Shown: positions 1-64,000 of the stretch, piece after piece
How positions within the stretch are numbered: position 1 is the first letter of the stretch
How the letters are laid out: each line of letters begins with the position of its first letter
Source: Paecilomyces variotii
Taxonomy: Eukaryota
Strand: one strand, 5' to 3'
NCBI GenBank assembly: GCA_004022145.1
Contig: RCNU01000007.1
Length of the DNA stretch: 64,000 nt
Notes under the pieces: generated by a model
The model's input: only the letters and a program-made list of their open reading frames with translations
What the model was told of the DNA's origin: nothing
Databases searched by the model: none
Translations under genes and position numbers: made by a program

Positions 1-762
1 AATTGAACAAGTCCGTCACGTTCTTGTGAGGATGCGTCGTTTATCGAACCAGCAGCATACGTATGAGAGCGAGGCTTGGGACTATCCCTCAATATCTGCA
101 GAAGCGTTTCACGTCGAACGGTGTCTGATCCAGTGTCCTTTTAGCAAGCAACCCGATAGCATCGTGACTCGCCGGGAAGTGAACCAGCCTATCAAAGGAT
201 ACCGGAAGATATATCCGTACTAACCATGAGTTCATTGCTCCCGCCCCGTCGTCCGCTTGCGCAGTTTGGGTGTCAAATGGGTCTGGGCGACGGTTTCGTC
301 CTGACAATCAATTGGAAATCCCACAGTAAGGGTTGATGTCCCCGCTGGGCTATTTCCGCCGGTTCGCCAGCCTGGTGCTCAGACAGAAACGAACCTTGAG
401 TCCTACGAAAACCATGAGTGGGTGGTTGTTTACTCCGTCTGCTTTGAGTCGCCCAGACGTCACGACAACAAATTAAGCCGTCTCGGATTGAGTTCAAGAC
501 GGCTGCCCAGCTGTGCCTCAATGTCATATGTCTAAGTATGGTACTCGCCGCTCAAGCTAAGACTGGTTCAAAAAAGAGGCCTTGGAACACGCACAAACGC
601 ATGCCGTTGCGATTTCTTTTTCTGGTCGGTTACCATGCGCGAATGAAGCCCTAGTGCGGATCAAGGGCCTGGGTCTCCAATTTGTCATGACAGGACAGTC
701 AAGTCTTGTACTTCAATATCCCCTACCCCTCCTGGGCCAACACCGAACGGAGGAGGGGCCAT

Positions 763-770
763 TATATAAA
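763..770 (+). promoter_or_regulatory. TATA box of the small C6 gene
   Basis: TATATAAA about 85 nt upstream of ATG 850. Confidence 0.5.
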
Positions 771-849
771 CGCCAAGGCAGACCCAAAAGACTGCCTTGG
801 TCACTCCAGGCCCTGCAAAACAAGGACTTCAAGCTGGGCGCTGTCGATT

Positions 850-1446
850 ATGCCACTACAAGGAGCCAGGCCGCTCCGTGCTCTGGCCCCTCGGACGACG
901 TTGACTCCTGAGAGCGGCACGCCAGGGCCAGCGACGGAGGAGAGCAAAATCAAGAGGGCCTCAACCACTTGCAAAGAGTGTAAACGACGTCGGACAAAGG
1001 TACAGTCTTCGCTCCTCCCATTCCTCTGAACCTAGTTCTCCGATTTTTCTGGTTTGGCGGGTGAAAGGTGTGTTGTCTGATTCCATCATGTCCTGGCGCA
1101 GTGTAGCACCGGAAACCCGTGTACAGAATGTGCCGCTCACGACCGCGAATGTGTTTACGATGAATCTGCCGACAAACGACGTAAGGTTGCCGCTAAACGT
1201 GCGCAAGAGCAATTAGATTATTACAGGGGCCTTTTGGAACGCCTTCTCGAGTCCATCCGGTATTGTGAACGGGCAGAGGTCGACCATATTGTTGCGGTGA
1301 TTCGTGGTGGTGCGTCGTTGGATGATATTTCCGCGGTTATAGAACAAAGTTTGGTACGTCGGAAGCATACCGATGAGGAAAGAGACCAGGATTACGAGGA
1401 CGAGGAAGAAGATAGCGACTTGATGGATGATGTGCTGGAAGGTTAG
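850..1446 (+). CDS. Small Zn(II)2Cys6 protein (~165 aa; exons 850-999 and 1102-1446)
   Basis: Removing GT-AG intron 1000-1101 joins CKECKRRRTK to CSTGNPCTECAAHDREC, a complete C6 binuclear cluster. A short helical segment and acidic tail follow. A possible extra donor (GTTAGT, 1442) makes the 3' end uncertain. Confidence 0.85.
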
Positions 1447-3812
1447 TCAACCGACGGTGATCCGGTCTCACACTGATTGCGGAGAACGCAAGTTAAACGT
1501 GGAACTCATCATAGACGTTCCATGATGCCCTTCTCTTCCTTACGGGCGCGACCATGGCGACGATATCGACATCAGTACCGAAACCATTTAACGTCGTCAT
1601 TCTGCCGGTCCAATCTGTGTCGTCTTGATTCGGCCAGAGTATCCAATAAGGTGGTCTTCGGGGAGTCATAATCTGCTTCTTGAGAATGGCAATATAAAGA
1701 GCGGACAATTGCTCTTCGTCACAGGCCTAGCACGTATATGGATCGGAGCTAGCCATGGTACAATGTTCAGGCATCTTTGTTGAATTCCGAGATAGCTTCG
1801 TGGCCCGCCGATACTTCAGTGATATTTCGTTTCGAGGATGCGGCATACGCCCGGCGGATCAGACAAGCCAGATGTATCGACACTGCAGAGCTCTAGATTG
1901 AGAAGCGGGTCGGGAAACTCCGAGTCTCAGAACGATAATGGAACAGAGGCGGATGAAGAAAGATATAAGCCAACTGGCGGGAATTAAATTTATGCCAGCC
2001 CCGGTGCCAGCAGCATAATATACTGAGAGGCTAACAAAGCTCATCCATCCATTGCGGGAACCAGGAGTATTTCGCTCGTCTTCTGGACGCTTCTGTCAGA
2101 GTTTCCATTACCTACGAGGTAGATACCCGCAGATCTATATCGCAATGAGGACAGTGTGCAGTGGCCGCGGAGCCTCTTTTTACAACAACTGCCATTGGAA
2201 GAGGGAAAGACACTGTCTAATAAATGCACGTCTTGGCTCCAAGGTGGTGGATTGGAGACGCAGATTCAGATGTTTTGGTCTCGTAACCTGCTGATAAACA
2301 TGTCGGGGGGCTTGAAAGATGCCTACCGAGTCAGGCACACGGTCTCGGAAGAACAGACTATTGGTGTGCAAGTGGAAAGCTCAAGGTCCATCTCGCGTGA
2401 GGATGCGGGTGCCCCCGTCTGTTGTTGTGGGCCTTCCCTGACAGCCATCAGGTTATTACCGTCTGAGACGGTCGAGGCAATTGCGAATCTAAGCTTTTCG
2501 ATAGCGATAAACTACAACTACTACCATTTATTCGTCGTTTGCTACCCTCAGACTGTCGGTTGCTTTTTTTCAGTATCCATTGACTTTAGCATGCAAAGCA
2601 CAAAGAAAAAGCGAGAGCGAGAGAGAGAAACCTCCAAAATACACCTCTGCCACCACCAATATTATCAGATCGTCAACCTGTAACTATACTCACCGTACTT
2701 CCTCCACCCAGCCCCCATCTCGGCCCCCATCTTGCGCTGCATGAGTAGATAGATGTGCTTGTCGGGAAACGTCCACTTGGCGATCCACATCGCCACTTGA
2801 CGCTGACAGAGCAGTTGGCAATACCATACAGGGTGAAAAGGGCAAATGATCTGCCCGCAACGTCCCACAAAGCCCGAGGTCCCGATCGTTGCAGATAACA
2901 TATTATTAGAGAGAATAGAGTACAGCAACGGGATGAGCTTCATGTTATCGTGCAGCGGAATAATTCTCATTGGACCGTTCCACATTCCATTCGCTCCACA
3001 AGGGTTTCAGGAAGACAAGAAAACAAACGTGAGAGATGTTAGTATGTATCTCGGGGTGGAGGGGACGCAGGTGGCGAAGGATATGTCCGAATATAGTACG
3101 CAGAAGTACGTATTCACCGAGTATAACCATTTCAGCTACTGACTTCCAATTCACGTCCTAACAAACTCCCGACGTCCGTGCAATCCTTGTCTGTGTTTTG
3201 ATATGTTATTGGCGGCTCAGAAAATGATCCGGCGATCCGCTGTCCAGGAGGTAATAACCGGTCCTATGCCCAGCTTTGAACTTTGATAGGAATGAGGATC
3301 TGGAGAATAGTCGACTACACGTGCAATGAAGAAATCTAGTTAGTATGTAGTCGGACAATTTCCCATCAGTCACGATAAATCTGTTGCAACAAATACTCTA
3401 ATGCGTGTTGACTTCGGGGATTGGGTATGTACTATACACTCCGGAACCACTGAGAGAACGGGCGAGAATGAAGAGAAAGAGACGGTTGTAATTACCTTTT
3501 AGTATTTCCGTATAGCATACTTACCCACGCTGTATCTACAGTTAGGGTAATAGTATTTCGGACCCGACGTAGACTAAATCTGCGGCTAAGAGTATAGTTC
3601 CCGTTGGCCAATGCAGAGATGTTGACGTGCAATGTATCTTGCCGAAACGGGCAGCTTTGATTTCTTCTAAGTACCTAGGTAGGTAACTAAACGAATAGAT
3701 GTTTAGATTCCGTCTTTTGGGGCACTCTAATAGTGCGTGAAGAGATCTTAGTTCAATCAATTAGCTCAATTACTGAGATCAGATGCTGTACCTTGTCCCG
3801 TTAACGTAGTAT

Positions 3813-5081
3813 TTAGGTAGCATGCAGGTAATCCCATACAGACAAGGCATGCACCTTGATCAAGACAAGAAACTCATCGATCTTCACCCGCTCATCTGTC
3901 GCGCCCATGGTTTCTGGAGAGACACCATACACATATGCAGGGATGTCCAGATATCGCCAGAATTTGCAGTCCGTGGCTCCCAACCCCGGAATAGCAAGGG
4001 GTTTACGACCGGTCGTGGCCTCAGCCACGTCCGCCATGATCTTCACCATGGGATGATCTGGATCGCAGAACGCGGCGGGATTACTCGCCGCCTCCTGCAC
4101 GGTCAAATGCACATCCGGGTATCGTCGAAGGATACTCGAGATGTGATCGAGTACCGTTTGCGCCTGTAACCCGATCGGGAGCCGCACGTCTGCCTCGAAG
4201 GTGCAATGTTCTGGGATCATGTTCACTTTCAATCCCCCGTGGATAGTGCCGATGTTCAATGTAGGCACCAACATGACATCTGCGGCACCTTTTCCCATGA
4301 TCTCGTCGATGGTCGCGCGCACCTCGGGCTTTTGGAGATGCTCCTCCACACTTCTAGGGAGATCGGTAGGTCTTATGCTCTCGATGGTCTTCAGCTCTGT
4401 GATCAATCGAACCGCCATCATCGTAGCTCCTTCGGTGAGAAATGTATATGCCCCATGAGCACCCTTGGTAGTGATGGTGAAAGTCATCCGTAGTGTTCCT
4501 TTCTCTCCAAACCGAACGGACTGTATACCTCCTGGCTCGGCATTGATCATGCAGTGACCACCCCATTTATCTTGCGCTTCGTCAAGTAGCCATCGACTAC
4601 CCCATCTCCCACCAGTTTCTTCATCAGATACAACCGTCAACGCAACACTACCATCCAGAGCCTCTCGATGCGCATACAGGTACGTGAATGCAATGACCAA
4701 TGCAGCCGTCCCAGCTTTCATATCCACCGTACCGCGGCCGTAGATGTGTTCCCCATCATTGAACCCAGACCATGCCCCGCCATGCTTCCAATCTGAGTCA
4801 TCACCTGCAGGAAAGACATCGATGTGGCCATTCATGACGATGCGGGGACCTGTTTTCCCATTACCACCGTGGAAATCACTCACGACATTGGGCATGTCTG
4901 CTTTGGGGGCTACGATTTCGAATGGGACGTTGTGGTCGTGTAGGTAATTCGTTATCACAGATGCAGCTGCTCTTGTATCTCCTGGTGGGTTGGGAGATGG
5001 TGCCTGAGCGAGGGATTGGAGGAAGGAAATGTGAAGTTTTTTGTCGGATTCGATCTGGGCGAGGAGGGTTGTTCTATCCAT
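3813..5081 (-). CDS. M20 metallo-amidohydrolase, ArgE/DapE-like (422 aa, intronless)
   Basis: Motifs NGHIDVFP, GRGTVDMKAG, SDEETGG, NAEP, GAHGAY, LNIGTIHGGLKVNMIP and GATD. Confidence 0.93.
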   Translation of the reverse strand: MDRTTLLAQIESDKKLHISFLQSLAQAPSPNPPGDTRAAASVITNYLHDHNVPFEIVAPKADMPNVVSDFHGGNGKTGPRIVMNGHIDVFPAGDDSDWKHGGAWSGFNDGEHIYGRGTVDMKAGTAALVIAFTYLYAHREALDGSVALTVVSDEETGGRWGSRWLLDEAQDKWGGHCMINAEPGGIQSVRFGEKGTLRMTFTITTKGAHGAYTFLTEGATMMAVRLITELKTIESIRPTDLPRSVEEHLQKPEVRATIDEIMGKGAADVMLVPTLNIGTIHGGLKVNMIPEHCTFEADVRLPIGLQAQTVLDHISSILRRYPDVHLTVQEAASNPAAFCDPDHPMVKIMADVAEATTGRKPLAIPGLGATDCKFWRYLDIPAYVYGVSPETMGATDERVKIDEFLVLIKVHALSVWDYLHAT

Positions 5082-5826
5082 TTTTTTTTCTTGTTGGGGT
5101 TGGGAGGAAGGAATTGGTTATGAATCTGGATAGATAGATAGATGGATGGATGGATAAAATGGTATTATCATGTGTGGTTTTGTTTATCTTGGGATAGGTA
5201 CTTATGGAGTTCTAGATAGATCTGCAAGATGGGATGTATGTAATGACAACTTGGCTCAATTGCTGTTTTGAGTAGAGATAGATGTACTATCTCAGACCAA
5301 TTTTATTTCTTGATAGACTAGACTATACGGATTGAAGATCAAGTCGGGCACCCGATTAGGAATCAGTTGCTGTTCGTGAGTCATCTGAAAGGTCAATTTG
5401 GAGACTTGAGAGATAAGATGAGAGAGAATGGCGTGTGAGTGCCCTGAAATGGCGAATAACTAGCACAAGCAAATACCAGTTGTATCTACGCTTTCATAAT
5501 TAAACATCATAATCCAATCTTTAACAGTATCTAGTATTATTATTCTATCCAGAAGTTCTTTGTCTTTCAACTCGTGATGCATCGACCCCGCACGGAGAAG
5601 GAGCAACGGCGATAACGCCAACACATATCCGACCACCCGGAAACTTCTCCCCTTCACATCCCGACTTCACCTTTTGCTTTTGCTTCTGGATCAATTCGCG
5701 CCCACGGCAATGGGACTGAAACAGCATTCCTCAGAGGAAGAAACAAGAAAGAGGACGTGATTAGTGCTGCCCCTAGCATCGGTCCTGTGGCGCGCAATAA
5801 TCCGACACGTTGGCCCTCCCCTCCCG

Positions 5827-8341
5827 ATGGCCAGCCCTCGTACAAGCCCGAGCGCCCAGAATGCCTCCGCTGGCGAGCAGACGCAGCCCATAGGATCCCC
5901 GGGCTACACGGCGGTGACTCCGGGAGGAACGACAGCTGGGCGGAAGAGGAAAGCGTCCGAGTCGTCCAACGCGAAAGATAGTGCTGAGCGGCGGAAAATC
6001 ACCAGGGCTTGTGATTACTGTAAAGAGTAGGTGGATAGTTAGCCCGACCAACTACCTAGTTACTACTCTAACCAACGATGGTCTGCGGCTGAACCATCAT
6101 GGCTGACTGTGAATTTATGTAGAAAGAAAACCCGATGTACAGGGACTTTACCATGTCTGAGATGTACAAAGTTATCGCTGTCTTGTGAATACAATGCAGC
6201 GTATTCCAGAGGACTGCCTCCGTCTCCGCCACCCGCTCCGGAGTCAACCCTGAGGTATGTGGCTGCATCACCGGCCGTTAGCCAGAGAACGCCAAAGAGA
6301 CTTGGCCCTCAGAGACGTCACAAGTCTTCAGGCGCGGCGTCTCCGCGAAATTCCCCAGAGCCAGGAGCCACGGACCTGGAAGGGAACTATCTCGGTCCAG
6401 CATCGGGAATCTCGTTCCTGAACCGCGTATGGCGGCGGCTGAACCAGGATGAGGTCGCTACGATCCCAAGTGGATTGCGGGATGAGTCGTCAAAAAGCGC
6501 TTCCGTGTTTATGTTTGGTGATCGACCGTTCTCCGACTATGGAGAGACGGGGTTTTCCTTGCCGCCGCTGCACAGAGCGCTTGAGCTGATTGAAGTCTAC
6601 TTTGACTTCGCCATCGTTACGTACCGGTTTCTCCATAGAGGCCTCGTGGAGTCTTGGTTGAAAGAAATGTACGAGAGAGAGATCTCTTCGGCAAGGCCTC
6701 CCACAGGGGACATAACAGCAAAGGCGGCCATACTGCTGATGGTCTTCGCTATAGGCACAATGTATGAAGAGAAGAAACCAGGCAATGCTGGTCTTGCAGA
6801 GTTCCATGAAAGGTATGTACAGTACTTTCCCAGCCCCCTGGTGAACTGTTTATGCTAATGCATCGTAGTGAGCGATGGTATGTTGCATCGAAAGCTATGT
6901 CATACAACGAGACTGGCAAACCCCGGCTAGAAACTATCCAGGCAAGATTAGGCCAATGTCTGTACCTCCTTTCCTCTTCGAGGGCCAATGAATGCTGGTA
7001 CAGATTTGGCACTACGTTACAATTGGTGACGGCGCTTGGGTTACACCGGCGACGGCCAGCGAAGCTGCTGAAGGACGGTAAAGCGTACCTAGAGAACGAA
7101 TTGCGGAAACGCACTTTCTGGAGTGCTTATATCCTCGACAAATATCTCAGTGTGACCTTTGGACGACCCCGGTTGTTGCATGATGAAGACATCGACCAGG
7201 ATCTGCCCGATGAGGTAAACGACGAGGACATGCTACCAGGAGATCAAAAGAACAAAGTAGCCCCTTCAGACTGTGTGATGACTGGTACCATCATGCATAT
7301 CCGGTAGGCCTTTCTCGAAAAAAGAAAAGCCCTTGTAAGGACTGCGCTGACAGGGAACGCAGCTTGTGCCGTCTCGTTGGAGAAATCTCCCGGCAAGTAT
7401 ACACCATTAGGCCGTCCAGCAAGACCGCACCACTGGAGGCTGCACTGCGACTTACTCTCGAACTCGAAGAATGGAAGGAAAGCCTTCCCCCTCTGTTCAA
7501 GAGTATCCGGCCGTCCAGTCTCGTGGCTCCCCTCTGCCGACAGAGCCAGGTACTGCAGTTAGCATATTCTCATGCCATGATACATGCGACACGGTCTTTC
7601 CTTCTCAACGACTTCACAGACTTCACGCGGCGACCTTTGGTCACGAAGGACAAAATCAATTGCCATGTGCAGAAGTGTATCGACGCGGCAAAGGACACAA
7701 TGTTGCTTGTTGATGATCTTGCGGCTCAGGGGATCCTCGTCCAGTCATTCTGGTTCACCCACTACGTTTGCTTTTGCGCTATTATTGTGGTTTACATTTA
7801 CACTATCCAGCACCATCGCCTTTCATCTTCATCTGACGCAGACCATATTCGACATGATGCGCGAGAACTATTCAGCTTCGCGGAGAGGTGCCAACGGCAT
7901 CTAGCCAAAGCCACTCGTCGGAATTGTCCCAGTCGTCGTTACAGCATCATTCTTGAAGAGCTCAGGCGGGAAGTCCACCGCCAGATCAACTCTAACGGAC
8001 TACCCAGGCCCGTTACCACGAAGGAGCCAGCTGGCACGGACACTGCGTCGGAACGGCGGCATTACTCTCTCGAAGTACCGGGACAGAGAGAGGCGCCAGA
8101 GTATGATATCTCAAATTATCCACCGCCCTTTCTGCCAGAATTGGAGATGTCGGAACTCACTCCGTCTGATGATGTCGGTCAGGATTTGGATTTTCTCAGC
8201 AACCAACTTGAGGAAGGCTCGGTCTGGTGGACCCAGCTGGACTCTTGGGTATGTGTTCGTTCTCTTCGTATCTGTGTATTTCTAACGTCTTTATAGGCCT
8301 TCTCTAGCATTCATAACGACTCCTCGATATTTAATGGCTAA
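5827..8341 (+). CDS. Zn(II)2Cys6 transcription factor with fungal-specific TF domain (exons 5827-6026, 6123-6812, 6869-7303, 7363-8248, 8297-8341)
   Basis: Spliced cluster ACDYCKEKKTRCTGTLPCLRCTKLSLSC; Fungal_trans motifs LGLHRR and RKRTFWSAYILDKYLSVTFGRP; four GT-AG introns that keep frame. Confidence 0.93.
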
Positions 8342-9298
8342 TGCTCATGTGACTATGGAAATAGCAGGTAGATGTAAATAAAGTGGATATTATAAATAAG
8401 CCCTTACGACTCCTTCCTGTCCCTGATTCGCTTTTTCGTCCTACACGGATCCTTAACGTGAAGTAATGACAACAAAAGCTAGATTATATCCGTCCGCGAC
8501 TGGAGATAACAGTCTAGGTTACTAATGCTCATTGCAGTGCTGTAGACATTCCAGGATGACCGTACATAGATCCTTCAAAATTTAGACTTGCGGCCTCATT
8601 TTTTTCTACTTTATACCCACACTAGTTCTTATCCGCCGTGGAGAAATGCTCCGGACAAGTAGGTACTTTAGTTACGCGAGGAGCCTGGCGATCGATCTGC
8701 TCAGTGGGATCACGGGGTAGATCAAATAAGATTTCCTGTCCGGTTTACTCTAGAGGATTTTGAATGAGAGGGATCAGAGGGAATCGTACTCTATGTTGGA
8801 GGTTTGTTGTCTCGTATACTAGATCTACATTATAGGATTGTTGGGCGAAAGGGGATGCTACGGGGTATCGGTGGTAGTGGAAGGGTTTATTTTGTTTTGG
8901 TATGAATTATAAATGCTATATTTAAATCTCAAGTTGTTGTTTGCAAGTACCATTCACAATATCAACTATTTTCTACGGAATTATACCAGTTAATGTTAGT
9001 AATTCCTGGAGGCCTCGGTCACACGGTCCGGATTCTTATCCGCGCCGCCCCCGGCTACTGCCATTTCGCAGCATAGAGAGGAAGTAATTCTTCCAGATGC
9101 CGCCGGACATACGCCGATGTTGAACTCGCGTCGATGTCGGTGATGATATGGCGGGGTACATATATATATTAAAGAGTTTGGTGGTATTTTCCATGTACTG
9201 TTTATATCTCGTGGATACTCGTATTTCTACGATTGCGATATCTAGATCCTTTCATCTTCAATGCATTGACCCTCTAAAAAAAAAAAAAAAAAGCAAAC

Positions 9299-12200
9299 AT
9301 GTCCTCCGTAGCCATTGCACCTATACCGGTCAGCGATTTATCTTTCGCTTCTGAGAAGACCACGGGGGTCAAACACACACGGGTAAATATAACAGACCAG
9401 GAACCACGCACAATCGACGAATTAGTCCGTCACCGTGCATCTCTGGGATCCGGACAGCCAGTCATTGCGTATCCCAAGTCCGGCATCGACTATGTCGAAT
9501 ATCCTCTGCGAGACCTGGATATCTTTGCATATCGAGTTGCGAAGAAAATAGCCTCTCGAATCCCAGTGAGATCGTCTTCGTCGGAGAAACAAACGGTAGT
9601 GGGCGTGCTGGGACCCTCTGATCTGAGTTATCTCGTCATTCTCCTTGCACTGTCGAAATTGGGACATTCTGCATTATTACTCTCAACGCGGATATCTATC
9701 GAAGCATATGTTTCTCTTCTGGAGACCACGAATTCGAGGAATCTTATGGTCCACAGGTCTTTCCGGGACGTCGCTGAAGAGTTGAAAAGACGAATACCCG
9801 ATCTGCAAGTCGATGAGATTCCTTCTCGAGACGTTTATGACTTCCCAGTAGAGGATGGCAGCGTCGATACTAATCTCACTCCTCATCTGGATCCAGCGCA
9901 AGAGACAGAACACACCGTATGGATAATCCACTCCAGCGGCTCGACGGGCCTACCAAAGCCCATCCCTCAGATCCAACGAGCCGCAATTAAAAACTATGCT
10001 GGGAACATGAACATGAACGGATTCATCACTCTTCCTTTATACCATAATCATGGAATGAGCTGCTTGTTCCGCGCAGTTCATTCATGCAAGCGTCTCCATT
10101 TGTATAATGCGAATTTACCGCTTACAAAGCAGTATTTGCTGGATACGATGAAGGCGCATGATTTCGATATATTTTATGGGGTTCCGTATGCGTTGAAGTT
10201 GCTCGCGGAGACGGATGAGGGGATTGAAGCCTTGACGAAGTTTAAGATTGTCATGTTTGGTGGATCGCCGTGTCCGGATTCTTTGGGGGATAAGTTGGTT
10301 GAGAAAGGGGTGAATCTTGTTAGTCACTATGGGTCGTAAGTGTCTTGTTCTGTTCTATCATATTTAGTTCTAGAAGCTCGTTCCATGATAACGTCAGAGC
10401 TGACAAGTCTACAGGACTGAAACGGGCCAATTGATGACATCTTTCAGACCGCGGGAAGATAAAGAATGGAATTATCTCCGTCCTTCGGAGGCAGTGAAGC
10501 CTTTCTTACGATTCGAAGAACGCAGTCCCGGTATTTATGAGTTGGTGTGTCTTGACGGCTGGCCATCTAAGGTTGCTTCCAACAGACCGGATGGTGCGTA
10601 TGCCACAAAGGACCTCTTCTTGAAACATCCCACGATAGAAGGGTACAAATATTATGCTCGTCTGGACGATACAATCGTTCTCGTGAATGGCGAGAAGGTC
10701 AATCCGCTGGAAATGGAGGGCATTATCAGGCAACTTCCAACGGTATCGGAAGCTGTGGTCTTTGGCGCAGGAAAGTCCAGTGTCGGTCTGATGCTGGTTC
10801 CTTCTCCGGTAGCATCAGGGTTATCGGAGGATGAAATTATCGACTCTATCTGGTCATCTGTGGAGAAGGCTCAAACTGCCATGCCCGCTTACGCCCAGCT
10901 TACAAAGAATCTGGTGAAGATCCTCCCAGCAGACACGCAGTATCCTCGTACAGACAAGGGGACAGTTATCAGGCAAGCGTTCTATCGGCAGTTCCATCAG
11001 CAGATAGAAGATGCATATGAAGAGAGGAAAACGGAAAATGCGCTTTCTCTGTCTGAGCCCAAGTTGAGGGCATTTATCCGGAAACAGCTGGAGAAGATAT
11101 TGCCATTGAAGAATCCATCAGTCCTGACAGAGGATGCGGACTTTTTTAACCTCGGCATGGATTCACTACAGGCTACTCAGCTGAGGTCTATATTGACAAG
11201 CCAGATTGACACGGGTGGCCATGCCCTGGGCTTGAATATAGCATTTGACTATCCGTCGATAAACGCCTTGGCACATTACCTCTACTCGCTGCGGTCAGGA
11301 ACGGTGGATCGTTCTGGCTCTGTTGAGGATCTAATGCAGAGGTTGATCGAGAAATACAGCGAGTTTGCACAACATAAGCCTATGCCAAATGGTTTGAAAG
11401 GCAAATATCTGGTTCGTATTCATTCCAATTTCCTAGATGTGTCCAGACTAATCAAAACAGGTTGTCACTGGTGCCACTGGCTCTTTGGGCAGTCACGTTA
11501 TTTCCAAGCTCGCTCCGCAGCCAGATGTGCAGAAGATATATTGTTTCGTTCGAGCAGGATCAACCATCGAAGCTTATGGGCGGTTGATAGAGTCTCTGAG
11601 AGAACGCAGAGTGTACACGAGCATATCGGATATTGCACGAAGCAAGCTGATCGCTGTCCCATCCGAGTTTTCCAAACCAACTTTGGGACTCGATGAGACA
11701 ACATACAACATCTTGACCTCCGAGATAACTGATCTTATCCATTGTGCTTGGTCCGTCAACTTCAACCTGAACCTAGGTAGTTTCGAGAAGGACAGTATTG
11801 CCGGTATCAAGAACCTGATCGACCTGTGTCTCAAAGCACAACGACCAGCACCTGCATCTTTCAACTTCTGTTCTTCTGTCAGTACGGTCACGAATACTGC
11901 CAGCGAGTATGTCCCAGAAGCTCTTCCAGAGAAGCTAAGCTATGCCCAAGACATGGGATACGCCCAGTCGAAACTCGTGGCCGAAAACATCTGCGTCAAA
12001 GCCGCAGAACAGACAGGTATCAGAGGTCGAGTCCTCCGCATCGGTCAAGTGATCGGTGATACACAGCATGGAATCTGGAACCCTACAGAAGCCATCCCCT
12101 TAATCCTTCAATCTGCCACCACAATCGGCGCACTACCGCGTATCGACGAATCACCCTTCTGGCTGCCCGTCGACGTCGTCGCAGACACGATAATCGACAT

Positions 12201-12558
12201 TACCTTCTCCACCATGGACTCCGGTGTATTGAACATCATCAACCCGCAATCCTTCAACTGGACGCGCGATCTGCTTCCTTTCCTGCATAGAGCTGGGCTT
12301 GAGTTCGAAGAGCTCGAGCAACGCGAGTGGATTCAACGTCTGCGAACTTCCAATCCGGATCCAGCACAGAATCCACCGATCAAGTTGGTGGAGTTCTTCG
12401 CTAGTAAGTATGATACGGACCAGCCAAGACGCACAATGAAGTGGCATACGGAGCGGGCGAGGAAGTATTCACCCTCGCTGGGAAAGGCAAAGAAGTTGGA
12501 TCAAGAGGCAGTTGATAAGATGATTGCGTATTTTCGATCTTGTTGGTCAAGAGCGTAA
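9299..12558 (+). CDS. NRPS-like enzyme, A-T-R (carboxylic acid reductase type; exons 9299-10335, 10415-11411, 11461-12558)
   Basis: A domain HSSGSTGLPKP, YGSTETG, TKDLF, RLDDTIVLVNGEK, PRTDKG; carrier domain FFNLGMDSL; terminal SDR reductase VTGATGSLG, HCAWSVNF, GYAQSK. Confidence 0.95.
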
Positions 12559-12859
12559 GGGGTATTAAGTCAAGTAAGTATCGAGTTCTATCTGCTCAGT
12601 ATAGCACTTCGTTAGAAATGACCGTTAAGTATATATACCTGAAGATCCATTCAACAGACTAATTCGTAAAAGATCCGATATATATTAGGTTTCTTAACCC
12701 TACTACGGTAAATATACTAGAACAATTTCTGCCACCCCTACCTTAATCGCAACGGGCCACTTCTCAGTCAGTCCTAATGCAAAAGACTTACTGGAGAACA
12801 AGACAAAAAAGTAAAACGTCCATATCGCTTCACTCGCGCATCAGAAGGAGGCAAAAAAT

Positions 12860-12931
12860 TGGACTCGCGGGGAATCGAACCCCGGACCACCCCCATGCTA
12901 AGGGGGTATTATACCACTAAACCACAAGCCC
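12860..12931 (-). tRNA. tRNA-Ala (anticodon AGC), intronless
   Basis: Reverse complement GGGCTTGTGGTTTAGTGGTATAATACCCCCTTAGCATGGGGGTGGTCCGGGGTTCGATTCCCCGCGAGTCCA folds as a cloverleaf with G3:U70 and a GTTCGA T-loop; T6 Pol III terminator just downstream (12853-12858). Confidence 0.97.
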
Positions 12932-14232
12932 AATTGTGTGATGGTCGGCCGAGAATAGTGATTTACTAGACAATCTGGATGTTTATCGTACCTTTTGTAT
13001 TTGCTTGCAGTTATGTTATCTCGGCAAACAAAATGGGACGTTCCTATTTGGGAATTTAGGCTAAAATTTAGTGCGGCTGATAAATCACGTGATATAGGTA
13101 CAGATTGTCTTGGCCTTTATAGAATTGCAGCGCTGGTAAACAACATTGCTACTACTATTGAGCATAGATAAAGGGAACCGATCCGTGCTAATTACTGATC
13201 CTCGTAAATGCCCTTTCTTTTGTCCTCTTTTCTCACCGCCACTCGGCCCTACAAGTTTGTGGAAACTGGAAAGGAGAGTTTTTCATTAGGTACTCACAGA
13301 TCCGTCTCTTGGCAAGTTCCTATTTAAGTAAATGGGGGCCAAAACCATCCGACTTGCTTTTATTCTAACTTGTCTCCGTATCTAAAGGAATTTGGCGTCA
13401 ACTCTGCTCCAGATCCTCATTTAACTACCGGATTGAATGAGGCTATGCAGTGAGTAATTTTCAGCTTCGGATTCCCTATGTTGGGCAGGCACCAACGTCC
13501 GCTAGTTGTACTAGACTAGAATGTCAAGGCGTCCTCTGTTCGTTCGTTGAAAACAGCGATTGCGGACTCTCGCATCTATTGCTGAGCTGTTCATGAGAAT
13601 ATAACTGGGTGTCTTTGTTCTCATGTGAACTTCACCAGGATGACGATTGGATAACACAGTCGTTGGGCTCTGTTGAAATGCGCATCTTTTTCTTAGCATG
13701 GATTACTTTCTATCTGGTCTTCGCTTGCCTGCCATTTCCAGACTCCAGAGCCTCAAGCTAAAACGACCAGCTATATTCAGCCAAGATGCTAAGCTTGAGT
13801 TGTTCAAGGCGCATGGACTCACGGCCTCGGTCATACATACTTACGAGGTGACATTGGAGTCCTGGATAGCGTCTTAGCCTACACTCCCTCGAAGCTAAAT
13901 CGCCGGCGCGTGCACTAAATTCAGCCTCCAAGAGCCGCATCGTATCTTTTTGGGGTCAGGAGGAGTGAATTAGCCTTTTTCTTTGCTGCGCCATGCGGTT
14001 TTCTAACCGATATCGCGCTGGCCGTCGCTGGGGGCTAAAGACTCTTTTGATCTTGAACTTATAAAAAGGGGCGGCGGTTGGCACGAAGTCTGTCGCAGAT
14101 TTCTCTTCTGTCTGAATATCAAGGCTCTTATTATTATTGTCATCTCTGAGATCTCAAGATATATCTCTCGTTCGACATTATCTTTTTCAAGACTCCCTAG
14201 ACTACACCAAGTGATAGATAAAGATCACCATC

Positions 14233-14814
14233 ATGCGTTTCACCAGCTATATCTTGTCTTGCGCTGCCATTGCAGCCACTGTCTCCGCGCAATCTAGCAC
14301 CGTGATCAGTGTCTTCGCAGCAGGCCCGACGCAGGTGCCCCTCGATAACATCAAGGGCAGCATAGTAGACGCAAATGCCGTCGCCACGACGATGGTCCTA
14401 AACTGCGTGGATGCTCCGAGCGCGACATGCGCCCTTCATCAACCTTTCACCGTCACCGAAGGTCCTTCTACCTGGAGCGTGAGCGCTATCTTCTCGACCG
14501 CGACTGCCGGTATAGAGGCTACGATTACTCTAGACCAAAAATGCGAAATCACCTCCTCGACCCAGTTGGCCTCCTGCTCGGAGTCTGTTGGTCTCCAGGT
14601 CAGCACGGAAGGATTCTCCACTTCTACCGAAACAACCACTATCACTTCATATTCGGGTGATGAGATCTACTACCCGACTATGACTGTGACGGGCGGTATT
14701 GACCAGCTCAATCAGCCTCAGGCTACCCAGACCCCTGATGCGGCTGCTGGCCGTATTGGTATGGGAGGAGCTGCTGCTGCTGCTGCTGCTGCGGCCGCTG
14801 CTGGTTTCCTCTGA
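14233..14814 (+). CDS. Secreted Ser/Thr-rich, probably GPI-anchored cell-wall protein (193 aa)
   Basis: Signal peptide MRFTSYILSCAAIAATVSA, four Cys in the mature part, S/T-rich body, hydrophobic poly-Ala C-terminus; TATAAAA near 14060. Confidence 0.85.
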   Translation: MRFTSYILSCAAIAATVSAQSSTVISVFAAGPTQVPLDNIKGSIVDANAVATTMVLNCVDAPSATCALHQPFTVTEGPSTWSVSAIFSTATAGIEATITLDQKCEITSSTQLASCSESVGLQVSTEGFSTSTETTTITSYSGDEIYYPTMTVTGGIDQLNQPQATQTPDAAAGRIGMGGAAAAAAAAAAAGFL

Positions 14815-15988
14815 ATGAAATTTAGAGTACTGCTCAAGTCGGTGATGTGAAGATTGTTTGAACCTCCATTCGCATTGGAAACTGAATGAGGTCTTGAGGC
14901 AAAGAGAGAAACTGGACCGAATGATACCCACGGAAAGGAGTCCATCATGAACGTGTATCTACTTTTTGTATAACGTTGCACTTGCTTGTCATTTTTCCCT
15001 ATCCATTGTCTTAATTTTTATACAAGAAAAAATCATTCTTAATCCAAACGCAAAATCTACCTAGCTACCTACTATTAACAAACTCGAAAATACCCGATAA
15101 TTCAAGAGCGCTGGCGTTGTTATTATTTCTTACCAGTAATCCGGACCATCCCTGTCTAGTCTCACGAAGCAGCCCTGTCGATCCGTTCGTATCCCTGCCA
15201 CCCCGCAAAAGCCTCGTGCTCGGGAAAGGTTGACCATTGCACAGCCGCTATATAACGATGACACATTTCTCTGATTTCTTTTAAGTAACTACAGCGCGTT
15301 TATCATAAAACGTTCGACTTTCGCTAAGGACGTCTTATATAAGTTTATAACTAGGGCTTGTCTTGTCTCTATAACCATAACTAGAGAGAACTGTAGAAAG
15401 ACCCCAAGTCTAGCGGATTTTACTTAGCAGATGGTACTTCCCGTACATAGATACATAGATTAGATGATAAATTCCAAGCAATTCGGAAATTTTAACTGCT
15501 ATTTTCCCTTTCTTCGTTCGGGCTATGGATGATGGTTCGTTATAACTGATCAATTTATTCGTGTAGCTTTCGTTCCGATGGGGTTTATTTATATTCTCTA
15601 ATACATAATGAGGGGTTCTTTTATAGTAGAGTAGGCATATGCAGCACGTGGGAATTTACACCTACATACTGTACAACTACATGGCGAATGCGCTGCATTG
15701 TAGTGTAATACATGCGATATTGTGGCTTATTGTGTTTTGGATGGTTTGTATTGTGGCTTCGTGGCTTTGGGTAATACTATCATGATCATAATAATATAGT
15801 TAATAGTGATTAAATTGAACATTGATATCTACATGGAGGTATGATATTAATTTATTGAGATTGGGGTTTATACACGAAACTGTACAGCGGAATGTTGATG
15901 TTATATTTCATTGCATTAAGTCAGTATGGACATTATTTATTCTACGTACACATCTAGCGAGAACGGGGGTATATATCAGATTCTGACC

Positions 15989-18364
15989 CTAATGGCGACC
16001 CAAACCCCATCGACCAACCTCACGCATTGCCTCGTCGCCTCCCTCTGCGAGACGGCCATCTGCATTCGATGGGTTGTCACTGCCAAGGACACCGGCTACA
16101 CAATTCCATCCGTTGCGGCCACCGCCCCAGCGGAGAACCTCGTTCTTGTACCGCTCGCCAGCTTCGCGGTCTACTGCTGCCTCGCCTGCCTTGAACACGT
16201 CCTGCCAGAGCTTGTTTGCGATGGCGCGATCGAAGATGTAACTGTAATACGTCGCGCCATAGCCGTACAAGTGGCCAAAGAAACCCTGCCACGAAGTAGG
16301 TGGGTTGGTTTTGGGGTCAGGGAGGCTTGAGTGCTCAGAGAATACACTGTGATAGATGGCGGTACTGTCAATGGTCTGATGCTCTGGAGGGAGAGAGTGA
16401 TATGCCTGATCGACCAAGGCCATGAGAATCTGTGCTTCATTTTCCACGGCGCCGTAGATGGATCCATGAGCTGATCGATCGAGGTCCATGCTGCGCATCA
16501 TACTCTCTGAAAGCGGCTCGTCGGTTTTCCAGTGCCGAGCATAGAGAGATAGAACTTCCGGGGCCGTGGCGAAACTCTCCATCAGCACAGAGGGCAGTTC
16601 CGCAAAGTCAGTAGCGCAGCGCGTACCCGAGATCGACTGGAGAGACGTCTGGCCTAGAATGGAATGGACAGCATGGCCCATTTCATGGAACAGTGTCCGA
16701 ACGCTATGTTCGCTCAGAAGTGAAGGAGGGCCGTCTCCATAGGCCGGCGGCTCTGGGAAATCACAGACCAGCGCGATAGTTGGGAGTTGGCGCAGGGTCT
16801 TGGATTCCGGGTCGCGAGCAGTGGCCATTCCATCATTAGGATGCAGTGACTGCTCTATAGCAGCAGACTCCGTTATCTCCTCTTGGGAGATCTCACGCGA
16901 GCAGCGTAGCGTGAAATGGGCCGGATTCGGGCTCTTATCCGGCCGCGTGAAGAGGTCGCAATATATCACAGCAATGTGACGTCCGGACTCGTCGACGACA
17001 TCCAATCGTCTCACATCCGAGTTCCAGGTTTCCCCAGGAGCCGTCTCCTGAGGCACAAGACGCACACCGTATAGACGGTCAAATAGTCGGGAAAGACCTT
17101 GCATCACGGTTCCAAGCGAAAAGAATTCAGGAATCATACTAAGCTCACGAGATCTGCGGGCCTGCGAATACTCGAAAACTCGCTGGTTAACGTAGTAGGG
17201 ATGATCCCACGGCTGCAAGGGCGATGCGCCCTTCAGCTTCTGGAGCTGGGCCAATTCTTCCTGGACCGGTCCTCTGTTGCTCGAGACAAGGGAAAGCAAG
17301 AAGTTAGACACAGCCTCTGGCGTCTTCGCCATCTTGTCACTCAATGTCATATGTGCAAAGCTAGGGTAACCAGAAAGCTTAGCAAGTTCTGCTCTCTTGA
17401 GCAACAATTGCTCTAGCCGGTGGATCTGTTTCTTGCTAGAGGTTCGTGTTGCAAGATATACCTCCTTCCTAGTCTCCTCGTCATGGACTGACCGCAACAC
17501 CAGACGAGGAACCATTCCCACTGTTGGTATAGACGCCTTGCTCCATCTCCCCAGCTGCTGCACCACGACCGGATCCAGCCCGCGCAGACTGTTCTTGCTG
17601 ACTGTGACGTGGGACTTGGCAGGCTCTCCTCCGTTGACAAAGTCCGATCCCAGTTGGCTAATATCATTCGAGAGGTTGACAAATCTTTGACGCTCATCTG
17701 GTGGAAGATGGATGGCGGAGTTCGAGAAGTCCTTGATCAATATTTGAGCCACCATCTTCTCACTCTCGGTCCACTGCGCCGTAACCAGAGGGTTGGCTGC
17801 AGCTTTTTTGAGCTGCTCATTTAGACCAGTCGTCGTATTCAAGACATTCATATATTCAAACATCAGCGCATACGCCTGCGTAGCCGCCTCCTGCACTCGT
17901 CGGTCGGGATGTATAGATCTCATGAAATCGGACAAGTCAATCACTCGACATAGCAGGTCGCTCAGACGATCTAGATCTCGCGCCATAGATCTGTATTCTT
18001 CCAGAGTGGACGCGGCCAGTACCTTGGCCACTATCCTCTGGCATTTCTGCAGAGAGGCATGGGCGAACTCTCTGAATCCTTCGGGACTCTTGAGGTATTG
18101 GTTCTGCACCAGGCCTGTGCGCTTCGAGAGACCAGCGCCTCGCTGCGAGAAATCTTTCCAAAACGGTCGCGAGTCGAACACCTTCCGTAGCACATCGTCA
18201 TCATGGCGCCTGTCCACAGAGCTGTCTGCTGGCGCGTGGTCTTCGGATAACGACCTGACGGCAGATGTCGCCGCAGTCTCGAAGGATCGCCGCGACTGAA
18301 CGTGCTGCAGACGCCGCAGACACTGCTGGCAGGTCCACGGGCTGCGGTTCAGAGTCTTCAGCAT
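15989..18364 (-). CDS. oct1: Mitochondrial intermediate peptidase (M3 family), ~791 aa, intronless
   Basis: FHEMGHAVH zinc motif, [29 protein letters not shown]; Arg-rich presequence beginning [10 protein letters not shown]. Confidence 0.95.
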
Positions 18365-18614
18365 CGTGCACGCGAAAACGCTGATCCAAAGCAGCTGTCG
18401 GGGGGTTGCAAAGGCACAGCGTGAAGACTTACTAAGTATCGGCGATGACGGAGTCGGAACTGCGCCCATTTTCTGCTCGTCCGCAGAGCCGAGTTGTTCC
18501 CGCTGAGGCTTGGCTCGGCCAACGACATCGACAACGTCCAGGTCTTCCGCAGAATTCCAACCTCGACGTCTTCCACCAGTCCTCAATTGGCCATTGACCT
18601 CTGCGTTTCTCGAG

Positions 18615-19460
18615 ATGTCATTCCGGCCAATGTTCCAGCGGGTAAGAGTCGTCTTCACCGTGTGCAGGTCCCCAGTCGCGTGACTGACGAGATTCTCAGC
18701 GAGCTGTTGCTCCCGTAGCAGCTACCCTCCTGGCTGGAGGTGTAGCCCTCTATCCCAGGCGGACGGCCTTTGCAGAGGCTCCCCATGAGTCGGTATGAAG
18801 TTCTCCGTTGACGGTATCTTGCGGAGAGTCTTGCCTAACGCCTGTCCAAAGCAGAAAAAACCCATCTACGACGACTTTCCGACGGAGAAGACACCTGCAC
18901 CACCCTCCCTGCCCTCGCCTCCTTCCACCTCTCAGCCCTCTTCTCCCACTCCGACAGACATCCTGACCTCCCAGGTTCGAGAAGCCCGTCTGTTCCTGTA
19001 CGCGCACTGCCTCGCGGCCGAGAACAGCTTCAACGACTTCCTTTCCCGCGTGCTCCGCATCGAGAATGCATTCACCGACACTGTTGCTTCTCTCAAGCCC
19101 TCTCCGGAATCCGGCGAGCGCCTGATGCCCGGAGGTATCTATGTCATTGTTTCTGCGATGGCAGGCTCAATAGTCTCGCGGAACCGTGGTGTTATCCTGC
19201 GCACCACGACACCGCTTGCCTTCGGTACCGTTGCGGCCTGGACCCTGTTGCCAGTGACGATGCGCAACGTCTCTGATCTGATCTGGGAATACGAGAAGAG
19301 ATGCCCGACTCTGGCTGAGCAGCATCTGAAGATCCGGGAGACTGCCGAGAACACCTGGCACACTGCTGTTGCGCATAGCGCCATGACGAGAGCCAGGTTC
19401 GAGGAGAAGATCGGCGATGCCAGGAAGAAGTTGGAAGAGATTGTCAGCAAGGGTCTATAA
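18615..19460 (+). CDS. MICOS subunit Mic26/Mic27 (apolipoprotein O family), 3 exons
   Basis: Spliced N-terminus [27 protein letters not shown]...|KKPIYDD; ApoO-like core [21 protein letters not shown]...LPVTMRN. Confidence 0.85.
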
Positions 19461-19847
19461 GCTGAGACAGTTTGGTAGCGAGAGAGAGGACCGTGATAGC
19501 TACGAGTCCACCATACAGACCCATACGAGAGCTTTCATGTCCATCGGGGACTGGGCTTGCGGAAACAGAGCTCTCGTATATGTAACTTAAAACTTTGGAT
19601 TCGGAGATTCAGGTCCCTATCTTCGAGTCTTGTCATTTTAGTACAACCAAATCTCATTTGTTGTCTAGAAGCAGTCAAAGCCACATGCATAAATTTCCTA
19701 TGTCAATGGCACCGAAACCAGCCTAATTCCTATAAACTATCGGTATCACCAGTCCAGGGTCATAACATAACTCCAACGTAATAGTCATACAGTTGAACAA
19801 TCCAAAACGTCACTTCCACAGCTCCATTCTTACGCCCGAGATGTGTG

Positions 19848-20956
19848 TTAGGTCTCAGTCGGTGCAGGCGCAGGGCTATCGGAATTGCGTGGAGGAGCGC
19901 CAACTTTGGGAGGCGGCGGAAGGGGAGTACTATTCCTTGATGGGGCATAATCCTGCTCCCTGCTCTTCTGCTCTCCTTCTGCGAAGTATTCATCAAACGC
20001 TGAGTTTGGCGATATCGCCGCATGTCGATGTCTTCTCCCTCCCTTCGACTTCCCGGACGTGGGAGTTCCCGATCTCAGAGGCGGAGGCGAGGCTATGGTT
20101 GCAGGGACAAGGAAGGATCCACCGCCCACTGCAGGAGCTTGTGTCTGCTGTGAGAAGCCATCGTCCTTGGTTTCGAACACGACTTCACCCGGTCCTTCTA
20201 CCTCCTCTCCAAGACCGACTGGTAGCCGATGTAGAGCTCCATATCCCAGAACAGCACCCAATGCACCTTCACCACCCCAGCCTCTCGTAGGGACAAGCTC
20301 TACCTCTCGAACAACATCGAATTCACTGTTGTAGACCCATAGAGTCAGGCTCCTGTTGAGATGGTCCTCCACCAGCTCACCAAGCGCGGATTCGCCTCGT
20401 AGTGTTCCACTAGGTGTTCCCAGTATGTAGTCCGAGTGTGGAAGAAGTCCCGCTAGGTATGCTGGACTGTGAGACGAAGGGATGTCGAGAACGTGCCATA
20501 TATGCTGCGTTGACGACAGGGGGCTTAGTTGTAGGGTAAGTCCGAGGGTTGGGTTGCCAGCTGGCACAGGGATGGAGATAGTATGTGTCCGTTGGCCCTG
20601 GGTGTATGTCAGAAGAAGCTATATATCTATCCAAGAGATATACACTGACCTTTGCGCTCCATATCTCGAGCGACACGCTTGAACCGGCGCAGTTGCGGAC
20701 CTCCGTAGCGAACAGGTTTGGATCGGGGTCATCCTGGTAACGGGATATTAGAAAGATCAATCACAGGTACCATAGGCTGACTCACAATCAGGCGACCATT
20801 GATACCGATAATGAAGTCGAACCAGGGCTCGAGAGGCAGCTCGGAGTCCTTGTTGCGGAGGACCTGGAAACCAAACGAATTGTCTCCATTGCTAGAAGCC
20901 TGCTGTGCGGGCTCGCCCTCCAGACGCCCGATGAACCTATTTAAAGCTCCGAACAT
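19848..20956 (-). CDS. grh1: GRASP55/65-family Golgi reassembly stacking protein (exons 20956-20786, 20733-20650, 20597-19848)
   Basis: GFQVLRN...LEPWFDFIIGING; WHVLDI...SPAYLAGLLPHSDYI; PTRGWGGEGALGAVLGYGALHRLP; amphipathic MF- start. Confidence 0.92.
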
Positions 20957-21233
20957 AGCTTCTAGTTCTCCCCGATATTGAACGAAATCAATATCAAACG
21001 TTCGAGGAACGAGACTGGAGCTGCTCGTGTTTACAGTCCCCTCATCATCTCCACGTGGAGGACTAACTAGTTATCCATAATCGGCGATGCTACGTCGGCA
21101 AACAAGACAAACACATCTCCGTTCCAGATAAAGTCCGCGGTGCCAATCTTCCATGGTCAGGACGAAGACTCTTACTATGATGAATTCTACATAGACCAGC
21201 TATCAGACAGGATTATTTTCCGTCAGTGCTGCC

Positions 21234-22151
21234 ATGAGCGGTGACTCTGAAGAGGCTCCTCCCGAGGTGCATCATTACAACGACCGGAGTGAGGTCCCTT
21301 GGGATATCCAAAAGTAAGCACGCTCATTCATGCCAAGAACATATATATATATATACTTACGACCACTGACCATATTCCCAGTTACTGGGCACAACGCTAC
21401 AAGCTATTCTCTAAATATGACGAGGGTATCTGGTTGACCGATGATGCCTGGTTTGGCGTCACCCCAGAACCTGTTGCTAAGTTTGTTACCCTGCTTGTTG
21501 CGCATGTCATTAGAATAATAACATTGGCTTACCACCTGTATAGTAAAATCGCGGAGCACATCGCCAAATCTGCTCCTAAAGGGCGAAGCATCTTAGTCGA
21601 TGCATTTGCTGGAGCTGGTGGGAACACCATCGCGTTCGCGCTCTCCGGGCGCTGGAAACGTGTCTACGGCATAGAGAAAGATCCCGCAGTCCTGCAGTGC
21701 GCAAAGCACAATGCGAAGGTGTATGGAGTAGAGAACAAAATCACCTGGTTTCAAGGCGACTGCTTCGAGATTCTCAAAGCCCAGTTGAAAGACCTGGCAC
21801 CATACAGTGTGCTTTTCGCCAGTCCGCCATGGGGTGGTAAGTTTCTTCTGTCTTTCTTTCTTCTGCCCAGTTTTCCAGCAAGTGGGCGGTGCTGACTTCC
21901 CTTTAGGACCTGGCTATCGTTCAGATGAAGTATTTAATCTGCGAACCATGGAGCCATATCCGCTCAGTAAGCTGTATGAAGAGTATTCCGTCTTCACTGA
22001 ACATATGGTTCTCTATTTGCCTCGGACGTCTGATCTGAAGCAGTTGGCGAAGGTGGTCAAGGACGATAAAAAGGCTACTGTTATGCATTACTGTATGGAA
22101 GGCGCTAGCAAGGCGTTGTGTATCTATTATGGCGATTTTCATCTGGAATGA
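21234..22151 (+). CDS. tgs1: Trimethylguanosine synthase (RNA cap methyltransferase), 4 exons
   Basis: YWAQRYKLFSKYDEGIWLTDDAWFGVTPE, VDAFAGAGGNTIAFA, SPPWGG|PGY, LYLPRTSD; introns 21314-21381, 21481-21543, ~21837-21907. Confidence 0.93.
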
Positions 22152-22681
22152 CTTTTCAGCGATCCCGTATTGAATAGAATGATCGTTTTACAAACCTATT
22201 CATGTCTAGTTAGACGGGGTACCGGGACATGGGCAGATGAATGGCAACTTGACACCTGCGTGCGCCACACAACCCTTACCTCTCATTTACCTTGTGAATG
22301 AAAAGCCAAATGGCATCCAGTAAAAGCGAGATTACTCATAGTTCTATTCACTAAAAGTCCTGCTTATTGTCATGATTCTGTCGATTCTTTGAGGACCGGA
22401 TGAGCTGATTTCCCAATAAGGCTTAGCGGTATATCGTCCGTCGCCTCCGCGTCCGATGCGCTTCTTCTCTCCTCACTCTCTCCACGCCGATAGCCACTGC
22501 TTCTCGCTTCAGTTCCTCTGCAGCTTCCTCTTCGACATCGATGATTTAGAGCCGGTCTCGACGTCATTTCTATGATACTGCGCGATCGGTACGCCGTCCG
22601 ACCGTCGTCGACCGTTCTACGTCCTTGACCAAGGCGGGAATCTTGTGACGGCTTCAGTTCTTTCAAAGATCACATCCCAAG

Positions 22682-25600
22682 ATGCCCCACGCTACAGAGA
22701 ACGGTGCGCTCAACGCCGAGGACGCCGATTTCAACAATGTTATGCAACAGATCAACGGGCCCTTCGGGGAGGGCGGCGTGTCTTTCGATTTTATGTCTCG
22801 CGAGTTAGAGCCAGGCGAGAAGGCAGACGACGCAATCGACTACGAGGACATCGACGATGATGACCTCCCCGAGGAGGAAGAAGGAGGCGCTCCTCCTGCG
22901 ACGGCGAGAGATATCGATATGGCACCCCCTGGCGAGCAGGAGAAGGAGGACTGGGGAGAAGATATCTTTGGAATGGATGAAGAGGCTGGAAAGCGCGAAG
23001 AGGGCGATGATGAGCTGGACGATTTATTTGGTGAAGCCCCGTCACCAACCGCAGGGAACCAGGCCGACGAGACACGAGATCTCTTTTTTGAGGAGGAAGA
23101 GGGTCCATCGCTGGCAGCTGGCGATGCTGGTGCCACCGACGCTCCGGTGGCAGAGGCTGAGGTCGAGGCAGAAGCGATGGAAGAGGGTAGCATTCTCGAA
23201 GGAGAAGAGCCTTCCTCACCTACTGTTGAGGACATGGATCCCGCTACTCTTCGAGCATGGAAACTTCAACAGGCCTTGTTTGCTATGTCTGCAGTCGGCC
23301 CGGATAATCCGCCTGCCCCTCCAGAGAACGTGGAAGAGCTGCTTGAGTCACTATGGCCAGGGTTTGATCGTAAAGCTCTGCCACGGTTCTTGGAACTCAT
23401 TCCTCATAAGAAGGCTTACTTCGTCGGAAAACAGGCCCTGAAGCCCCCGAAACCAGTGCAGCCGACAAAAATCAACCTAGAGCTTGCTCAAGACCAGGAG
23501 CGTGTATTCAAAGCGGGAGGCCAAGTCAGCAAGCGCGCTCTCGAATCAGAACAACTTGGCATAATTCCGATCACTGTGACTGTGCAAGAGGAAGAAGAAA
23601 GTCCGATCGAAGAGATCGATTTCGAGACGGATCCGGAAGAAGTGCTCCCTGGGGGGGTTACCATGCAGGACCTTCATGTGATTTGCACAGATTGGGAGGT
23701 CAAAACGGACGTTTCTGAAATGGATCTCGACGAAGAGCCTGAACCGGCCAAAGACATGGACGAAGCCGCTGAGGAGGATGACTGGCTATTCGAGACTACA
23801 CGGCCCGCGAAGAAGCGTAAGCTGGGGAAGGATCCAAACGAAATCATAGCTTTATCACACATCGACATTCCGCCACTCGACGATCCTGAGCAGATCACAG
23901 CTGGGATCGCCAAGAAGGTCACGATTGATCTGAACGATCCCCATCTACTCCTTGACGAGCGAGGTCCCGAGTCTGCCGTGCAGAAGCCCAAGGCTTTGGG
24001 AGCTATCAATCGGGATGAAATGGACGCCAATGTCACCAAACGCCTGACAAAACGCTACAACATTTCAAACGACGAGGCATATGACATGCTCAAGGAGAAT
24101 CACCAGAACAAGGTGCGCAGTACGCTCGGTAATGTAACCCTCGAGCATAGTATGCCCGCTTTGCGCTTGCAGTGGCCTTACTATAAGACTGAGCTGTCTA
24201 CCTCGGAGGCACGATCCTTCCATCGCCCAGCTTTGACCTTCCGACCTGGCCAATCCGTCTGGTTCAAGAACCCCGCGTACATCAAGCGGAAGCATCAAAA
24301 AGGCAAGGATATCAAGACTCTTTACAACTCTACTAAAGACCTTTCAGCGGCGGACAACTCGAACGTTCTCCTGGTCGAGTATTCCGAGGAAGTTCCAACC
24401 ATGATGTCGAATTTCGGAATGGCCAATCGCTTCATAAACTACTACCGTCGGAAAAACATGGAGGATTCGTCTCGGCCAAAAGCAGAGATCGGTGAGACGG
24501 TCGTGCTCCTGCCTCAGGATAAGAGTCCATTTTCCATCTTCGGACACATTGATCCCGGCGAGACGACAGCAGCTATCTCAAACTCTATGTACCGTGCTCC
24601 ATTATTCCACCATCAACCTAGGTCTACGGACTTTCTGGTCATTCGCTCCAGTACCGGTAGCGGTGGATCCGATTACTTCGTGAGGAATATCGACAATCTC
24701 TATCTTGCTGGCCAGCAATTGCCGTCCACGGATGTACCCGGACCCCATTCTCGAAAGGTCACCACGACAGCCAAGAATCGCCTGAAGATGCTCACCTTCC
24801 GTCTCATGAAAAAGTCTGGCGATATGAAATTGTCGATATCTGACATTACTGCTCATTTCCCGGGTACCTCGGACATGCAGAATCGTCAGAGAATGAAAGA
24901 CTTTGTCCACCACGATAAGGAGTCGAAGCAATGGGTTCCAAAATTCCTAGATGCTATACCTGACTCTGACACAATACGCTCCTGGATTCAACCGGAGGAT
25001 GTCTGTCTTCTGGAATCTATGCAGGTCGGTCAGCAACATCTGCACGATGCAGGTTATGCAAACGATGCAGAAAAGGGTGGCGACGACGATGAAGATGTGG
25101 AAGGCGAGAGTTTTGAACAACAGATGGCTCCTTGGAAGACCACGCGCAACTTCCTGTTAGCCTCGCAAGGCAAGGCCATGTTGAAGCTTCACGGTGAAGG
25201 TGACCCTACTGGCCGTGGCGAAGGTTTCAGTTTTATCAAAACCTCGATGAAAGGTGGCTTCAAGGCCATTGGCGAGAGTGTCGAGGATAAACTAGACGCA
25301 CAGAGACTCAAGGAGCTGGGCGGCCACAGTTATAACGTGGCTCGTCAGCAGAAATCGTACGAGACTTCCATCCGCCGTATCTGGGATGCCCAGAAAGCGA
25401 GCTTATCTTCAACCGTTGAGCATTCGGACGCCGAGAGTGACATCGATCAGGAAGATGAGGAAGATGAATTCAGCAAGCCCACGCCAAGATCGGAGGCTCC
25501 TACCCCAGCAGCTTTCCGCAGGGATGATGAAACTACCAGTCAGTTCAGTAGACTAAGCACAACCAGCCAAAAGAACAAAGTCTTGAGGATCGTTCGCGAT

Positions 25601-26605
25601 TACGAAGACGAAAATGGCAACGTCTATCAGAAGGAGCAGTTGGTTTGGGACCCCCGGGTTATCAGACAGTACACCCAGTACCGCTTCAAGATGGAGGCTC
25701 TCCAGACAAAGTGGGCTGCTCTAAACAAACACATTCTGCGTATTATAACTGACTATCTGGCAGACTCGATAAGATCGAACCTACGGGCGACCGTGAAGTG
25801 GACGCTCGTAACATGAAACTGTACAACTTCTACCCGTCCCAGTTCTTTTATCAGCTACTGACTTTCTCTATCCAGACTCGAAGCGGAACTTGGCAGACTC
25901 AACCGGAACAAAGAACGCCGCTTCGCTCGCGAGAAGCAGAAAGGAGTCAGCTCAAAACCAAATGGGGAATCTCCCAGCGAAGCCGGAACTCCCGGAGCTG
26001 GAAAGCCAGCAGGCACCCAAAGAAAGTGTGCCAACTGTGGTCAAGTCGGCCACATCAAGACCAACAAAAAGTGCGCAAACCACCCTAAATACAGAAAGGC
26101 TAAGCAGAAACGCTATGAAGTCTATGAGCCCGGCCCCAATGACCCCGTACCCGGTGACACTGAGCCTACTATCATTGCACCCAATGATCCTGCACTTGAT
26201 TTTTTACCTTACTGTTCTGGAGCCCTTACTGTTGAAGCTCCGGGCGCTGAAGAGCATCCTGGGGACACTGTTCTCAATGCACCTACACCCGTCTCTATAC
26301 AAACTTGAGCGGGCCAACCACTTTGGCTCCAGAGCTACCTTCCTCTTAGGAACCCCCAAGGGAGCGCTTTCGCACCGCGAGCTTCAAAGGACCCAAGAGT
26401 TCAATCGTTTTTCGTTTTGTCATTTGAGAAGAATCGATCATCGACTTCAAAAATATTCACCCAGGATTTTTTTCAAAGGAACCCATTGGCTAACGTGATT
26501 ACCCATCATCTCAACAGGCTCTGTCCCCTTCTCAACGGTACAATGAAACCCGAAGATCGAATCAGCGGATCCGCTTTTGCCATGGGCTTGCCACCAGCCG
26601 TTTAA
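22682..26605 (+). CDS. taf1: TFIID subunit TAF1 (exons 22682-25710, 25764-25820, 25876-26070, 26518-26605)
   Basis: TAND-like KADDAIDYEDIDDDDLP; YNISNDEAY; EYSEEVP; PGPHSRKVT; APWKTTRNF; GEGDPTGRGEGFSF; C-terminal zinc knuckle CANCGQVGH. Confidence 0.95.
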
Positions 26606-27425
26606 CTTCCACTCCTCACTTCTTCCCCTATCGGTTCGGCCAAAGCAAAGAACACAAGATCGAATCGAGTCAAACCGATCGAAAAACCTATTCTCCGACA
26701 CAGCGATTCCCGTCTCAGTTTTCTCCCTGGAATTCAAATTCAATAAATTTATCTCAACCATCAATCAATCACACTTCCCCGTCGATCCTGGCTGATTCAG
26801 CGGGGGAGGAAACAACAAAATACCATATCCCGCTTATTTTTGTACCTGTACATACATATACTTTGCACGGTGAGACTTGATTATGCTCTTTACTTTTAGT
26901 GCTGTCTAGATGGACATGTGGGGAATTTGTTCTTTTCTTTTCTTTTTTTCTTTTGCGGGAAGAAAAGCCTCATCTCAATAGGTACCGGTTTACGATTCTA
27001 TTAATTGTTGTTATTCGTTATGGAGTTTGTACTGTGCGCATGTGATACCTGCTGGGACGAAAGGGAAAGAGTCTGGATTGCAATCGATGCGGATGGGACA
27101 TTTCTTTCGATGGAACATGAGTTATTACGAGTCTCTAGTCACAGAGTGTAGCAGTTTAGAAATGAAATAATTTGGATGCTGCACAGGACAGAGACTTAGG
27201 AGAGGAAGAAAGTCAATTCTGTTAATGATCTTGACTGTTATTAAAGATGATTCGTCACTATACGTCCTTTGCAAACGGACTAAAGAACGCCTGAGGCCCT
27301 TCACCTCAAAGAGAGTAAGTAGCAATATGTCAGGTGGTTAATAAGCCTAAACAATGTATAACAATGACGCGACCTCGTTGCATCTCCCAAACCTGACCAG
27401 AGCAGTTCAGCAGCAGGGGCTCTGA

Positions 27426-30400
27426 TCAAGAAAGGTCTAGCATATCTCGGGACATCAATGACCTGCCTCTTTCGAGTTCGAGAGCTGCCATTACGGCTTT
27501 CGGCCGACGATACGTATAGCCCAAGAAAGCGCCTCTCTTCCGAATGTCCAGAACTGTCTGCCCCACAGCATCATCTCGCAATATTTTGTCCCGGGGTCTC
27601 TTCTTCTCCTTCTTTTTCTTGTGGATCTTGGGGATGATCTTAGTGACGGACTGAAGTCGAGACGGATTTGCAGCGCCCGCGCCATCGGTCATCTGTTGTC
27701 CCAGATCCGGAGACTGCATTTGAGACTCAATAGGAGAGTTGGAATTGACTGCGTCAGGCATATGAGTATCCGGATCTTGATTGGGACTAGGAATTGCATC
27801 CGGTATGTCACTATGGCTTGACGTGTCGTCAATATCACTGATCGGCTCCTCTTCATCGAAGTACTTCGTGTCTTCCCAACTCTTTACCTTGGGGACGAAT
27901 GGTGGCTTCCGTAAATGGATGTCGTCCCATCGGATTCCTCTGAAGAATGGATGTGCTTTGATATCTCCTGCATCTTCAGGATACACATAAAATCCTCTGT
28001 AGTCCTTGCTTTGGCGATCAGCCGGGAGATTCAGGAGCTCCCCGGGGACCCTTTTCGAATGTACAAAGTCATTTAGCATGTACTTTCTCGAACATAGCCG
28101 GTACTCCTTTTCTTGCACAATCTGACTGATGAGGTCTATTGCTTCAGCAGAGACAAGTTTGTCGGAAGGCTTCTCCACCGGGAAGTGCAATGTTCGAGGA
28201 TGTTGCTGTTACATGTCTCAGTCAGTGGAGAAATACAAGCAATGGGTTACTCACGAGAATCTTCAGTTTTGTTTCTTGACGGTTCTCGCAGGCGAAGGGT
28301 GTATACCCGTATAGGCACTTATATGGTCAGAGAACTGCAGCATATTCTGAATGCGATAAATTACCTCGTATAATATGATTCCGATACTCCACCAATCACA
28401 CCTGCCGTCGTACGGTTCACCCCGAATGACCTCGGGGGCCATATACTGGCTGGTTCCCACAACACTCTTCGCGAGTCTTCTCTTCTCCTTTCTGTTGCGC
28501 CACTGGAGAAGGGTTTCATTCGGCCCAGGGCCTCTGTCCTCTTCTTCATTGTTTGGTTGCTCGGGGCGCGTCCCTGGGGGAGCATTCGCTGCAGCATTCG
28601 CTTCCTCACGATCCTGCTTGTCGCCTTCAATGGTAATACCCAGTTTCTTCAACAATGAGTGTCTGTGGTTATTGAAATACGCTTGGTCATGAGACCAATG
28701 ACCATCAAAGGCTAGACCGAAATCTGAAATCTTCAGATGGCCAGAGGCGGATATAAGGAAATTGTCAGGTTTCACATCGCGATGTATCCATCGCAGCCGA
28801 TGGGCCTCTTCGACACACAGAACCATCTCCGCGATATACCATCTTGTCACTTCTTCTGACAGTATGTTCTTACGAATAAGCAATCCCAAGAAATCCCCCC
28901 CGACCATGAAGTCCATCACGAGATAGAGGTTGTGCGTGTCTTGGAAGCTAGCGATAAGAGGTACAATCCATCGGGACTTCTCAGAGGCGACGAGGAAATC
29001 CCTCTCCGCTCGCAAATGTCCCTCTTGACTGTTTCTTAGCATGTCCGATTTTCGTATGACTTTCATGGCGTATACTTCCTTCTTGATCTTGGTCAAATCT
29101 CTTCGACGACTGGATCGAGTTCCATCAACAGCTGACCTAAGCGCATCCAGAGTCGTCGCCTTTGAACGGCTGGTATCGCCCTTCGAGGTAACTAATCCTT
29201 CATCTACAGTGTTTCCTTGGATTTCGTCACTTTCTTTCTTTTCTTTGACTAAGCGCACAACGCCAAAACTTCCTTTGCCTAAGACTTTGATGACCTCATA
29301 TCCTGCAACAGAGACCGTCTCACTGCGACGCACGCAGTTAGAACGAGTCTTTAGAACCCTAGACTGACGAAGGTATTCGCTTTCCTGGACAACCCAGGCA
29401 TTTATGAGCCTGCGTCTCTCTTCTGAGGAAATAGGTAAGGACCGTAGTTGTCCTTCAAGTTCTCGCAGTCTCCGGGAGCGCGGGCAGGTCCTCGAGAGAA
29501 TAGAATTGAAGTGTGTCTCGAAGAAGATCTTCGCTGTAGCCGTCGCCTCAACAGTCACAATAGACGGAGAAAAAGAAATGGGCGTCTCCTCTATAGGTCG
29601 CAATTTTTTGTCAGTCTCCCGCGACCAGACAGATAAACTCCGTTCTAATGGTCGCTTCGTTTCAGGAAAGGTAGATGGATCCTCGGAAGTTGGATTTGTC
29701 GATTCTCTGAGTGAGGGTGAAATGCCGCCGCTGGTATCTTGAGATGGGTCTGAACTGTCCTGGGTATTGTCACCTTGCTTGCTTAAAGTGCCTACCGAAG
29801 AGGGTGCCAGGAGAGCAGGAATACTAGGCCGGGAACGGAGACTTGTCCGACGAATAACGGTAGGGTGTCCAAAGGTCGTGGACAGCTTTCGAGATACTCG
29901 ATAGGTGAGACCGGGAGTAGACTGGCATCGACGCACCGAGGTTACAGGCGGGCAACCCGGAGGAAGTAGCACATATTGTGGACCGAGCAAAGCGTCTATA
30001 TGCTGTCGCTGTTTCCCCTGCTTTCGAGTAGATGGTGCGTGGCGTAGCTCAGACATTTGTTCTGAACTTGCACGAGTTGCTCTTGCCACGCTCTGATTAA
30101 TAGGACTAGGGGGTGGAGACAACAGTTGAGCAGCTTCCTGGGTCGATCTCAATCCCAATCGAGATGTGATCCGGGAGTCTGAAACTCCATCTAGATCGTG
30201 TGGTGTGATAGGAGCTTCAGACGGTTCATTCACTGTTCGGCTCACTATTCATGAAGTCAGTAGACAGAGCAGAAAAGAATGCGATGGCAGATAAGCAAAC
30301 CATTGCTGTTTCTCAGGCCTAGGATTGACAATAGTTTCGAACTGCTTCTTCTGAAGCGCCCCTTTATTCCACCTTTATCATTGTTACTTTCCGGAGTAGC

Positions 30401-30532
30401 ATCAGACACTGATGTCAGAGAGTTGCTTGTCGCCGGTTGAAGATCAGAATCGACCACGATCACTTTAGTAGGCGTCCGGTGACCGAATAGACTGCGTGAG
30501 GTCCTGGTTTTCCTCTTTCGACCAAGAGTCAT
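27426..30532 (-). CDS. NDR/LATS-subfamily AGC Ser/Thr kinase (Cbk1/COT1-related paralog), 4 exons
   Basis: GKGSFGVV, YAMKVIRK, HLRAERDFL, HRDVKPDNFL, DFG with long insert before AKSVVGTSQYMAPE, PPFVPKV and hydrophobic motif FLGYTY; start codon tentative. Confidence 0.9.
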
Positions 30533-31267
30533 GTCCCCGGAAATGACGTGACGGTGCAAGACAGGAGAGAAAGTCTAGAAGCGACGAAAGTACTGTGGAA
30601 GTCGGGCAGGATCCTGCACAATGACACGGAGTATAAGACTTTATAATGACTGCAAGTTAGCTCGACAGCAATCTGATGCCATCTGAAGGGAAAGATAACA
30701 CGATGGGGGATAACTGCTGTAGACGAGATGGGAGACGCGGAAACGGATGGAGGAAGAATGAAGATGAAGTCCAAGTTGGCCATGTCTCCCAGATGTGGAA
30801 GGAACCAGGGGGCAGGATGTATTATGTGCGGAAGTCGTGATAAAGCACCCAGATACGACGGTTAGAAAACTGACTTAATCACTGTCGGGGAAGATATAGG
30901 AAGATTGAACCGAAGAAGGACGCTTTCTATATTTTTAAGCCCGGCTATTCCACTAGCTAGACAAGACGAGATACTCGAGCATTCAGAGGACAAACCACCC
31001 ACAAAATACTCGAACTATGAACTTTTGATACATAGGAAATGTGCAAACTCCTAGAGCGATATCCTCATCCCTGCTCAATGCAACGAAAAGCTGCGCGAAA
31101 GAAATACAAGTCGGATATCTTGGGATGAGATAAGAGAAAAACAGCCCATAAAACACCGCATGATGTGACTAAAAAAAGAAAATGAAATGATCAAAGAAAA
31201 CGAGGACGCGAGATATTGCAGTGCAGCCCCGGATCTGGAGGCCACGTAACCCATCAATATGTCCATT

Positions 31268-32911
31268 TTACTTGATCTCAAGGAGCTTGACATCGAAGAT
31301 GAGCTTCGAGTTGGCGGGGATACCGGGGAGAGCCTTCTTGCCGTAGGCCAAGTGAGGAGGGATAGAGATGCGGCGCTCACCACCGGCGGCCATACCAGCA
31401 ACACCGATGTCCCAGCCCTTGATGACCTCGCCCTTGCCCAGCTTGAAGGTGAATGGCTTTCCCTTCTTGTTGGCTACAGAACTGTTAGCGAATTGTATCG
31501 CATGTGGTGAGTTACACATCGGTTTCACTTACAATCGAAGACCTTGCCATCCTCAAGCTTGCCAATGTATCTCATGGCAACAGTGTTACCAGCCTTGGCA
31601 GCAGGGCCCTTTCCGAGCTTCTTGTCATCGATCTTCACGCCATTGATCTCCTTGACACCGAGGGTTCCAGTGGGCTTGTCAGCGGGCTTCTCAGCGGGCT
31701 TCTTGTCCTGACCAGAGGGAGTGGGTCCCTGCTCGAGGTTCTTTGCGAACTGGACCTTCTTGTCCGACTTGGTCTCCTTCTTGGCCTCAACTGGAGCAGC
31801 CTCACCGTTGTTCTTCTTCAGCTTCTTCTGCTGCTTCTTGCTCAGGGTTTCGCCGTTGGTGGCGGCCTTGTCCTTGGCCACGAGGTCATCGAGACTCTCA
31901 GCGGCGCGCTTGTTCTTTCCCTTGGCCTCAACGAGTTTAGGAGCTTCCTCCTCTTCCTCGTCGCTGTTGATCTCGGTGATGCGAGGGTTCTCCAGGCCAT
32001 CGAGCTCGTCATCCTCGTCATCCTCGTCCATCAGATCCTCGAGGTCGAGTTCATCCTCGTCGGGAGAGAGGTCGTACTCGTCGTCCTCATCATCCTCATC
32101 CTCGTCGTAGGGTCTGCGGCCCTCGTCTGTGGGGATGACATAGTTACCGGTCAGGAAGACAGTGTGAGTACCGGTGACCTTGAAGAAGACACGCTCGTCC
32201 TCAGAGACGGTGATGTCCAGAGCTTGCTGGCATTGCTACATTGATGTTATGTCAGTCAACAGATCATGAATATTGCAGCGCGGGGTATTGATCGAACTAA
32301 CCCTCTCAGGGTCCAGAGTGCAGACCACGATCTCCTCAAGCTCCAGGCTCTCGTCAGACTCGTTGTCATCGTCGTCGTCAGTAGCGGGGGCCTTGCCCTT
32401 GAGAAGCTTGGAAATGGCGGCCTTGATGTCGATCTCATCTCCCTCGGACTCGTCCTCCTCCATAGCCTCCTCCATCTCCTTCAAGGCCGCGGCCTCCTTG
32501 CGCTGCTTAGCCTTCTCCTTGTCGCTGGGGCCGCCGTTGACCTCCTCGTCATCGGAGTCGTCCTCATCGCTCTCGTCTTCGTAGTCCTCATCGTCCTCCT
32601 CATCATCGTCGAAATCCACACCGCCAGGAGCACGAATCAGTCTGAGGGTAGCGCGAGGCTTGCTGGGACCAGCACCATCGTCAAAGTCGGGAGCCTCATC
32701 AGGGTCGATGGCTGCCATGCTGACGCGGAACTATCGCATTGCTATCAGAATACTAGAACCGCCAAAAAGATACGCATTATGTGAAGCGCATGCCACACAT
32801 ATTATCTAGGGGCGCACTCACCATCGCAGAGGCCTCAGGAACAGCCGGGATCAGGATGCCACCGGGGGGCACCCGGAGGGCATAAACAGCAACAGGCTGA
32901 GTTCCAGACAT
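31268..32911 (-). CDS. fpr4: Nucleolar FKBP-type PPIase/histone chaperone (nucleoplasmin-like domain, acidic tracts, FKBP domain), 4 exons
   Basis: N-terminal MAAIDPDE...RATLRL...VCTLDPE; D/E tracts; FKBP domain [16 protein letters not shown]...[14 protein letters not shown]...IPPHLAYG...LIFDVKL. Confidence 0.93.
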
Positions 32912-33548
32912 TATGAGCTGGTATCTGAACTTAACGTTATAAACGACTGCGTTCTTTTAACGGAAGAAAAAATGCCAAGAAAGAAAGAAAGATATATTTT
33001 CTCTTTTTTCGCAGCAGCAGTTAACGGCAATGACCAGCGTCTTATCTGGCTGGAAGAGAAAACGAGAGAAGACAGGGAGGGAAAAATTTATCAACAAGCA
33101 AGGCGGAGCGGGTGGAGAGAGAAAGCTTCTCTGGAGCTGGCCGACTTTTTTTTTTTCTTTCTCTAGGCGGTGACTATCGATAGCCAACCAGGGCGGTGAC
33201 CGCAGCCCCGGCAACGTCTCGATCTATGACCATAGAATCATAGATACTCCGTACCATATCTAGTAGTCTAGAGTTAACTTCAGTCTAACTTCGTTTCTTT
33301 AGTTCCTCCATTATTATTAGTTGATTCGAAGATATTTTCTTCTTCTTCTTTGGGTCCAATTCTACTCTAACTGAATCGCCTCCACTTTCTGCCGCTGCCC
33401 ACCGCTCAACAATCCGCCTCTCCCGTGACCTGTTTCCTCGCGTCGACCGCCACCAGACGTGTTACTGTGTAGAAAACGTGTTGTACAGGCTCAACAGGAT
33501 CTCTTGCTGACGGAGAGACACTGGAGATGCTGTCGCAGTGTGCCCACT

Positions 33549-36500
33549 ATGGGCTCACTACATGAAGCAAATTCAAGCGCTGTGCGCAAAAGGATCGAAG
33601 GCCGTGAGTACATTATTTTCCCCGCGGATGACGTCGGCGCTAACCGCGCGATAGATACGTTCGATAATGAGGAGGGCGAGGAATATGAAGCCTCTCGATT
33701 CGGGGGGTTTGGAGACTATATGCGGAGGAAGAAGATCAAACTCCAGAATCTAGACGCGGAAATTCGAGCTTCGTCCCCCGGCAAGCCGCCGATTTTTCGC
33801 GGGGTCGTCGCCTATGTCAATGGCTACACGCAACCCTCATTAAACGACATCCATAACTTGATCGTGAGTCACGGCGGAGGTTTTCTGCAATATCTCGATG
33901 GGAAGACGGTCGCGACTCATATTATCGCCAGCTCCCTAACGCCAAAAAAGCGGGAGGAATTTCGCAGATACCGCATAGTGAAGCCAGCCTGGGTGGTCGA
34001 CAGTATCAAAGCTGGGCGGCTGTTGCCATGGGATGGCTATCGCGTCGTGGATGAAGGCCAGTCGCAGAAGGTCCTGAAATTTGACTCTGGTCGCCTATCG
34101 AGCCAGGCAAATATCCAGAAACAAGGCTACAAAGACCAGTCTGATGCTAGCTGGTACACATCTCAGCTCAAAGGCCAGGGCAGAGTCAGTGAGGACGTGA
34201 GAAGCCCGATCTCTTCTCCTCCCACACGTGGTGATGCCACACCAGTTCCTCCAGCTTCGAGCACTGGAAAGGAATCTGATTATGGGGAGTTTCCTAGCAT
34301 GGAGTCGTTGACTGACAATCGAGATCCTCCAACCACTCCAAAACAAGCGACAGGGCCAGTAGATGAAGAGGAGTCAGTGTTGAGGGATCCTTTAGAGCAA
34401 TCTGCTCCTGTTTTTGAGCCCCCGCCAGAAGATACACCTGCCCCGATGGAGATGCCCCTCATCCGCGAACCCATAGCTGCAAGACCCGGAATAACGCCCG
34501 AAGAATACAATGCGCAGCTGCTGTCCGATCCTCGCATGAGAAATTCAAGTGTAATGAATCCTGAGTTTGTCCAACAGTTCTACCGGGAGTCGCGCTTGCA
34601 TCATCTTTCAACGTGGAAAGCCGAGCTGAAAGCACAGCTTCAGGCGGCTACTCATGAGAAGTTACAGTCACAAGCTGCTAAGAAAAAGAGACTTCCTGGA
34701 GCACGTAGATATATCTTGCATGTGGATTTTGACAGTTTCTTCGCTGCTGTCTCGATCCAGAAGCGCCCAGAGCTTATTGACAAGCCTGTCGCTGTGGCCC
34801 ACGGAACCGGAAATGGTTCTGAGATCGCGAGCTGCAACTATCCGGCTCGTGCATACGGGATCAAGAACGGCATGTGGATGAAAGGTGCGCTGCAGATGTG
34901 TCCTGATCTGCACGTGGTACCGTATGACTTTCCTGCCTACGAAGAAGCCAGTCGCAAGTTCTACAGTTCAATCCTAGCTATCGAAGGTGTTGTCCAGAGT
35001 GTTAGTATCGATGAAGCTCTGGTGGACATAACAATGCAGTGCCTTGAAGCCGGGGGTTCGGACGGTAGAGGCATTTCCGAGGGGTCCATCTATAGGGAGC
35101 AAGCCAGAGCCGATGCGGTTGCTGCTCAGCTACGAGCTGCCGTAAAAGAGAAGACCGGATGCGCCGTCTCTGTCGGTATCGGAGGTAATATCCTCCAGGC
35201 CAAGGTTGCTTTGAGGAAGGCGAAGCCTGCAGGCCAGTTCTACCTCAAACCCGACGCTGTCCTGGATTTTATCGGGAACTTGACAGTACAAGATCTCCCT
35301 GGTGTTGCGTATAGTATAGGTGGGAAGCTGGAGGAGCTTGGAGTGACGTACGTGAAAGACATCAGGGAGCTATCCAGAGACAAACTGGTCTCGGCCCTCG
35401 GTCCCAAAACTGGGATCAAACTATGGGAGTATGCGCGCGGAATCGATCGTACTGAAGTCGGGACAGAGGTCATGAGGAAATCGGTATCTGCTGAGATAAA
35501 CTGGGGAATCAGATTCGTCACTCAAGCTCAGGCCGAGGAGTTTGTACACAATCTTTGCGGCGAACTCCACCGTCGCCTCGTGGAGAATCTTGTCAAAGGG
35601 AGACAGCTGACGATGAGGATCATGCGGAGGTCCGCAGATGCTCCTTTGGAACCCGTGAAGCACCTTGGCCATGGGAAATGTGATGTGTTCAACAAAAGCA
35701 TCATCCTTGGGGTTGCTACTAACGCCAAGGACGTAATTGCGAAGGAAGCCGTTTCGATCCTCAGAGGCTTCAACTTTTCCCCTGGAGATTTGCGAGGTTT
35801 GGGGGTTCAGATGACCAAGCTGGAGCCTGTGAAGAGCTTGCAAAGCAGTCAACAACAGCTAAACTTCAAGATGTCTCCAGTCCGTCCCAAGAGCGAGCCA
35901 AAGCCAATGGCCGATCCAGATGAGGTTGACAGTCCACGCAAGGGTGACCGTTCCGCCTTGTCTGAGATTTCAAGTGCTGTCTCCCATGCGCCATCCCTGA
36001 ATGACAGTACACAGAAGCCTCTCAATCTCACCGGTACTCAGTTTATCCTGCCAAGCCAGGCAGATCCTGAGGTGGTGGCCGAACTTCCCGGGGACATACG
36101 GTCACGATTTGTGTCCAGGTCGAAGTCTGGTCCGGAAAATACTCGTTCAGAATCTCCTACACCATCGTCTCGCCGTGGGACCGCTGCGAGAAGCGTGGAA
36201 CTCCCTCCCCAATCCCAGTTAGACCCGGATACTCTCAATGCCCTTCCTGAAGACGTACGTTCTGAAATCCTTGCTTATTATGGCCGACCATCCGCGAGGA
36301 CGGGGTCAGTCCCTACTGCGCCTTCATCACGACCGCAGTCCTCTGGCAGCTCTGGATTGAAGGTCACAACTCCAACAAAGAAACGGCGAGGCCGGCCCCC
36401 ATCTAAAGGCCTCAAAGTTTCAGGGAACGCTACACTAACTCAGTCCAACTTTATCCGAATCAGACCGTCGAGTTCCGCTGCCGGTCCAGCAGATAGCATA

Positions 36501-37103
36501 TCCCACCGACAGGCATCTCCACAAGTTGATGAACCTGTCGAAATATCCGAGGACTTTCTTGCGGCTCTACCAGAGGATATCCGCCATGAAGTCCTGGAAG
36601 AGCAAAAGCGAATTCGTATGCAGCAACGTTCCGCAATGAGCGTCCCAGCCACAAGAAGGCCAGTACAGCCGAAGCCCGCAACCCCAGTCACCGTTGGACA
36701 GAAGCGTCTTCAGCTCCCTCCACGTCCAGAGAGGCCTACTTTTACATCAAAGAAGCTATCCACACTACCAGAACTCCGGGAAGCCCTCAGTGCCTGGTAC
36801 TCTTCTTTCAGCACAGATGGCCCATTCGCTGAAGATGTCGAAGCTCTATCAAAATACCTCCGACGTGTGGTCTTGGAAGAGAAAGACATCGACAAAGCAG
36901 TCTCAGTGACTGAATGGCTTTGCTGGTTAATATCCGACGGCCATCAGAACAACCAGGAGTCAACGACGAGCGATACCCCAGAGAATAAAGATACAAATGC
37001 TCAATCTTACCAAGCATGGACTACTGCTCTCGAAATGGTCCAGGAGAGCGTACAAGCTGCTGTACAGGAAAGAGGACTTCCGCCCGTTGAGTTTTCATCG
37101 TAA
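33549..37103 (+). CDS. rev1: Y-family translesion deoxycytidyl transferase REV1 (intron 33604-33654)
   Basis: BRCT domain (IFRGVVAYVNGYTQP...VKPAWVVDSI), SRLHHLSTWK, HVDFDSFF, IASCNYPAR, SIDE, RKSVSAEINWGIRF, UBM repeats. Confidence 0.96.
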   Translation: MGSLHEANSSAVRKRIEGREYIIFPADDVGANRAIDTFDNEEGEEYEASRFGGFGDYMRRKKIKLQNLDAEIRASSPGKPPIFRGVVAYVNGYTQPSLNDIHNLIVSHGGGFLQYLDGKTVATHIIASSLTPKKREEFRRYRIVKPAWVVDSIKAGRLLPWDGYRVVDEGQSQKVLKFDSGRLSSQANIQKQGYKDQSDASWYTSQLKGQGRVSEDVRSPISSPPTRGDATPVPPASSTGKESDYGEFPSMESLTDNRDPPTTPKQATGPVDEEESVLRDPLEQSAPVFEPPPEDTPAPMEMPLIREPIAARPGITPEEYNAQLLSDPRMRNSSVMNPEFVQQFYRESRLHHLSTWKAELKAQLQAATHEKLQSQAAKKKRLPGARRYILHVDFDSFFAAVSIQKRPELIDKPVAVAHGTGNGSEIASCNYPARAYGIKNGMWMKGALQMCPDLHVVPYDFPAYEEASRKFYSSILAIEGVVQSVSIDEALVDITMQCLEAGGSDGRGISEGSIYREQARADAVAAQLRAAVKEKTGCAVSVGIGGNILQAKVALRKAKPAGQFYLKPDAVLDFIGNLTVQDLPGVAYSIGGKLEELGVTYVKDIRELSRDKLVSALGPKTGIKLWEYARGIDRTEVGTEVMRKSVSAEINWGIRFVTQAQAEEFVHNLCGELHRRLVENLVKGRQLTMRIMRRSADAPLEPVKHLGHGKCDVFNKSIILGVATNAKDVIAKEAVSILRGFNFSPGDLRGLGVQMTKLEPVKSLQSSQQQLNFKMSPVRPKSEPKPMADPDEVDSPRKGDRSALSEISSAVSHAPSLNDSTQKPLNLTGTQFILPSQADPEVVAELPGDIRSRFVSRSKSGPENTRSESPTPSSRRGTAARSVELPPQSQLDPDTLNALPEDVRSEILAYYGRPSARTGSVPTAPSSRPQSSGSSGLKVTTPTKKRRGRPPSKGLKVSGNATLTQSNFIRIRPSSSAAGPADSISHRQASPQVDEPVEISEDFLAALPEDIRHEVLEEQKRIRMQQRSAMSVPATRRPVQPKPATPVTVGQKRLQLPPRPERPTFTSKKLSTLPELREALSAWYSSFSTDGPFAEDVEALSKYLRRVVLEEKDIDKAVSVTEWLCWLISDGHQNNQESTTSDTPENKDTNAQSYQAWTTALEMVQESVQAAVQERGLPPVEFSS

Positions 37104-37875
37104 TCATGAATGACTATTGTCCTTCTTTCATATGTACTGTACATATATACTATTACCAAATACCCCCAAATCTTTGTCTATAATAGTTAGTTCATTGGAT
37201 TGCCTCGCAACGGCTGATTCTTGGACACATACGAATATCACGATTGATGACCGTCCATTTCATATCCATAAAGATAGATATTATACAATCTCGACAAGAG
37301 AATAGATAATCCCTTTGATGAACTCTTCTAATCAGGCGTTGTCTACTTTTCCGTACGTCACCAAATGCTTCTCTGTCCAACTAGGAAGTGACCATGCGTC
37401 CAAACACCACTGGACCCCATCTCCAAGCAGGTAATTACTAACCACGTAGCTAATAGCTACCTAAGATGGTTCAATAGGATGCTGTAGGTAGTATGATTCG
37501 ATTTTTTGCGTGCCTACAAACAACCTTAGCATATAATAATCTAAAGAACTGACGACTACTAATTCTTAGTTTGAGAGGATATAAGGAGATTTTATTCCCT
37601 ACTGGAGGAGTATGGTATGTCCTATCGAAGGGATCGCATCCAGATTACTATTCACTTCAAGTCAGTCCGTCTCTTAGAGTAACTACTTAATTAAGATGAT
37701 AGTAATTTAGAGTAGTTTTCAAACGAGATTTTGTTAAGTACAGTAGTTACATACCTAGGTGGGATGAGTGGGGTCGTATGAATAGGGGTAAGTAACATAA
37801 CTATACTATGCAATGATGACTTGCGGGGGCTTCATGTATCTATCTATCTACCTGAAAGAAGCTAGGGATTGGAAG

Positions 37876-37897
37876 AAAAAAAAAAAAAAAAAAAAAA
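37876..37897. repeat. Poly(A) tract
   Basis: About 22 consecutive A in the REV1/methyltransferase convergent intergenic region. Confidence 0.85.
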
Positions 37898-38598
37898 GAC
37901 AGTAAGAATCTAGTCTCGTAGACATTCTGCGACTTATTTCTTTTTTCCTTTCAATTATCTTCTAAAAGGTTATCTTTGGGGGAAAAAAAAAACCGTACTC
38001 ATGACTGACCCATAACCACATGCTCTGCTCCTATGGAATAAGGGGAAACCGGGGAATATACTGCGAGATCTCCTACCTCGAAAAGAAAAGAAAAAGTAAA
38101 GAGAATCGGAACGCTTCGTGTCATGACATGCGTAATGATAAGAAGGAAAAAGAAAAATAGAAAAGTAGTAAGATAATGGAGGATATCTTGGAAGAAAGAA
38201 ATAGTGTTATAACAGGACCACACGAAACGCCATGCTTGTGTTGTGTAGAAATGGTCAACAGAGTTGTAGGACGATGATGAGGTTGATGGTGTGCGAAGTA
38301 TCTTGAGGCAGGCTAGGAGATCGATGAGGACGGGTTGGGCAACAAATGACGCTACTCGTCCGGTCGCGACCCGTTGTTTGCCCAGATCTTCACTGACTCT
38401 AGGAAGTTATTTCCGGATCGATGTTGTTTTAGAAAAGAAGAGCGTGGATTGTCGTATAGACGAAAGAAAAGAAATAAAACCAAATCAAACCAGCCACGCC
38501 TTTATGCCCCTTTTCTTCCCCCGTGGTATCTCATGCTGACTCAAAACAAATTTTCTTCTTCTTCTTCTTTTTTTTTTGGCGAGTAACCAACTCGAATA

Positions 38599-39975
38599 TC
38601 ATGAGCGTCGCTGCTGCTGCTGCTGCTGTTGTTCTGGTTGCTGCTCCCCCGGGAAGGGTTTCCTTCCTGTAATCACATAAAAGTTGTTGTAGGCATGCAC
38701 ATTGGTATTTTGGATGCTCCTCCTGACATCGACAAGGAAGACTTCGATCTCAGGTTTCGACCACCCCAGAGCCAGGAACGGTTTGTAGGACCATGCAGAG
38801 AGTGCATCGAGCCAGTTGGCTTCCCACCATGTGCCAATCTTTCTCTGTTCCGGATCCTCCGGCCATGGGTTCAAGGGGATCTTGACGATCCGTTCCTGGA
38901 CGTCAACGAACCCCGTCTCTCTCATCCATTGAGCGAGACGGTGGGCTATCCGGAACTGTCGTGGTGGATCGGAAAGGCGACTCGAGCGCACGTTGTAGTC
39001 GAACCAGTCATGGAAGGCGTACTCACTATGGCCTTCGGGATTCTCAGGAGGCATCGTACCATCGTCACACAGAGGCTTGGGGTCAACCTCGTGGCATTCG
39101 AGATAGCCTCCTGGTTTAAGATGGATGAGGGCTTTCCGCATGATATCTTTAAACGACAGGAGCGATCCAGTCATCATGGCTGTATGGATCAAATCGAAAT
39201 GATTAGGGTTCCATAGCCAGTCTCTTTCCGTAGCGTCGTCGACGAGGAAATGGACGTTTTCCGGGACTTCCGTCGGTTGAACTGGTGAGAGATCCGTGCC
39301 TGTGATATGTGCTCCAGGGAAAATGGAAGCTGAAGCATGAAGAATGATTAGCTCACGTAGGCCGGGATGCATTCAGAACGAGAGGTTATACGTACCCATC
39401 TCAATTGGCCAGATGCCAGAACCAGTTCCGATATCCAGGATTCTTGCTGGATCGTCGATAGGGGCAAAGAAGATTCGTCCACCATGGATTGTCTTCAGGA
39501 GGTGATGCTGCATGTCCATCCTGTCGAGCTCCTGCTCATCGTTTGGATAGATGTAGGCTTTGCTCAACTGTTAGGAACAGGGGAAGCATCAGTGGGACAG
39601 TGAGAGTATCTTACCACCCTCATGATATTTATGGTATCGCCTCCCATTCTCGACCGGATAGTCCGTGATACTGTTGGTCAAGGACTGCGTGTCACTGCGG
39701 ATAGGGTATTAGTATCTCTATACAATAGCACGGGTGTGCTTCCGATTTGAGACCAACAGCCAGGTTGCTGACAGATGCAGAAAGAGTCACTCACCAGTCA
39801 TCGCTAGAATCCTTTCGCTAATCAATGAGCATAAATAGCCTCACAACGGAAACCCCAAGACGATACATGCAGAAATATACATATAGATAGTATCTAGGAT
39901 GCAGGGGAAAAAGGGGGTGGTTTTAGGGTGGTAGACAAGTAAACCAAAGACACTTACATCCGGCGTCCCTGTCAT
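38599..39975 (-). CDS. LaeA-like SAM-dependent methyltransferase (Methyltransf_23-type), 5 exons
   Basis: ENGRRYHKYHEG|AYIYPNDEQELDRMD, ILDIGTGSGIWPIEM, GTDLSPVQP, LKPGGYLE, GFVDV; first two micro-exons and start codon tentative. Confidence 0.9.
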
Positions 39976-42900
39976 CCTGATGATTGTTGTTGGATAGATC
40001 TGACCTCTCCATCAACGACAGCAAGATCGAATGTCAAGATTCAACCCCGAGAGACGACCAGAAGTTCGATGGCGGACGCTGATGAAACTCTGATGCGAGA
40101 ACGAACCATTTATCAGTGTTTCCACGGTAGCAGATCAGCCACAGCAGGGCAACGATGAACCCGACAACGTGGATTGAGTTGTCTTTGGTACGGGAAGAAG
40201 CGAGTGATTAATTAAAGGCAGATCCCGATCAGACCTTTCGGGACCGGCGCGCAGTTATTATTCTTCTTCTACTCTACTCATGCAATCCTGGGCCTCCGAC
40301 CCTAGCTGGCGGTAACCCCGCCCTTCTTATGGAGTCGTGTGAGTGGCGGCGATGATCGATGGCCTTGTTCGAGCTTCGAAGGTTTTGCCGAAGTGGGAAG
40401 CGCAGTGTCTGGCCCACCTGCCTAAATCTTTGGTATTTTTCGGGAAGTTTTGCGCATTCGCGTTTGACGATGACAGCTGCAGGTCGTTCGCCCGGTCTTG
40501 TTCTTCTTGTATAAGCGGGCGAACTACTGGTTTAGAGTTGCCAACCCTCTCTCTTTTCTCCGGGGACCTGGGCAAGCCCGACACTCTGTTTAAGCCCCCT
40601 GTTTGTGACGGGCGACTAGAGCATGGGCGACCCAAGGCGTCGGAAACAAGTCGAGACCAACGTTGCCGGGGGGTGGTTGTGTGCTATGGGAAAGGGGGCA
40701 AGGCAACGTACTCCGTAGATAGTCAAGGCTGCTGTCAAAGAGAGGAGATGGCGACTATCTATGCAGAATGCAGTAGCCATGGGCCGGCCGGGCGGTCCGT
40801 GTACTCTTAACTTTGCCAGGACCCAGTGGTGTAATAATAATAGCGGATAGTAAAGAGGCTAATCAGTAGGCTATCCTTCGAAGCCGGAGTTGGAGCTCTG
40901 TTGCGAACTGTTCTGCACCGTCCAGCGTGAATTCGCCGGGCAGAAAGAAACAGTCGAAAGTCCCGCCGTCCCACTGCTATATCTATCCTGCACGGTGGTC
41001 TGGGTTTCGAGACGGTTGATAGTTTGATCGTTGATAGTTGATACAGGCGTAACTTGTCTAGAATCTGATCTTCGTCAGAGAAGCCTTATTGGGGGAAGAA
41101 CAAAACTCAATCCTGCGCGATCAAGATTGGGGGGAGTAGCTCGCCTTCTTTTCCTCACCCATTATTAGTTATGTAGTTAGTTGGTTGACTTATTTTCTTT
41201 TTTCTTAACACGGGGGACTGCAAGCCACGCTCACGATGCACTAGACTCTTTGCAGTGGAATATCGGAACAATAGTCTAGCAGACTTTCTTTCTTTTTCTT
41301 TTTTCGATCTGGGTCAGATTCCAGAAGCTGAGCATTGCTTCGGTTGCTGATACGGAGAAGGGAGAGAGATGGTTGAGAAGATGGTTGGCGAGTCTACTCT
41401 GCTTCCAGTAATTACCTATTTACCCGAGAACTTCCCGAGTTCCAACACAATGAAGTCCCCGCCGATTAACCACCAGCTGACGTGCCGCCATGGATCATGA
41501 CCTGCTGAGATGGATGAGGCTGGTATTATTATTATGATGATTCTGTTTATTGCTGCTATGACTGTTGACCCTTTTGCGACAGATCCAGGCTCGCATCAAC
41601 CCCGGTGGGAACCAACGGTCTCGATGCTTTCTCGGAATGGCAAATGCCGACGACGGTCCCTGTTAGTCGATTGCAATGCCGGTGCTTATTGGAGAGGATA
41701 TATTTTTCATCTCAGCGTGACGCCTCTCCCAACGCTTTGATCACAGACATCCTGCACCGGTCCAGTTCCTATTCTGGCACGTTGCAGCCACGTTACGACG
41801 AAGCCGCTCATGGCTGCCGGGCCCAGCATCCGGGGTCGCCTCATCAGATGCGCTGCAAACGGTCTTTAATTTAACATGAAAACCGACATCCATGCTGGAG
41901 CAGGCGACCAGAGCGCAACAATCCTCGAAATAATACTGTACACAGCCGCTAGGGTAATGCGAACCGCCGATTATATGAATGGATCCAAACGGGGAAATCA
42001 TCGGTCACACCACAGAAGCTATTGGAAATGCGCAAAATTCACACAGAACACTATCATGTTTCCGGCGCACAGAGCGCAATTCCCGTCAACGCGTGGGCGA
42101 GTTGTGGACCAATGCTGAAACGAGGCAATGGGCAGCACTATTCTGCGTACAGACTTCTCTACCGGGGACCTTCATGTCTTCTCACCGGCCCGACGATTCG
42201 GGATGCAGACGCAGATCGCCAAACATTGAACCGGCAGTTTGAGACTTGAGTAATGGTGCGGCCAGTATATGTCCTGGTGCGCAGTGAAGATGCCTTGTCT
42301 GCGAACCATCCATAACCACGGAACCCAGCTGTGCTCCCATGAGCGGAACGGGACGTCGAGATCTTCTTCAAAACCAGGGGCTATCCACTCGTGGAGCAAC
42401 CTATCACGCGGACCGCACGGCAGGAGAGTCTGGTTCTTCTTCTACTCTCGTGAGGGGCAGTAACTATGCCTTTGATATTGAGAATCTTGGACCCTACTGG
42501 GACCTCCTGACGCCGGAGAGCTGCCTGCAGCCAAACAGGAGCAAGACTATTTCACAAGAGCTGAGCAGCTTCATGCTCCTGGAATTCAGGCAGCCCAATT
42601 GACTCCACAAGCCATTGGCGGTGTGAGAAGCTGAGGAGCGTCGATCGTGTTGCAACTCTTCATATTGACCTGCAGTCAGGCGTTCTGGCCCTCTACAGCC
42701 TTGTTTCATATTTGCAATAGCTAGTCTTATTATCTTACAAGGCCACCGTCCTATAATACCCGACTATGAGGAAGCAGCGCAGTCCTAACAATACCGGTCT
42801 GAAAAGAAAGCCGTCATCAGCCCAAAAATGAGAGAAACGAGTTCATCCCACGCACGGAGCTGCATGTACAGTACATAATCCTTGGGAAAGATGACGTCCC

Positions 42901-45138
42901 AAACAACACGGAGATCTCCGTCTTCACTGTCCGATTGACCTCGTTACTGACCTTACTTGACCAGATCAGTTCGTGTATATTCAGCTTTCTCAGAGACTCA
43001 AATGCACTCGAGCTTTTAGCTTCAAGTTCGCAGTAAGGGATGGAAACCCCACCGGCTTCTGACAGGACAGTGAGCGGACTACTGCGTACGGCACCTATCC
43101 ATTATTCGCAACCGCAACCGTGGTTCTGCCGGGATCATCCTCCCGCGAGCCTCCTTGTCTATGTTCTAGGGAGTCCATCACCAATCGTTCCCTGAGCGCT
43201 TAACTCGCTTACCATAACCTTCATGTTTAGGACGGGAAGGTAGCACTGGATCGTGTGGAGCCCTCTTTCGGACCTTCGGGACATGCCACTTCGGAAAGGA
43301 CCCTGGGATTATGGATAAAGGATTCGTGACGATCGATTCGCCCGACGTCGCGGATATATTTGTCAGTAGTAGAGTTTTGCGGAGTGCGGTACCGAGCCAC
43401 TGGATCAGCCCCAGTTGTGAACCATGGTACTGGACTCACGGAATTTGTCATTCTACAGTACATACCCGCTGCATCAAAAAAAAGAATTCAAATCATCAGC
43501 TTGGGACAGACGATATTGTCTATTTCGATTCCCCTTCGATAACAACTACCATACAGTACAACCCCTGTCATAGCCCCGCCCGGGCAACACCCTTCCCTCC
43601 GAAGACTCTCCAGACATTATTGGGGCGGCTAAACGTCGGAGAAACGTGCTAATCATATTGACGGCTGGATCCCGACAATCTGCTGAACTACAGCAGAGTA
43701 CAGAGTGCTCCGCATATGATTAACCACAACGCCCAGAAGAGGCCAGTCTCAGTGAGCTAGCTAGTCGGACCAAGTCCCCACGACTCTAGATAATTACGGG
43801 CTAGGCCAATCCACAGTATCGGGTCTTCAAGACAAACTGAACTTCAGACCAGGGTCACGGATTTTTCCCGGCACACCCGCCGTGCTGGGACCTGGTCGTT
43901 TTTTCGTTGCCTTCACCAAAAAAAAGGAGATAGCTATGGATCAAAAGAAGCACAAGGCAACCTAAACACTGAAAAATCAGGAATATGCAATCTGCATTGC
44001 GCAAATCCCACAGCAGTAATACGTCATGCGACGTCCAAGGGCCCTTTCTTGTCTTGTCCTGGTTGCCCGTAATTTTAAGCTATCATCTAGCGGACCAGCC
44101 AGAAGGGATGGACACACAAGATTACAGGGATCTTCCACGATAACACATGCAGCAGCCACTCCTACTACTGCCAGCGCACGCTCGTGGGAAGAGCGAACCG
44201 ATGCGCGATTCTGCGAACGCCTCTTCGACTTGACTCTAGTCCGAATTCACTCCCAGACCGCTCCCGGATTGTCGGGTCCCGCTGCGGATCCCCCAAAACT
44301 GAGGGCTTTTGTGAAATTTAGTTAAGTAGGGATAGAGAAGGAGATCCACCCTTTTCTCTCTGTTCTCTGCCTCTGCCATCATCCTCAGACACGTCCGTAG
44401 CTGATATTTCTCGTAACTTTGAGACTCCCGGAGAAATAGCAGAAGAAGAAAAGAAAAAGAACAACGAACTACTTTCTTAGTAAGGTATGAGTAACTCACG
44501 TAACTAACCAGGTTGCCCTTACCAGGTTACACTCCTGAGGCTAGTTAAAAGGGGAATAGCAAAACGCCCCATAAGAAACCAGAGCCACGACGTTGGGACT
44601 GGGATGTCCAAGCGTCGCTCCACGGCCAAAAAAGAAGCAACCCCGTCTTTTTTTCTTCGAATCCCAGCGAGGCGGTAACCCGCAGCAAGCGGCGCGGGTA
44701 ACAGAAAAAGCAAAGAAGAAAAAAAGGAAAAAAGAGGAGAGAGATTGACCTATCTAGTCTCGACTCTCGATGCTAGACAGCGCCGTCCCGTTGGGATCGG
44801 CCTCAGCCTATGTAACGGTAAAGTGGTTCGTTACTCGGAGTTATTAATATTATATAACATAACATAACATAACCAAGTAATAATAATAATAATAACAATA
44901 AGTCCGTACTATTATTACAACTGACCATCCCTGAAAAAAATAAGATGAGAGAAAAGGGCATCATCCCAGCATAGATCCTACCTTAGCGCGAAAACTAAGG
45001 GTTTGGGTGAATGCTACTATCTACTCTACTGAGAAACATTGAACAGGGATATCCCGGCCATGGCGCTTTTTTTTTTTTCAACAATCATCACTTTTCCGTC
45101 AATGAGACTCGCTTGTTCTCTTTTCGTTGCCTTTTTTT

Positions 45139-45159
45139 TGTGTGTGTGTGTGTGTGTGT
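45139..45159. repeat. (TG)n microsatellite
   Basis: About ten TG units following a T tract. Confidence 0.85.
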
Positions 45160-47057
45160 CTCATGCTACATGGTAGAAACTCCAGAATCCAGATAACATG
45201 CTACTACTACTATCATATCCACCTCCTCTCCCTCATTTGAAACCAGACCAAAAACCCACCATATCCGAAAACAGGCATTAACCAAACAAGATCGCTCTTA
45301 CAAAAAGGAAAGAGGAAACGAGATACGCGAAGAAAAAAAAAATTTTTTTTTTTTTCCCTCTCTGGCTGGCTCAGATCAAGAACTGAACCGTGGTCATTCA
45401 TTCTACTTGATATTTTCTCAATCCCCCAACAACCCTTTCTGTAAATGTACACGTAGTTTTGAAACAAAACGCATATTCTCTCGCCCTTCCCCGGAATCCC
45501 GGACGCTTCCCCCCCTGACCATCCATCCTACCGGTAAATGGTATGGGGGGTTTCAAATCCCGAAAGATCTTCTTTCTATCTTGTATGTGCTGTACGGAGT
45601 AAGAAGAATGTGATTGATTCCTTGTAATAAACAGTGGGATTGGTAATGTCGGTCTGTAAAGGAGTTATGTTATCATTATGTTATGATGTAGTATTATTGT
45701 TGTACATACATACTTTACGGAATTATGGGATGATGATCTTAGCAGGCTTACTTTAGAGAGAGAGAAGCAGAGACACAGGGACAGCATTCTGCCACGAGAG
45801 CCACATTCAATAGATGACGAGGTGGAGTGTCTTTTTTCTTTTTCTTTTTTACTATACGCTTCTCTTCATGTACAGTAACTTACAATTGACGATCAATTGG
45901 AAATTTTAGTTAGCGAGTTTGAGAAGTAGTAATGGATGGGAAGGGTTAGGATTTAGTTCACCACCTGTTCTACCTGCGGACTAAGTTAACTACTCCAGAA
46001 TAGAGGATAATAACTAAGAACAACTCACCTAGTTAACAGCAGCAGTAGTAGTAATAATAATCATAATAGACTATAATACGCTATATTATACCTCCGCAGA
46101 AAGAGAAACCCTTGAACTCTAAATCCACGGGTGGACTAGTAATTAGCAACTCAGCAGACCCTAGAATTATTAGACAGGCCCGTAGTACGTATTAGTAGTA
46201 GTAGCCTTCTCTAGTAGTACGTTCTGATCCCGTCGTTGCTCTAAGTACCCTATCTACGGCTTGTGGTTCCCGCGTCAGTTCGAGAATCGCCAGACTCCCA
46301 ACGGGGCCACGTCGTTAGGGGTGCTAACTACTGCTGATTACTTGGGTACTCTGCAGTGAGTTCCTTCTCGAATATAACAGGCTACAGTTTATCTAGAGTA
46401 CTGCCAGAACGTTCCGTGTCATATCCTCACGCCTGCCAAGAGGGACGGGGACTGAATGATCAGACGCCCAAGAGTTCTTCTCGTTCGGACAGAGTAAGTA
46501 TGGGGGTAAGTATAGTTCGACTACGGTCGTAGTGTCGGGCCTTGCGCCATTTTCGACCAGGGCCCTCTGCATTGCTGAAGGTAGATTGGATGGAGTCGAG
46601 AAGCACAGAACGGATTGTGAGTTGGCAAGAGGAATAAGCCTACTAAGACCCACCACGTCTGGAGAGAAAAGGCAGATACGTAATGAGTATTCGCTTTATG
46701 ATTAACCATTTCATTTTTTCTGTTCTCCCGAGTAATTAACGTATTATTGACTCTGATCTTGCACTTGAGCTGAACACGGCCGAGCGGTCCCGCAGGTTGT
46801 CTCTTGCCGGTGGTAACCAGCTTAGGGTATGCCTGTTGAGACTGTCAATATGAGTGCACACGACTTGTAGTTGATCCATTTCCTCTCATCCTTTTCCTTT
46901 GCTTACAGAGATCCAAGGCGGCCGAATGACGACTAACCTAGCCATGTGAGCCTTTGCAGGATTTTGCGTCCCAGATGTTGTCCGTGTCTCCGACGTCCTT
47001 TTCGATGGCAAACACCTATCCTGCAGCCATAGTCCTCGGGTTCAGACTCACGTCACT

Positions 47058-48209
47058 CTATAGCTTCCGTCCGCGTACATTGAAAATAGGATAGTCTGGA
47101 TGGCTCTCGTCTCGGTGCATCCCGGGCAGTCTCTCGCACCAACTCTTCAGAGCCTCAGGAACAACCATGACTACTTCAAACATCGCGCCTCTGGGGACGA
47201 ACTGAACAACGGCAAATAACAAAGATGCGATGACCCATCCTCCGACTCCAGGCGATCGTCCTGGAAGGACTGCCAGATCACGAATCTGGAAGTATAAAAA
47301 CCCCTCCCGCGGTCGAAACAATGGATATCGTGACCCCTTCTCGATGCGACCCATGGCGACAGATCGATAATCCCCTAGCTCAACAACTGTGCAAGCAAAA
47401 AAGACACTATCTTGGTTGCTACCCATAAACCCATCCAGAAGACTCCTTCGGTTGAAGTCTACTGGGTGAACATACTGGCGGACCTCCATATATGAAGATG
47501 GGCTGAAAGGGACATTCTGGACTGCAACGTATCTCGAGGGAAGCAGCGAAGTCAGCTGGCTGGCCAGGTCGTGCACCGTGATTGATGTCCCCTCTAGCTC
47601 CGCCGCACAGTAGATTGAGCCTGGAGGTTGAAGCTTCCACAAAGCCCGGTGAAAACCAGCGATCATGTTCCTGTTGGCAACATATCGCTGAATCTGGAGT
47701 TGCGGTAATCGGTGTCCCGTCCTGGACGACCCATAGGGGGATAGAGGAAGGTTGGGAATCTGCTCGGGACGCCACTGATAGACTTGGTGAGGTTGCCCGT
47801 GAATTGGAGGACTCAATGGCCAAGTGAGGATTGGAAATCCGTCCGGAAGGGCAAAAACCGGACGATTGGGGTGAGCGCCAACATGGGAAATGACTGGATT
47901 CATACCACGGGAATCTTGTGCTGCAGGAACAGTCGTCCTGTTTCCCTCTGAGATGAGTGCATGGTGTCTGCCGTCTACACCAGGTTGGTCTCCTGCAGGT
48001 TCTTGTACGTGATGTTGGAAAGCTGATACATTTTCATCATTTCTAGTTCCTCCCTCAGGTTGTCGCGAACTATGAAAGGCCTGCTGTATTCCACCGCCCG
48101 GATATCCAGCAAGGAGGTTATATTGTCTAGCATACTCCTCGGGAAGCGCTGCATTGTCGAAGTCAAATACATCCTCCATCGAAACGTCAAGGTTCTCCTG
48201 TTCTGCCAT
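47058..48209 (-). CDS. Hypothetical protein (383 aa, intronless) with a putative divergent GNAT domain at the C-terminus
   Basis: Long ATG-initiated ORF in otherwise non-coding DNA; C-terminal ...FACTVVE..SVAMGRI...FQIRDLAVLPGRSPGVGGWVIASLL resembles GNAT motif A. Confidence 0.65.
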   Translation of the reverse strand: MAEQENLDVSMEDVFDFDNAALPEEYARQYNLLAGYPGGGIQQAFHSSRQPEGGTRNDENVSAFQHHVQEPAGDQPGVDGRHHALISEGNRTTVPAAQDSRGMNPVISHVGAHPNRPVFALPDGFPILTWPLSPPIHGQPHQVYQWRPEQIPNLPLSPYGSSRTGHRLPQLQIQRYVANRNMIAGFHRALWKLQPPGSIYCAAELEGTSITVHDLASQLTSLLPSRYVAVQNVPFSPSSYMEVRQYVHPVDFNRRSLLDGFMGSNQDSVFFACTVVELGDYRSVAMGRIEKGSRYPLFRPREGFLYFQIRDLAVLPGRSPGVGGWVIASLLFAVVQFVPRGAMFEVVMVVPEALKSWCERLPGMHRDESHPDYPIFNVRGRKL

Positions 48210-49239
48210 ACTGTTCGAATACTCTCCACGTAGAAAATAATAATGGGTATTTGGTGGTCGTGATATGTCATATATATCCCGATGGTATCCTGTTCTCCAA
48301 TATGAATAGCAATGAATGTGATAGTTACAACAGTTGTAACGAGTATCGATCTCTCATGTTCACACAATCAAGCTCGGATGATATGAAGTATTGCCACGGC
48401 AGGAGCGGCCTTATACCGTTGGGTGCTGCATACCATCAGCTCGACAACGCTCTTTCCTCGCAAGAATGGGTTTCTCTCCATGGGTCTGTTGAGATATAGT
48501 GTTCCGCTTGCTACTAGAAGAGTCGGAGATGAGTGAACATCGGAGCAGGATAGGCTCGATAGGTCGCACCGGGTTCAGCGAAGCCTTCATTAACCAGATT
48601 AGAGCTATATCGGTTTGACATTCTGTCTGATAATAAATCCTCAGAGCTAGCAGTATGCTCTCATCGACGAAACGAAGTAAGCACTTGAGATGAATTTGAC
48701 ACAAAGCATGACCAACCATTTGATTCTACACTTCCTCTTCGTTTTCATGGATGACAACATGGCCAATTCGAATTTCCACGGATTATTGCGATTTCAGTTC
48801 AATTCGTTCATATTGAACTACATAATCAACGGCAAGATCAGCATCCAATCTAGGGACCTCGAAATTTCGCAATGTAGAAAATGCTGCCTAGCATAGAGGA
48901 AACGCCACAAATATACAATATACAGACGGACATGTAGGTGACCTGCGAACACATATCAGCAACACGCGCTCTGTGTTCCTCATATAATTGAAAATAAGCA
49001 CAAGGATATCATAACATTGCTGAGTCAAAACACAATTCTAGTCTATATGGTGTCTTGTTTATACGAAGGACACCGTCCAATAGTTGTGCTCGTAACTGGA
49101 TGGTCGTAAGATGGTTAGTCAGCACACCAGCCTTGGCGCTCTTGCGGGCTGCGAATCGAACCTCGCTCGCCAAAGCTGTACATAGCTTCAGACGACACTC
49201 GACAAGGGTCAATTGCGCGCTTCTTGTCGCTGATGCCGA

Positions 49240-51595
49240 ATGTCTCTCAGCAGACATGCTTGCCGGCATGCCCTGCAGCCACCTACCTCTGCGCTCATCG
49301 ACCATGTGTGGATCAGTGATGACCTACTCGCATCGACCTTCAAGCGGTTCGTAAACTGCCAGAAACGCCATGAAAGCAAGGTGCCGGGTCCATTAGAGGC
49401 GCGGAGGCGTCTTGCGAAGCGGAGGAATACGGCATTGGCTAGTGTGGGCAATTATGGGTTGCCAGACATGGGCAGTCTGTTTGGGAGGAATGGGACGGGG
49501 CATATGAAGTGGAAGTCGAATGATTCCAACTTTGCCCTTTCTTCACAATTTGACTCACTCGGTAAAATACCCGTTATATATATATATATACTATACGAGG
49601 CATGGAAAATTGACTTCTTTCAAAGGTTCATCATACTCTTATGCTCCGAGTCCCCCTGCGCCGCCCATGCCTTCTTTTCTAGCCGAGGGAAGTGACGATT
49701 TAGATGATGCTGAAATACCTTTTTCGTGGTCGAAGCACTCCAGTCAGCTGAGCACGACTGCTCGAGATGAACTGCTGGAGGAGGAGCTGAAAAAACATTG
49801 GAGGGTGGATGATATACGGAAGATAATCTGCGATTTCGACCTTGATATCAAACACGACCCAGCCTACAGCCAGATGATTTTTGGCAATATGCTATCTCAC
49901 ACGCTGCGCCGCGAGGAATCAGTGGTGGAGCTGATAGCCTTCTTGGATGACCCGACGCTCAACGTGCGTAACGCGGGAAATTATCTATCGTTGGTGGAGC
50001 ATCTGGTCGCATACGAGGCGAGCGCATCCAACAGGGATGAATTCCTTTGTGCCATTAATCGAGCGCTCGAGCTCGGCTTAATCCCAACTGAAGAGATTGG
50101 CCTAATCATCGAAGGGCTGCCAGAGATAAAGGTTGGAACTGGGACACTGCGATCCGAGGATCCGAACGGACTCGTGCGCTGTTATCGGAGTCTGTGGGAT
50201 GCGCTACGGAGTTGTAACGTGCTGCGGGTCGAAGACCTGGAACAGGAAATATTCCAGTCGTGGCTGGATGAGCTTGCTCAGACGGAGTTGCACAAGGAGG
50301 TGTTACTGCTAGCAAGGGATATTATAGTGTCTACACATCCTTCACCCACCCAGGACTGTAGCTGGGTGCCATGCTTTATTTCACAGTGGCTAAGCCTTCC
50401 GACGGACTCAGTCCAAGACGAGTCCGGCTTCGACCAGAGGAAGTACAACAATGACTATGTTCAGAGTTTGCTCGCGTGCTTCTCGCCCCATCTGGCTTCA
50501 AACTACATTATCGAGGTGACAGAACACCTCGCGTTGACCTTGGAAGAGAAAATGCATAGAGACGTGGTGTTCAAAGCTTGGAGAAATTTCCTGAAAAATG
50601 TCAGCAATCTTGAAGTTCTCCTGTCATCTCGAGCGTGGCTGTCCCTGAAATCAGCAAAAAGCAAGACAAGGCGGACCGAGGATTCCAATAGTCCCCATCC
50701 TAGCCTTCAAACCCACCAAGAGATTCTCATTCGCCTGTGGATCTTAAAATCCCTTGGTCGCTCTGTCTCTCGATATCACTCTTGGGAACTTCCCCAGTCT
50801 GTCGTGACGGTAGTCTCGGAACTTCTTGTCCGTTTCACCAGGATTACGAGGGATTGGGAGGAGAGAGACGTCCTAGTGAACCTCGTGAAGGGTCTTCAAG
50901 AATTGAACATTCCATCTAACAATGTTATCATGATGGCTATTGCCGTCAAAACAAAAAAGCAACCCAAGGATCTGGCACGGATGGCGTTGAAGCAACTGGA
51001 GGCGTCAGATCAGACTATCACGGACCTGTTCGCAAACAGACTGAGCTATTTGGCTACCCGCCGCTACTTCGGTTCAAGCTTCGAAAAGACGGTCCGCAAG
51101 ATCGATATCACTAGTACTTCCTTCATCGAGCAAAGCAAGAGTTTCGTAAAGAGTGGCGGCGTCAATGACTATCTAATCGTGCTTCGAATCTTGCGCTCCC
51201 ATACTCCGCTGAAGATTGCGCTCTCGCGAGCATGGGGCCCGCCACCAGACCTGGATTCGGCTGGCACTGCACTCGCATTAGCCCGAGATCCTGAACATCC
51301 TGATCCGCATGCATGCCTGGAACTAATCCATCTCCTCGCCATCACTTTCGCAACTGCCAAGAACTTGACTCCTCGCCAGGCCTACCGAGTGGTGCATTGG
51401 CTATACCTTTTCCTGAGGAAACATCAAGCTCCTATCAAACCGCCGCTCGTCCGTGCAATGTACCATTGCGGAATCACTCGGTACCAACAAGCAGGCATGC
51501 ATGTCTCTACTCTGCGGTACAAGTTCATTATGGATCTTGTGGGCGAGGCCGAAGACCCCGAGGTGGTTATGGCATTGAGGAATGTACCCGCATAG
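49240..51595 (+). CDS. Uncharacterised alpha-helical protein, possibly mitochondrial (exons 49240-49561, 49626-51595)
   Basis: GT-AG intron 49562-49625 joins two long ORFs in frame; basic N-terminus (MSLSRHACRHAL...RHESKVPGPLEARRRLAKRR); no catalytic motif recognised. Confidence 0.8.
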
Positions 51596-52126
51596 ACTGT
51601 CGACAGCCTTGTGCCTATTGCTTCTTGCGCACAGATGTTTCTGCGCAATAGCTCTGCTCCTGGAACATCGTTTCCGTGATAAGGCTTTTATATAGAGATT
51701 AGACTATGTATATATAGTAGATACCCGGTACTTTAGAAAAGAAAAGAAAAAAAAAGAAATATATGACTTCGATCCCGCGATCGATCAATCTTTTACAGCA
51801 GACTGCGTTCCTTATCCCTACGTAGCGTTCTTCTGTGATTTTTTTTTATCTAATGGGCCTGGTATATCTAAGGTATGGACGTCTTGAACATCGGCATTGA
51901 TTAAGAGTCATCGATAGTGATACATAAAATTCGAAGCCGTCTTTCCTTCCAGTGCCGCTCCGTGTCCGGGAATGCTGTCAAAGGAAAACACGTTTTCTTA
52001 ACTTTCACTTTATCGGGCGGGCATGTAGTACAAAGAGGAATTCAATAAGGCAAGGGAGAGATCGAAATGCATTGGGTATGATTCCATCTCCAAGATTATC
52101 ATTTAACAGTTCGTTGGTAATACAGG

Positions 52127-53129
52127 CTATGTATCGATCTCCATCTTCTCAGCAACGGCTTGTTGGTCGTCGCTGGAGAGCTCCTCCACCGTGACATATC
52201 GTCGGATATCCTCTTTCGTGATGATCTTCTCGTTGAGATAGGCCGTGGTTCCCTTGGGGAAGCGGTAGCTGCGCTCCTTCTGGCCACGCTCGTTCGGCTT
52301 GAGGTAGTTCCGCAGCAGCTTCGTGGGCTTGTCCTTGTCGATAACACACACGTCCACATTGCTACCGGAGCCGAGATCGTTGAAGATACCCGCCTTGATG
52401 GCCTCCGCACACAAAGCCACAGCCTCGTCGCGGTTCAGATTGGGCTTCCACGTGGATTCGAAGACGGACATCGCAGCAAGAGAACCCGAACCCATAGTCA
52501 CATATGGTAGCTTGTCCGTCGAACCGTGAGCGTGGACTGTGTAGAGACCGACACCGGTAGGGTCAACGCCCGCGATGACAAGGTAGGCGCCAATGTGACC
52601 TTGGTATCGGAAGAGGTGTTGCTTCAGCATGGTCATGCAGGTCACAACGCGTGGTCGTCGACCCGTCGAGAGGGAGTGCAGCTCCAGGTTGGAGCTGATG
52701 AGAGCGGTCGTGAATTCTGTGTCTGCAGCTGTACCGGCACCGGCACACCAGATCTGGGGAGTAATGTAGTGGAGTTTCTCGCAGTTCTAGACGTGTGAAC
52801 AGCTTGGTTAGCGGGCTCTATATCTGTCGGAATGGAGAAGGATGGCAATGATTCCGTGGTCGTCAAACGCATGTTTCGTACCTTATCCGCGACTATAGGA
52901 CCACTGGTGGCTCTGGTATCTGCTGCGATCTAGGATTACCGTCAGTCTTGAGGTCCATATCAGGCACGCATCGCAGCCGCGCCGCATAATGGAATCGACA
53001 TACCACAACGCCATTGTCGTATATGCACCCCACGATCGTGGTACCGGTGCTGGTGGCCTTGGGTAGGGGCACTCCCTTGGCGTGCAGCGCCGCGTTGCGG
53101 TTGTAGTTGGAGAAGTCGAAACCTGGCAT
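52127..53129 (-). CDS. pup1: 20S proteasome beta-2 subunit (exons 53129-53003, 52929-52882, 52786-52127)
   Basis: Propeptide [12 protein letters not shown]...[51 protein letters not shown]. Confidence 0.97.
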
Positions 53130-53284
53130 GGCGACAGCGATGCCTCAGCGCCAGGCAGAGCGACGACAGTAAAAACGTAGGATTTGGAAGACGAGAAAGC
53201 GGATGATACCAAGGGAGAGAAGGGAGGAGTCGCGGTTGGCAAGCAGAGGAGACGGTGGGGGATCTTGACTTGGGAGGAACAGCT

Positions 53285-53495
53285 GGAGCTGGAGCTGGAC
53301 GACGTTCGCCTGCGAGTGACGAAGCTCCGGCAGCCTTGTCGGTGCCTTGTTGGTGCCTTGTTGGTGCCTTGTTTATGCCTTATTGACAGGGCATACATTC
53401 AACGCCCGATTAGCAAGGCACAAAGGCAACAAGGCAGACACCCAGGAATTCAGGCACCCACACCTCTTGCGCCTCCACTGAATCCACCTGGAGCT
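53285..53495. promoter_or_regulatory. Cluster of GGAGCT motifs upstream of the proteasome gene (candidate Rpn4-type sites)
   Basis: GGAGCT at 53285, 53291 and 53490; reverse complement AGCTCC at 53323. Confidence 0.5.
53333..53436. repeat. 11-bp tandem repeat (GCCTTGTTGGT-like, ~5 units) followed by three inverted AAGGCA units
   Basis: gccttgtcggt gccttgttggt gccttgttggt gccttgtttat gccttattgac ... caaggcac aaaggcaa caaggca. Confidence 0.8.
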
Positions 53496-53895
53496 CTTTT
53501 TCTCTCTTAGTCTTTCATAGTGAATCATGCTAAAGTCACTGAAACTACGGAAAGACTACGCCCGTGCTGTTTAATTAGATCTTGGGGATTTCCTCCCTAA
53601 CACCCACACTACCCTCCCCCCGAGCCACTGCCGTGCCCACTCACGCTAAACAGTGTCTGGGACGGCTATCAACTGGTCTGTGAACCCTTTAGCCATCTTA
53701 GCTTCTTCTCCCGCCTCAAGGGAGGCCGTCAAGATTTTTGACCGTACCTGGCAGCTCCTTCACCGGAGTCCCCCAGCACGTCGCTCCTTTACTGCTGCTC
53801 CTCCGCGTGGGTCTCCAGTCCTCAATGTTCCCAAGAGCCGCAGATCCCTAGGCGAAGGGTCGCGTTCTATCTCTGCCGATTTCGACAAGCTCAGG

Positions 53896-56800
53896 ATGGC
53901 TTTCAGCTTCGGAGCTGCCACCCCCAGCGGGGGAGGTGGCGGAAATGTGCCTGCGGAATTGGGCCCTGAGCTGCCAGAAGTGTTTACAGAGGTGAGCAGA
54001 GCTTTGGATGCGCGCTGGATGGCGTGCGCACGGCAGTTCTTTTGCGGGCTAACGCGCTCTGTTTAGGAAGTTGGCTTCCAAGGTGTCGAAAGCGACAGCA
54101 GAGTCCGACTGCTGCCCAACCCTTGGCCAGAAGATGCTCTTCCATCCCCTACAGCTTCACTCTTGACCGTCGCTCCGACTAGAGGGATAGTGGTCGGTGG
54201 AGGACCAGATGGTTTGTTCGTCGCAAAAACCGACGCTGTTAGACAGGCGATAGCTGCACAGCAGCCAGAGGAGGATGCGCAGGGCAACAAGCTGGAAAAA
54301 GTGAAAACCAAGCCATTCCAGCCGCAAGCCAAAATCACGCTTCCGGCGAAGCCGACGCATGTTGCCTTTGCGGCGGGTGAAAGTGCCCTGGTCGTGGCTA
54401 CTGAGAAGGCCGATCAGTTACTTGTCTACGAGACGTCGTCTCTGCTGCAGAGCAATGCTCAACCTGCGATATCCATTGGAATGGGCGGTACGCCCCTTCG
54501 AACCCTCGTCCCGAACCCTGCACCCGCGGCGGAGGCACACTCGAGCTTGGTGGCCCTGGTCAATACGAACGGCGAGTTGTCGATAGCCAATTTGAAGACA
54601 GGCGCGTTGGCCTCTGGCCCGGGAGGCCCAGTATTGAAGAATGGTGTTAGCTGCGTCTCCTGGAGTAACCTGGGTAAACAGCTGCTTGCTGGACTGGCAG
54701 ACGGCACTGGATATCAGATGACCCCCGAAGGAGAGAAGAAAGATGAGATTCCACGGCCCCCAGAATTAGAGGGTGACCAACACAGTAAGTACTAGCCTCA
54801 AATCGACTCATGTTGGATGCAGTGGTACTGATCCTTCACTTGCAGTTTCGGCCATATCCTGGCTCGAAAACCATGTTTTTTTTATCGTCTACACGCCCTC
54901 TGCTGCGGAAGACGACATGGGCGGCATTCCTGCTTCAAACTATTATATTGTTACGCGCAGGAAAGGCTCTCCTTATCTGTTGCAGAAGTTGCCAGAATTG
55001 TGCTCGCCGTTTGGTCTCAAGCGGAGCCCTGCCTTCCAGTTTATTGCGCGATTGAAGGACTTCAAGCCGCACCTGAAGGAGGCCTTGATAATTTCTTCCA
55101 CCGCGTCGACTGATATCGGTCTCGTAACCAGGGCTGACCAACCGTTGGCCACCGGCATGCCAGATGAGCAGGTGGGCCTGTTCTCTACAACGGTAATATC
55201 CAACGATGCCAGAACTGCAACGCTACCTATGACGGATGCTACGATGGAGGATACCTCTACGATTGGTCTTGCTGTCGACCTCTCAGCCACGGAAAAAGTC
55301 CAGTCGCCTATTGCGGGTGAAGATATTCCGGAGTCGGAGACGCCGCTGCCAAACATCTTAGTCCTCAATAACGATGGAATTCTGCTTTCTTGGTGGTTTG
55401 TATACGCAGAGTCTGTCCGCCAGAAGATACCGTACCATGGTCTAGCGACCGTGGCACCGGCGCAACCTCAGATACAGACCCCAGCTCCTCCTGCTGCTGC
55501 TGCTGCCGCTTCACCGTTTGGCGCAGGTACTCAACGGCTCCAACAGAACTCATTTTGTCAACCTGTGTTTGGCCTTCCCTCGTCTGGTACGACGTCTCCT
55601 TTTGGAAAACCTGCTGCTCCTTCGTTCGGAAGCCCCTCTAGCTTAGGCGCGAACCACCAGTCTCCCTTTGGGAAACCTTCAGCTCTGAGCGGCGGTTCTC
55701 TTCTCGGTTCCACCAGCCCGATGGGCGCTGCTACACCGAGCTTTGGAAGCACCAGTGCTTTGGGGAATCGCACACCGCAGTTTGGCCAGTCTGGCTTTGG
55801 GGGAATGCAGAGTTCCGCTCCGGCTTTTGGTAAACCCTCCTTTGGTCAACCCTCTTTCGGCCAGCCGTCCTTCGGTCAGCCTTCGACTCCAGGAAAGGGA
55901 TTCAGTGCCTTTGCATCCGCGACCCCAGCAACACCCAGCGCACCAGCAGGCGCCCTCGGCGGTGGTTTCAGTTCCTTCGCAAACTCCGGCGGATTTGGCA
56001 GCCTTGGGGCATCGAAACCTACCCAACAAAGCCCCTTTGCAAAGGCTGCAGGAGAAAGCCCATTTGGAAAAGCAGCGGGAGAGAGTCCGTTTGCGAAGAC
56101 CACAGGAGAAAACCCATTTGGCAAGCCAACAGAGCCGTCTGGTTTTGGTCAACCTACAGAGACGAAGTCGATATTTGGAGCAAAGCCTGAAGAGTCTAAG
56201 GGTCCGTTCGGATTGGGTGCTGGCGGCTTTGTCTTGGGATCAGGTTTCAAAGGGGACGGTACAGCTGTGAATGATGCCCCGAAACCGGACCAGGGATCAA
56301 GCGTGTTCTCGATGGGATCCTCCTTTGAAAACATGCTGGGACCAGCCACGAGCAAGCCGAGTCCGCCTACAGAGTCAATGGATGATATGGAATCTGAACC
56401 CACTGTGCCACAACTGGAGAAGACGCCAACAGCGGCGCCAACATTCGGTGCGCCGGAAAAGACAAGCACAATGCCCTCTGCCTCTACTGGATCTTTATTC
56501 GGAAGCCAACCGCCAAAGGAGCCGAGTCCCACGTCTACTAAGTCGCCCCCCTTTAGTTTATTCGGAAACATTCCTAAGCAGCAGACGAGCCCTCCGTCAA
56601 CTCCTTCTGAGAAGACTCACGTTCCAGGTGTTGACCAGAAAGATATGCAAAAGACGGACATGGAAGCTACGCCTACTAACAGGCTCGAAGAATCTCCTTT
56701 GCCACCGGACGCTATGAGCAGGGCTCCTTACGCCCCCGGCGACACGTCCGCATCGTCGATTGTGTCTAAGAGCTCAATCGAAGATGCACCGCTACCTCCG

Positions 56801-58687
56801 GATTTCATCACAAAACCCAAGAAGACGGAAATACCGCCTGCAGTAGAGGAGGCACCATTGCCGGCCGAGCCTGAGCTATCAGAGTCGCCTCCGCAAAGCC
56901 CGGCTGAAGAGGCACCGCTGCCTCCAGACTTCCTTCCAAAGCCGAAGAAGACGCCTTCTCTGAGTAAAGGTCCAACTGGAGATGCGCCCCTGCCGCCTGA
57001 CTTCCTTCCGCCAAAGAAGAGCGAGATACCAAAGGAGGAAACCGTGCCCTTGCCAGACGGCTCTGAAGCAGACGAATCCGAATTCGACGAGAGCGAAGAA
57101 GAAGTCACTCACGGGATCAGTCCAACCGACGAACAGGCTGATAAAACCGTAGACAGTTTCAAGATGTCTCCGGAGAGCTCGTTTGGTGGACTTTCCGACA
57201 AGAGCCTGGCTGGTGGAGGCTTCACCAAGATCTCGATGCCTGAAGAGCAGAAGCAGCAAACCACACGGCCCTTGTTCGGAGAAATCACGAATCCTGCCAT
57301 CCCTCCGCCTCGCCCTGTGCGCACTCCAAGATCACCCAGCCCCAAACGGCCTGGGTCACGAACAGGAATTCCTCGGTCAGCTAGTGCGCGTGGTGTTCCG
57401 GGTAGCGCGCTTGCGACGCGAAAGGCTGCACTTGCTGAGTCTTCTCGTGGCAAACAGTGGGAACCGCTGCCAAGTGATGTTGCCAAAGAGGAGCAGGAGA
57501 GAGCTGTTGCTGCTGCGGAACAGCGACTGAATGAGGAAACCCAACAACTCGAAGAGGATGATGAGGACGAGAGGCTCCGTGCTGATCTCGCCCGTCCTCT
57601 CTCCCCGACGCCTACATTGGATCCCTTCGTGCCTCATCAAGACTACATGGGACAGACAGCTAAGCCGGGCATTCCCGGACAAATCGAGAGATTGTATCGG
57701 GATATCAATTCCATGATCGACACACTTGGCATCAACTCGCGGTCTTTGTCTTCGTTCCTTCTTTACCAGGAAAATTCCAAGGAGCCTGACGCCCAGAAAT
57801 GGATATCGATTCTGCAAGGAGACGACCCCGCTGCCATCTTGGACGAGAAGCTTCTTCTCCCGCACGTAAACAATTTCGACGAGTGCGTGGCTGCGTTGGA
57901 AGGGTCCCTTGAGCAGCAACGGTTGCGCGGAGTCGAGGAGAAGCTGGAGCAGTGCCAGCAGCTGCTGGGCAAGGATATATTCATCCTGCGCGGCCAATGT
58001 GCCAGTATCCGCAAGATTCTCGATGCCCATAACGACACTGTCGCAGTGCTCTCTGCCCCGTTGTCCGCTGAGCAGGCTAGCCTTCAGCAAGACATGCGGA
58101 AGGCATCCACGGTTCTGCAGGCCAAGCTGGCCGATCTCGAGCAGGGTATCTCGCTTCTCCGGGCCAAGATCGCTGATGCTCCCCGTCCCGATGGCACTGC
58201 TAATGCCCCCTTGTCTCGAAGACAGGCCGTCAAGAAGCCGACCGTGGAGGCCGTGACTTCCACCATTGCCACCATGATGAGCATGGCCGAAAGCAAGAGT
58301 GGCGATATTGATCTTCTTGAATCGCAGCTGAAGAAACTCGGATTTGATGTCTCTGGCCCTCCTGCCAGTCGTGAGGGTTCCCCATTTGTGACCCCGTCCA
58401 AGAAGACCGTCGGGCGCTTCCCGGCAACTCCTGGATCGCACGATGGCAGCCGGAGCATGTACCACACTCCCGAAACCACCGCTCACGGTCTGAACTTCCG
58501 CGGTAGCGTTAACGGGTCGTCTCGACTAAGCATGCTGCGGAGTGTCAATGGGCCTGGCGACGTGGTCGGCCGCCAACAGGCTGAGCAATGGAAGACGAAA
58601 GCGCAGCGGCGCAAGGAGATCGTTGGCAATCTCAAGAAGGCGGTTGGCGAGCGGAAGGTCCAAGTCCGGGGAGTGGACGATCTATGA
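53896..58687 (+). CDS. nup159: FG nucleoporin Nup159/Nup214 (beta-propeller, FG repeats, coiled coil), 3 exons
   Basis: N-terminal propeller (VSCVSWSNLGKQLLAGLADG, LNNDGILLSWW), PSFG/SPFG repeats, C-terminal coiled coil; introns ~53992-54066 and ~54785-54845. Confidence 0.92.
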
Positions 58688-59638
58688 ATGTCGCGCAGTT
58701 GTTCTCCTGTTGTCATTTGGACGCTGCTTGAGCGTGAAAAGCATGTTATACGTATCATGACGGCCTGTACATACACACATCTTTATACTTGCATCGTTGC
58801 CTCACCGTGAGCCTGTAGGTCTAATCCAATGGACTGAATATGTAGTAGTAGTGATGAAGATACGGATCCATGGATAATCACAAGAATAATAATAATAGTA
58901 ATAATCATAATCATAATAATCAATAAATAAATCATCATATCATCCCCTGAGGCTCAAACATCCATGTCGGGCTAACCGGATCGGGCTGTTCTCGCGGGGG
59001 ACTTGCTGGAAATGGATCTTCAGGAGCGAAACTCGAGCAGAGCGAGTCTCTCACGCTGTTTCGCTGTGTGGAATCGCGATTGCTCTCTGACCGAGGTTCA
59101 GATCATCGTGCTGCTGCTGTCTTTGTTTCCACTCCAAGAGAGCGTGTTACTGAGTACCTATTCTGTCCGTCCTGAGGCTAGTTACTTTAGACAGAAATCC
59201 CTGAGGTAAACAGCCGCCCCTCTCCACCATCCAAGAGAAATGATTTCGATCCCATCCTGTCAACGAGCTGACCATAGACATACAGTATAGTATTTATAGA
59301 AGAAGAACTACAGAAAGGACGATCCCCTCTGACTCTACTCCGCTTGATCCGCCCCGGTTTGCTTCCGGGTTTAAGTTCGCCCAACAGCGCCGGCGGAGGG
59401 TTTACGGACGTAACGGCGTCGCACTGATTAACTATTTCGCGGAGAATTTGTGTACAGTACGGAGGAATCAGGGTGGTTACTCGGTTACTCGGGGTCCACG
59501 CCAAAGAAAAGAGGGGGTCACAGCGCAAGTAAACATCGGCCATAGGCTGATTTGGTCTATCTAAGCTGTCCATAGCGGCATCTGTGAAGCTTGTTGTACC
59601 GATCTATCTATCTAATACTTACAAGCTAGGAAGTGAGG

Positions 59639-62600
59639 ATGGATCCGTCCGCCGGGTCCAGGTCGACTCGCGCGTCTCCCGACACTGCCAGTGATGCTGC
59701 AGGCCATGTTGCTTCAGCTAGTAATAATCATAATAGGATCCGCCGTCGCAACCGCTTGATCACATCCTGCTTGGAATGCCGCCGGCGGAAGCTCAAGTGC
59801 GACCGGGCCCATCCGTGCACGAACTGCTCCAAAGCTAAGCGGGACTGTCTGTTCCTGGCCCCTGCGCTGGATTCGGACGCCCGGCTGAAACTAACAGAGA
59901 TCAAAGAGAAGATGGGCCGGCTGGAGCGGTCGCTGGAGCAGGACGTGGCTGGGAAGCGGAGCGGAGCGGATATCGCAGCCAAGGATGACCCGGCGGAAGC
60001 CATGTTTGGGGCCGCGGAGGAGAGTGCAAACCTGCCGATCCCGGACGACGAGAAGGATCTCGAGCCGACGCCCCTGGCGGTGCTGGATGCCGCTTATGAG
60101 GATGAGGCGGATGATGACATCTATGATCTGGGGTTTAGAGTGGGCAAGATGAGGATGACGGACAGAGTTGGGGGGTACTTCCGGCCGAGGTTCGCGGACG
60201 AGGTAGGTTTCTGCAGGATTCTTGCACGAAGTCGATAGAGAGATTTTGTAGTCTGATTCTTTTTTCCCATTACAGCTGTCTGCAGGCCTCCGCAAACTGC
60301 ACATAAGTGCGGAGCCAGAGTCGTCGGAACCGACTCCGAAGGAGCGATTGGAACGCTTATCTGCTGAAGAAAGAGACGCTTATTTCAGCCCTGGCCCGTC
60401 TTATATAGCGCCCAGTTCGGAGATCATGTTTGGGCCGATGAACCGTGACTATGTGTTTGCGGAACACCTCCCCAGTAAGACTGTCACGGATCGATTAATG
60501 GAGCAATATTGGCTGGCAGTCCACCCAGTCGCTCGCGTTGTCCACCGTCCCAGCTTCGAGAAGAGATATCAGGTTTTCTGGGATGATATCAATAAAGGCT
60601 TTGAGCCTACCCCTTCCCTTCAAGCTTTGGTGCTTGCGGCATTATTCACGGCAGTCGCCAGTATGCCAGAGCCTGAAGTGTTTCGCCTGTTTGGAGTGAC
60701 GCAAAAGGAACTGAGAGACGACTTCCAGTTAGCGACAGAGGCAGGCTTGAGGAAAGCACATATACTGCGGACGACAAAGACAGAAACTATGCAAGCGTTC
60801 GTGATGTATCTGGTATAGTCTCCTGGGCCGCGAAAGCTTAGTCCGTTAGTTATTATTTGTTGCTGACTGCGCTTTCTGTAGCTCCCCATGTGTCGCGGAG
60901 AGATCTCCCGCTCCCATTCGGCTCTTGTTGGCTTGGGCATTCGGCTGGCCGAGTGCATGGGCTTCCATCGAGATGCCTCCGAATACGGCCATGGTCCAGT
61001 TGAGACACACGTACGCCGACTGATCTGGTATCAGCTCTGCTTCATGGATCTTCGTACAAGCGAGGTGCAAGGGCCCCGTGCCTGTATCCGACGTGAGGAC
61101 TATTCCACGCTATTCCCACTTAATCTAAACGACGAAGATTTCACTTCAGGGAGATTGGACGATGTAAACAGGTGGACCGACATGACCTTTTCCCGAATTC
61201 GGTTCGAATGCCAGGAGATCACCCGAGTCTGTCTTGCCGACAGGCTCCGTCTTGAGAAGAGGTTAATCTCCTTGACTCACCTCATGGGAAAGATTGAAAG
61301 CTTCCGAAAAGCAATGTATGCCAAGTACGAACCCCTTTACAACGTTCCCAATGCCACACCCATCCAGCGCGCGGCTGAGCATATGTTGGGTCTATGGATC
61401 TGTCGACTGTACATCGCCGTCCTACAGCGCTATCATTCGAATCCAGCTGCCCCAATCCCGGATAGACTACGCCAAGTTATGCTCACGGCTGCCGCCCAAC
61501 ATCTAGATCACGCCGTACAGTTGGATACGGCAGCAGAATTGCAGCCGTGGGTCTGGTATAGCAGGGCTTATGATCAGTATCATATCGCTTTCCTTCTTTT
61601 ATTTGACGTCTTCATGGTTCCAATGCGGCGCGATGCAGATCGCATCTGGCGCTGTCTGGACTACGTCTATGAAATTGGGGCAGAAGATCCTCTATCTGAA
61701 GCCAATTCTCTGGGCAAAGTCAGTCGCCAGGAGCTCATTGCTCGTCGGAATCAAAAGGCTCTGAGGATCATAACACAGGTTAAGGATAGGCTGGAGATCT
61801 ATAGTGAGATGAGGAAGCTGAGATTCCCAAAGACGATGGCGGAACAGAACTGGCTTGAGACTTGTCAGGCGAAACAAACACCGCCCCCTCTCCAGTCGAA
61901 GTCCCAGAAGGGTAAAAGTCCTATGACGGATGCGAAGATGAGCAGAGCCCAATCACCTCCGGACGTCCCTAATCCAGTTCAACCACGCCGTGGTAATGAA
62001 CAACAACAGCGGCCTTCAAACTCTCCTCCGCAGTCGACAGAATCATTCGCTTTTTCTATCATGCTTCCTGCTCACGAGAACGTCGAGAAGGCACGGCAGA
62101 ACATGGCTGCAGCCCATTCCCAGAAGGGAATCAGTACGCTGCCACAGCGAGGATTACCGTCTCTTCATGGACCCTACCATGATGCTCTTTACTACCCTGC
62201 CTCCGGTGCTGCCCCTGCTGTACAACCACCTATATCTACTCCGGGAGGCTCGAACAGAGCGGTCCGTGGGGAGAGCTTAGAGTCAGATGGCAGCAGAAGC
62301 TCTGATTCAGGTGGACCAGGGTTGTGGTTTGTGCCCGGTGGCACTGACACATCTGGAGGGACGGCACCTACGCCAGGTCCCGTGGGACTTACAAGACAGG
62401 AGGATATGCCGATGCCGGATATCGATTGGGTATGTTTGTGCAATCTTCATTGCATTCTCTCCATTCACCAAGCTCTTCCTGCCTATGCCACCACCCAATT
62501 TTTACATCGTAAGTACCAGCACCATGTTGACAATCCAACACTAGACTGAATGGGATAAACTATTCCCTCCGGATATCAACACCGGCGACCTCAACTTTCC

Positions 62601-62694
62601 GCCTCAAGTTCTCGAGATCCCATCAAACGAACCAAACTCGATGTTCTATCAGGGTATCTACCATCAGGGTTCGAACTTTCCCTTTTCGCGATGA
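59639..62694 (+). CDS. Zn(II)2Cys6 transcription factor with fungal-specific TF domain, 4 exons
   Basis: SCLECRRRKLKCDRAHPCTNCSKAKRDC; VHPVARVVHRPSF; IRLAECMGFHRD; RRLIWYQLCFMD; last exon 62545-62694 (TEWDKLFPP). Confidence 0.93.
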
Positions 62695-63457
62695 CCGCAC
62701 TGTAGCGACTTCCAGGGGCGGGGGGCATGATACATTCGATAAAACAGTAGATATTTCCTCCACTGTAAATATCCTGGATTGGTATATACTTCATCACATC
62801 CTTTGGAACGTTCATACCCCAGTAGAAACAACATTTGCGTGTTATATATGGGAAATAGGGCGCTTTTTTTTGAGATCATCATTGGAAGAATATGGCGTTT
62901 TAAGTTTATAGAGATACGCCCGAAAGAATCGTAAAGTCATCCATCGGAGGGGGTCTGATTGGAAACTTTCAATTGACATCATTTCCATCACCCCCGCCCC
63001 CCAAAGCCAGTAACGTGATGTGATGTGATGTATTCCCTCCAACAACAAATTCCCTATACAGACCGTTTGCTCTCCAGTTTCAGCTCCAGGAACAAGAAAG
63101 CAGAATCTCCAGCTAATCTATTAAATCTCTACAATATTAAATATACTATACATACTATACAATATCAAAAAGAAAACAAGAGCCATCGGGACAAATTTAT
63201 TGATTGATCAGAGAAAGAGAGGGGCACGATATTCTCTTTGTCTTTTCTTTACTTTCTCCAGTTATCATCTTTTCTATTTGACTTTCCTTCTTATATTTTT
63301 TTAATATTCCATATCCTGCCAAATCTGATCTCCTCCAGAACAAAGCTATACCTTCCACATCAAGCTTAGACGAATACGACTTCCTTCCACCCCCATCATC
63401 AATCTACGTCCAGGAGAAAAAAAAAACCTACTACTCATCCAACAATTAAACCAAACA

Positions 63458-64000
63458 ATGGGCTCTCAAACCGTGACGCAATTCACCTACCTTCGACTGA
63501 AACCGGACGTCAAGCCCGAAGACCCGAACAACGAAGCAGGCCAGCAGTTCCTACAGGTGTTGCGAACCGCGAAGCTGCAGAGCGGATATCAGAATTCTTC
63601 ATGGGGAAGGACCGTTGAGGATCCGAATAATATCGTTTGGGTCGTTGGTTAGTTTTTTACCCCTTTCTTTCTTTCTTTCTTTTCATTCCCCAATGCTATG
63701 TATACTGGGTTTATCCAACTTGGGGTATTTGGTTTCTGGTCCATATCATGTAGAGTGTTAATTACTGACCTGACTTACTTACAGATTGGGCCGATGCCCG
63801 CGGCGCCGCTCGCACGAACGAAATCCACAAATTTCAAGATACGTCTACGGAAATGATCACGTTCTATGTGTCTCTGAGCCCTAGTCTCGCGGAGACAGAT
63901 CTCTTAACCAAGAACCCCGTGACGGAGCTCGTGGGTCTGGCTTTCCCGAGCGACATGACTCCCGACGAGCAAAAGAAAGTGCATTTCGACCTGATCGCGT
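63458..64000 (+). CDS. 5' part of a hypothetical protein, probably dimeric alpha/beta-barrel (ABM-like); runs off the window
   Basis: MGSQTVTQFTYLRLKP...GYQNSSWGRTVEDPNNIVWVV|DW; intron 63648-63784; internal repeat start PVTELVGLAFP. Confidence 0.7.

Follow-up and report, generated by a model that had tools for sequence, protein, structure and literature searches.

A coding-like read-through frame in the last TAF1 intron of Paecilomyces variotii and the closure of the zinc knuckle

TAF1 is the largest subunit of TFIID, and in the human protein basic residues beside the zinc knuckle contact DNA. Animals reportedly have TAF1 isoforms that differ in a small, alternatively spliced part of the protein: a neuronal isoform is said to contain the microexon 34', and Drosophila AT-hook isoforms, attributed to Metcalf and Wassarman in 2006, are said to be altered in a part that binds DNA. 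These isoforms are made with cassette exons in metazoan-specific regions and involve neither the knuckle nor retention of the last intron. When fungi splice a transcript alternatively, they usually do so by retaining an intron, and most retained introns bring an early stop and have no coding character.

Promoter occupancy in human cells has been described as requiring the TAF1 zinc knuckle, a DNA-binding module (Curran et al. 2018, PMC5854669). In that article, DNA binding by the knuckle is demonstrated for human TAF1 only, the spacing Cx2Cx4Hx6C is called invariable for TAF1, and proline is noted as common directly after the last cysteine.

Here, we analyzed the TAF1 gene in a 64-kb stretch of Paecilomyces variotii DNA (the window), where the last intron splits the knuckle just before its last cysteine, as a first-pass annotation had pointed out from the sequence. 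Like human TAF1, whose knuckle spans residues about 1285–1300 (PMC5854669), the protein has a CCHC motif after DUF3591, with basic residues between the histidine and the last cysteine. The form obtained by reading into the intron matches the human chain position by position in the alignment and has the same Cx2Cx4Hx6C spacing, with Ala-Asn-His rather than a proline after the cysteine; unlike human TAF1, the canonical spliced form has Hx7C, followed by Pro-Leu. As in fungal intron retention generally, leaving this intron with its non-consensus donor in place would change the C-terminus, but it differs from most retained fungal introns in its 78 coding-like codons and in completing a metal-binding motif. 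The explanation that we tentatively prefer, while placing it somewhat short of an even chance, is a minor retained-intron isoform with a coding-like tail, apparently the Paecilomyces version of a wider Pezizomycotina arrangement. If filamentous fungi do make two TAF1 forms that differ in how the knuckle is closed and in a basic patch, splicing of a single intron could set part of core-promoter recognition.

The TAF1 gene and its last intron

The gene in the window is P. variotii TAF1 (TFIID subunit 1). Its DUF3591/histone-acetyltransferase-like core matches PF12157 with an E value of 2.5e-195 over profile positions 1–444 of 444, as do the public proteins P0249 and P0244, and the exon region is 100% identical to P. 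variotii P0122 and 75–82% identical to TAF1 from Aspergillus and Penicillium. Translation of the spliced exon set (Table 1) gives P0249 letter for letter (1122 aa, ...KKLCPLLNG...PPAV), and the read-through model equals P0244 (1172 aa). Public P. variotii models of both kinds stand side by side, with a spliced form of 1122 aa and read-through forms of 1172, 1153, and 1186 aa. Public fungal proteomes mix both gene models, which confounds comparisons of TAF1 C-termini.

Table 1. Coordinates of the TAF1 exons, introns, and read-through extension in the window.
Feature	Position	Strand	Basis
First (large) coding exon, DUF3591	22682..25710	+	ATG reproducing P0249; right end from RNA joint 25710>25764
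53-nt intron, donor GTGGGC	25711..25763	+	GT..AG joint in X17, X18, X19
57-nt coding exon	25764..25820	+	RNA joints on both sides; model equals P0249
55-nt intron, donor GTACAA	25821..25875	+	GT..AG joint in X17, X18, X19
Knuckle exon, end ...RKCANCGQVGHIKTNK(K), zinc ligands 1–3 (C, C, H)	25876..26070	+	aligns with human TAF1 knuckle (PDB chains)
Last intron, 447 nt, phase 2, donor GTGCGC, acceptor CAACAG	26071..26517	+	RNA joint 26070>26518
In-frame read-through extension, 78 codons + TGA	26072..26308	+	open frame; equals end of P0244; codon score; periodicity
Remainder of last intron, without coding character	26309..26517	+	periodicity p 0.90
Last exon (K)LCPLLNGTMKPEDRISGSAFAMGLPPAV + TAA, canonical C-terminus, fourth zinc ligand at H-x7-C	26518..26605	+	same end in 67/81 knuckle-bearing relatives
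3' UTR of spliced mRNA, poly(A) after 27186	26606..27186	+	X17 contig, 3300 nt

The last intron (3 × 149 nt) interrupts a codon after its second base, with AA before and G after the intron. Its donor occupies positions 26071–26076, and CTAAC at 26490–26494 resembles a branch-site motif. In three of four runs (X17, X18, and X19, metatranscriptomes from two studies, with one joining contig per run), RNA contigs join 26070 to 26518, skipping 447 nt between GT and AG; the depth figures of the joining contigs are 116.9, 320.2, and 254.6, respectively. The fourth run, X11, yielded a single 25-kb piece, which resembles DNA and has the same sequence as the window. Because RNA contigs make this joint, the intron proposed from the sequence at 26071..26517 is real; it is the genuine last intron of P. 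variotii TAF1 and is removed in the main mRNA. Its length had been called unusual, and 447 nt indeed compares with 53 and 55 nt in the two RNA-confirmed neighboring TAF1 introns. The donor had been called weak; GTGCGC does depart from the usual consensus, but the donors of the neighboring introns are odd as well.

Several contigs in the RNA libraries contain intron sequence: two in X17 (26278–26453 and 26424–26538), one in X18 (26139–26547), and one in X19 (26071–26547). Where they extend into the last exon, it is by only 21–30 letters, the threshold for bridging being 31 letters, and among the contigs listed, none crosses the 5' splice site of the last intron unspliced. The depth figures (8.8–69.7 for intron-bearing and 116.9–320.2 for spliced contigs) are unusable as a retention ratio since contig depth cannot rank the parts of a gene; contigs do not give RNA levels, and DNA, pre-mRNA, and mature RNA in the libraries are not distinguishable. 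Growth conditions are not comparable because the RNA contigs stem from mixed food-fermentation communities only. The flank at 22300–22473 has no cover in X17–X19, and an uncovered part proves nothing about DNA contamination.

The 3300-nt contig of X17 is spliced, covers 26518–27186, and then has a loose end of 24 A. Among the contigs listed, this is the only poly(A) end of the gene, and none lies inside the last intron. The suggestion that two isoforms arise by intron retention or intronic polyadenylation is thus compatible with the intron-bearing contigs, but finds neither a contig crossing the 5' site nor an intronic poly(A) end. Extending this suggestion to a regulated "TFIID switch," in which condition or stage would set retention or intronic polyadenylation and yield two TFIID populations that bind promoters differently, is speculation, and we consider it improbable. 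Such a switch would draw on the same sequence evidence as the minor isoform, on the occurrence of the non-consensus GTGCGC at two further loci (L001 and L062), and on the Drosophila isoforms, which reportedly alter DNA-binding parts of TAF1. The sole poly(A) end listed lies after 27186, however, the neighboring constitutive introns also have odd donors, and the weak present constraint on the tail (see below) argues against importance.

The read-through frame and the zinc knuckle

Read without splicing, the knuckle exon continues in an open frame of 78 codons to a TGA at 26306–26308, as had been noted from the sequence. The encoded tail contains a Cys-x2-His motif, the basic patch KYRKAKQKR, and then the block YEPGPNDPVPGDTEP and the motif PYCSGAL, and its end is variable. 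By itself, such an open length is not rare: of 20,000 dinucleotide-shuffled copies of the intron, 3.9% reach at least 78 codons. The three forward frames of the intron itself contain 13, 1, and 1 in-frame stops. The composition of the frame is another matter. The codon score of 26072–26305 is 0.295, above 91.5% of 211 real 78-codon coding windows drawn from long ORFs of the 64-kb window, and it is reached by 0 of 1000 stop-free dinucleotide shuffles (mean 0.013, SD 0.073). Base composition differs between codon positions (chi-square 38.8, p 8e-7), indicating 3-base periodicity, whereas the remainder of the intron gives p 0.90. The read-through frame is the best of the six by codon score; an antisense gene beneath the tail was considered and rejected, with scores of −0.15 to −0.68 for the minus-strand frames. 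Hence, the coding-like composition of the 78 codons is well beyond chance, and the knuckle exon is continued in frame by 237 nt at the start of the intron that have the composition of real coding sequence, in agreement with the alternative C-terminus proposed at first sight. A small RNA hosted by the intron was also considered: a search of 25900–27300 against Rfam, with E values up to 10, gave two matches at chance level, both outside the intron.

The read-through knuckle, C-AN-C-GQVG-H-IKTNKK-C, is an exact Cx2Cx4Hx6C motif, and its closing cysteine aligns with the last knuckle cysteine of human TAF1, KCGACGAIGHMRTNKFCPL (PDB chains). The H-X6-C spacing claimed for this form therefore agrees with human TAF1 in the PDB and with PMC5854669. 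In the spliced knuckle (Cx2Cx4Hx7C), the fourth ligand comes from the Leu-Cys-Pro of the last exon, and Hx7C is also found in the other Pezizomycotina relatives listed. Profile matches of the knuckle exon to PF15288 (zf-CCHC_6) and PF00098 are weak and below the gathering score; with 16.6 bits for the spliced and 15.0 bits for the read-through form (range for either form 15.0–18.7 bits, cut-off 22), PF15288 does not separate the two forms.

The identity of the first read-through codon varies among relatives. Among 53 orthologous intron loci it encodes Tyr in 14, Ser in 13, Cys in 12, Leu in 7, a stop in 6, and Phe in 1, and among 108 read-through fragments Tyr in 66, Cys in 36, and other residues in 6. 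This codon depends on the donor, and the read-through cysteine is largely a by-product of the donor variant GTGC; the full GTGCGC is common to the window, the Thermoascus-like L001, and L062.

In the minor isoform that we favor, a minority of transcripts would keep the last intron. No exon junction follows the new stop, and retained-intron mRNAs should therefore be spared junction-dependent decay and reach the ribosome. The resulting TAF1 variant would have its knuckle closed by the first codon of the intron (Cx2Cx4Hx6C, as in human TAF1), and the cysteine would be followed by a histidine at +3, KYRKAKQKR, and a Pro-rich/acidic, probably disordered tail in place of LCPLLNG...PPAV. Given the DNA contacts made by basic residues beside the human knuckle, this form of TAF1 could bind promoter DNA or enter the nucleus differently.

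Variation in Paecilomyces and other Eurotiales

In the sister clade, the tail frame is intact in both Paecilomyces lecythidis (P0123) and P. variotii No. 5 (P0255), with in-frame gaps of 4, 1, and 7 residues, and both retain Cys-x2-His, YEPGP(N/D)DPVPGDTEP, and PYCSGAL. Amino-acid differences in the tail versus the upstream region number 9 versus 4 within the species and 20 versus 78 between species (Fisher p 6e-4), a pattern that fits long-term constraint that was relaxed later. The long identical run in the tail is significant in the comparison with P0123 (P 0.013) but not in that with P0255 (P 0.54), and tail sites that are polymorphic correlate only marginally with those that have diverged (p 0.056). 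The codon analysis within the species is indirect, being derived from protein variants, and the comparison between species is at the amino-acid level.

The strain represented in X17 and X19 differs from the window at 14 bases across the whole of 26071–26547. Its type has 6–9 amino-acid changes in 59–78 tail codons, versus about 2 expected at a dN/dS of 0.3, and its 21 listed differences in the large exon comprise 19 synonymous and 2 non-synonymous ones. Among P. variotii proteins, amino-acid sites segregate at 12 of 59 positions in the tail versus 23 of 1094 upstream; three variants (P0242, P0243, and P0245) carry stop-gain alleles and end 19 codons early, and one (P0248) has a frameshift near the end of the tail. 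On these counts, the tail seems to evolve at about the neutral rate within P. variotii, and present constraint on it is probably weak or recently relaxed. The isoform is therefore probably minor and non-essential.

Outside Paecilomyces, the Thermoascus-like locus L001 has an intron of 193 nt with the donor GTGCGC, in which the ORF part is missing and a stop follows 10 codons of read-through. The L001 intron can be loosely aligned with the 3' part of the window intron, including the ..GCTAAC.. stretch. The intron is absent from five Penicillium-like loci, three of them on genomic contigs between 147 kb and 1.07 Mb long, and in other Eurotiales the tails are short and unrelated or the intron is missing. 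Conservation of the ORF in Eurotiales, proposed as a check in the first-pass annotation, thus extends to P. lecythidis but not to Thermoascus, with its early stop, or to Penicillium, which has no intron. Judged from these loci, the tail is not conserved across Eurotiales but lineage-specific, and the spliced LCPLLNG end, found in 67 of 81 knuckle-bearing relatives, is by its distribution the conserved product.

HMMER with the 78 residues against 1.84 billion representative sequences returned no true homologue. Weak, repeated matches to P0261 (7220 aa, 12 matches, E 5.7e-11) and a match to P0262 involve giant repeat proteins and were read as repeat-inflated chance.

The frame may instead be a non-functional by-product of an intron that is simply spliced, a drifting relic or a coding-derived insertion of the Paecilomyces lineage, with any retention product being noise and the 1172-aa public proteins being mis-annotations that arose from a non-consensus donor and a chance open frame. 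We regard a non-functional relic as quite possible and nearly as likely as the minor isoform. It would account for the near-neutral evolution of the tail and its stop-gain and frameshift alleles, for the absence of the ORF part from the Thermoascus-like intron and of the intron from Penicillium-like contigs, and for the missing homologue. The shuffles that reach the open length, the cysteine explained by GTGC, and the spliced state of both the conserved end and the long polyadenylated contig point the same way. The periodicity is no proof of present-day selection because a neutral divergence of about 3% within the species, and a modest one from P. lecythidis, would be too little for decay, and an inherited codon periodicity would accordingly still be visible. 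On the other side, a coding-derived insert needs the right strand, the right frame, and continued openness; the frame survived three in-frame indels between two Paecilomyces clades; and divergence of the tail between species is low relative to the variation within the species.

Read-through tails in other Pezizomycotina

The same intron was examined in metagenome sequences, where 53 unique loci contain it. In 28 of these, read-through codons 3–20 include a C-x(1,2)-C motif, versus 1/53 in each of the other two frames. In two groups of loci (A and B), tails of 65–92 codons show dN/dS values of 0.19–0.58. Pooling five independent pairs, 110 of 195 differences are non-synonymous versus 76% expected (p 1.6e-9). 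The spliced last exon is also conserved in both groups (dN 0–0.12), and all 15 aligned sequences of group A have both tail cysteines. A set of 73 TAF1 proteins, most of them from Dothideomycetes, includes 39 with a read-through tail containing CxxC and 28 with the spliced end. These substitution patterns indicate that the same intron holds tails of 50–90 codons under purifying selection in Dothideomycetes and other lineages. That the intron is demonstrably coding in other classes stands against the by-product explanation and raises the prior against an accidental frame in the window.

Tails of Dothideomycetes (e.g., Pseudocercospora, Teratosphaeria, and Hortaea) and of groups A and B resemble that of the window in the position and phase of the intron, the start directly after HIKTN(K/R)K, the early cysteine(s), the often present basic patch, and the location about 150–320 nt before a conserved LCP(L/M)LNG exon. 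They differ in having C-x(1,2)-C 4–15 residues in, a conserved (Y/F)SxFxL or AAFAMGSLGL end, and purifying selection, whereas the window tail has its immediate Cys-x2-His, no detectable similarity to those tails, and weak constraint, if any. Compared with 166 other read-through tails, the best E values of phmmer and blastp were 0.2–0.4, which is not significant, and hhalign against four tail groups gave P values of 0.11–0.51. A resemblance to group B, DPxxGD after the basic patch, was likewise not significant. The arrangement in the window appears to be the Paecilomyces version of one that is widespread in Pezizomycotina.

A broader proposal, which we find possible but rather doubtful, is that the last TAF1 intron has a conserved dual use throughout Pezizomycotina: splicing would supply the cysteine of LCPxLNG, retention would supply ligands of the intron itself, and the ratio would tune the contact between TFIID and promoters. 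The intron-borne ligands would be Cys-x2-His in Paecilomyces, whereas Dothideomycetes, Leotiomycetes, and other lineages would use C-x2-C, and the CCHC knuckle would become a ribbon-like module with a basic patch behind it. The window would then hold a young, fast-evolving version of an ancient isoform pair, and public annotations would choose either form at random. For a Dothideomycete-like knuckle plus tail (alignment of 15 sequences), AlphaFold2 gave a mean pLDDT of 51.6 and a pTM of 0.19, values too poor to judge a meeting of the four cysteines.

Several Dothideomycete-like loci have their tail stop codon inside a donor-like GTGA(G/A)(T/C) of the same phase, and four public models (P0263, P0267, P0269, and P0316) join the tail to LCPMLNG. 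Together with an intron length that is a multiple of three and a single in-frame stop, this could mean that in the window, too, the tail is inserted before LCPLLNG, by read-through of the TGA at 26306–26308 or by a second phase-2 donor. We consider this highly improbable: the stop in the window reads ACT TGA GCG, without GT, no tail codon ends in G with T next apart from the real donor, the RNA contigs list only three joints for TAF1, and the stretch beyond the stop lacks coding character.

Compared with the zinc ribbon of eL37 (PDB 1s72 chain 1 and others), the CANC...CANH of the read-through form aligns to CxxC...CxxC followed by a basic stretch; the spacing is shorter, the last ligand would be a histidine, and E values of 0.066–3.4 in the PDB mark this as resemblance only. 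An eL37-like C4 zinc ribbon, which would have two CxxC pairs about 11–16 residues apart, was rejected, the second pair being Cys/His, the best PDB match having an E value of 0.066, and the Pfam model Ribosomal_L37e giving 0.09 (cut-off 27.6 bits). A literature search, with subscription journals outside its scope, returned no publication that describes alternative ends of fungal TAF1. Some orthologous read-through ORFs carry the JGI label "ribosomal protein L37E."

The TAF1 gene and its two possible C-terminal ends

The window carries the P. variotii TAF1 gene on the + strand. Its main ORF matches DUF3591 (E = 2.5e-195). Among the closest proteins, P. variotii comes first, with 100% identity across the exon region, ahead of P. 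lecythidis at 96% and TAF1 of Aspergillus and Penicillium at 75–82%; P. variotii itself is classified in Eurotiales, Thermoascaceae. The first-pass annotation had proposed that the last intron encodes an alternative C terminus that also completes the zinc knuckle, and its coordinates and both translations, spliced and read-through, were right when the sequence was read again. The donor splits the last Lys codon of the knuckle exon into AA and G. The four exons joined translate exactly to public protein P0249 (1122 aa), and the read-through model ending at 26308 is identical to public protein P0244 (1172 aa), so that each form is already public, as rival gene models and not as isoforms.

Features of the TAF1 region in the window
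Feature	Position	Strand	Remarks
Methyltransferase by appearance, 5′ of TAF1	21293-22151	+	
ORF matching DUF3591	22649-25816	+	
Exon	22682-25710	+	
Exon	25764-25820	+	
Knuckle exon	25876-26070	+	end ...RKCANCGQVGHIKTNK(K)
Last intron	26071-26517	+	447 nt; donor GTGCGC at 26071, acceptor CAACAG, final base 26517
Read-through extension (tail)	26072-26308	+	78 open codons (CANHPKYRKAKQKRYEVYEPGPNDP...TPVSIQT), then TGA 26306-26308
Last exon	26518-26605	+	(K)LCPLLNG...PPAV; stop codon 26603-26605
Second open forward frame	25812-26498	+	228 codons
Convergent gene	27426-28208	-	looks like a protein kinase, judged from the ORF translation

Several of the public TAF1 records listed (P0249, P0255, P0153, and P0211) are named "trimethylguanosine synthase," and in P0211 (1373 aa) methyltransferase Pfam domains are fused to DUF3591, which suggests that gene-fusion or name-transfer errors have spread across databases.

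The Cys supplied by read-through gives the knuckle the spacing Cx2Cx4Hx6C and, in alignment with PDB chains of human TAF1, stands at the final Cys of their knuckle. Curran et al. (PMC5854669) call this spacing "invariable" in TAF1, and the Hx6C reading of the first-pass annotation agrees with both sources. Splicing gives the fungal protein Hx7C with Pro-Leu next to it, whereas human TAF1 and the read-through form have Hx6C. Because the intron is in phase 2, the first read-through codon consists of T plus donor positions +3 and +4. In 53 unique orthologous introns from metagenome contigs, this codon specifies Tyr (14), Ser (13), Cys (12), Leu (7), a stop (6), or Phe (1), and in 108 read-through ORF fragments it is Tyr in 66, Cys in 36, and something else in 6. 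The read-through Cys is thus cheap, being set by the donor letters. The Pfam TAF1 knuckle model does not tell the two forms apart, scoring P0249 (spliced) at 16.6 bits and P0244 (read-through) at 15.0, both below the cut-off of 22.

The translated knuckle plus tail (25877–26305) weakly resembles the zinc ribbon of the archaeal/eukaryotic ribosomal protein eL37 (PDB E = 0.066, Pfam E = 0.09). Several orthologous read-through ORFs (P0070, P0110, and P0115) bear the JGI pipeline name "ribosomal protein L37E," a label that is probably an annotation artefact.

Splicing and possible retention of the last intron

Contigs of four RNA-labelled runs were compared with 22300–27500. The single 25-kb piece from run X11 matches the window exactly; it behaves like DNA or the source sample and is therefore uninformative on splicing. 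In the metatranscriptomes X17 and X18 (one study) and X19 (another study), one contig each contains the joint 26070>26518, which skips 447 nt (GT..AG); the joints 25710>25764 (53 nt) and 25820>25876 (55 nt) also occur in contigs of these runs. A 3300-nt contig of X17, running from 23361 via three joints to 27186 and followed by 24 A, is mature spliced TAF1 mRNA. Other contigs contain intron sequence (26278–26453 and 26424–26538 in X17, 26139–26547 in X18, and 26071–26547 in X19); those that reach the last exon enter it by 21 to 30 letters, short of the 31 letters required for bridging. The first-pass annotation had envisaged two isoforms arising by intron retention or intronic polyadenylation. 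The splice joint is present in all three metatranscriptomes, but none of the contig pieces listed crosses the 5′ splice site unspliced, and none has a poly(A) loose end inside the intron. Contigs do not separate mature RNA from pre-mRNA or DNA traces, and the RNA data are no more than compatible with intron retention as the source of a candidate isoform.

The dominant strain of X17 and X19, both from food fermentations, is not that of the window. Over 23361–27186 it diverges by about 1% across the coding exons, where almost every change is synonymous; the intron differs by about 3%, and the 3′ UTR by about 4% along with several small indels. In X18, a T-run loose end before 27219 marks the 3′ end of the convergent gene, about 33 nt away from the TAF1 poly(A) site at 27186.

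We tentatively favor a retained-intron TAF1 isoform as a plausible reading, in which a fraction of transcripts would retain the last intron. Messenger RNAs with no exon junction behind the stop and a modest 3′ UTR are generally spared by mRNA surveillance. Retention would extend the 3′ UTR from 581 to no more than 878 nt and leave no exon junction behind the new stop, so that the mRNA should be stable enough for translation. The predicted product is a TAF1 with the knuckle closed at Hx6C by the Cys of Cys-x2-His, followed by a basic patch and a Pro/acidic tail. DNA binding by human TAF1 requires basic residues by the knuckle (PMC5854669). By analogy, the variant may differ in promoter DNA binding or nuclear entry. 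Alternative ends produced by intron retention are already known, and animal TAF1 reportedly has a neuronal microexon isoform and Drosophila TAF1 AT-hook isoforms. We regard a regulated switch between TAF1 forms, as the first-pass annotation had imagined, as unlikely. Nothing on alternative TAF1 ends in fungi was found in the literature searched, a body outside which most subscription journals lie, and the sole splicing mentioned in the available part of a review of TFIID evolution is neuronal (PMC6672047).

Coding character and evolution of the tail in Paecilomyces

The open length by itself is not rare, since at least 78 codons are reached in 3.9% of 20,000 dinucleotide shuffles. Under a codon model trained on long ORFs of the window itself, the 78-codon tail averages 0.295 per codon and so exceeds 91.5% of 211 real coding windows (whose mean is 0.178), a value attained by 0 of 1000 stop-free shuffles (mean 0.013, SD 0.073). 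The read-through frame scores highest among the six frames of the tail region, and its base use varies with codon position (chi-square 38.8, p = 8e-7), with no such signal in the other 207 nt of the intron (p = 0.90). Stops number 13, 1, and 1 in the three forward frames of the intron, and Rfam found no RNA family in it. This composition beyond chance indicates that the tail is, or recently was, coding in the read-through frame. What is established is the splicing of the intron, the conservation of the canonical end, and a coding-like, in-frame character over the first 237 nt of the intron.

The second open frame, one base after the read-through frame, runs through the 55-nt intron, crosses the knuckle exon out of frame, and covers most of the last intron, where it has its single intronic stop. 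Across the tail region it scores poorly in the codon model (0.067), and the sole account offered is the periodic composition of the region.

The tail is present in 13 Paecilomyces protein variants. In P. lecythidis (P0123) and strain No. 5 (P0255), the frame is intact across gaps of 4, 1, and 7 residues, and Cys-x2-His, YEPGP(N/D)DPVPGDTEP, and PYCSGAL are retained. Differences amount to 20 of 63 aligned tail positions versus 78 of 1089 upstream for P0123, and to 17/63 versus 87/1091 for P0255. Polymorphism within P. variotii affects 12 of 59 gap-free columns in the tail versus 23 of 1094 upstream; three protein variants stop 19 codons early, and one is frameshifted near the end. In the large exon, the X17/X19 strain shows 19 synonymous and 2 nonsynonymous changes among 21 listed differences from the window, giving a silent divergence of roughly 3%, and the two nonsynonymous changes identify it with protein variants that have 6 to 9 tail differences. 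As only 14 bases differ across all of 26071–26547, the changes in the ORF part must be mostly nonsynonymous. Tail change within P. variotii is that expected of neutral evolution, unlike a dN/dS of 0.3. A McDonald–Kreitman-like table of tail versus upstream changes (9 versus 4 within species, 20 versus 78 between species; p = 6e-4) fits past constraint on the tail that is now relaxed, an effect possibly inflated by alignment gaps. Polymorphic tail sites tend to be those diverged between species (a weak test, p = 0.056), and a long identical tail run has P = 0.013 against P0123 but P = 0.54 against P0255 (also a weak test).

By eye, CSGALTVEAPGA in the window's tail faintly resembles SGSAFAMGLPPAV in the canonical end. 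Three P. variotii alleles terminate directly after ...PGA.

Among the best 120 TAF1 proteins listed, 81 have the knuckle, continued by LCP... in 67, CV... in 10, and CA... in 4. Conservation of the read-through ORF across Eurotiales, which the first-pass annotation had made a test of its proposal, did not hold. The Thermoascus-like metagenome locus L001 shares the donor GTGCGC, but its intron is 193 nt and its read-through stops after 10 codons, with no counterpart of the window's ORF part (~26080–26300). The intron is absent from five Penicillium-like loci (L002–L005 and L047), of which three lie on genomic contigs 147 kb to 1.07 Mb long. Where KK(L/V)CP is contiguous in genomic DNA, the intron was lost or never present. 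Comparison with 166 other read-through tails gave no significant similarity, and 1.84 billion representative proteins held no homologue beyond two repeat-driven matches. The tail as such is therefore Paecilomyces-specific.

The two matches, P0261 (7220 aa) and P0262 (1947 aa), are giant repeat proteins, one filamin-repeat-like and the other EGF-like by eye, in which tail residues 17–70 are weakly matched 12 and 6 times over, and were rejected as homologues. Loci L036–L038 and L041 also lack an intron here, with KK(L/V)CP contiguous in the DNA; several intronless loci lie on contigs of 100 kb to 1 Mb and are therefore genomic.

Given the near-neutral change, the alleles that truncate the tail, and its loss, or that of the intron, in neighboring genera, we argue that any function of the tail in P. 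variotii is minor or fading. That the tail is a non-functional relic is nearly as probable as the retained-intron isoform: neutral change and early stops agree with it, and the frame kept intact in P0123 and P0255 speaks against it.

The same intron in other lineages

Among the 53 unique intron-bearing loci, an intron length of 300 to 600 nt accompanies a long read-through frame. Within codons 3 to 20, chosen as lying past the donor hexamer, C-x(1,2)-C occurs at 28/53 loci in the read-through frame and at 1 and 1 in the other frames; the loci share phylogeny and are not independent, yet the motif is found in many dissimilar tail types. Two groups of metagenome loci were analyzed at the DNA level. 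Group A tails (65–85 codons; SV..KFVCxCEVPxFGPE ... basic patch ... AAFAMGSLGL) have a DNA-level dN/dS of 0.23 to 0.47, and group B tails (87–92 codons; YVCPCSQ ... KRKR ... WRPTxDPRxGDKFWDPRCWEAG...) one of 0.19 to 0.58. In five independent pairs pooled, 110 of 195 changes are nonsynonymous versus 76% expected (p = 1.6e-9). The spliced last exon is conserved in both groups too (dN 0–0.12, dS 0.15 to saturation). Selection on both ends implies two products from one intron in these lineages. The two tail Cys are invariant in 15/15 aligned group A sequences; AlphaFold2 gave no usable structure for the group A knuckle plus tail (mean pLDDT 51.6).

A search with a group A ORF returned 73 full-length proteins, mostly of Dothideomycetes (among them Zymoseptoria, Pseudocercospora, Teratosphaeria, and Hortaea). 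The spliced end is present in 28. In another 39 the read-through tail contains CxxC within 22 residues, and 28 of these finish in a (Y/F..)(S/T/A)x(F/L)xL motif; 5 have other tails and 1 lacks the knuckle. The model of the Leotiomycete Calycina marina reads KKYCPNC.

In L045, L046, L052, L073, L053, L055, and L057, the tail ends in ...TTG TGA or ...TGG TGA, as it does in L034, L035, L012, and L060. Such stops fall within GTGA(A/G/T).., a donor-like sequence whose phase matches that of the real donor, and splicing from there to the LCP exon would preserve the frame; four public models (P0263, P0267, P0269, and P0316) are built with the tail joined to the LCP exon. An internal-insertion form is therefore also possible in those lineages. 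For P. variotii, an in-frame insertion or stop read-through form is very improbable, the window having no donor-like GTGA at the tail stop.

In group A, the read-through form terminates in ...SAAFAMGSLGL and the spliced exon, at those same loci, in ...SSFGAVPAALTL; by eye, the two alternative ends have a common small Ser/Ala-Phe...Leu-x-Leu C-terminal pattern.
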